Part shown: positions 1-64,000 of the stretch, one piece after another
Position numbering within the stretch: position 1 is the stretch's first letter
Layout: the number at the start of each line of letters is the position of its first letter
Assembly (NCBI GenBank): GCA_964016885.1
Contig: OZ024742.1
Coordinates: 77,500,001 to 77,564,000, forward strand
Direction: 5' to 3'
DNA: 64,000 bases
DNA from: Eledone cirrhosa
Lineage: Eukaryota
Translations under genes and position numbers: made by a program
Notes under the pieces: generated by a model
The model's input: only the letters and a program-made list of their open reading frames with translations
The model's database searches: none
Told to the model about the DNA's origin: nothing

Positions 1-1262
1 TGTGGAGGCTAGTGTGGTGGCTGGTTTTGACAGTTGCAGGAGGCTTGTTTTGAGATTGTGTGTTAGTGACAGCAAGGATGGTGTTGGGTGATGGCTAAAA
101 TGTTTTTCGGTATCTCTTTTGCCAGGTTCATGGCTAAAAAAGAAAAATGTTCTTGTTCAGCGAGCAGTTTTTGATTGGATTTGTGGTTAAACCAGTGGAT
201 AGGGTTGCAGTTCCTTCATTTGTTGTTGTTGTTGTTGTTGTTGTATTTGCTGTGATTGTGTCTTTGTGAAAAGACTGGGAGCAGCATTACTTTTGTTGTT
301 GTCGTATTTGTTGTTGCAATCGTGTCTTTGTGAAAAGACTGAAGCAGCATTATTGCAGCAGGGGGGGGGGCTTTATTGTGGTTTGGGTGTTGGCATGGAG
401 CCCCTTTTCTGTTCGTGCGTTGTGTCCCAGGTAGATGAGTGAAGGGACAGTCAGTTAGCAGACATAGTCTCTCACGTTGGCAATGTCGGCATATTTTGGG
501 ACTCCGACTTGTGTGCGGGCAGCGTGCTTTGGTGTTGGCTGGCAATGTTAGAGCGTCTAGTACCAGATAAATGGGTAAATATGCAGTCGCTACATGTGCA
601 TTGCCTCTGACGTAGTGAGTAGCGGCATATTTTGGAGTTTCTAGTTTGTGTAGTGGGGGGTGCATACAGCTACATAGATTTTTTTTAAAGTTCTTTTGAC
701 TAAAGCATGACTGTGGTGGTGATGTGGGGGAAAAAAGTGGTGGTGACGATGATGATGCTGACGATGAGGTGGAGGCTGTGAGAGTGGTGTGAGAGAAATC
801 AGTGGTCCATTAATATCAGTTGATGTGGCAGAAGATGTTGACGGTGGTGGTGGTGATGGCGATAATGATGGGAGAGAAAGTGGTTGAGGGATACTGTCGT
901 TCAGTAACTCAGCTATTATACTTGAATTCAATAGTGGTGGCGGTGGTGGTGGCTCTGAGATTCTGGCTGTTGTTGTTGTTGTGGCTGTTGTTGTTGTTGC
1001 TGTTGTTGTGTTTGACCATTGGAGTAAATATGTCGAAGTTTTTTTTAAATGGTTTTGAATTAGTTTGAAAGAGACTTCGACTTGTTTTAGTTTGTTGTGT
1101 ATCTGCCTCGTGGTAAATGTTTGAGCTGTTTTTTCAGCAATCTCATTCAGACACGACGCGTTAATGTGTATTGTTTGTTAGAGAAAATCATCTGTTTATT
1201 AAGAGGTCAATTTCATTATCAGACCAATTTCGTCTGTTGTGGGCTTGCTGGTCAGTAGTCAT
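1..1262 (-). pseudogene. Decayed ORF: N-terminal Myb/SANT-like segment, Thr/Pro/His-rich linker, two CCCH zinc-finger-like motifs (probably transposon-derived)
   Basis: Manual translation from the ATG at 1262 gives MTTDQQAHNRRNWSDNEIDLLINR*...LNEIAEKTAQTFTTRQIHNKLKQVEVSFK. C-x8-C-x4-C-x3-H motifs occur at 571-627 (CRYSLRQRQCTCSDCIFTH) and 435-491 (CRHCQRERLCLLTDCPFTH). Stops and frameshifts lie between the parts. Confidence 0.45.
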
Positions 1263-1460
1263 ATTTGTTTTCCCTTGTGTGTGTTTTTAGATATTTGATA
1301 CCCGATATGTGAGTGTGACTTTAGTTATTTGAGGTTATTAAAAGCTTTTGGTTATTTGGTTGTTTGAAGATATTAAGCGAAAAACGAGTGTATATAATAA
1401 TCTGTAGTTAAGAAAACATACTTACGAGTTTGTAGGAAAAACACGTGGTTAGAAATATAT

Positions 1461-1894
1461 CTATCTATCTAGGGCGAGTAAAATTCCGGAGATCCATGGA
1501 CGAGTTCTCTCCAACGGTCTCTGTCCCTCATTATCGCTGCCATGTCCTGCATCTCCAACAGACCAGTGTCTGTCCTTAGGGCATCAACATACGTTAATCT
1601 TGGTCTTCCTCTTCCAGTGTGTCTATGTAGCGGCTCTCACAGGAGCTCTTCATTGCTGTAGTCGAGTCTGTGCTGCTGTACGGGTCTGAGAAGTGGACAC
1701 TGACCAGGAAACTCACTCAGATGGTGGATGTGTGCTACACGAGAATTCTGAGGATGGCTCTGAACATTAATCAGTATACACTGAGGATGAAAAACTCAGT
1801 CCGTATGGGAGCCTCACAAAAGTCAGCTCAAAATTGACACAGAGGAGACTGAGGTTAGCTGAACATGCTCACCGACATTCAGAGTTGACATTAC
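1461..1894 (-). mobile_element. RTE-clade LINE 3' fragment with 5' inversion
   Basis: Minus 1470-1647 encodes LL*EPLHRHTGRGRPRLTYVDALRTDTGL...DRDRWR followed by a (TAGA)n tail. Plus 1648-1894 encodes ESVLLYGSEKWTLT...CYTRILRMAL...RRLRLAEH (RTE RT C-terminus). Candidate TSD aaatatat at 1453-1460 and 1895-1902. Confidence 0.8.
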
Positions 1895-1989
1895 AAATAT
1901 ATATAAATATATATGTACGGTCAGATAGATTTTAAAGCAATGTAGCTTGCTACTGACTTGGTAGAGAGCAATAAAAACACGTCTGTTCA

Positions 1990-2140
1990 TTTCTACATGG
2001 TGGGTGAAATTATACCAATTTATGTAGAAGCTTGTGTAAGATCAATGGATTCTTATGCAAGTGTGCTCTTATAAATCTTCAGTGGGTGCCCAATAATATT
2101 AATATTAATAACTAAATCAATATCAATATTTAGCGATAAT
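1990..2140 (-). repeat. Partial copy of the long-stem-II hammerhead element family (see 4857 and 6562)
   Basis: gggtgaaattataccaatttatgtagaagcttg...tcttcagtgggtgcccaataata matches 6603-6725. The CUGAAGA half is present but the GAAA half is lost. Confidence 0.7.
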
Positions 2141-2969
2141 CACCATCAGTGCTAGAAGGAACTGTTAGGGTGTAAGTCCACCAGTTCTAAAGAAAATCTC
2201 ACACTGTCCCGGAAATGAGAAGAGGAGGCTGCCGCCAAAAAATAATATACACGCAGGTCATTGAACTCTGACAAGAATTCAAGCCTCGTGCGATGAACTC
2301 AATTGGATATGAAAAAATAAATATATCTCTGCACTGTTTAAGGACACATTGAGATATTTTCTCAGGCAAAATAAGAGATATGAGATACAGGAACAAGCAA
2401 CCAATATTCATATAAAAAATAAACAAAGAGAGTCATACCTTATATCGGGAAAGTTCATGTCTGATGATCCAGATACAATTGAATATATGAGAGGGATGAA
2501 CATATATGAACATATATTCAAAATGAGACGCGCCAGGCAGTGCAGCATGTGCTTTTATATCAACACATAGTTCATTCTTCATAAATCTTTTGAAGTGAAA
2601 GGTATGAATTTCCTAGATACCCGCAGAAGAGCACAGGAATGGTGGCTTTCACTTAATAATTCTTGCGAAACAGATTTTAGATCTGTCCGGGTATCGAAGG
2701 CAGTTGCCAATATAGATTTGTTATTTTTATTGATTTATTACTTTAAATTGAGACAGGCAAACCATATTGTTTTAAATTAGTATTTTTTCACCCAGCTAAC
2801 TTGGTTATTTACAATTCGAACACATGTATACCTCAATCGGTGTTCATCCTTCTCATATATTCAATTGTATTACACGGCTCGGAAAGATTCCCTTCCTTGA
2901 GCTATATATATATATATATAACACATACACACACATGCATATTTACATACACGCATATATATACAGACA

Positions 2970-3036
<67 letters not shown>

Positions 3037-3134
3037 GTAGTGGATTAAAATGAGATATGGATTAAAATGAAATCTATTTAATCTATTTCAATCATATCAT
3101 ACCGTTGTGTGCGTGTGCGTGTGTGTGGGTGTGC

Positions 3135-3166
<32 letters not shown>

Positions 3167-4541
3167 GCTGTAACAAAATACAAAAGCGTGTTGCGAGACT
3201 CTTGCAAATTATTTGGAATTTAAACTAGATGCATTCTATAAAAACATTCAAATCGAAACTAGCCCCGAAGCCTATATCATACAATCGTAAATATGTTTTT
3301 GCATTTTATGCTTAAGGCTAAGCTTAACCATTATAGTTGGTAAAGATTATATTCTCAATTTACTCACTGAAATGATTTCCACGCGGCTTCAAATCCAAAA
3401 TTCTACAACGAATACAGAATTTATCCAGCAGTTGATTATTCCCTATATAAATCTTAACAAACAAGAATAAATGACTAAATAGAACATATTGTAAAGAGAA
3501 ATTTATATAGTGTGACTTCTTGCTTTACTCCTAATATAAAATATATTTTAGGTACGTCTATTCATATTTCTCACCAACCCTAACAGAAATAAACATTTAT
3601 TATATCATATTTAGTTGTTTTTATTAACTTCATATCTTATAACATTAATTTTAATTTAATTGCATTTTGTTCACGTTGTACTCAACATATTGATGTAGTT
3701 GTCTAAAACTCTTCTTCCAGTATAATTAGCATCTAACCATGTATATTTTTCTGCGTGATCTTCTTCTTCTTCTTCTTCTTCTTCTTCTTCAAGCTGTCTT
3801 CGCTTCATTTCTCTCTGACCGTGAAGACTTTGAGTAGCACGTATTTTAGGCCAATAACACTAACCTATAAATTTGATGAAATTTACCTCCACACTTATTT
3901 AGTCAACTTTCGTGAACACCTTTTTTTAATATTAACCTCAATTCATAAACACCGTGTAATAGCTGAGTTCTAATAAATTAGAATTATTTACATTGACTGT
4001 TTTAAATATATGTTTGATTACAAGTATTATATTCTCGGCTTTCAGCTTGTCAGAGAACACTGGGGGGGGGGGGGGGTCGTGTGTGTGCGTGTGTGTGTGT
4101 GCGAGTGTGTAAAAGTTTGTGAATCCTTAACAAACTATCGTTATTTTACCCACTTCGAATTGTGTCTTTCTTCGACAAATGCATATCCTATTTACTCGAT
4201 AAATTAAGATCGATGAAAACAACTTTCAGACGTAAACTTGTAAAGGAATAAGATGATTAAAGGGAATACACGTCTTTGTAATAGGAAATCGAAATACGTC
4301 GAAATTGGCAATACGGGAACCAATAAATGATGTATATATAATAGGATGTTCTCTCCTTCAACTAGTATAATATAAAATTTCGTTTATATATACAAGCACA
4401 GACATACACGTAGAGACAAAGGCACAGATATACACAGGCCCACACACACACAGAGGCACACAGATGTATATAAATATCTTGGTACATATCTAAACAGACC
4501 AGAAGCAATGGTATTATCTGAACTACACTTAATGTTACTGT

Positions 4542-4642
<101 letters not shown>

Positions 4643-4856
4643 AAAAAACTAAGTAACCCGAGTGTATATTATTTTTTTTTCTTCTCGTGTATCGTTGTTG
4701 TCTCCCTTTCCCGCTTCGTGACGCTATTAAACTTCCTCAGTCAAAAGACTGCTGGTATTTCAAATTTGGCGGTCATTCGATGCGTGTGAGAGCAGCTTAG
4801 CAGACACGATTTTGAACTGCGGTAAGAATGTTTTCTTATATCAAAGTTTAATGGGC

Positions 4857-4981
4857 TTCCACTGAAGATTTATAAGTGCCCACCTAAATATATTCTTACA
4901 TGAATATATGTTAGGCTTCTACATAAACTGGAAACATTCTCCCAACTTGTAGAAAACATATAATGAAACAATTGTTTGGAA
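4857..4981 (+). ncRNA. Type I hammerhead ribozyme with ~95-nt branched stem II
   Basis: ttcca CTGAAGA tttata...tataat GAAA caattg TT tggaa. Stem I ttcca/tggaa, palindromic stem III acaattgt, GUU site. Confidence 0.75.
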
Positions 4982-5261
4982 AGAGAGATATATTTTAACT
5001 TTAATTATATCTCATAAAATAATACAACTGGCTTTCCACAAAATACATATAGTTAGCACCCCAAACACTTAAATTGGGTTATACTAACATATAACCTAAT
5101 GTTTGTTGAGTGAGATGGTTACCAGTCGGAGTTTAGCGTTAAGCTATCTCTGTTATTGCATTAAATATATATATATATATATATTTCAAAAACAAATACC
5201 ATGTCGAGTGCTACTTAACCGACATTTGCATTGCTTTATTGTGCTACAATAAAACTCACCT

Positions 5262-5289
<28 letters not shown>

Positions 5290-5299
<10 letters not shown>

Positions 5300-5590
5300 A
5301 TAATACAATATATTAACAAATGGAAAATATATTTATAAAACCATATTTATTTTATTATACATATTTCAAGGGCCACCAAGGCAAATTATGGTGCGCTTTC
5401 ATCAGATAAAATACAATACAGATTAGTTTTATAAATAAATATTGACATACCCTGAAAAAATGCAACCTTAACAGTTGGAGCTTCCTGGATAGTCTTATAT
5501 TTACTCCAATAATTTGTTGAGTGCTTTATATCAGTTATAAAAATATGTTTAGCTTGTTGTATCCCACCAAATTAAATATAAACCTCTGCA
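5290..5590 (-). mobile_element. Solo PLE pseudo-LTR-type element with hammerhead at 5348-5413
   Basis: Reverse complement reads tattttat CTGATGA aagcgcacc...ggtggccctt GAAA tatgtata ataaaata. Homologous to the pLTR at 47850-48089 and to 61185-61445. Flanked by (TA)n. Confidence 0.8.
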
Positions 5591-5618
5591 TATATATATA
5601 TATATATATACAGAAAGA

Positions 5619-5680
<62 letters not shown>

Positions 5681-6063
5681 AGCTCTAACCCGAGTTCAAT
5701 CGGGGAGTAACTACAGTAAGTAAGGTACTCAATACATCGCAGAGTATAAGTATTTAATATAGAAATAGCTTCTACAGGACTAGAAATGATTCATTCGGGA
5801 GAAATCATCAGGAAGCCCGATATATATATTAAAACAACAGACGGTCGGACTGGTGAATTTACTTAAGAATGTTAATTCTGCCAAAGCACTGTACATATTT
5901 TGATGTACCAACGAGAGACAAATGGTTTCTATATGACTAGAAGTGTTTCATTTGTTTGTAATCATAAGGCATTCCTAATGATCTCATTCGAATGAAAAAG
6001 GTCTAGTCTCGTAAAATCCATTTCTATATTAAATTTTAACGATTCCACCCTACTAATATAATC

Positions 6064-6112
<49 letters not shown>

Positions 6113-6210
6113 GCATTTGTTTGTGTGTGTCTGTGTGTGTGTACTAATTATATTAGTAGGGTAGAATCGTTTAAGTTTAATATAAAGTTTTATACATATA
6201 TATATATAAC

Positions 6211-6334
6211 ACAGGAATTGTGGTAAGGAACCAGATGGACCATAACGCACCAGAGTACTCAATACTTAGGGTAGTAGATAGTCCAGAAATAGCCGTCGAA
6301 ACGGCTTGAGCTCTGCCGTCGGGTCATACTTTTA

Positions 6335-6340
<6 letters not shown>
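6211..6340. repeat. Short TA-inserted dispersed repeat (family also at 19978-20058, 26445-26566, 40518-40664, 63300-63472)
   Basis: Shared tgtggtaaggaaccagRtggaccataacgcaccaRagtactcaatactt...gtagtaga, with fold-back ends. Confidence 0.85.
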
Positions 6341-6384
<44 letters not shown>

Positions 6385-6390
<6 letters not shown>

Positions 6391-6725
6391 CAATATCGGA
6401 GAAAGCTTTTTGGCGATACTCCGGCCAAATTCCAACTCACTCAACACACATTAGGAAATAAGTGATTATATTCCCAATTATGTGTTCGGGGTGCTAACTA
6501 AAAGTATTGCGTGGAAAATTGGCTGTATTATTTCAAATGAGACATATCTAATATATCTCTTCCCAGACGGACGTCTCGTTTCATTATAGGATTCCTACAA
6601 TTTGGGTGAAAGTATACCAATTTATGTAGGAGCTTGTATACCATCAAGTGGGCTCCTATAATTCATCAGTGGGTGCCCCAATAATACTAATATTGATAAT
6701 CTAACCAACATCAGCATTTAGCGAT
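6385..6725 (-). mobile_element. TA-inserted element with long-stem-II hammerhead (6562-6673)
   Basis: Reverse complement reads ccca CTGATGA attatagga...tcctataat GAAA cgagacgtccg TC tggg. The downstream ~180 bp matches 4985-5165. Confidence 0.75.
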
Positions 6726-6749
6726 ATATAAATATATATATACAGGATG

Positions 6750-6782
<33 letters not shown>

Positions 6783-6785
<3 letters not shown>

Positions 6786-7650
6786 GATGCGTATATTCGT
6801 TCGTAATTTTCAATTGCTAATTTTATGCAAATTTTTTTACTTCCGTTCTCACTCTTGTCTTCATAAAAACAGTGACTATATTTCCATTATTTGTTTTCAG
6901 AATAATTGATTATGAATAACTTGGAACCTCAAAATTTGTGGAAGAGACACGGAGTTCTTCTTGGAATCCGCGCCGGGAGGACAAATAAGGAAATTTCAGA
7001 CTTTCTCAGCGTCAGCAGGAGAATGGTGTCTCATCCAAAGACGTGCCCAGAGTCATGCAGACAAAGTTTCCAGCGACAACATTGGTCTTAGGTGTCGTCA
7101 CCAGTCAAGGTGACGTCGCGCCACCTCACCTCTTCCCTGAGTGCCTCAAGCTGAACACCGATGGCTACATCCGCGTTCTGGATCGATCAGGTAGCTACAG
7201 GTAGGCCGTACGTGTGGCAGCAAGACTCAGCGCCCTGCCATACCAGCCGAAAGACCCAAGCCTGGCTGTCAGAGAACTTCGTCGACCACACTTCACCTGA
7301 CATCTGGCCTCCCAGCTCGCCTGACTGCAACCCCCTCGACTTCTTTGCGTGGGGCGCAGTGGAACGAGCCACCAACAGATCTAGCTGCAATACGAAAGAC
7401 GATCTGAAGGCCAAGATCACAAGTGCCTTTAAGGGCCTAAGTCGGGGGACAGTGACGAAGGCCTCTAGCCGGTTCCGAGGCCGCCTTGAGGCTGTCATTA
7501 TAGCCAATTGCGGGTTTATCGAGTGAGATCGAAAGAACAAGTCATGAAGACAAACTGACCCAAGTTTGATAAATATATCTTAAAAAATAAAACTACTGTG
7601 TTATTTTTTCCTAGACAATAATCTTGCGAACAAATATCGTCGGCACACTG
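6783..7650 (+). mobile_element. Tc1/mariner DD37D (maT-type) transposon, internally deleted
   Basis: ORF 7161-7526 contains WQQDSAPCH...WPPSSPDCNPLD, with 37 residues between the 2nd and 3rd Asp. N-terminal HTH remnant at 6906-7020. Imperfect TIRs (caggatgcg..atattcgttcgtaa / ttgcgaacaaatatc..gcacactg) flanked by TA. Confidence 0.9.
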
Positions 7651-7729
7651 TATATATATATAGACTTCGTTTCTTTTTTGTCTTGGAAGATGTCTTATCT
7701 GAAAAAATGTGTGTTGGAACAGACGTTAC

Positions 7730-8140
<411 letters not shown>

Positions 8141-9119
8141 GTGTGTTGTGTGTGTGTGTGTGTGTGTGTGTGTCTGTGCGTGTCTGTGCGTGTGTGTGCG
8201 TGTATGTGTATTGATATAACAAATGCCTTCTTCATAGTAATACTCAATAGTACCCCAATCAAATACGATACAATTTTTCCCAATTTTTTATTTTATTTTT
8301 TATAACTATATAATCTGTCTATCTCTAAAATGGAAGGGAAAATAATATCGATTAAGAAGAAATAGCCATGGGAATCCGTTGTCCTTCTTGTATTTTCAAT
8401 GTAAACGTTCTTAGAATTCAATAATAAATCGTCTGCACATGCCAGATAACGATGGAATTACTGTGAACGTTTATTGATTAGAACATGGCTGAAAATTAGA
8501 CACCATAACGATGAAATTATCTCCACAAATTACAGATCTAACAATGAAGTCAGTATGAGCAAATAAAACTACCGGAACAACACTAACGTTACTATCCCGA
8601 AGACTATCGCTATCATCTCGAAGAAAAGAAAAGTAGCGTCTTCACAGTTAAATTTCCCAATATTTAACGATAATCCTTCCACAAAATAAAAATATAAGTC
8701 TTATTGTACTGTTGCTTTGAACAGTTTTTTCAGTAACATTCATCGGAAAATCAACAAATAATACACAAATAAAGAACTATAAGATTACTGCGAACTGTCC
8801 TTGGCTTTGTTTATCCCAATGTCATCTCTAAACACGTGTTACTATAACAGAAGGAAACTCTAGTAAAGACTCTCCAAATATTTATAAGTAGAAACATACA
8901 TATTCCAATGTGATTTATTTCCTGACAGAAGTGTGGGTCCTGCTGTTATTTCTAGTAGGGAAAGTGTTACATATCGAGGATTATTGTTTGTGGTGTATTT
9001 AAGAAATCCCTCGTCTCCTTACAATAAAAGTAGCAATCAATAGATAAGGAAATAAAACATTACGAAACCGACATTTTCTTAAGTTTAAACCCCCAAATGT
9101 GGTAGCTGTAACATCTATT

Positions 9120-9155
9120 GTAGTCATCATCGTCGTCATCGTCGTCGTCGTCATC

Positions 9156-9192
<37 letters not shown>

Positions 9193-9279
9193 CAGCAACA
9201 GTAGTATTAGTGGTGGTGGAGCTCGTGGTCCTAGTAGCAGTACCAACAGCAAGAGTAGTTGTAGTAGTAGAAATAGCAA

Positions 9280-9311
<32 letters not shown>

Positions 9312-9327
9312 ATAGTAGTAGTAGTAC

Positions 9328-9359
<32 letters not shown>

Positions 9360-9428
9360 CTAGTAGTAGTACTAGTAGTAGTAGTAGTAGTTGTTGTTGT
9401 TTTTGTTGTTCTTGTTGGTTGTTGTTGA
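9120..9428. repeat. Compound trinucleotide microsatellite (GTC/GTA/GCA/GTT)
   Basis: Direct inspection. Confidence 0.95.
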
Positions 9429-11612
9429 CCTGCTAACATTTGTTAGGTAAATCATGCTCAATTCACATAGTATTGGAAACAATATGCTCTAAAAATAAAG
9501 AATGATCATAATAGGAAGGTATTTGATAGAAGGTCTGCTTAACCAGGCTCGATCTAAGGCTATACAACCGGAACAAATATCAGCGTACAACAATCTGTCT
9601 TAGAATCAATTAGAAAATCATTTGACCCCCAACAGAGGATCCTGCCTAGTGAAACGATGTTGAGAAAATTGCTCCCTGATTTCTCTAACTTTACAAACAT
9701 ATCGTCTGGAAATGAGGGTGCATTGGATACGTAGTTGTGGATAAGTAGTAAAGTAATGGTTTCCACTATAAAGCCACTGATCATAGATCTGCACTATTAG
9801 GAATAAAGTTTGACTAAACAGCGACAACAACAGTCACAAATCATATATAAACGGAAAACAGAGAATAAATTAAAGATAATAGCCAGAAATGCCCGAATTA
9901 CCAATAATAGTAATACGCAAAGAAAAATGTATTTTCTGAAGTAATGAGCAAACTAACAACAGTTATGGTAGCAGAACAATCAATAGAATTAGCAAGTAAA
10001 CTATCATGATACCATGACAAATAGCAGCAGAAAGAAGGCTACGATTTACAACATGGATACGGAAATCACGTGTAAGTGTTGTATATTGAGTTTTTTCAAA
10101 CGAAGTTCAATATACTATGGCTAAATATAGACACCATTCCTAGTTATGCTAGTCAATGAACAGAGATTAAATGCTATAGCAGTTAATACCATTAAATCAC
10201 AAGTTAACTTGAATCATATAGTTGAATATAGAACTATAAGTCGAAATATTTATTTAGAGAGTTATCCATCATGAGCCCTGATGTTTATTGAACCACATTT
10301 TATCACAGTTTCGCATGACTTAAAATAAGTGCGATTAGAGCCCTTTGCAAGTTGAACTGGTAACCATTATCATCTGATTAGACAGAATCCACAGGAAAAT
10401 GACGTAAGTTGATCTACAACACAAGATGTCTTTCCATAGAGGATCGAGCAGATTATATTAGCAATAAATCTCACACCTCAGTGTGTTCCTTGCTATATAC
10501 AACAGCAGCTGATGTCCATTTCGTTAACACCAATCTGAAGAAACTTTGCAATTAACGCACAATAATTCTACTTTACAAAATAAGGAACTGCATGCAAATT
10601 TGCTGAGGGAAATTTAACCAGTGAGTTTGAAGGTCTCGCACCATTTATCTTCATTATTGCAAGAACGATAATGGTTGATGTTACTAGTACAGATACACTA
10701 TATAGCAAGGAAGGAGTATCTAATTACACCGACCTCTAATTAATTAATTTACTAGTTATCATAGAATCTAGTGTTCAAAGATAAACAGAAATGTGGAATC
10801 CGTGAGATGTGAAATTAGATTATGAAGAGACCTAACAAAATACAGAGATATTTTATTCATACATTCTGCGAATCCTGCCATCAAATATCTAAGCCTCGTA
10901 AATAATAGGAGTGTTTTTATCACATTAAAATGACACAAGTCACATCCCGCTGGATAGATTTGAACTGAGATTGTATAAAGATTAATTTAAAAACTGTTTG
11001 ATATTTAATGTTGCAGTTGCCTCAACTCTAACATCACAGCTGAAGGGGTAATAACAATAACAAAAATGAAATTACAAATAAAATTATACAAATGTTGTTG
11101 AAATAACAGAAGGAATAGCTACAGAATTCAAGTGAAAAACAAACAAAAATGAGAGCATGGAGACGATATCTGAAACCGAGGAAAAAACAAAATTATAGAC
11201 GATAATAACACGAAGAGGAATTGCCTAATCTCTATCGATTCCTTTGTCAACAATCGCCAAAACTCTAATGTAAATGACCGCAAGAATAAATACAATATTT
11301 ATGGCAACACCGAGAGAAAAACATAAAAATTATAAAGAAATTCAGAGCAATAAAATTGATAGGAATGGCAACAACAGCTGTTAATCATAACAATTATAAA
11401 AAGATTACAAAAAAAAAGTAAGCCACAAATATACAAAATAATAGGAAGAAGGGCAACAGCAATTACAATAAAGAAAACAATAACAGTAACAAAGAAATGA
11501 CAGCTGATTACCAACTGCAAGTTGGACCGATGTGGAAAACAATAGCAAATAATAAACATTGAAACAATATCAAGTACAAGCACAAGCATCTATATACCTC
11601 ATTGGTGAAAGG

Positions 11613-11649
<37 letters not shown>

Positions 11650-11825
11650 CAGTAGCAGAAGCAGAAGAAGAAGAAGAAGAAGTAGAGGAAGGTGATGATA
11701 GTGGTGGTCACGATCAATAATAAAAATACTGATGTATACCTAAGTCCTAGTGTAAAGTAAAACAGAAAAATAGCAATGTGATCAAAACCAAATAGATGAT
11801 AATGAGATTAAGAGAAAGAAAGTGA

Positions 11826-11878
<53 letters not shown>

Positions 11879-12289
11879 GTGTGTGTGTAAGATGAATTTA
11901 GACACAGAGAAAGAGGAATCTGGTGCAGATTGGGCAAGGAACATACACCACAATATAATTCGTAATATATATGAAGAAACAGACAATCACATTGTCCGTT
12001 CATATAAAAACGTGACACTAGAGGATTGAAAGGAGATCAGTCTAGAAATCCTTCGCATATTCTTTCCCTTCATATAAGATTATAGCAAGCATAAATTGTG
12101 TTAACAGTGAAATTTGGTCGACCATGTTACTTTTCAAAAAGAACAATCAAAACATATATAAATGTTTCGCATACAAGGAAAAGGATTTACTTACGTAAGT
12201 AAAAAAGTGTATATTTGCATGTACAGGAATACATACACACCCGCGCGCAGACAGATAGATACACAAACATACATCTTACATAAATGTGT

Positions 12290-13204
<915 letters not shown>

Positions 13205-13567
13205 CTTCCACTCGTGTAGGACACCTCGGTTATTTTTCATTTTGTAAAAAAAACCTCACTTTCTAATATATATTAGAATAATAAATGTTCGGTGAATCCA
13301 TACGTGCATATATGTATGTGTGCATGTATGTATATATATATATACATACTACTGTACGTCGGTATACATATATGTATGTACGTGTACATACTTATATTTA
13401 AGTAACAGCCGTACTAAGAGTGGGAAATGAAATATCGTTTCATTTTTTCCGTTTATCGTTTTCGGTGCACCCGGCCGATTAACCCACTCGATATGCATAT
13501 TGGGCTACTCAGCCGTTAATATGCATAAGGTAAGTATATACGTTCAACAATCTGGCAGGAAGGTATA

Positions 13568-13608
13568 CGTTGCTGACGATAGCTAACAAGCTTGAAACTA
13601 GTACAGCG
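13568..13608 (+). ncRNA. Type I hammerhead ribozyme (unit 1)
   Basis: cgttg CTGACGA t-agct-aaca-agct-t GAAA ctag TA cagcg; predicted cleavage after 13603. Confidence 0.85.
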
Positions 13609-13989
13609 TTCCTTTGTCAGTGTTGAACAAACGAGCAACGGTGGTTGCTAGACACTACGGCTTAATACGGGATGTTTGTTTACAAACACACCGAGCATTA
13701 TAATAAATGTTCGGTGAATCCATACGTGCATATATATATGTGTGCATGTATGTATATATATATATACATACTACTGTACGTCGGTATACATATATGTATG
13801 TACGTGTACATACTTATATTTAAGTAACAGCCGTACTAAGAGTGGGAAATGAAATATCGTTTCATTTTTTCCGTTTATCGTTTTCGGTGCACCCGGCCGA
13901 TTAACCCACTCGATATGCATATTGGGCTACTCAGCCGTTAATATGCATAAGGTAAGTATATACGTTCAACAATCTGGCAGGAAGGTATA

Positions 13990-14030
13990 CGTTGCTGACG
14001 ATAGCTAACAAGCTTGAAACTAGTACAGCG
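13990..14030 (+). ncRNA. Type I hammerhead ribozyme (unit 2)
   Basis: Identical to 13568-13608. Confidence 0.85.
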
Positions 14031-14411
14031 TTCCTTTGTCAGTGCTGAACAAACGAGCAACGGTGGTTGCTAGACACTACGGCTTAATACGGGATGTTTG
14101 TTTACAAACACACCGAGCATTATAATAAATGTTCGGTGAATCCATACGTGCATATATATATGTGTGCATGTATGTATATATATATATACATACTACTGTA
14201 CGTCGGTATACATATATGTATGTACGTGTACATACTTATATTTAAGTAACAGCCGTACTAAGAGTGGGAAATGAAATATCGTTTCATTTTTTCCGTTTAT
14301 CGTTTTCGGTGCACCCGGCCGATTAACCCACTCGATATGCATATTGGGCTACTCAGCCGTTAATATGCATAAGGTAAGTATATACGTTCAACAATCTGGC
14401 AGGAAGGTATA

Positions 14412-14452
14412 CGTTGCTGACGATAGCTAACAAGCTTGAAACTAGTACAGCG
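14412..14452 (+). ncRNA. Type I hammerhead ribozyme (unit 3)
   Basis: Identical to 13568-13608. Confidence 0.85.
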
Positions 14453-14658
14453 TTCCTTTGTCAGTGTTGAACAAACGAGCAACGGTGGTTGCTAGACACT
14501 ACGGCTTAATACGGGATGTTTGTTTACAAACACACCGAGCATTATAATAAATGTTCGGTGAATCCATACGTGCATATATATATGTGTGCATGTATGTATA
14601 TATATATATACATACTACTGTACGTCGGTATACATATATGTATGTACGTGTACATACT

Positions 14659-17302
<2,644 letters not shown>

Positions 17303-17424
17303 GTGAAGGCGTGTGGCTGAGTGGTTAGATAATTGGATTCGCAATCGTAAGGTTGTGAGTTCGATTCCTGGACCAGGCGGTGCGTTATGTCCTTGAGCAA
17401 GACACTTTATTTCACGTTGCTCCT
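17303..17424 (+). mobile_element. tRNA-derived SINE 5' part
   Basis: A box tggctgagtggtt, B box gagttcgattcc, then the CORE/V-like block tgtccttgagcaagacactt. Confidence 0.8.
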
Positions 17425-17523
17425 TCTACCTGGAGCTGCGACCGATATATAGTATTAGCAATTGGAAAGACCAACGGAAACATTGTTCCCTCGGTCCGAT
17501 TTGACGAAAGTCGATCCTTCCTC

Positions 17524-17582
17524 TATACATATATATATACATATATATATATACATATACATATATATACATATATATATAC

Positions 17583-17613
<31 letters not shown>

Positions 17614-17731
17614 CATATATATACATATATATATACATATATATATACATATATATATATATACATATATATACATATATATATACATATACATATATAT
17701 ACATATATATACATATATATATACATATATC

Positions 17732-17764
<33 letters not shown>

Positions 17765-17844
17765 TTACATATATATATACATATAAATATATATATATAT
17801 ACATATATATATACATATATATATATATATACATATATATATAC

Positions 17845-17876
<32 letters not shown>

Positions 17877-18008
17877 ATACATATATATATACATATATAT
17901 ATATATACATATATATATACAGATATAAATATGCATATATATATATATATGCATATATATATATATACATTTATATATAGAGACATATATATATATAGAC
18001 ATATATAC

Positions 18009-18063
<55 letters not shown>

Positions 18064-18088
18064 TATATACATATATATATATATACAC

Positions 18089-18135
<47 letters not shown>
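17524..18135. repeat. (TA)n/TACA compound microsatellite
   Basis: Direct inspection. Confidence 0.97.
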
Positions 18136-19917
18136 TCCAGAACAACTTAAACTAAATAAATACGCTTTAGCCTCGACGTTGACTCCCTCTACACTACAGT
18201 CCCCGCTTATCCAGCTGTCAATTTATTGACGGACTGCGTGGTCGCAGAGGACATCCACTGCTACGGCCTCCACCCGACGGACATACACCAGCTTTTGTCT
18301 TTCACAGTAGACAACACGTACTTCACCTTCCACCACCACCACACATACAGACAGACAACAGGATTATCCATGGGATCCAGCCTATCGGGCTTGCTGGCCA
18401 TCACCTACATGAACCAGCTAGAATGCCGAGCCCTCAACTCCTGCCATTCCCATACCTTCTTCAACCGATATGTAGATGACATACTCATCCTTACATCATC
18501 CCGTGAGGAGGCAGATAAAATATACACAACATTCTCCAGCATGGACGCCAGTATAAAGTTCAGCATGGAACACCCCGATGACCGCGGATCCCTATCCCTA
18601 CTGGACTTCCAACTCAGAGTAACAGAGGAAGGCAACATCCACACCTGCTTCTATAAAAAAGCCGCCAGCAGGGACCTGTTCGTACATTTCAGATCGGCCC
18701 TCCCACTCGGTGCCAAGTTCGGATACATAAGGAACGAACTGGCACGTATCCGGAACAAATGCACCGACGCTAGAGACCGAGACACACACACCACACATTT
18801 CCTAGAAGTACTCAAACTGAACGGATACATGACATCCACCACAAACCGTGCCAGAAAGAACAGAGGACACCACACCCGAGGCACTAACACTTGCTTCCTG
18901 AAGCTCCCCCACTTCAGGGAATAAACAACAACAGCCATCCGCAGAGCCATCAGATGAGAGGGACTGGATATCCAACTGGCCCACTCGGGTCCTTCTCTGC
19001 GCGGACGGCTGGCCAAGAGACACTCCACCAGGCATGACAACTGCTGCAGACTAGCCAACTGCCCCATCAACGACACAGACCTATGCCACCAGGCTTACGT
19101 CGTATACAGACTAGAGTGTGACAAATGCAACAACTTCTACGTAGGTAGCACCACCAGACCACTCCACATAAGAATAAAAGAAATACCTCAATACTAACGC
19201 TTCCTCATTTAAGAAACACCTAGTTATATGCAAAAACACAGACAAAACCATAACAGTTAGGATAGAAACTAAGGAAAGAAACCTCGGCAATCTTAGAATT
19301 AAGAAAACTAATTATAGATAAAACACAACCACCAATCAATAATAGACTAGAACTCAACACCTAATTTATAACCTGATAGGGCTTCTAGCCCCATATTTAC
19401 ACCCCCCCCACACACACACACACACGCTTACACCTCCACTTATTCTCTCTCACACATACACACACAAAACCAGTTCTAACACCAGATAACATTTATACCC
19501 CACATTTACGAATAGACTTATCTTCTCCAACTCACACACACACACTCACATACTTACACCTTTATGCATTCTCCCACACACTTATACAGGCATGTATATA
19601 AAATAAAATAAAAAAAAACCCTAAACAAACCTCTTTTAAAGGGAGACTACTCTCTATCCACCTAATTTTAACTCTTTGACATTAGAGATAGAACAGATAC
19701 TCTATACTATTTCCTGTCAGCATGGCTTGGCAAGATATTTAGAACGCTGGTTTGAGACCTTTAATTCCCTCTGAAGAAGAGATATTATCTCGAAAATTAA
19801 GGACATTTAAATAAATCTAAGCTAAAGGACGAATTGTCAACAATATCTTTTACAATTGCATTCTTTTTTCTATGTCCATACCTGCATTGTTACCAGCTTT
19901 ATTACACATATTCAAAC

Positions 19918-19920
<3 letters not shown>
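18136..19920 (+). mobile_element. 5'-truncated Penelope-like element (RT + GIY-YIG), decayed; pLTR hammerhead at 19768-19802
   Basis: RT motifs [28 protein letters not shown] and LSLLD. Endonuclease VVYRLECDKCNNFYVGSTTRPL at ~19098-19165. HHR-like cct CTGAAGA agagat att atctc GAAA atTA agg. Confidence 0.9.
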
Positions 19921-19978
<58 letters not shown>

Positions 19979-20053
19979 ACGAAGAAAATGTGGTAAGGAA
20001 CCAGGTGGACTATAACGCACCAAAGTACTCAATACTTATGGTAGTAGAGTGGG

Positions 20054-20117
<64 letters not shown>

Positions 20118-21971
20118 AGTTTAATATGGAAATCATCAGGGAAGCCGTTAAAACACCCAAGTGTTGGGCAAAGATGCATCAGAGGACAGAGACCAGTGGC
20201 CAGTGGTCAACAGAAAAACGATCCACATGGTGGTTGACAGGCAGATGGAATATAGGAAATATTGAAAAAAGAGTAGGAAAAAGAGAAGTGTGTTGGCTTA
20301 CAGATGTGACAGGAAGAAGAAATATAGAAAGGCGATTTACAAGACAAATTTTCACAGAGATATCTTAAATCTCTTCAGCTCTCAAACCAGCAAAACGGTT
20401 TCGCAATATTTAAATCGAAATGTGTAGTTTACGGTGTTAGTAAGAAAGTTATAGAACTGGCCTTTAATGGGTAGTAGGAACGAGAGGTGTGGTGCAAACT
20501 CAAGAAAATAGCAGAATGTTTTGAGGAAAGTTTTACTAGAGCGAGTGTAGGGAATCTCGCGTAAAGTTGTAAAAAGTGTAGATATGAATTGACTCTATAC
20601 TGGAAGACGTGTACGAAGTGGCTTGAACGTTGTAGTGTAAACTCTGATGTATCAGCTGAAGATGGAAATAAACGCTGAGGAATGAAGTGGTGTGAAGTTG
20701 TTTTCTTTGAAGATGCGCAAGGAAATGTTTAAAGACGGTAGTTCCGTAGAGGATGTAGTGGGTGCCGGATAATTTCCTTGTGATGGAGTTGATACGTGGG
20801 AGCGATCTCCAATGTGTGTAATGCGTGGTTGGGTTGGTCGGAAGAGGGGAGATGCGGGGTGCGCGCGCAACAGGAAGTGGTCAGAGGGTCAAGGCAGGAG
20901 GAGGGTTGTGTGTCTGTGTGTGCGGAGAGATGGTCATAGCAGCAGTAGGGGAGAATCGCACGTAGAGAAAGTCGGTGTGTCAGTGTGTGCGGAGGTGCGG
21001 TGGAGAGGGGAGAGGATGGGTAGGTGTGAAAGGTGGAGTGGGAGGAGGGTGTATTAGTAGAGGTGTTAGTGGGGTGTGTGTGTGAGAAGGGGTGTGGTTG
21101 GAGCGGGGAGCGGGAGGGGGAGAGAAAGCTGTGGGGGCCAGTGGAGGGAGTGCAGTGTACTGGTGTGTGTGTGCGTGTTTGGATGAGTGTGTGTGTGGTG
21201 AAGGGGGAGTTAGTGGGTGATGGAAGTGGATGTGTGGGTGAGGGTTAGTGGTGGAGTGGGGTGTGTGGTTAGTGTGAGTGCGTGTATATATGTACCGGTG
21301 TGTGTGTGAGTGATAAGGGGAGGGGGGAGAGAAGAAAGGATGTTAGTATTGTTAGTTGGGGAAGGGTGGTCGGGTGTTGGGTTAACCAACGCCCCACACA
21401 TACACACACACGCAGAACACTGTACTGAACTTGCTTGCGCGCGCGCACGTGTGTGTGTCTATGTGTGGGGCGTTCGTTAACACAATATTTCCAGTTTACA
21501 TCGTCAAATTGTGATTTGACCGACATAGCTTCTGTTGCTTTGTGAACTAATTTTCGATGAGTGCTGTGTTGGTACATTCTTATATTTGTTTTATTATATT
21601 TGTTTTTTCTCGGGCATCGCTTCGGTGTGTGTGTAACCACCCAAGCTAATTCTACGGGTTTAATACTGTATTGATGTGTTTATATATATGTATATATTTT
21701 TCTTTGACCTCGAGCCGATGTATGTAGGTGTGGAGTGTGTGTGTACCTACTCATTTTTAACTGTGACTGACTGTATCCCTACATATTTGATTGATGTCCA
21801 GCGTCTTTTGCAGCGATAGAAATCTGAAAACTTTGATGACCTCAACTAAAGCTAATAGCAGTCGCCATATCTCTGACTGACTGGTGTGTCTACATATGAG
21901 GGAATGAATTCTGTGAGAGAACATCGTTATTTTTTTGTCCCTCATATCAAGAATTTGAAGACAATTCATTT

Positions 21972-22045
21972 TCACCTGATGAGATCAGTGATAATCGATC
22001 ATGGCTCCACAGTCGATCTATCTCTTATTGAAACATGTGTCGTGA
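21972..22045 (+). ncRNA. Type I hammerhead ribozyme with extended stem II
   Basis: tcac CTGATGA gat...atcgat...gtcgat...att GAAA catgtg TC gtga; stem I extends to cattt/aaatg. Confidence 0.7.
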
Positions 22046-22227
22046 TTAAATGATTGGAATTTTACCTTGCCTCGGATTTTCATTTTGATACTTATACTCC
22101 GTTTTACATCATCTAGCTGTTCCCTCGAATGGAATTGGAGATATACAAAAGCGTGGAGAACTTAATATTGCTAACATAAAGTTATTGGACCATTTTACAC
22201 AACCAATAATGCACCTTACTATATAAC

Positions 22228-22286
<59 letters not shown>

Positions 22287-22289
22287 CAA

Positions 22290-23960
22290 ATGAATGAATT
22301 ACAATGAGTTACAAGCCGTTAAAACAAGTTATTTATATAAATCTTCCATAATGTTTCGCCCAGACGGGCTCCTCCGAGAAATGATTATTCATATAATGCC
22401 ATCAATAAATATAAATACCGTTGAGAATCTTTCCATTAGATTAACGTCTCCTTGCATGGTAGGTGAAAACATAATAATGGCATCGGTGAAAGGGGCATAA
22501 TCCACTAAGGGTGGCAAATGCACGGTGTAAGGCAGGAAAGTACCCTAGAATATTTAGTATATCCCAGCTAAAGGGATGATTTAGCAAGGTGAACCTAACT
22601 CAGTAGGTGATGGGCAGTGCTTAAGTAAAAATCAGGTGGCTGGTTAATAGCATCATTAAATACTGTACTAAGGCCTAATTACTGCAGGTGGACTAAATGG
22701 TGATGTACTGTATATATCTGTGGGGATAAGATGTTATTACTATTCTAGAGAACAGTTTTAGAACGAGTATTGTAGCCTGTGGTTGCAACTTATGACCATT
22801 TCAGCTCGACTATTAATGAGTTCATGGGGTGAGCTTACTATATAATATGTTTCCATTAGGCACAGCTGGCAATTTTTCCTAAAGTTGTAAGGCGTTGCTT
22901 GATCTACTATTCCCCATTGTGTTGTGTAGCTAATGTGAGATTTAGTTAATAGTGTAATATAATTAGCAAGGGAGGAGGAGAACCTGAGTTTTTTTCTTTC
23001 TAAAAGAGTGGAGATGCGATCTAAATCTAGTCTTGAACTCATTAGAAGTGGTGGCACCTGTCTAAGACCTAGTGCTATTTTTACTCGTCGCGGTGGATTT
23101 GTAGATTACATTTATAATCAAGCAGTGGCTCTGGAGCAGAGAGTTGTTGGGCTTTCAGCAATTGCAATGCTTTTTGTTGCTATTTCTAATGTGGTAAAGG
23201 CCGCTGCTTTCATTACTACTATCATTACCACTATCACCATTGTCATCATTATTGCCGTTGGCATTATTTAATATATAGTTTTGCAACACGGTGTTATTCG
23301 TGTTGTTCCTATTATGGCTCCCTCTACTGCTGTTGTTATCGATGCTATGTTTCCTATCCTGGTCACTAGTTCTACTATTAATGCTGCGGCTAGATTCTAT
23401 AATGTTGATATTGTTGATGTTATTATTATTACTATCATTATTATACTGGTTACTATTATGGCTATCGGTATTGTTATGGTTGTTAAGATTGCCAGGTATT
23501 CTAATGTTGGCATAACAAGATGGTTTGATTCTAGTGAGCTTCGTGTGGTTACTAAGTGCTATGAGATTGGCTAAGTTAGGTGCTGTAGAATAAGAGATTT
23601 TGACATTTTTCTTCTTAAGGATGTTATGGTATCTATGGTTAGGTGGGAAGTTTTTCTATAAGGCGTCGAAGAAGATTATAGGTAAGTTTGAGGCTACTCT
23701 TAGAGTAGGAGGGAATGCACCATATGATATTACGCCGGCGTTTCCGTGTTGCCGTTGGGCCGGTGTGGTCGTTCTTGCCATGGTGGGTGTTTCTACTGGG
23801 CCAGTTAGATAGCTGCCTTCTGCGAACACTGTTCTTGTTTGTCCTACACCCTGAGGGACAGACATGAGTTACTCTGTTTGTTGGTAGTTGTCCGTAAAAG
23901 GCCGTCTCCATTGTTATGCCTGCTCTGCTTGAACAAGCTACTAAATATTAAATCTTCTCT
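22290..23960 (-). mobile_element. Penelope-like element 3' fragment (linker + GIY-YIG C-terminus + pLTR remnant with degenerate HHR at 22340-22386)
   Basis: RKRRRNIIWCIPSYSK (ORF 23639-23911) and WGIVDQATPY...CQLCLMETYYI...INSRAEMVISCNHR (ORF 22758-23057), similar to ORF 50372-50572. Core CGGAGGA gccc gtct gggc GAAA. Confidence 0.8.
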
Positions 23961-24100
23961 AATATTTAACTATGCTAATCCATGCATTGAGCACACCTAG
24001 CTTCGATTATTGGCATTTAGTAATCTGTATCGCACTTCTCTGTATCTCTCTACTTCCTCCTTTCCTACGATACTTATATCCTATTATATATCTGTATATA

Positions 24101-24165
<65 letters not shown>

Positions 24166-24184
24166 ACGTGTGTGTCTGTGTGTG

Positions 24185-24215
<31 letters not shown>

Positions 24216-24268
24216 ACATATACATATATATATATATACATATACATATATATATACATATATATACA

Positions 24269-24304
<36 letters not shown>

Positions 24305-24309
<5 letters not shown>

Positions 24310-24565
24310 TTAATTATACTATTTATGGTTATGTAAATACAAAAAACCTTTGCAGTTATATATATTTTTATACAAACCCTAAATAGTGGTAGGCAGTAAT
24401 ATATTACTACCTTTTTACCAGTAAGTTAAGTAGCTCAATGTAAAAACATCAGATGATTTACAGAGCAGTTATATGAATTATAAGAATCAAAGAACTGTTC
24501 AAAACATTTTTATGCTTACATATGCTTACATTTTTATGTTTTGAACAGTTCTTTGATTCTTATAA

Positions 24566-24572
<7 letters not shown>
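24305..24572. repeat. TA-inserted element ending in a ~36-bp perfect hairpin (24471-24572); related to 55005-55605
   Basis: atatgaattataagaatcaaagaactgttcaaaacat pairs with atgttttgaacagttctttgattcttataattcatat. Confidence 0.8.
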
Positions 24573-24611
<39 letters not shown>

Positions 24612-24940
24612 GGAGGTGAGTTTTATTGTAGTACAATAAAGCAATGCAGATATCGGATAAGAAGCACTCTACAGTTTCTAGGCTCTCAATAAGAAACCAC
24701 CCTCGTAATTCCTCGTTCTTGCAGCGAAAAGTAATAAATAAATGAATACATACAAAATTCCTAACAGTCGATCAGTTCAGGCATACTGGATTCGGAACAA
24801 ACGAGTTTATCTCCTGGTTATAATTTCACAGGTGCCCTGGTGTGGCAAATAAAAAGAAACATATAATTTCACAGGTGCCCTAAGAAATATATGTAATAGT
24901 GATGTGGGTGTAGTTATGGCTACGGTCTTAATACATACAC

Positions 24941-25023
<83 letters not shown>

Positions 25024-25311
25024 AACAAATAACGAAACGAAATTAAATTTCGTTTCGCTTCTAACTCACTTTTGTATGACTGACGCTTAAACAATTAAGT
25101 CAAAGTGTACATCTACATATGTATACGGAAGTACTAGTATGCATATAAATACACACATGTATACATATGTACATATACCGAGTTTTTCACTAGACACTTT
25201 ACAGTGAGTGTCCAGCTAGTCTGTATGTAAACAAACAGACGAACCGGGTTTTAAAGTCATACGAGTTTTCAAGGAAACACACTTCCTCTATTCACCAGAG
25301 AGCCAGACAGG

Positions 25312-25355
25312 AATATTGGACTAGTTTCGATGTTATTACATCTCATCAGCAATAT
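25312..25355 (-). ncRNA. Type I hammerhead ribozyme
   Basis: Reverse complement reads atattg CTGATGA gatgt aata acatc GAAA ctag TC caatat. Confidence 0.88.
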
Positions 25356-25740
25356 ATACCCATCTTCCGGCTTCTCTGGAGAATTGTAAAAGCACATATC
25401 GTTATATGCTTTTTCTATGAAAATCAGTAGTGGGCAGACTAATTTGCATAGAACGTGAGTCATTGTACGCACCGGTTCAGCGGAAACGATAAAAACAAAT
25501 AACGAAACGAAATTAAATTTCGTTTCGCTTCTAACTCACTTTTGTATGACTGACGCTTAAACAATTAAGTCAAAGTGTACATCTACATATGTATACGGAA
25601 GTTTTTATCGTTTCCGCTGAACCGGTGCGTACAATGACTCACGTTCTATGCAAATTAGTCTGCCCACTACTGATTTTCATAGAAAAAGCATATAACGATA
25701 TGTGCTTTTACAATTCTCCAGAGAAGCCGGAAGATGGGTA

Positions 25741-25785
25741 AATATTGCTGATGAGATGTAATAACATCGAAACTAGTCCAATATT
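25741..25785 (+). ncRNA. Type I hammerhead ribozyme (canonical, GUC site)
   Basis: aatattg CTGATGA gatgt aata acatc GAAA ctag TC caatatt; perfect stems I and II. Confidence 0.9.
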
Positions 25786-26003
25786 CCTGCCTGGCTCTCT
25801 GGAGAATAGAGGAAGTGTGTTTCCTTGAAAACTCGTATGACTTTAAAACCCGGTTCGTCTGTTTGTTTACATACAGACTAGCTGGACACTCACTGTAAAG
25901 TGTCTAGTGAAAAACTCGGTACATGTACATATGTATACATGTGTGTATTTATATGCATACTAGTACTTCCGTATACATATGTAGATGTACACTTTGACTT
26001 AAT

Positions 26004-26042
<39 letters not shown>

Positions 26043-26078
26043 ATGTATGCGCGCGCGCGTGTGTGTGTGTGTGTGTGT

Positions 26079-26184
<106 letters not shown>

Positions 26185-27654
26185 TGTGAGAGAGAGAGAG
26201 AAATAATAAAGCGAACGACAAAGTACAATGTTAACCCTTGACAAAATAGGGCAAGAATCTTAACGTTTCGGAAACTAGTCCTATATTAAAAGATAGGATG
26301 AGAAATAAAAGTGGAAACAGAAAGATAGAAAAAAGGAAGCAACGGAGCAGGATAGATAAAAAAATCTTGCTGTCAACCATTTTGAAGATCTTTCGAAATA
26401 CACGAAACAAACAGATGTAAGTGTCTATATATATATAATAACAAAGAAGGTGTGGTAAGATACCAGGTGGACCATAACGCTCCTGAGTACTCGATACTTA
26501 GTGTTGTTGAGTGGGTAATATGAAAATATTCAGTGCCCCGACAGCTGAGCTCCGGCCGTTTCGACAACTAGATCCGAAGTAAGCCACCAGTATAAGAACG
26601 ACAATAATCTAGCTGAATTTATCAAGGGGTACATTCCATAAATGGTCATGCAGTCAAAGCAAAAAAAGCAAAAATATTCTAAGCAAAAATCCTTAAAAGT
26701 TTGTTGTTTTTCTGTCATGGGGAGTGGTAAATGATCTGGGATGTAGTATACATAGTTTATTACCTTCATGGCGGCGGAGCGGGCTAAACAGGCCGAAATA
26801 CAAGGGGCACGGGGTAAAAAAGCGGAGAGACCTCAGGATGCCCAAAGAGGGTAGCGTAGAGTGTTTATGTCAAGTTTGCCTTATCTAACACTTTGTTAAA
26901 AAGCCAAGCATTTATATTTTAGTAGTAATTCAGCTCCTGATAAAGAAATCTAGTTATCAATTACTCTGAGACCCAGGAGGGGCACCTCCTACACTAATTT
27001 ACTTGTTTAACGCCCCAAGAAGGGTGGATTCTTCTTTTTCTTCTTCTTCTTCTTCTTCTTCTTCTTCTTCTTTAGCTCATCACCTTAGTCATTGTCATCG
27101 TCATCACCAGCATCATTAAAAGCATCATTATTATTTTCATGTTGTACCATCGAAACATATCTAGTTCAAAGTTTTGTAAGTTATTTAATTATATCTGTAA
27201 ACAATTCCTGTTGAAGACTGATATGCTTGGAATTATGTTGTCAGCCAAGATTGTCAGTAACTAGAAAGGTATTGACATCTTAGAATACATTTCCTATCAA
27301 AAGAATATATAAACAAGTTTATAATGTCGCGTGGCCTGGTGAACTGACACATTTTACAGACATATCAAGAACACTGTTGACAGTTGAAGCAATAGGTGCA
27401 GTAATATGTGGCCATGATAGACGTAGTAGCCTCGGCGTGGAAGTATTCGTATCTGTCGCTAGTATCTTTGACTGTAAGAAGAGAAACAAATATATCGATA
27501 AGCAAGTCTGTCTCGCCGAAGAAAATTCGGAAAACTTTGTTGCGAAATAATAACGTTGGCTCAACAAATAAGTGGAAGATGGGAAATACCTTGCTTCATT
27601 GAGGTAGCGAGGATGGCAATGTCAACTTTACCAACAATGGAACAGAAATAATTA

Positions 27655-27842
27655 AATAATTGTTTCTACTTTAGGCACAAGGCCAGCAATTACCCAGTGC
27701 ATTACTGGTACTTTATGTTATCGACCCCGTAAGGATGAAAAGCAAAGTCAACCTCGGCGGGATTTGAACTCAGATCGTAAAGGGATGTAACTATGCTGGA
27801 AAGCATGGCGTCCGACCCTCTACCGATACTGCCAATCCACCA
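27655..27842 (-). mobile_element. SINE with Meta-domain-like core (copies also at 30755-30937 -, 31234-31410 +, 36940-37058 +, 44278-44381 -)
   Basis: Shared gagttcaaatcccgccgaggttRactttgcYtttcatccttacggggtcgataa...gtaccagt...ggccttgtgcc...gtagaaacaatt. Confidence 0.85.
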
Positions 27843-28139
27843 ATGAAATTCCTTAGCAGTTTAACACATAGGAACAAGAATTATAACATCATCAAAGCAA
27901 CAAAAAGCCTACACAAATCACTAAAATCTAGACTCTGATATCAAAGATAAAACAACATCGTGGACATGGCTTCAGCAAGGTGATTTGAAACGTGCCAGTG
28001 AAGGCCATGTCATTACAGCTCATGACCAAGCTCTTCTTACCAATTCGGTAAAATATAACATCTACAAAACCTCTGACACCCAGAAACGGAGTCTTTGTTA
28101 AAAAAATATGGAAAATATGGCCCACCTGGTAATTTGATA

Positions 28140-28645
28140 TGAGTGTTTTGCGCAAAAAATACAAGTCCCACCATATTAAAGTGCGTCTATACCTTCTTTG
28201 GGTTCTGTGTCGTAAATACCAATATGTAGCCATATATAATCGATCAGACCTTGAGCCTTGTACGATAATGCAGGCGGATGGGAAAGTAATGATATTATGG
28301 GATTATGACGTTCAAAGTGATTCAATAATTAAGCATCCCTAATGGGACATTGTCGTGTTGAACAAGATAAACAAATACTGCCAGATAATTGTCGCGGCCA
28401 TACCAAATGACACGAATATAGTGAGTAAGGTGAGTGAAAAAAATCACCAACGGTTCTGACAAGACTATTTGGAATGCAAAAGGGTAATGTGAAAGTGATA
28501 TCAGTTTAATCTGGGCATCAGTGTCAATTCCATTGAAATTTCACAACTTATTAAAGCGACTGCGAATAACACACAGGTTGAGTGTTATACAAATTGTGGA
28601 TTTGCTAGGTACTACACATATTTCAAGAAAGTATTACAACTTAGA
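28140..28645 (+). mobile_element. R4/Dong-like non-LTR retrotransposon, REL endonuclease fragment
   Basis: ILWDYDVQSDSIIKH.*WDIVVLNK...CQII..AIPNDTNI..K..EK; decayed. Confidence 0.7.
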
Positions 28646-28886
28646 GGTTCGTGTTGCGACTTGACTGATGACTAATTACTTCGGTGCATGATCCATCTGA
28701 ACTGCATGAGAAGAGCGAAGATAAGGAGCAGGAACGGAATATTAATATAATATTTACGCGCGTTTTGCGAACGCTCAGTTTAAGCTACGATAAGTAATGA
28801 TCATCGCTGACTCTGGAATCGATGGCTGATCAGACATGTGTGGTCAAACTTGTGAACCATTAGTTACTAAACGTTAAACACCAATA

Positions 28887-28951
<65 letters not shown>

Positions 28952-29557
28952 TTATTGTATGAATTATTATATGTATGTGAGTATACATATTCATGGCCTA
29001 GTTCTAACATGCTAAGCTGAAATGAAAAGCAATGGAGAATGAGGAATATGCTTTTCTATTTCATCGTTTAAGCTTAAGGCAGACACGTCATTTGTTACAT
29101 ATAAGCTTTGTTTATTCTTTGTTTAATGCATACAAAAACTTTAATTCGATGATAGTATTTATTAGTTTCACATTTCTATGACTTCCCAGTTGTATTCCTA
29201 CGTAAGTAGAGATAGTCGAATTGTTATTGTTCGTTATTTCGTCCTTACGTCGTCATATGTATTTCTATATCCGAATATAGAAATTGGATTATTAATAAAA
29301 GAAAATAAAAAAATGCTAATTAATGAACATACAGTATTAATAAGGAAGTCAAAAACAAGATAGCAATAACAGAGATAACTGCGTCATATACCTGTTATCG
29401 ATTCCTACATATGTATTTATATGTATATATTTTGATAGTCAGTATTTCTGAGGTTTCGCATATGCAGGCACTGTAATTTTCAATCTCGAAAATGGAAGAT
29501 AACACTAAATGTGCGACATGAAAATAGAAGTACACATGAAAACACACACACACACAT

Positions 29558-29617
<60 letters not shown>

Positions 29618-29760
29618 TATATATATATATATGCATATATATATAGAGAAAGAATTAGTATATCTACCAACATATGTATACAGATGTATACCCATGCTGG
29701 CAAATATATATGTTATGTCTTAGTACATTTGTGGTTCTATGCAGAGGGATGCAGAACAAT

Positions 29761-30367
29761 TATATGAAAGACGTAAAATAAGAAAATTTTAAAAATTAAA
29801 AATTAACTTACTTACTAAAATGTTCACTCCAACTAATTAGTTTCTGTAAGGGAATAAATATAGTTACGTAACATAACTATAGAGAAGTCCTTACGTCATC
29901 AGGGAGCCTATTCTCAGCTAAGTTCCAGGCATTGCGCGGACACTAGGAACCCATATAAAAATAATAATTCAGTGGATGGAATAAAGCTAGCGGGGACTAA
30001 ATTCCAAAGCACTGAAAAAATGCACTGCCTACTGGGTCAGTGGCAAATTCTAGAGAATCAATCACGTGACACTGAGGTTAATCAGTGAGGAGTGGGGTGG
30101 TATTATGACAAGAGCCTACTACTACCATGAATCACAGCTGTAAATGTTGGCAAGTTTTACTCAACAAATTTTTATTTTTATATGGGTTCCTAGTGTCCGC
30201 GCATTGCCTGGGAACTTAGCTGAGAATAGACTCCCACATGACGTAAGGAATTCTCTATAGTTATGTTACGTAACTATATTTATCCCCTTACAGAAACTAA
30301 TTAGTTGGAGTGAAAATTTTAGTAAGTAAGTTGATTTTTAATTTTTAAAATTTTCTTATTTTACGTC

Positions 30368-30376
<9 letters not shown>
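29761..30376. repeat. Fold-back element with ~200-bp arms, each carrying a hammerhead (intact on minus 29827-29906; mutated on plus 30231-30310)
   Basis: ctcc CTGATGA cgtaagg...ccttaca GAAA ctaattag TT ggag; the right-arm core reads CACATGA. Confidence 0.85.
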
Positions 30377-30432
<56 letters not shown>

Positions 30433-31635
30433 AATATATATATAATGTTTATATATATATATATTTGTGTGTCTACATACACACACACACACATATAATA
30501 CCTATAAATGTGTGTGTGAGTAGATGGAATTATATCTGGAATTTGTTTTATTAGTACTTTTGTCGAGTCGTTACATGACATGGCATACTGAATCATTAAA
30601 TAAGAAAAACATCCAAACATAAATACTTACACATACACACATATACCTGACTGGTGTTTGGAAAGTTATCTCCACAAGCTAGCTTTGAGATTTATGCTCT
30701 TTTCTCCCAAATAAATTATTTTCATTGTAGTGTGGAATGTGGAGAGATATAATATTATTTCTGCTTTTAGGCACAAGGCCAGCAATTACCGCAGTGCATT
30801 ACTGGTGCTTTATTATACTGGTGCTTTATTATAACGACTCTGTATGGATAAAAAGCAAAGTTAACCTCGGCGGTATTTGTACTCAGATGCAAACATATAT
30901 AACTCTATGCTGTCCGAGACTCTACCGGTACTGCCAAGGCACGGCATGTGGAAAGATACAATATCTTACCCTTACCTTGTACAAACTAAAATAAAACATA
31001 AAAATTCCGCACATTCAACATTCGCCTACGCTAAATAGTATAACAAGCTCTAATAAGAGGTTACCCCTCCATCCCTGTTTATGATTACACAATTATATTA
31101 TGCGGCAAAATGCTGAGCGATTTATATTTAGATCGCAGAAAACATTATTTATGTAATATAAGTAATACGCATATCTGATATATACGTTGAAACAGCTGCC
31201 TCGTGCTAATCGGAGGAAATCATTTCCTTCGAATGGCAGTATCGGTAGAGCGTCAGACACTAAGCTTTGCAGCATAGAGTTATGGCCCATTTACGTTCTG
31301 AGTTCAAATCCCGCCGAGATTAACTTTTCCTTTCATCCTTACGAGGTCTATAAAATAAAGCACCGGTATAACATTGGGATAATTGGTTGCCTTGTGCCCA
31401 AAGGAGAAACTATTATATATAGATATGCTAACTGTTATAAAATTGCGAATCTTGAATGTCTAGTCATAACCCTCACTATGCCGACTGCATACATACATAA
31501 ATATATACATACTTATCATGATATACTAGGAATCAACAACTCCTGTTGTCACCGTAGGCGATATATGGCATGCCATGAGCAATGAAAGATTGTGTAGTCC
31601 ATACCTCTCCAATATATATATATATATATATATAA

Positions 31636-31699
<64 letters not shown>

Positions 31700-31761
31700 C
31701 ATGAGGGGGTTTGTGTATGTGCGTGTGAATGTAAACGTGTGTATATGCGTGTATCAATGTA

Positions 31762-31808
<47 letters not shown>

Positions 31809-31869
31809 TTATATATATATATATATATAAATATATTAGAAAACCGAAGTAAGGTTCTATACAAAACAG

Positions 31870-32337
31870 TTGATATTTAGAAAAGGTGAAGTTGAAAATA
31901 GCACCGAAAATATATTTAAGGGTCTCTTTTTCTTTTTTGAATCGTCAAAGTGACGTTTTTAAAAAAAGTTTTATAATGTATATAAAGTATATAATGTATT
32001 ACCGGTTTCGATGAATTGTTAAAATAAATTCATCTCATCAAATGTTGAGTATTTAAATAAAATTGAAAAATAACTAATAGGAGTTAAAAACTAAACATTT
32101 AAAATTAAAATCAAATGTTGGAGTAAATTTTCTTCCATCCTCCTTGCTCAAAATTGTGTGGTAAGAGAAGATATCAGTAGTTGTAGCTTCACAGCCTGTG
32201 TGTGTATATATCTGATTGTCTTAATTGACTGGTGAAGAGTTCAAAAGGGGATGTGGGATTGTAAGCTAGAGGTAAGTTCTGTGGTAGCAGCAGAAGTGTA
32301 GGAGAAATTCTATTATTGGAAAATGTGGTTTTAGGGA

Positions 32338-32423
<86 letters not shown>

Positions 32424-33013
32424 TATATATAACAATACACACATGTGTGTATGTGTGTTTTTCCAGTCTCTCTGTCACAGTCCCTTTAGCAATGTACACA
32501 TGTGTGTGTGGGGGGGCGGGGGGGGGGGGGTATGGTGCGTGTTTGTGTGTGTGTTTTTTCAGACTGTCTGTCACAGATGCCTTTGAGGTGGGAAATTAAG
32601 AAAATTATTTTCTTCAAAGTTCAGAAATTTGTCAAAATGCACATATGTGTGGGAGGAATGGGGTTGTGGTGTGTGTGTGTTTCAGCCTGTTTGTCACATA
32701 TCCCTTTGTAAATTAATTTAAAACTTTTTTCCAAAAATTCACAAAATGGTCAAGAACCAAAAATTATTTTGTGATGTGTGGGGCGGGGGGAATTTAATGG
32801 GGTGGTTACATATTTAGTTTTGGTTTAAATGTGTTAATAAATAGTTTTTCCTTATTTATTCTTTGTTAAAACAAAAAATTCTTAATTTGCCACCACTGTG
32901 ACATACAGGCTGACCCCCCCCCCCACACACACACACATGTGTGTATTGCTAAAGGGACTGTGACAGATAGACTGAAAAACACACACACACGTGTGTATTG
33001 TTATATATACACC

Positions 33014-33054
<41 letters not shown>

Positions 33055-33426
33055 CGCGGGTGTGTATGATTGTGTATACAGGATTATATTAATTAAAGGA
33101 ATTCCAACTTTGCCTGATTTACTCGTTTTATTTGCAATCCTTTAAAATTATAATGGTATTGGTCGAAATACAGTTTGCAAAACTTAGCATCCTGTAGCCA
33201 CTTTTCACTGTATATAACGCACACAATTTACCCATATCTGATTACAGTTGAAAATTGCAAACTTGACTGTCACCACAGAATATGACCCTGAAGATTGCGA
33301 AAGTATGAAAGTACTTGTTCAATTAACACTTAACATTTAATATTCTACCATACTATTTCATTCTAATATCATTATAATTTTAAAGGATTGCAAATAAAAC
33401 GAGTAAATCAGACAAAGTTGGAATTC

Positions 33427-33499
<73 letters not shown>

Positions 33500-33982
33500 T
33501 CCCTAAAACCACATTCCAATAATAGAATTTCTCCTACACTTCTGTTGCTTCCACAGAAATTACCTCTAGCTTACAATCCCACATCCCCTTTTGAACTCTT
33601 CACCAGTCAATTAAGACAATCAGATATATACACACACAGGCTGTGAAGATACAAATACTGACATTCTCTTACCACCAAATTTTGGGCAAGAAGGATGGAA
33701 GAAAATTTACTCCAACATTTGATTTTAATTTTAAATGTTTAGTTTTTAACTCCTATTAATTCTTTTTAATTTTTATTTCAATACTCAACATTTGATAAGA
33801 TGAATTTTACCAATACATCGAAACTGGTAATACATTATATACTTTATATACATTATAAAACTTTTTTTTAAAAAGAATTGTCCCTCTTATTTTTTTCAAT
33901 GATGTTATCTTTTTAATAATGTCACTTTGACGAATCAAAAAAGAAAAACAGACTTAAATATATTTTCGGTGCTATTTTCAAC

Positions 33983-33985
<3 letters not shown>
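31870..33985. repeat. Nested inverted repeats: outer ~480-bp arms, inner MITE-like element (32415-33012) and inner HHR element (33095-33430)
   Basis: 31870-32345 is the reverse complement of 33490-33985; 32420-32510 pairs with 32925-33012; 33095-33156 pairs with 33370-33430. Confidence 0.85.
33283..33321 (+). ncRNA. Minimal type I hammerhead ribozyme
   Basis: tgacc CTGAAGA t-tgc-gaaa-gta-t GAAA gtac TT gttca; one stem I mismatch. Confidence 0.65.
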
Positions 33986-33999
<14 letters not shown>

Positions 34000-34032
<33 letters not shown>

Positions 34033-36536
34033 GGAAGATGGGCATTGTTTGCTGTTCCGAACTTGCATGCTACACCGTTCATCCAATTTTCATGAAACCT
34101 CAGACATATATAAAACTCAACGCGTAGAGTGGAATAGGCTACTTGAAATTTTCGAAAAATCGATTATCGGGCCCTATGACAATGTTTTTCGATTCCAATG
34201 AAATTTTATGTGAATTCGAACACAGGAACTGTTAGTTTACATCTGGCGCAATAAAAATAAATTTCATATGCCCATATAAGGACGTGCGTTATTGATTGGA
34301 CGGCCAGCTGCATGTCTTCCCAGCTGTCTCAGTAAACCACCGACCATTAAAGAGTTTATCTTTTCATATTCCACCTTATTCAAGTGGAAATACAGTATTA
34401 TCCCTATCTGAAAAGGGAACCAAATTTAATGGTGTCTTTTGTGATGCTAAAAGCTGTGAGTAAATTTTCAAACAATCTTAAATAATCATGCTTTTTGAAA
34501 AAAAGAATTACTAAATAATACGTTGACCAAGTTGTATTGTACACATACAAAGTTGTAAAAAATGTTACGTCCGTACCAATGTTTTCCTTTTTTAAACAAA
34601 AGATTCTAAAAAATTACTTAATTTATAATACAGTCTTTTGCACAGGAAGTGAGTAACTTTTCGGGTGTTTAAACGTAAGTTCACCAGGGTTTGTGTCTTC
34701 ATTATTAGCCCACCTCTAATGGCATTTTTTGTTCTGCTTACGACTAAATGTTATGAGTGTATTTGCAATTAATTGCGCACACGTGCACACCTGCATGCAG
34801 ATAGACACTGACAGCCAATAAAAAATCGATAACTTGCTTATTAAGATATCGGTCAAAAAGAGAGATTGAATGTACTTTAGAACATTTTTTGAATATATTG
34901 TTCTTTTTGGCATGATATGTCAGAAATATAGCTACTATACACTTTGGTTATTTTTTGTAACTAAAAAACGGTTCCTTTTGGGTGGATACTTAACGAGAAA
35001 AATCCTAGGGTTTTGGACAAGTTTGTTTCAGGCGCTGTATAGACGCCTATTTTGTCACACCTTGGTCATGAATTCGTATTCTTTTCCAATAGATATTTTC
35101 CGCTCTATAAGACTCACCAGGATATAAGGCGTATCATTTAAAATCAGGTCCGCGCAACGGCGTGTAAGGCCAACCAGGAAAATGCTATCTTCTTTACTTT
35201 TAGTCTAGATCTATTACTTCTGTTAGAGCCGTGATTGATTACCATTGTATTATTTATACATAAGGCTCACCGGAGTATAAAGCGCAGAGCTGTTTTTTTA
35301 TTAAATTTAATTATTTTAAGTGCAATTTATAGACGGGAAAATTCGGTAAGTTATTGTAATCATATTTCCAAAACTTCCCATTCACCAGTAACCATGCTAA
35401 CGAATCTGATGTCATCTCGCTCTGTATTTAATCACCTCTCTCTAACCTAACAGGTTCGTTACACGTCGTTATGCCCACACGGAAACGTTCAAGACTTACC
35501 TCCAAAAAAGGTACAGCTACTGCTTTGAGACAACGAATTAGGCGTTCTCAGGTATGAGTTCATTCACAATTGATTAATCCTTTATGCAATATTCTCCCTT
35601 AATGTTAGCAAGTACTGCGTTTATCCTAACTGTCACCACTTTTAAGCAACTACAACATTCTAATCGTAGTTATATTATATTTATTGTCTTATCTTGATTC
35701 CCTTTTGTTCATGTTAGACTTTTCTCATTTACTATAGACACTGCCATTGGCTTAGCTAACCAGTAGAATTAATTAATTTTCTCTAGGAAACACCTGCTTA
35801 GCGCGAATCTCGACTCGCTGATAGACATCTTTCCCGGCTGGTTGAGTCACCAACATCACGTACGACAAGACTTGCTGATGTTCGCCTTCGTCGCCAACAA
35901 GCGCTGACGGAGGAATCACCAACATCCCGTCAGACGAGGCTTGAGGCTGTGGCAAAGAGCAATAACCCTAGATACAATTTTGATCAACTTTTTTTCACCT
36001 ATAGCAGATTTACCGAGACAGGTTTTAGCTACTCAAATCTACTTCAGAGATCACGCATTGATGTAAAAAATCAATAAAACTGAAGCGGGGCTCGACTTTG
36101 CGCAAAATAACAAGGCAAAGTCACACATGGGAAAACGTTTTACAGGAACGTCCTATATTCTTGAAAACTGTCACAAAAGACTCGCCATTATGCCGCGGTT
36201 AAGATAAAGGCCCTTTTAATTCTTCTTCTGCACATGTGAGCGCAAAAATTGTAAAAAAAAAAAAGCCCTGAAAAAAAATCGACATTTTCACCCTGCTTTA
36301 AATTAACTGAACTTTCAATATCAAGCGATTTTGACTTCCGTCAGTCGTGCAGAGAACAATTTCAACGATACACTGTGTAACTACAATTAATAAATTACAA
36401 ACCTGTGTCTACTAACCTATTTTTTTTTCATTGAAGTTCGAAGTTTTGAACCTGTGATGCGCGGGAAGTAACTTTCACACATTCTAACAGACCAAAGGTC
36501 GACTTACACCCGGGCACCGCCGGGTACTTCAGGCAG
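34000..36536 (+). mobile_element. Probable non-autonomous Helitron
   Basis: 5' TC-(TA)n-AAA start; 3' GC hairpin acccgg/ccgggt (36508-36525) followed ~10 nt later by GCAG-T (consensus CTRR-T). The 5' boundary is uncertain. Confidence 0.5.
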
Positions 36537-36640
36537 TATATATATAAGCAAAAGGGATATTTAATTTGTTGGTAATTCAACAAATATGTATATCTATAAC
36601 TGATTCGAAGCACTTGACAAGTTTTCTGGAGTATAATGTC

Positions 36641-36678
<38 letters not shown>

Positions 36679-38256
36679 AAATGTTGTTTTCGCTCAGATA
36701 TTAATAAATTCATGATATTATATGATTTGAACTGACAATCTACTGATACTGCCAATCCAATCAGGAAATTATTGATATTCTGTTTGTTTATGAGTAAACA
36801 GCTTCATAAAAAGCATCTATCACCTGGTAGATGACAACCTCATCCTTTTATCCCCTGCGGTATCTGGTAGAAAACAATTGCCAATTGATAAAATTTGTTT
36901 TCGCTCTTAAGGTGGTAGATACATAAATGTATCAAATCCCTGAGTTCAAATCCCACTAAGGTTAAACTTTGCCTTTTATCCTTACAGGGTCGATAACATA
37001 AAGTACTAGTAACGTACTGGGATAATTGCTGGCCTTGTACCAAAAGTAGAAACAATTATTTAATATTAGTATTATTAACTCACGAATACATTTAAATATC
37101 TACTAGATCGGAAGGCTTTGGTCAAATAGGCGCTATAATAGAGAACATATATACAATGTGACAGTGTGGGTTTGAATCAGAAAGAACGAGGTTGCGAACT
37201 AAACACCTTATCTAGAAAACCATAATTATATATTGCTACATGACTTTACGTTGCATTGCCTACATTTATTTTTGAGAATTTGTGTGATTGTTTCATATAC
37301 AAAAACTATTTTTTGTCACTTAGAAAGAAGCCATTATAATTTTGAGTTCGATTAATTAAATTATGTTTGTCAATGAGTATCTTTGATACTCTGAACAATA
37401 TACTTTCAACAATGTGATTAATGATAGCTAGAATGTCGGTCGATATAATTGATTTCTTTTCAAAAGTGTTTGATTAATATTGTGGATTATCTACATTTAG
37501 TGAGACATCAAGGAAATTCCCAAATATAATGGTCTTAACATTAAAGGCATTCAGTCCATGTTATTTCATTAGAAAAAAAAAAGATATAAAATACTTTTCA
37601 TTCTCCCCATTCATTTGAATCAGAAGCGTCTCACGTATATTGGGCAATCCTTTCATCTTTAGCCAACATGTTCTTTAATTTAGAAACTAGTAATGATGAT
37701 ACAAATTACTTACCGCAGTGGAATCATATGAAACCATAATAAAATAAAACCTCTTTCCACAATCTTAAAAATACAAAATGCACTATTGCAGTGTGAGATC
37801 ATTCTGTGGACGAGCCTGACAATTCCAATCTCATTTTCATTCGTCTTAGTAATGCACCTCCAAATTGTAAGATGAATACATTTCTGGATCATGGATGTCA
37901 CAATGCTTTAAATGTGCGTTTGGACTCTCATGGCATGATTGATGTTCGAACGCAATATTGATGATTTTTAATAATTTCCTACGATAAAAGGTTTCAGCTC
38001 GGCAGTTTGTGTCTTAATTGTTTGATATAGCAGTAAATATATGTACTTGTGTAGTAATTTCATGTAGTGCCATTTAGTCAACTTTCCTACAAAGCATCGC
38101 AACTGAGATAAATATATTATGCGGTCGATTTCATTCGATAAGTTTTTTTCTTTCTTTTTTGATAGATTTAACGAGGAATATGTGTATGTGTTTATACATA
38201 TACATATATACGCACACACGTACACACACACAGCCACACACACAGATATATATCTA

Positions 38257-38295
<39 letters not shown>

Positions 38296-40386
38296 GCATG
38301 TATAGGTGTATGTATGTGTGTGTGCGTGTATGTATGCATGTAATTATGCATGTATATGCTAAAATCCAACACAAAAACACGAAGGAACAATACAGTGCAA
38401 TGATTATGTATATTAATTTAACGATTGGTATAGAACAAGAATTATATTAACGTTTCGGGTGTTAGTTCTTCATTCGTAGATTGTATAAGAGATATATGAA
38501 GAAAAGGGTAAGAGAGTGTAATAAAGGAAAGCACATGTGTATTTAATCAACCATTGTGGATAAGTGTCACTTAGATATAAAAGACGTTAGATATATCTCA
38601 TCAGCCATGTTTTTATTAGCTATCATATCTATTTATTGATCAATGTAACGAACAACTACATATTGAGCAGTATCTAAGAAAAACAAAACACATTATTAAA
38701 GAGAAGTGTAAGAGAAAAAGAAAAAAGAAAACAAAAGAAGGAAGGATGACGCAACAAAGCAAGAGTGATGTGGGACAGGAATTACACAGCTTTCTGAGAA
38801 ATAGCTCAGCGGCGTTGCGCTGATAATGTGGCAAAAGTGTTACCACGGAAAATGTCGAGAGACACCTGCTGCAACAGCCCTCCCCAGATACACACATACA
38901 CACCATTCAGGACTCCCTTTTCAAAAGGACCGCCGTGCTTCTAAATCTAGAGTGGAATTTAGCAGTGAGGGGTGGAAAGAAGCCAGAGGTCTCAACGGGG
39001 ACCGTTGCCAAGTGGATTTAGTCGGTCAGTTCCGGTATTTGACTAAGGTAAGATAATCATCATATATCCCGTGTTAATGTTTGTGTAGGCGATGCGAATA
39101 ATGTAGGTGTATTTTGTCTGTACAAACCTTAAGATTTTGAAGATCGTTATGTGCGATGGGCTTGAAATTCGACTGGCTATGATGGCGCGCACTTGAGGCA
39201 ATCAGCGTAGGGTCTGACAGTAGATGGCATGTTAGATGAGGATGTTGGCGAATATGTGAACTCTATTGTCCTTCCAATGCACATATGTAAGCACAGTTAA
39301 ATACATGTAATTGTGTGTACACATAGAATGGAGGCGATGCTAATGTGGTCCACAAAAAGAAGGAGGTGTCACATGTATTACAAGCACCGAAAGTGATACA
39401 GCAAGGATCATCTAAGTCGCTACGACAGGACAAAGACAAACCACCAAATTCAGAACGATGTGGTCCCCTGCAAGAGAAGAGGGATAGAGCCAGGAGGGGT
39501 GGGAGTGGGGGTGGGGGTTGGGAGGTGGAATTAATATTGGGAAACAGTTTCAGCCGACGGAGACAAGTTTACAGTCAAAGCAATGCCGCACGAATGTGAA
39601 CGCTCTCAAGATATATTTAATTGTGTCTGTGTATGTATATGAGTATATATTTCTGTATCTGTGTATATATATGACACGAAATGTAATGTATTTAATGGAA
39701 ATATAGTCATGTGTTAAATAGTCAATAGTTTGAAAGGAAATAAGATAAAATAAATACAAAAACTGAATTTCTTAAAGAACAAGCCACTGTATATGCAAAA
39801 GACGTTAAATAAAAATGAAATAAAATTAAAAAAAATACTAGACAGATATGGAACTATGGGCAAAATAAAACACATTGATTTCTATCACATCCGTTCCACG
39901 TATTATCAATAGATTTTGTTTTTGTCTCTCTCAGTAAAATGCATCACATTTGTGAGATTTTTATCTAATTCAAATCACAAGATCAGTTTTAGTTAGAAGT
40001 AATTTTGTTGTGTATTTTATTCTTTAATAAATACTAGACGCAATGATATATTTATGTCTGTGGTGAAGTACGATGACAAAAAGATACAGATGAATATAAA
40101 AAAATATATAGAGATTGGGTAGATTTATACATAGGTGTGTGTGATGAGAGAGAGAAAGAAAGAAAGAAAGAAAGAAACAAACAAACAAACAAAAAAGAGA
40201 GAAAAAAAGACAGAAAAAATGATAGTTGGAGAGATAGATAGTTTGATTGATAGAATTATATGACTGTGTATTCGTCAAAGTAAATCCTAATCGCTTGGTG
40301 GATTTTTCTATACTGAATGTTAAGATAATCAAACAAAAATATGTCTATGAAATCTTATAGCGTAAATATACATTTCTTTTACAGCA

Positions 40387-40446
<60 letters not shown>

Positions 40447-40477
40447 TATATAAATAAATATATATAAATATATATAA

Positions 40478-40516
<39 letters not shown>

Positions 40517-40659
40517 AAACGAAGGAATTGTGGTAAGGAACCAGATGGAGCATAATGCACCAGATTACTCAATACTTAGGGTAGTAGAGTGGTTAATAGG
40601 AACAAGTATGAATCCGACGGCAGCGCTCAAGCCGTTTCGACGTCGGGGTCATACTTTTT

Positions 40660-40714
<55 letters not shown>

Positions 40715-41220
40715 GGGGGGGGGGGCGTTTTAGCGTTTTTATTTGTGTTAAGGCATATTTATATGTATGGTTTATAGTAATATCTTGTGTTTAAGTTAGT
40801 GCTTTTGCCGTAGAGTCTTTGGCAGATATTTGATGCTGATAGAATCACTGAAAAATGATATTATATGTATTGATTTGTATCGTTTTACTTACATTTTTAC
40901 CAGTAAATGAAGTTTGGTGACGGCAATAGAAAATATCCCTTATTTCCGTCTTTTCGAGTTTTGCAAAATATTTATAGGTAATTCTTTTCTTAACTACTTT
41001 ATAGTTAGTTTGTGTTATTCGTCTAATTGTACTTACTTTTATTTACTGTGAATAGCATTTTGTAATTTATTCATAAGATGAAGATGTGTCAATGAAAATT
41101 TGAATTAAGGATTATAAAATGCAAAAATGTGATTCATATTATATATATATGTGTGAACGCGAAAGAAAGAAAGTGAATGGGAGTCTGTGTGTGTGTAGTT
41201 ATATATATATATATATATAA

Positions 41221-41302
<82 letters not shown>

Positions 41303-42239
41303 ATATTCTTCTGGTTTTATTAATTGAGGAATTTTTGCCAATAGAGAAGGGCCGGTTTCAAACATAGAAGCAACACGTTCTTTGGAGTTTACACATCAAC
41401 TAGGTAAACATGTATGTAATTATGTTTGGGTTTGCGTGTGCGCTTGCAGATATCGCTTATATTTCATGCGTGGATCTGTATGGTTTGAGTTATATGTGAA
41501 TAGGAGCATCTATGTTTGTATATGTACATGTGTATATACAGTTATTACATGCTGAATTTTGTAAATGTTTTACATATTTTTCAGAGATCTAGTAATGAAC
41601 AGTACTTTCAACTTCCAAAGTAGTCGTGCTCTTTCTGATTCTTTGAAGCTCAGTATCACAAGATTTCTACTAAGGTATATGCCAGAGCCAAAGGCATAAT
41701 CTCTGACTTCACATTATTTCAGTATAAGTGTTCTCCTTGTCGCTAATCTTTAGAATTATATTGACATATGATGGGCAGCCCATTTTCACTTCTGTGCTTC
41801 ATTCTTTTACTCTGTCACATATCAGTATGTCTGGTCTGTAATATTTGTTTCATTTTATTGGGGTTTTGTCTGAAATTTTTCACCAGTACTCTTTCATATT
41901 ATGTATGCATACACATTTCATATCATTGAATTTGTATATGTTTATTTTTGGGACAATCCATTCTACGATTTCCATATCTATCTCTTTTTTACATCAGGCA
42001 TTAAATTAGTAATTCCTGTTCTTGGATTGTTAAAGCATATCATTCAAAATCAGAGTCAATACAATGGTTTTGGGTTCACTATAAACTAATTTGAATATCT
42101 CTATTATTCTCATTTTGAAGATTTTTGGCAGCATTTTTATTTTTATAGATAAGCATGTAGCTTTCCATTCCGATATAGCTGTGCAATGTACTTGGGTGCG
42201 AGTTTTTGATTAGCATGCAGAGGATATTTCTCAACGAGC

Positions 42240-43760
42240 TCCTCCGCATTTCTCAGAATGTCATGTGTCTCAAGCAGATAGACTTATTCTATGGATGGCC
42301 TACTACGCTTGTTGGTTCGTAGATGTTGTATGAAGGACATGATGGGACACTCAAATTCTATTTTGATTGATGTTTAACCCCTGCCACCCTCTTTACGTTT
42401 TAGGTAAAGGTGGTCTATGTTACAGTTCAGGTCGAAATTTCCGGTGCCCGTTAGAACTTTTCGGATCTTCTCTAGCTTTCAGTAGTTAAAATGTTGGTGT
42501 CAACACAGGCTCAGCAAGCAGATTGTGGGCTACTGATTTCTTGTGAGCAATGAATTCCGAAGACAATATCTTTCTTATTCGGGAGTTATACACACCATTT
42601 ACTCGTTCCTTGTTACAGATTCCATTATAGGTTAGGTTTCCATCTATCCCGATGTATCTGTAACAATCCTCGTCAGATACCGGTGAAACAATCAGGTCAT
42701 TGATAAAGATATTGCTAGATAGAATTGTAATGACAGTACAGATGTCATCACAGAGAAATAGCTTCAACGGATAATATTGTCCCACTTCATTGTTTAACTT
42801 CAAGATAATGACCGATGAATAGTATCTGAGACAGCAATTGGAAGAGCCTCTAACATCCAAGGGTGAATACGGAATTGAATGCGTTCCTGTAGTATAACCA
42901 GACTGTAACCAAGTTCTTCCTTTCTTCCTTTGTTGACGAACCTCTGACATTGCCGTTTTGTTAATTAGGGGTTGCCGAACACACATCCAATCTAATTTCG
43001 TACTAGCTGCTTGTTCATTTGTGATGGCTTTATTAGTGTCACAGTGACCGGGGGGATATGCACACACAGGCAGTATATATTTAATACGTTAGTTTCTGGT
43101 AGGCAATAGGTTGTTAGTTTGGGGTCAAACTGATATGCTTGTTTTGGTGTCCAATATTGTTTCTGCTAACGTCAACCACCCTGAGAGCTTGCCAGCAGAG
43201 GTTGATAATATACATCCGATAGAAAGTATTTTGTTGGTACCAATAACCATCAATCAAATCTGTTTCTGGTACTTTCGTATGTTTTTACTATGGCAGTCTC
43301 ATGGGAATCACAATTGATGCTATATATTTATACTGCAATAGTTTGTTCCGATCGCTTTCTATCACACTGCATCTAAGTTGGACTTCTATTCCTCAGGCAA
43401 TATTTTTCTCCAGCTGGATTCTATTTCATTTTGGGATGGTGCATCAGTGACGTTTTTGTCTATATAGACTGATATTTGGTTCCGGCTTGTATTAACCGTT
43501 TTCCTTTCAGACAGTCTCTTCTTATATCGAAGGTTCTCAATTGTTGTTTGAGGGCCATCAGGTTGTACTGAAGCGTTCTACTTATACTGTCTCTAGGCAT
43601 CATTTTAATTTTATTTTTCATTCTTTGTTGGTGAAGGGTGCAGTTTTTGTTTCGATCTTTCTTACATGTGATAAGCATTGTCACATGGCGGATAGCTATT
43701 CGTACGTCAACGATCTTTTATTTTTCTAGTCTTGAAATATACGATGGCTTTGTTTGTGTT
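42240..43760 (-). mobile_element. R4/Dong-like non-LTR retrotransposon fragments, decayed and rearranged
   Basis: YRYIGIDGNLTYNG..NKERV...Y.SRIRKILSSE....K..AHNLLAEPVLTPTF (RT C-terminal region). Confidence 0.7.
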
Positions 43761-45255
43761 GTTTATGTCTGCTAACATGTCTATTATCTCCAAAAGAATG
43801 TTTCACTGCCGTTGCCAGGGCATATAGATATACAATAATTTGCAAAAATGCAGTAAATATTCAACTTTGGATTTACAGTTGGACATAGTACTCATCATCT
43901 ATTTAATGAATAATCTCCTACGCTATATATGCTACTGCTCGCGTCAAAGGTTATATATATATAGACATGTATGTATCTCTCTATATATGTGTATGTATGT
44001 AGACATGTATGTGTGCACACGTATGTGTATGTGTGTTGGTATACGCAGGAACACTACTTCAAGCAATTCATATTGAATAGAGCTATGTTTTTGCTGCTTT
44101 TCGTTCTCGTATTAATGTTTTTTATATGTATATATTAATATGTTAATTTTAGCTTTAAAAATACCGTTCTTGAATCCATTATATTTTCACGACATTTTTG
44201 GCCCCATTCTGTAAATAAAAAGCTGCTTGAGTCACTTTCTAATCGCGTTTTATAATATGCAATAATATATAATAATAATTGTTGCTACTTTTGGCACAAG
44301 GCCAGAAATTACCCAGTACATTACTGGTACTTTATTTTATCGACCCCGTAAGGATGAAAGGCAAAGTTAACCTCGGCGAGATATAATAATAATGATTTGC
44401 AACTGGTAAACTCTCCATCACCGAGTTTAAAATATCCTCTTTATGTGCTGTTAAAGGTCACTCGGTTGATATATTCAAATAGCAGTAGCGGCATCTATAC
44501 TACATGTGATAAATTATTGTTTAAAACGGGAACTTCGCTATTATGCTGTCATATACGTTACAATAAGCAGCATGCACTTAATTTTAGTCAAAGCATGCAC
44601 TTAATTATAATCAAAACATGAGGCGAAATATAGTTAAGATAATTTCCGATGAAGAAGTTCACTTAATGTAAATGAACAAAGTATTACTTAGACGATGGTG
44701 AAAATGATAGGCAAGCTGGTGCTTTGAACTCTTGAATTCTTTCTTCGTGTGCATTTACAAAAAAAAGCTTCTCGCTTTTCTCGTATAGCTTTTCAAACGT
44801 TAGTAAAACTGGTGGGATTTGGCTGTTTTTCTCTTTCAACTTTACTATCATAGTGCAGTAGCACGAATTCCATTTGAGTATCCAGATATGAGTGTTGTGT
44901 TATATGTCTTGGTTGAATGATACCAGTGACAAGATAACAGATGATTCATAGAGAAAAGAGCGGTGATATCTAAATGGGAATTAACCGACCTTACTTGACT
45001 CTATGTATTTAATGATATGCAATCACTTTTATAGCAATTTTATTTGAATAGCTACGTAAACGCCTGTAATGCAGAATAGATTGTTATGGCCGTTCTCACG
45101 AGAACAATCTGTAGTAGAATCGAACACATATAGTTTGATAACTTGACACTATCTGTAATGTGTGAGCACGTATGCATATTATATATATATATATATATAA
45201 TGGTCTGTGTATACGAGCATGCGCGTATGTAACCATGCATTCATATTTATACACA

Positions 45256-45308
<53 letters not shown>

Positions 45309-46788
45309 TGTGTGTTTGTGTACGTCTGTGTCCGTGCGCGTGAGTATGTATATGCGGTGAGTCATACTAGGATGAACCGTTAATGAGGTGTTACAAGTGA
45401 GGCACTGTAACTTTGGAAAATACACATTACTTTCACTGATTGATAGGCTAACTAATCAGTTGAAGTTTATTTCTGAATCTGTTTTCCTTAATTGACAAAA
45501 CGTCAATGTAGCGGAGAATTTATATAGATTGAAATAGCCGTAAGTTTGCCTATGTTACTTATCTTATTAGCTGTGATGTCTAAAAAATCATATTCAAATT
45601 CTGCTTATATTGAAATAAGTTTTAATTAGATAGCAATCTGTTATTTGAGAATGTCACTGTGTATATTAGACACAAATACTTTCTTTCTAGACACAATGAT
45701 ATAAACATTATAATTTACGAAACCCCTCAAAAAAACAAAAAACAACGATTGATATTTTGAGCCAATGAGGAATTGAGAACAAGGTGGGTACACCTGCTAG
45801 AAATATCAGCCAATTTTAATCAAATCAACTACATGCCATCTTAAAACTAGAATGCTACATATAAAAATGTAATATTAGATATACAAAAATACGAATAAGT
45901 CATGGCTGGAATCCCATTAACACGAGATTTGATCGATTTGGTTTTATTTCAATTAAAACAACAATACAACATTCAAAAATGAAATTATTAACAAACATCA
46001 TTTTCAGGCACGAATATGGACATTTTAGAAAATATATGATAAAAAATTAATATAAAGTAAAGACACAGTCCGTCAAAATTAAAAGAAAAGCAGTTTTAAA
46101 TAATAATACTTTTTTATGGGAAAATTAGCATTTTGTACAAAATAAAAGGAATTGTGCAGGAGCAATAAAAACACATATAAACGTAACTATGAGAAAAATT
46201 CGTTTTACCGAAAGATAAAAGATTGAAAATCGATTGGAGGTCTGTTAGAATTATTATTTAACCGAAACAGAACTTCTCTTTGTTTGACATTATATTACTT
46301 ATTTCTTAGTCACTCAGATCTCACAGAAACATCCTTTGTGACATTTGGAACTATTATCAAATCTGTGTTGGCCATTCTACCGGATAATCGTGACAACATT
46401 CTTGGAGTTATTCCTTCCGTATTGCACTGTAAAATACTTCTAAACGAGTAGAGAAAAAAATGTAATCAATGCATAGAGAATAGAATACATAAAGTAAATA
46501 TAGAATACATAATGTTTATAATCTTTTCTCTAATAATATCATATCTATTGTTGTTTTAACATTCTTAAATATTCCAGTTCCAGAAGCTTCCGTTTTCTTT
46601 TCCGTAACATCTCAGTATTGTGTCAGTCATCGTCTGTTTACCAAAATGTGTGTAGTGAAATATTTCTACACATATTTATCTTTTTTATTTTATACTACCC
46701 CCTATTTCTTTCTCATTCACTCCATCTCTGTCATTGCATCGGTCACGTATATATCTTTCAACGTCACACTCTCTCTCTCTATGTATCT

Positions 46789-46943
<155 letters not shown>

Positions 46944-47884
46944 TATACATATATTTCAGATATTTGCTCAATTATCTTCATAACCTTTGGATTATTCTAT
47001 TGACATCCGGCTTTTTATTGAGTTAATGTTTTTTGCCTTACTATTTAGTTAATATTTTAGTACATTTCTTCATTTAATATCAAACCTCTCTATTTTCTAT
47101 TTTGCTTATGCTGCTATGGTTAACTAACAAAAATAGGCCGTATATCAAACGAAGGAATCGTATGTATGTATTCAGCCGCTGGCAGGTTATCTAGTTAATA
47201 CTAAAAGTCTGTGATTGCTTGCTTGCTTGTATGTAATGTAATACAGCCAAAAGGGCGCATAATCGGAAATACTTTGAAAGGAAGTTGAACATGAAATGGG
47301 AATACAAATGGAATAAAAGAATTTTCGCGTAAATCAAGGCACTAGTTCCCGAGATATGGGGTTTTTCCGGGTACTTTCTTAAACACAGAGAGAGAAAGAT
47401 AGAGAGAAAGAGATAGTGGCTGTGAGAGAGTAGATTGAAAGAGGGACATAGAGAGAGGGAGATGAGACAGGAAAGTAGAATGGAAGAGGGAGAGAGCTTA
47501 TTGTGTTGTTGTGTATATATATATATATAGAGAGAGAGAGAAAATAATTTTAACAACTAAATAATCGTAAATATACGTACCATTAGTAGATATATACATA
47601 AAATGTATTCCCCCGTATTAACGTTACATGAGTTCTATTCATCCTCTTGTTAATTTATTCTCTCTATCTCTCTCGTAATATTAATATTTGTTCTCACTCT
47701 CTTTCTTTTCTCTCTTTCTCCAGTGTCATTTAAATAAACGGTTGTTTTTCAATTATTTACATATTCATTTGCATATTCACACATAAGTTTGAATAATCCC
47801 CAATATATTTCCACTATCAAGTGAATTCCCAACCGATAAGGTATGATTTTCATGGGTACGTCTCTATTTATAAAACTAAGTTTG

Positions 47885-47949
47885 TATTTTATCTGATGAA
47901 AGCGTACCAAAGTTGTCTTGGTTGCCCTTGAAATATATGTAATAAAATA
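47885..47949 (+). ncRNA. pLTR hammerhead ribozyme
   Basis: tattttat CTGATGA aagcgtacc...ggttgccctt GAAA tatatg TA ataaaata. The 3' pLTR copy (~51716-51770) is mutated (CTGATAA plus a deletion). Confidence 0.8.
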
Positions 47950-48141
47950 AATATGGTTCTATAAATATAGTTTCCATTTATTTAATATCATTGAATATTT
48001 ACTCCAGTAAACTGTTAAGTGCTCTAAATCAGTTATAGACATTTATGTTTGTCGGACTTCCAACAAATTAAATACCACTTCTACTTATAAATAGCTCCTT
48101 TAATGTTGAGCACTTTAAATTATAACTGATTGCTAAATAAT

Positions 48142-48327
48142 TGTTTCTACGTTAGGCACAAGGCCAGCAATTACCCAGTGTATTACTGGTACTTTATTTT
48201 ATCGACCCCGGAAGGATGAAAGGCAAAGTTAATCTCGGCGGGATTTAAACTCAGAATGGTAAGGGCCGTAAATCTATGCGCCAAAGCATGGCATCCGACA
48301 CTCTACCAATACTGCCAATCCACCGCC
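48142..48327 (-). mobile_element. Meta-domain-like SINE with 19-bp TSD
   Basis: taactgattgctaaataat at 48123-48141 and 48328-48346. Confidence 0.9.
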
Positions 48328-48344
48328 TAACTGATTGCTAAATA

Positions 48345-50572
48345 ATGGAATTCTTTAGGATTTCTTCTTTTCTAAAAGATGTACCTTTACCTAAGAATAA
48401 GGACTATCTTAAACAACTCATTGAGAAGTCTGACTCCTTTATATGAAAACTTAGATGGCATGCCTTCCATTTCGATAGAAAATCAGATCAAAAAACAAAT
48501 AAATCCAGTTACAACTTCGATATGATGTTCAAATCAAAGAAAAATCCACCTAACAACAAACTATTAATGGAATTTGAAAATGAAATAATATCAATTATAC
48601 AAAACATCAAACTCACGAAAAACCAATTTGCAGGCCAGGAATACATTAGAGGCCTTAAGAATAATACAGACAATCTTGAAAAAACTGAGAAAATCCTCGT
48701 AAAATCTGACAAAACTAACAATCTATACGGAATGCAAAAGGACGAATACAATTACCTTATATTGAAAGAACTAAGGAAAAACTACAAAATAAAAACCAAT
48801 GAAGATCTGGAAATGGTAAATAGAGAAGCTACTGAAATAATTCATAAATTAGGCATTGAAAATAGGACCGAAACCTTTATACCTAGAAAACCAAAATTTA
48901 ACCTGAAAGACTACAAAAGTAACTTTGAAATAGAACTACCAGTCAGACTTATAGCACCATTTAAATCAGACTTAGGCATAGTTAGTAAATATATATTAGA
49001 TAGAATCATACCGCCACTTAAAGAAATATCTTACCTAAAACTATGGAACGGTACTAACGAGGTTATAGATTGGTTCAATAACATAACATTTAAACATAAC
49101 AAAAAATTCATTCAAATGGATATTGCAAACCACTACTCCTCCATTACTCCTAATTTACTTAATAAAGCCCTTATCTATGCATCTAAACATACATATTTAT
49201 CTAGCGAAGAAATGCATATCATTTTCACCGCGGGAAACACTTTAATTGAATTCAACATTCATCTCTGGCCTAGAGCTGATATAAAAAATAATTTTGATAT
49301 CACCATGGGGTCATCTGACTCGGCGCAAATAACGGATCTTGTGGGGCTATTTATTTATAATACACTACATAGAAAAATAACAGAGATGACCGGTGGTTTA
49401 TATCGTGATGGTATGCTGCTTTTAATTGAAAATCATAGTAATTGTGAAATTAATAGAAAAAGAAAATCGATAATACAATTTTTCAATAGCTACAATCTTA
49501 ATTTAGAAATAGAGAATAACTATAAAATTGTTAACTTTTTAGACGTAACATTAAACCTTAACACAGGGCTCTACTATCCATTCCATAAAATTAATGAGAA
49601 TCTAAACTATGTAACTTTTAACTCTAATCATCCTAGATCTATCAAGAACACTATTGTAAATTCTATCAAACAACGTATTTCACGCATCTCCGCTAATAAA
49701 AACAGTGTTGACGATAAGGCAGAATATTATAATATTATAGAGCAGGCTATATACATAAGATTAAATACATCGGCAACAGTGATAAGTGAAATAACCCTAC
49801 TATTAATTATAATTACAATAAAAAATCTAACTTAAACTCTAAAAGTAACAGAAGAAATAGAACTAGAACTATTATTTGGTACTCACGCCCTTCTCATTAA
49901 GCGTTAAAACACCTTTAACTAAGCTATTCTTTAAAGCACTAGATAAATGTTTTCCAAAAGCCCATAGATACCACTCAATCTTTAACAGACATACAATAAA
50001 ACTATCTTATTCTACTACTATGAACATAGCACAACTATAAATAGAATCAATAATAGAAATTTAAACCATAACCAAAATAGCAGTAATATCTCTAGCTATA
50101 TCCAACATAATAGTACCGTTCCGAATAACATCAACTCCGCTAAATGTAAATGTAGAATTAAATCAAACTGTCCTTTAAAACATAAGTGCTTAGATAAGAA
50201 CGTCGTCTATAAATGCACAGTCAAAACCAATGATAATATATTTAACTATGTAGGTTCAACTTCTACAGACTTTAAAAGTCGTTGGAATAATCACAAATGC
50301 TCTTTCCGAAAACTTGATAAAAAATCTTCAACTTCTCATCAAACCTGATATGTAACTTAAAATGCAAAAATATGGACTATTCTTTAACTTGGGAAATAAT
50401 TTCGAAAGCACCTGCCTACCGAAACACAGCTTTATCTAGATTTTGTAAATTGTGTGTTGAGGAAATTTTCTTCATACTTAAATGTAAGAACTCTATTAAT
50501 GTACGAACTAATTTATTTAGTTCTTGTAAACATCGCCTAAATTCAACGTTTAGAATTATATATAAATTATAA
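48345..50572 (+). pseudogene. PLE reverse transcriptase / GIY-YIG endonuclease, disrupted
   Basis: MEFFRISSFLKDVPLP...LRW; KSDKT; PVRLI; FIQMDIANHYSSI; FDITMGS; GLYRDG (catalytic D>G); NFLDVTLNL; CKCR..CPL..KC...VVYKC...YVGST; CKLC...CKH. Stop near 48443 and several frameshifts. Confidence 0.92.
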
Positions 50573-51901
50573 TTACACTTATAATATTTCTACTTATTTC
50601 CATAACAATCTTATCCACTCTGTTTTAATATATTGTTATAACTAAATCATATATATATTTGCTATAATTTTACTTCCTAAAATTTCTTAAAATACATATA
50701 CGATCCTAACTTTTAAATTTTTTAACTTTTAAATTTTAATTTTTAATTTTAATTTTAATATTTTTTTAAGGTTTTTTTTTAAATTCTTTATTTTTATATT
50801 TATTTTTTATTTCTTAAATTTTTCATATATTTTAAAAAAATTATTTATTTTTAAAAATTACTTATATTTTTTTTTATTTACTTACTTCTTATAAATTATT
50901 TTTTTTAAATTTTCCCGAATTTTTATATTTTTTAATAAAATTTGTTAATATATTTTATTAGATTTATAACCACTAACTAATTCAGTGTAAATATATCTTT
51001 CAACATTTATATCTTTAACATTTATACTTATTTTGAATAATAGTCTCATACTAACGAATAAATAAACAAAACTGGAATTTTTTTCCATATCTTCCCAATT
51101 TATAATATATAAATATAAATATTCTTATTAACTCAGTTAACTTAATTACTTACATTAAATATAAACCTATATCCCGCATAACTCATTAAAACAATTATCT
51201 ATAACACGATATACCCATCTATCTATTTATCTATTTATTGATTTATTTTTCTATTTTATTTATTTTTCTATCTATCTATTTTTCTATCTATTTATTTTTC
51301 CATATATTTTTCTAGCTAATTTTATATCTATTTATTTTTCTATCTACTTATAACAGTAAATATTATATTAGAAAATAATTTTAACAACTAAATAATTGTA
51401 AATATACGTACCATTAGTAGATGTATACTTAAAATGTATTCCCCCATATTAACGTTACATTAGTTCTATTCATCCTCTTGTTAATTTATTCTCTCTATCT
51501 CTCTCGTAATATTAATATTGTTTCTCTCTCTCTTTCTTCTCTCTCTTTCTCCAGTGTCATTTAAATAAACGGTTGTTTTTCAATTATTTACATATTCATT
51601 TGCATATTCACACATAAGTTTGAATAATCCCTAATATATTTCCACTATCTAATGAGTATCCAACCGATAAGGTATGATTTTCATGGGTACGTCTCTATTT
51701 ATGAAACAAACTTTGTATTTTATCTGATAAAAGCGTACCAAAGTTGCCTTGAAATATATATGATTAAATAAATATGGTTTTATAAATATAGTTTCCATTT
51801 AATATCATTGAATATTTACTCCAGTAAACTGTTGAGTGCTCTAAAACAGTTATAAACATTTATGCTTGTCGATCTTCCAACAAATTAAATCAACTTCTAC
51901 T

Positions 51902-51939
<38 letters not shown>

Positions 51940-52088
51940 AATGCGTGTGTATATATATGTGTGTGTGTGAATGCGCGTGTATATATATATGTGTGTGTGT
52001 CTATAGCCAGGCACCCACACACATATATATATATACACACATATATATACACACACATATATATATACACACATACATGCATATGTAT

Positions 52089-52132
<44 letters not shown>

Positions 52133-53049
52133 TCATATATATATATACAAACTCACACCTATATATATATGGGCCTTCCAATTTCATTTCACATTATATA
52201 TATGTCCGTGTATATTTTAATTATTTAAAAATCATTATGAAGTGAAGATGATTTTTTAAATATATCTTGAAGTGAACGTGACTCAACAGTTGGTCACGGT
52301 TGGTCCAGTTTCATATACAACCACCAATGTTGTCATCAATTAACACCAAGTTGCGTCATCGACAAACATTGAAATCAATATATGTAATATTCTATGTTAA
52401 TTAATTTAACATACACTGTCTAACGCTAGTCCCACCATAGAAAAGAGGCTACTAGAAATTCGGCTGAAAAGTTCATAGGCTGTTTTTGCAGGATTGTTGC
52501 TAGGTCTGTGAAATCGTGAAACCATTAATTTTAACTCTTTTTATTAATATTTGCATTGTTTCTTTCCAGGGAATATGTTTAAAAATATACCTCATTTGGT
52601 CATTTCATGAGAATATCTTGGTCAGCCTATAAATATACATACATACATACATGCTACATACATACATGTTTACATGTACATATGATGGCTGCCCTCTCAT
52701 TATCGAGTATGACCATTGCACGATATACCATTATTAATAATTATTGATTAATTCTATCGTGCAATGCCTGTGCGTGAAGATTTTTTTTAAATGGAGAAAG
52801 TCTGTGCACTGAGCCAATCATGAGTGACAGTAGCTATAACTCGAAAAGAAGAAAAGATCAACATCATCAGTAACTACTGAGCCACAGTGTTTATGTTGGA
52901 GTTATCCCAGTTTCCTGAGTTGCCTTCTCCAAGAAGAATGCCCTGACAAAGGCTAGAGGCCCTTCACTCCGAGTGGTTTAACCACACAATCGGGTATCCA
53001 GCCCGATTATTTCTATATCCTCGCACATATACATACACATGCACACATG

Positions 53050-53587
<538 letters not shown>

Positions 53588-53672
53588 GGAGGTGAGCTTT
53601 ATTGTAGCACAATAAAGCAATGCAATTATCGTATAAGTAGCACTCAACAGTTTATTGGACTGGAGTATATAT

Positions 53673-53999
53673 AAGAAGAAATTATAAGATGGTTAGAAAA
53701 GCTCCATGTATTTTATTATGCGCATTTCAAAAACAAATATCATCCAGGGACGAGATTTGCGTTCTCATCAGATAAAATAGGGAGACATGTGAAAAAAGAC
53801 ACTTGTGAGGAAGGTAGTGTCTAAAAAAAATATGTTGTTTGGACACTAACTTGCTCACAAGTGTCTTTTTTAAGCTTCATATCATGTCTCCCTATTTTAT
53901 CTGATGAGAACGCAAATATCGTCCCTGGATGATATTTGTATTTGAAATGCGCATAATTAAATACATGGAACTTTTCTAACCATCTTTTAATTTCTTCTT
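53673..53999. mobile_element. Fully palindromic element with two divergent hammerheads (minus 53709-53779, plus 53893-53963)
   Basis: tattttat CTGATGA gaacgcaaat..atttgt.ttt GAAA tgcgca TA at(a/t)aaata on both strands. Confidence 0.85.
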
Positions 54000-54024
54000 C
54001 TTATATATATATATATATATATAC

Positions 54025-54379
54025 GATATTAATAAATGGAAACTATATTTATAAAACCATATTTATTTTATTATATATATTTCAAGGGTACCAACATTGT
54101 TTTACGCTCCCATCAGATAAAATACAGCATTTGTTTCATGAATGGTGACATACCCAAGAAATCAGACCTTATCCAAACTGAACCATTTATAAAATAAATG
54201 TTGTATTTTATCTAATGAGACCATACCAACATGTTGGTACCCTTGAAATATATATAATAAAATAAATATAGTTTCCATTTATTAATATTATTGATATTAT
54301 ACTCCAGAGATCTTGTAGAGTGCTTCGAATTTGTTATAAATAAATTTGTTGAATAACCAACAAATTAAATATGTCTTTG

Positions 54380-54380
<1 letters not shown>
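54025..54380. mobile_element. Inverted pair of pLTR-type sequences with mutated hammerheads (CTGATGG / CTAATGA)
   Basis: Homologous to 47850-48080; arms 54025-54145 and 54182-54290. Confidence 0.75.
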
Positions 54381-54416
<36 letters not shown>

Positions 54417-54570
54417 AGGGAGTAACCCTACAGGGGACCGACGAGCCGCGGATTACAGAGTCGGGTAAGATCGATACAGATCGAATCTTCAGCTGATCAG
54501 TGGCGAAAGGCTCGTCACCAACCTGTAAATGTAATGAAGGAGTAACTAATCGTCCTTGTTATCTTTTCAC

Positions 54571-54649
<79 letters not shown>

Positions 54650-54672
54650 GTATATATATATATATGTATATA

Positions 54673-54801
<129 letters not shown>

Positions 54802-54840
54802 ATATTAAATAAATGGAAACTATATTTATAAAACCATATT

Positions 54841-54901
54841 TATTCTATTATATATATTTCAAGGATACCAACACTTTGGTACGTTCTCATCAGATAAAAT
54901 A
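54841..54901 (-). ncRNA. Hammerhead ribozyme in a solo pLTR-type element (54800-54970)
   Basis: Reverse complement reads tattttat CTGATGA gaacgtacca aagtgt tggtatcctt GAAA tatata TA atagaata. Confidence 0.75.
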
Positions 54902-54965
54902 CAAAGTTTGTTTTATAAATATTGACATAACCAGGAAGAAGAACTAAACGGTTCAAGCTTTTCCT

Positions 54966-55010
<45 letters not shown>

Positions 55011-55164
55011 ATGATATTAAGGATACTATTTATGGTTATCTATATATTAAAACTTTTTATAGTTATGTATATTTTAAACCCTAAACAGTGAAGGTCATTA
55101 ATTTATTACTATCTTATTACCAATAAGATAAATAGCTCAATGTAATAAAATCAGTTGTTCTACA

Positions 55165-55605
55165 GAATTCACAAGAATCAAAGCTATGTTCAAAGCATTT
55201 ATTCACGTACAATTGTTTCATCCAAACCCTACGCTTGGAGTCTTCGGTGCATTTTTCAATGTTTGTACACATAATTGACCTCCTTTCCAACGCAAGAGAC
55301 ATACATATACATATATATATTTTGATGTACAGTTGAGTGACATATATTATACTATACTATTTTTGTACAGCAATTCAAATTTAAAATCAAAATCAAAATT
55401 AAAATTAAAATCAAAATTAAAATACATTCGGCAGATAACACAGATAATATATATATATATGTATCTGTATGTCTCTTGCGTTGGAAGGGAGATCAATTAT
55501 GTGTACAAACATTGAAAAATGCTCCGAAGACCCCAAGCCTAGGTTTGGATGAAACAATGGTAAGTGAATAAATGCTTTGAACATAGCTTTGATTCTTGTG
55601 AATTC
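55165..55605. repeat. Inverted repeat (~155-bp arms) with variant hammerhead cores CCGAAGA
   Basis: Arms 55165-55320 and 55448-55605; tgct CCGAAGA ccccaagcctaggtttggat GAAA caatggTA agtg at 55520-55566. Confidence 0.8.
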
Positions 55606-55606
55606 G

Positions 55607-55648
<42 letters not shown>

Positions 55649-55800
55649 TTCAAGTTATCGATAATGTAGTGATAATATATGGTCACGTTAGAGATGAACA
55701 GCGTACGTGTAGGTTTGCTCACGAGTATAAATTATATTCTGGAGAAAATGTAGAAAAGACGCATATAAAATGAAAGTGCTTTTATAAAGGAATTTATTAG

Positions 55801-55920
55801 GTATTGACATATGTTTCTGTAACAGACGGAATACCTATGTATCGCTGCTTGCGTAATCATATAATGTTAGTAAGTATTCGATAGAAAATGTATAATCAGT
55901 TGTCACGTCTTCAGAGATAC
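55801..55920 (-). ncRNA. Type I hammerhead with ~90-nt stem II
   Basis: Reverse complement reads gtatct CTGAAGA cgtgaca...tgttaca GAAA catatg TC aatac. Confidence 0.65.
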
Positions 55921-56239
55921 TGGATAAATTGGAAAAAATCAGAAAAACCAAAGTATTTATATTAGTTGTAAGAAAGGAAGAAGAGAAGGGATAGTAAATG
56001 ACAGATGGCAATTCAATTTGCTGGTAAACATGTATATAAGATTTTTAATAAGAATACAATGAGTATATGGCTTATTTTATCTAAATAAGAATTTTTGGGA
56101 GTGCCTATTTTAATCTATATTTGACCAATTGAACAATGCTAGTTCGTCTTAGTGCAGTACACAACAGAGTCGCAGTTCAATTTCTGTAGACGGTTATGTG
56201 TTTTCTTCTGATTTATTCCTCAAGTATACATGTATTATT

Positions 56240-56430
56240 TGGCGGTGGATTGGCAGTATTAGTAGAGGAACGGACACCTTGCTTTGACGCATAGAGTTAC
56301 GGCCCTTGCCATTCTGAGTTCAAATCCAGCCGAGGTTAACTTTGTCATTCATCCTTACGGGGTCGATAAAATAAAGTACCAGTAATGCACTGGGTGATTG
56401 CTGGCCTTGTGCCAAATGTAGAAACAATTA
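56240..56430 (+). mobile_element. Meta-domain-like SINE, near full length (another copy at 56826-57010)
   Basis: tggcggtggattggcag...gagttcaaatc...ggggtcgataaaataaagtaccag...gtagaaacaatt. Confidence 0.85.
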
Positions 56431-57174
56431 TTTAGGTTTATGAAGAAAAATGTTTATCATTTATAATATACACTGACTGAAACAAACAAAAGTATATATG
56501 TGTTTGATAGATATATGCATATAGACGTTCAGATATAAGGAATTGTAAAAGACAGAAATTGTTTCTGACGAGAGATCGTTCGTGAGATGAATCAGTTAAA
56601 ACAAAGGAAGGGGGAGGTTGAAAATTCTAGGGCGAAAAGAAAATGAAACAGTGTTTCAACTTTTGCACAAAGCTCTGTGTCGGTATATGTGTATGCGCGC
56701 GCGCGCGTGTGTGTGAATGTCTGCGTGTGTGAAAGTCAGGAAGAGGGATGGTGTAAAAACAATGCTCTCTGTGAATGTATGTCTCCAAAGGAAAATGAAC
56801 TGGTGAGTAAATACTTATCATCATTGTGGATTGGCAGTATCGGTAGAGGGTCCGACGCCATGCTTTGCAGCACAGTTACGTCCCTTCACGGATTGAGTTC
56901 AAATCCCGCCGAGGTTAACTTTGCCTTTCATACTTACGGGGTCGATAAATAAAGTACCAGTAATACACTTGTTTAATTGTTGGCCTTGTGCCAAAAGTAG
57001 AAACAATTATTGTCATCAACATTGTCATCATCATCATCATCATCATCATTGTCATCATCGTTGTCATTATCATTGCCATCATCATTATCTCCATCATCAT
57101 CATCACCACCATTTTCGTTATCACCAATACATCATCATCGTCTTAAGATTCTATCAAAGGAGAGTATGGCAATT

Positions 57175-58140
57175 GGAACATACGGTGGTAAGATACGGAA
57201 TTTCGGAGCTAGGGTGCCGCACTATGGCACTGGGGACCTTCAAGGACACAGTATGGAAATATGGAGCTAGGGTGACCCTTGTGGCACTGGGGAGGTAGGA
57301 CGGAAAAATACGGCACTTTGGAGCTAGGGTCCTGCAATATGACACTGTGGGTCTAGGGTGATACACTATGGGACTGGGGAGCTTAAGTGCCACCGTATAG
57401 AAATATTGAGCTAGGGAGACCCCCTATGGCAATGGGGAGATAGTGTGGGAAAATATGGCACGTTTAAGCTAATGTGCTGATCTATGGCACAGTGGGACGG
57501 GGTAGCCTCAGTGACACAGTGTGGAATATGGAGCTAGGGTGACCCCTTATGGCAATGGGGACACAGGGTGGAAATATACGGCACTTCAGAGCTAGGGTGC
57601 CGCAGTATGGCACTGTGTAGCTAGGGTGGCACACTAGGGAAACGGGGAGCTTCAGTGACAGTTTGTAAATATGGAGATATGGTGATCACCCATGGTAATG
57701 GGGAGATAGCATTGGAAATATGGCACTTTTAAGCTAGGGTTTCACACTATGGCACTGCGGAGCTTGGGTGGAAACTATTGCCTAGGGAAATTTGAGTGAC
57801 ACAGTGTGAAATAAGGAGATAGGGTGACGCACTATGCTAATGGGGAGATAGGTTGGAAAACTACGACTCATTTAAGCTAGGGTACCGCACTATGGCACTG
57901 CGGAGCTAGGGTATCACAATATATAATTGGGGAGCTTCAGTACCACACTATAGAAATATGGAGCTAGGGTGCCCCCTATAACAATAGGAAGACGGTGTTG
58001 GAAAATATAAAACTTTGAACCTAGGGTGCCGCTCTAAGGCACGTCGGTGCTATGGAACTAGGAAGTTTCAGTACCACAGTATAAGAATATGGAGCTAGGG
58101 TGACTCCTATGGCAAAGGGGAGATAGGATGGACTTCGGAT
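57175..58140. repeat. Degenerate GC-richer tandem repeat (core ggagctagggtg..cactatggcact/aatgggga)
   Basis: The core recurs about 20 times at roughly 30-60-bp spacing. Confidence 0.85.
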
Positions 58141-58577
58141 CTAGTTAACTAATAAATCATGTATTTATTTCATTGTTCAACAGTATATACACACATACAT
58201 ACATGGTGGCTGCCAACTCGTTTTCGAGTACGGCCACTACTTTATATCCATGTCGGAGAACCCCTACCGATGGGCTGAACGAGTGTGACATTTTAGTTCA
58301 GCCAGCGACTTCAAAACTCTGGTACAACGACTACACTTGTGACAATTACTTACACATAGTGCTTGGCCCATGGTACCATGTGACGACAAGTGCAGAGAGA
58401 TCTCCAGATGTAAAGCAATGCCTGTGCCGTGAAGCTTTGATAGTGAGCAATGGCACTGCACAAAGCCAGTCCCACTCTCTTAACCAAGATAATATTTACC
58501 AAAAAGAAGAACAAGTCAATATCATTGGATACCATCAGGGTTGCATACATACATATATACATACATACATACGTGTG

Positions 58578-58694
<117 letters not shown>

Positions 58695-58739
58695 AGATCG
58701 AAAGATGGTTAAAAGAGTTCCAAGTATTTTATTATGCGC

Positions 58740-58777
<38 letters not shown>

Positions 58778-58780
<3 letters not shown>

Positions 58781-60240
58781 GTTTACATATATATATATAA
58801 AGTCATATATATATATATATATATGTGTTTTGCAACAGGTCACGTTGTGGCTCAATGAAAAATGAATAAATTAAATAATCAGAGCTATATAACATAAAAT
58901 ATGACTTTAGAATTACTAGATATAATATATACCATTTCCTCTCCCAATTAGCATAATTAACCATATAAAAAATCAATTAGACCAAGCTATAAGAATAAAG
59001 GCTCCTATGAAGAAATCTCTGACAAATAACCGAAAGCAGCCCCTTCGCGGTGTCTACGATAGAGTATGTATGTAACATTTCGACAGCATGTAAAAATCGA
59101 CCAGATATACAGTCAACTAAACACAATTAGGTGTAAAATTGAACTTAGAAGAATTGCGTACATACCTAATTACCTCTACCATGGTTTCATCCGTTTTTAA
59201 GACATCCGATAACGGAATATCCAGAGCTTCGGAATCATCAGGAGCGAACTCAAAATTAGACATTTTATTTTCCAAAGAGATCGCGCCAAAAATACATTAA
59301 AAAATGGCTAAGAATCGTGACGTGGCAGCGGTCAAGTTAGATAGGATGTGATTAGTTGTATATCTGGTCGATTTTTACATGCTGTCGAAATGTTAGATAA
59401 ATACTCTATCGTAGCCACCGCGAAGGGGCTGCTTGCGGTTATTTGTCGGAGATTTCTTCATAGGAGCCTTTATTCTTATAGCTTGGCTAATTGATTTTTT
59501 ACATGGTTAATTATGCTAATTGGGAGAGGAAATTGTATATATTATATCTAGTAATTCTAAAGACATATTTTATGATATATAGCTCTGATTATTTAATTTA
59601 TTAATTTTTCATTGAGCCACGACGTGAGCTGTTGCAAAACACATATATATCTATGACTTTTTATATATATATGTAAAACTTTATATGTAATAATCTCCCG
59701 TTAGGTTAAGATACAATTTGGTGGTATTAGGCTGCGCTTTCTAGCAATAAGCCTACCCGCGGTAAGCAACTAATCACATCCTTTCTAAATTGACCGCTGC
59801 CACGTCACGATTCTTAGCCATTTTTTTATGTATTTTGGCGCGATCACTTTGGAAAATTAAATGTCTAATTTTGAGTTCGCCCCTGATGATTCCGAAGCAC
59901 TGGACATTCCGTTGTCGGATGTCTTAAAATACGGATGAAACCATGGTAGAGGTAATTAGGTAAGTACGCAATTCTTCTAAGTTCAATTTTACACCTAATT
60001 GTGTTTAGTTGACTGTATATGTGGTCAATTTGTACATGCTGTCGAAATGTTAGATAAAAACTCTATCGTAGCCCCCGCGAAGGGGCTGCTTTCGGTTATT
60101 TGTCGGAGATTTCTTCATAGGAGCCTTTATTCTTATAGCTTGGTCTAATTGATTTTTTATATGGTTAATTATGATAATTGGGAGAGGAAATGGTATATAT
60201 TATATCTGGTAATTCTAAAGACATATTTTATGATATATAT
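58778..60240. mobile_element. ~657-bp hammerhead-containing unit: inverted copy followed by 1.3 tandem copies; HHRs at 59174-59244 (-) and 59880-59951 (+)
   Basis: ctc CTGATGA ttccg...cggat GAAA ccatgg TA gag; direct repeat at ~59358/60015; 58778-59358 is the reverse complement of the unit. Confidence 0.85.
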
Positions 60241-60498
60241 ATATATTAGTTATGTAATAAACAACATAAGATAAGTATTTCATTTACCAGTGGTTTCTTG
60301 AAAGCAAACAAAGTTTGCTTTAAGTCATCAAAATGAAAAAATCCTGGTGTATTTATTGACTGAGGATTTTAAAAACAAAAACATATTCTATATAAAAGTG
60401 AGGCTGGAAAAGGAAGATGGAAAGGAAAAAGAATAAATATAAAAGTAGTTAAACACACACGCACACACACATACACACACGCACACACACATATACAT

Positions 60499-60543
<45 letters not shown>

Positions 60544-60993
60544 CACTCATATATACACATACATATATATATATATATCCATACATACACATACACATAA
60601 ATACACAAACACACACACATACATGTATATATATATATATATATACACACACATAATCATACATATATAAACACATACATACACACAGATACATACACAC
60701 ATATATACACGCATACATACGCACACACATATATAGATATATGTACACACACCTTCATACGCACACACATAATTAATTATAAGAAAAAATAAGAATAAAA
60801 AACAATGGACAACCATATAATGCAATAGGCCGTCACGTAAAAATAAAAAATATACATCTTAAGAAAATAAAAATTATTATGAAAGGACACAAATAAATAA
60901 ACAAACACACGTGGTAAGCAATACACACATTTACACATACACATACATACATATAAATATATGCATACAGACGCACACACATACACACACATT

Positions 60994-61029
<36 letters not shown>

Positions 61030-61055
61030 CAGACGCACACAGATACACACACATT

Positions 61056-61445
<390 letters not shown>

Positions 61446-61829
61446 ATATATATATAAATAAAAATAAATAAACAAATAAATAAATAAATAAACAGACTAA
61501 ATAAAGATGGCGTAGGCATACAATGCAACGGAAGGGAACATAATAGCACCACTGACGATGTTGCAGATGTGCAACGAAAGAACTTTGATAGACTATATAT
61601 ATATGTGTTTGTGTCTATATTGTATCTATAATTTTGACCGTTGGTCAGTCAATGGTAACATTGAGGACCGAATAAATTAAATTAACCGATATAAAAGACA
61701 CACAAGCGAAAACCAACCAAACAGTGAGTGTGTTCTGTTATTAATTCTGGCAATATTATTTCACAAATAAGACCCTTCCCAAGTATAACAATATATATAT
61801 ATATATATATATATAAATGGAAAAGATTA

Positions 61830-63142
<1,313 letters not shown>

Positions 63143-63230
63143 GTATTTTAAAGAGTTCCTTTGAGCACATTATTTACAGGGAATAGCGAGGGCCTATGCC
63201 TCCGATAATTTATCGTGATACATATATATA

Positions 63231-63301
<71 letters not shown>

Positions 63302-63377
63302 CGAAGGAAATGTGGTAAGGAACCAGGTGGACCATAACGCACCAAAGTACTCAATACTTGAGGTAGTAGAGTGGGTA

Positions 63378-63467
63378 ATAGGAACCAGTAAGACCCCGAC
63401 AGCTGAGCTCAAGCCGTTTCGACCCGGTCGAAACGGCTTGAGCTCAGCTGTCGGGGTCTTACTGGTT

Positions 63468-63472
<5 letters not shown>
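63378..63472. repeat. Perfect 47-bp-arm palindrome at the end of a dispersed repeat
   Basis: Centre at 63425 (gtttcgacc-c-ggtcgaaac). Confidence 0.92.
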
Positions 63473-63516
<44 letters not shown>

Positions 63517-63617
63517 CTACTAACCAACAACAGGGAATAGCGATGTGGCAGTTTTATAGCATTACCGACGCAACCACCACACCTTCTGTCTCGCTGCAAC
63601 GGTGACTCGAGATTTAA

Positions 63618-63658
<41 letters not shown>

Positions 63659-63790
63659 ATAAACATAATAAACATATCAAACAATTACAGTGGATAATTG
63701 GCGAAGAGTGTAAACACACGTAGTTTTGGAGGCAACATTAAAAATTAACAAGGAGCTTGAATATAAGACACCTTGCAATAATGATTAATC

Positions 63791-63876
63791 TCCTTTGTAT
63801 ATATTCCATCGAATAAATATATTTTACCCTTAATCGGTGAATCATACATACCAAATCTTGGTTCATCAGCAAAGGA
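63791..63876 (-). ncRNA. Degenerate long-stem-II hammerhead
   Basis: Reverse complement reads tcctttg CTGATGA ... GGAA tata TA caaagga; 7-bp stem I, GAAA changed to GGAA. Confidence 0.45.
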
Positions 63877-64000
63877 AAAGATTTAACTATCTATGATTAC
63901 ACGCCATAAACAAACCTGAGAATAACGACTAAAATCACATGTGGTTTTAAAAAGTACAGATCGCGCGCCGTCAAGCCAGTGGCGTGAATAGGCTATCTCC

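Follow-up and report, generated by a model that had tools for sequence, protein, structure and literature searches.

A head-to-head, two-armed insertion of a 470-nt repeat into (TA)n occupies positions 25019 to 26004 of the window, that is, of the whole 64,000-nt stretch of Eledone cirrhosa DNA analysed here. We consider it probable that this young, ORF-less hammerhead repeat was inserted in its two arms by the enzyme of a Penelope-like element (PLE), acting in trans on a circular RNA monomer. The trans-mobilisation of the repeat by PLEs, taken by itself, appears very likely. An earlier note, made from the sequence alone, had already offered trans-mobilisation by a PLE RT as an inference, and the idea gains support from junctions with two fixed ends, one per arm, from the absence of an ORF and from the absence of a pLTR link. 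We still infer this step rather than observe it, because no partner enzyme was found among the sampled PLEs.

The left arm (25019 to 25602, minus strand) measures 584 nt or 1.24 units (u362-470, u1-u5), where u denotes positions in a reference unit defined as the reverse complement of 25024-25493; its 3′ end is the distal of two fixed sites. This arm comprises one full 470-nt unit (25024 to 25493, minus strand; 36.6% GC) and a partial tandem copy of 109 nt (25494 to 25602, minus strand) identical to 25024-25132, a perfect direct repeat that exists because the minus arm has these extra 109 nt. The right arm (25601 to 26004, plus strand; 404 nt, u468-u401) has its 3′ end at the proximal fixed site, and the two arms meet 5′ to 5′ at 25601-25602, where they share a 2-nt microhomology or overlap. 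Only the left arm carries the "tail" of ∼74 nt that lies between both fixed 3′ ends (25019 to 25092, minus strand), with a 12-13-bp hairpin inside it. The sequence on either side is (TA)n target, at 24944 to 25018 on the left and 26005 to 26025 on the right. Arm mapping, the 109-nt repeat and the 2-nt overlap thus bear out the tandem-plus-inverted arrangement that the earlier note had described, and its statement that the unit has no ORF holds as well, the longest ATG frame in a tandem unit being 64 aa; no match to PLE proteins was found within the arms of the mapped loci. A repeat search of the whole window was dominated by microsatellites.

Both arms carry the same type I hammerhead motif with the core CUGAUGA/GAAA and the GUC intact. 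In the right arm it lies at 25734 to 25800 on the plus strand, with the core starting at 25748 and a predicted GUC cut after 25778; in the left arm it lies at 25296 to 25368 on the minus strand, with the predicted cut after 25319. Both match Rfam HH9 (E = 3.5e-4 and 2.1e-4, respectively) at 32-33 bits, which is under the gathering score of 52 bits. In its dimensions the motif agrees with the canonical type I description (helix I, ∼6 bp; helix II, 4-5 bp; a short palindromic helix III), helix III having 2 bp only and a 2-nt palindromic loop. Across 12 relatives, helices I and II covary, with 7 of 15 named pairs changed on both sides and a covariation score of 0.374 versus at most 0.073 in slid controls, which ignore relatedness. 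Thermodynamic folding by itself does not pick out the ribozyme (z ∼ −1.5). Rfam microRNA matches in the window were dismissed as (TA)n artefacts. Hammerheads with a short helix III are described as the canonical metazoan type, cleaving efficiently as dimers only (PMC4209133), and from its 2-bp palindromic helix III the hammerhead of the 470-nt unit is predicted to need, in all likelihood, a dimer to cleave. Cleavage of a monomer transcript would thus be likely to understate its activity. The claim of perfect GUC hammerheads on both strands therefore stands as far as core and GUC are concerned, but what was seen is a single motif present twice because of the inversion, and its helix III is just 2 bp long. 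Because its two ribozymes face opposite ways, one per strand, no monomer can be released from this copy, which is likely to be a dead-end daughter.

The family to which this copy belongs is young, and we estimate that it comprises several hundred loci. Its 32-nt ribozyme core has 1,453 exact matches in the 3.0-Gb genome (731 and 722 by strand; control, 0), dispersed over many contigs. We mapped 64 independent loci, consisting of the 31 best matches and 33 from a position-ordered list (19 picked for multiple matches and 14 further). Before counting, we removed redundant records of one insertion (L285-L288 among the redundant ones), the segmental duplicates L004 and L271, a pass of L056 that had been mis-mapped, a fragment at the edge of L218 and, in L283, an older copy. 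In 31 loci, 48 of 55 segments had their 3′ ends at u401-407 or u470-6, which places the two fixed sites ∼74 nt apart. Two arms were found at 41 of the 64 loci, a proportion to be read with the samples having been partly picked for multiple matches, and 35 of these 41 had one end of each type (16/19, 13/15 and 6/7 in the three samples). Where both ends lay at fixed sites, the pairing was nearly without exception, with one site per arm in 35 of 36 such two-armed loci (p = 5e-10).

The 5′ ends, on the other hand, are scattered: 3 of 110 fall within u171-181, the site of the ribozyme cut, versus 2.6 expected. A linear cleaved monomer as the template was rejected, given that the 5′ ends show no pile-up at the cut. 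Of 11 loci examined for target duplications, 5 (including 4 two-armed ones) had them, with lengths of ∼11-16 nt and partly overlapping the element ends; such duplications are unreadable within pure (TA)n and were scored where the target was not pure TA. Since these duplications flank the whole structure, both arms stem from one event. Array sizes range from 1 to >60 units. The largest array, at G000:C1:95620986-95650000 (L202, L203, L285), extends over >29 kb and >60 units with its far end beyond these coordinates, and contains recurring unit types. Such recurrence in long arrays indicates later expansion at the DNA level, and we regard this array as a retrozyme insertion turning into a satellite. 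In two further loci the structure is unusual: in L232 (2260-3612) no TA spacer separates an arm of the 470-nt unit from the older, related family that follows it directly, possibly a template switch, and the 5′ flank of L027 is an inverted copy of its 3′ flank, as if the insertion had copied host DNA.

The layout recurs in related families within the window. The earlier note had suggested that the 470-nt unit is akin to a 422-bp unit, and alignment, set beforehand as the test, confirmed this: 292 of 407 aligned columns are identical (72%), and the local score of 636 compares with a shuffle mean of 162 (z = 23.7; 0/500 shuffles). Alignment without the TA-rich part and the ribozyme gave z = 13.0, and the reverse-complement control gave z = 0.1. 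The 422-nt family is represented at 13278 to 14663 (plus strand) by a single-arm array of 3.3 units that ends at its own proximal site, and 8 of 9 loci of this family have one fixed end per arm. A third, older relative of the 422 type (61817 to 62502) has the same two-armed layout with both end types. The 422 array sits in the TA flank of a small inverted insertion at 12981-13277, which consists of the terminus alone of a Neptune-like PLE family (family B) and has both fixed ends and a 64-nt tail. The window also contains a 5′-truncated Penelope/Poseidon-like element (18137-19922, plus strand) and, at 48447-51850 (plus strand) and 22281-23655 (minus strand), two older Hydra-like PLE copies. 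Here and below, the Neptune-like and Hydra-like clades are assigned by motifs described in PMC8557442, without a tree.

Autonomous PLEs of this genome show the same pattern of two fixed ends, one per arm, which is the outcome of a comparison of junctions that the earlier note had proposed. The family of the element at 18137-19922 has a very young subfamily, with copies 99.9% identical, a period of 3127 bp and an open frame of 900 codons, whose ribozyme core reads CCGAAGA in place of CUGANGA. In this autonomous 3127-bp Penelope/Poseidon-like family, inserted in (TA)n, 13 of 14 readable loci have one end per arm, with the ends 42 nt apart, and tails in autonomous PLE families of this genome, the Neptune-like and Hydra-like ones included, measure 41-91 nt. 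Paired fixed ends shared with autonomous PLEs, together with the descriptions in PMC11167929 and PMC8557442, identify the geometry as that of PLEs. The 470-nt repeat also has the traits expected of a non-autonomous PLE, namely a tail at one end and a partial tandem plus an inverted 5′-truncated copy in (TA)n or AT-rich targets. As side observations, the young, GC-rich Neptune-like family J has a single end site in 25/25 copies (L245-L269), with no tail variant seen, and the 3′ ends of L161, L171 and L179 (Neptune-like families B, E and F) bear motifs resembling a hammerhead, in which the first core strand is non-standard and helix III, as in the 470-nt unit, is a 6-nt palindrome.

Sequence variants provide information on the template. 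Arms of the same locus differ by 0.9%, versus 3.6% to arms of other loci (22 loci). We then considered private variants, bearing in mind that they are private within the 64 mapped loci out of several hundred, such that inheritance from an unsampled source array is possible. Among private variants common to all passes, 12 of 19 are A>G on the ribozyme strand, versus 5 of 121 single-pass variants (Fisher p = 3e-9), the single-pass spectrum excluding three long arrays. Eight of the 12 come from one locus, L210, where they are clustered and present in each pass covering them; without this locus the fraction is 4/11 (p = 0.003), and counting by locus gives 4 A>G versus 2 T>C. The excess is found solely in the all-pass variants, there being none when all private variants are pooled (11 A>G versus 21 T>C). 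The insertion at 25019-26004, alone among the 64 loci, contributes an A>G at u393. The change is located at 25996 on the plus strand, and its left-arm counterparts are at 25101 and 25571, so that all three passes and both arms have it. Such all-pass A>G changes fit one edited sense RNA unit that was copied repeatedly, that is, a circle; they thus suggest repeated copying of one edited sense RNA, and a circular RNA is the probable template. Shared A>G scars also favor a sense template, against the idea of antisense self-priming put forward in PMC3846280 (Arkhipova 2013). The single-pass variants have a strand bias of their own on the ribozyme strand (21 T>C versus 5 A>G; p = 0.005; 64 loci), possibly reflecting G:U errors of the reverse transcriptase.

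The same data bear on a different substrate for PLE trans-mobilisation, in which the enzyme would copy an uncleaved linear multimer of a homogeneous array, or two RNAs of one array, and the ribozyme would play no part in the insertion step. The arms at 25019-26004 differ at 4 of 392 sites, and they differ at the family-polymorphic position u138, both alleles of which are present in other loci, a pattern for which two template units and recurrent mutation account equally well. Seven variants outside the long arrays are common to some passes only, arrays of 15 and >60 units exist as possible sources, and the substrate that dominated in vitro was RNA that had not been processed (PMC11167929). Yet editing should differ between the units of a multimer, whereas the A>G changes of L210 are found in every covering pass and that at u393 in all three; moreover, the units within arrays of source size vary, but daughter arms agree in haplotype. 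On balance, we consider a linear multimer unlikely and favor the circle.

Two further explanations would dispense with trans-mobilisation altogether. The 470-nt unit might be a mere pLTR of an ORF-bearing PLE after heavy 5′ truncation, mobilised in cis, an outcome for which the earlier note had allowed. The geometry is indeed identical to that of autonomous PLEs, and retrozymes are homologous to pLTRs in Xenopus (10.64898/2026.07.22.740005). Against this, all 135 unit-to-unit crossings in 50 loci run into another unit and none into an ORF; nor does the element have an ORF for RT plus GIY-YIG endonuclease between pLTRs, as an autonomous PLE does. None of the termini of 12 autonomous families, sampled with GIY-YIG and protein queries in a partial survey, resembles the 470-nt unit (alignment versus shuffles, z −1.9 to 1.9), and a search of PLE termini with a 470/422 profile gave no match; short motif likenesses to Neptune-like or Hydra-like ends, noticed by eye, were not accepted. 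A PLE ORF adjoins a 470 arm in two loci, L212 and L006, where it is in opposite orientation or past a partial unit. Mobilisation as a pLTR in cis is therefore highly improbable in our view, although an ancestral origin of the unit from a pLTR is possible. Even less credible is an inversion from LINE-type twin priming or from palindrome or satellite formation at the DNA level. L1 twin priming leaves junction microhomology, which the junctions here resemble, and the long arrays did expand at the DNA level; but there is no poly(A) tail, the arms begin at a fixed pair of internal sites and their sequences overlap, and the copies are dispersed across many contigs with target duplications. The pairing of fixed ends in 35/36 loci largely refutes this explanation.

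The two loci with an adjoining PLE ORF are candidate chimeras, accounting for 2 of 64 loci and both involving Neptune-like families, E at L212 and J at L006. The E part is older (12 private variants per 1240 nt) and the J part age-matched (2/516). Chimeric insertion is suggestive only, as later deletion explains both loci equally well. Two TA-bounded structures, L221 753-4489 and L222 1425-∼4290, are possible chimeric insertions in which a 470 arm lies head-to-head with the arm of a Neptune-like PLE, of family E and family J, and no TA separates the arms.

For trans-mobilisation on a circular monomer, we propose the following course of events. A multi-unit array would be transcribed on the hammerhead strand, and adjacent ribozymes would cut as dimers, releasing monomers to be ligated into circles. 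In a (TA)n or AT-rich target, the two strands would be cut ∼10-13 nt apart by a PLE endonuclease. Both DNA ends would then serve as primers for reverse transcription of the same RNA, which would begin at the proximal site (u401) from one end and at the distal site (u475) from the other. Each reverse transcription would go round the circle until a random stop, and the two cDNA ends would be joined via short microhomology. A more exacting version, to which we assign an even chance, holds that each insertion is the record of two Penelope RTs, one per end of the DNA break, that started at two obligatory, non-interchangeable sites of a single A-to-I-edited, ribozyme-made RNA circle and went round it with strand displacement.

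On features that can be tested in the sequence, the 470-nt element belongs to the metazoan non-LTR retrozymes; its own cleavage and circular RNA are predictions. Like the retrozymes in PMC7229834 (Cervera and de la Pena 2020), it is tandemly repeated, encodes no protein, has a low GC content and comes with a canonical type I hammerhead and target duplications of >4 bp: its units are short, below 50% GC and arranged from dimers to large multimers, and its duplications exceed 4 bp at the 5 of 11 loci described above. Its length of 470 nt compares with 150-450 nt in PMC7229834 and falls within the range of 51-972 in 10.64898/2026.07.22.740005. Expression and circles were demonstrated for the retrozymes in PMC7229834, while the 470-nt unit is known from genomic sequence alone; conversely, the word "inverted" occurs 0 times in the text of PMC7229834, where two fixed ends and a two-armed layout were not found. 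That article named PLEs as strong candidates to mobilise non-LTR retrozymes via circular RNA. Li, Clavereau, and Pollet (2026; bioRxiv 10.64898/2026.07.22.740005) describe animal retrozymes as non-autonomous, PLE-dependent PLE sequences; their evidence, drawn mainly from vertebrates, is co-occurrence and homology to pLTRs, and they suggest local amplification at the DNA level. Our conclusion is the same, but the evidence here comes from the junctions of insertions, and the search among the 12 sampled families gave no homologous pLTR.

Autonomous EN+ PLEs as described in PMC8557442 (Craig 2021), PMC3846280 and PMC11167929 (Frangieh 2024) share with the 470-nt repeat the partial tandem plus inverted 5′-truncated copy, the one-end tail, the (TA)n or AT-rich targets and the hammerhead upstream of the start sites. 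They differ in that the repeat has no ORF and that its tail is ∼74 nt long versus a quoted 30-40 nt. A tail often at one end only is reported in PMC8557442. According to PMC11167929, a PLE protein in purified form is able to cut AT-rich DNA on both strands and to extend both, and the two internal RNA sites where it starts define the tail; insertion in vitro did not require ribozyme cleavage. Chlamys elements such as MRC1 (PMC8557442) are likewise non-autonomous PLE derivatives with multicopy head-to-tail insertions, but they are green algal, their clade is mostly without canonical hammerheads, and MRC1-type elements resemble their autonomous partners at the 3′ end, a similarity that was not found between the 470-nt unit and the termini of the 12 sampled families. 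Thus, the class of non-LTR retrozymes and its link to PLEs are already in print, and the junction-level evidence is new as far as the literature was searched; no report was found there of retrozymes with fixed ends in pairs, insertions in two arms or scars of editing, with the proviso that supplements may show such junctions.

The spread of animal retrozymes has been a hypothesis since 2020, and the making of inverted, one-tailed PLE insertions is described as undefined in the literature consulted. A protein-free template of 470 nt with two mapped start sites offers the in vitro PLE assay that already exists a minimal substrate, making it testable whether the template is a circle or linear and whether there is one start site per DNA end. 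If the more exacting version of the mechanism, with two RTs on one edited circle, is true, these insertions would prove from genomic sequence that animal retrozymes undergo rolling-circle retrotransposition, and the tail and the inversion of PLEs would be explained as a single two-ended reaction.
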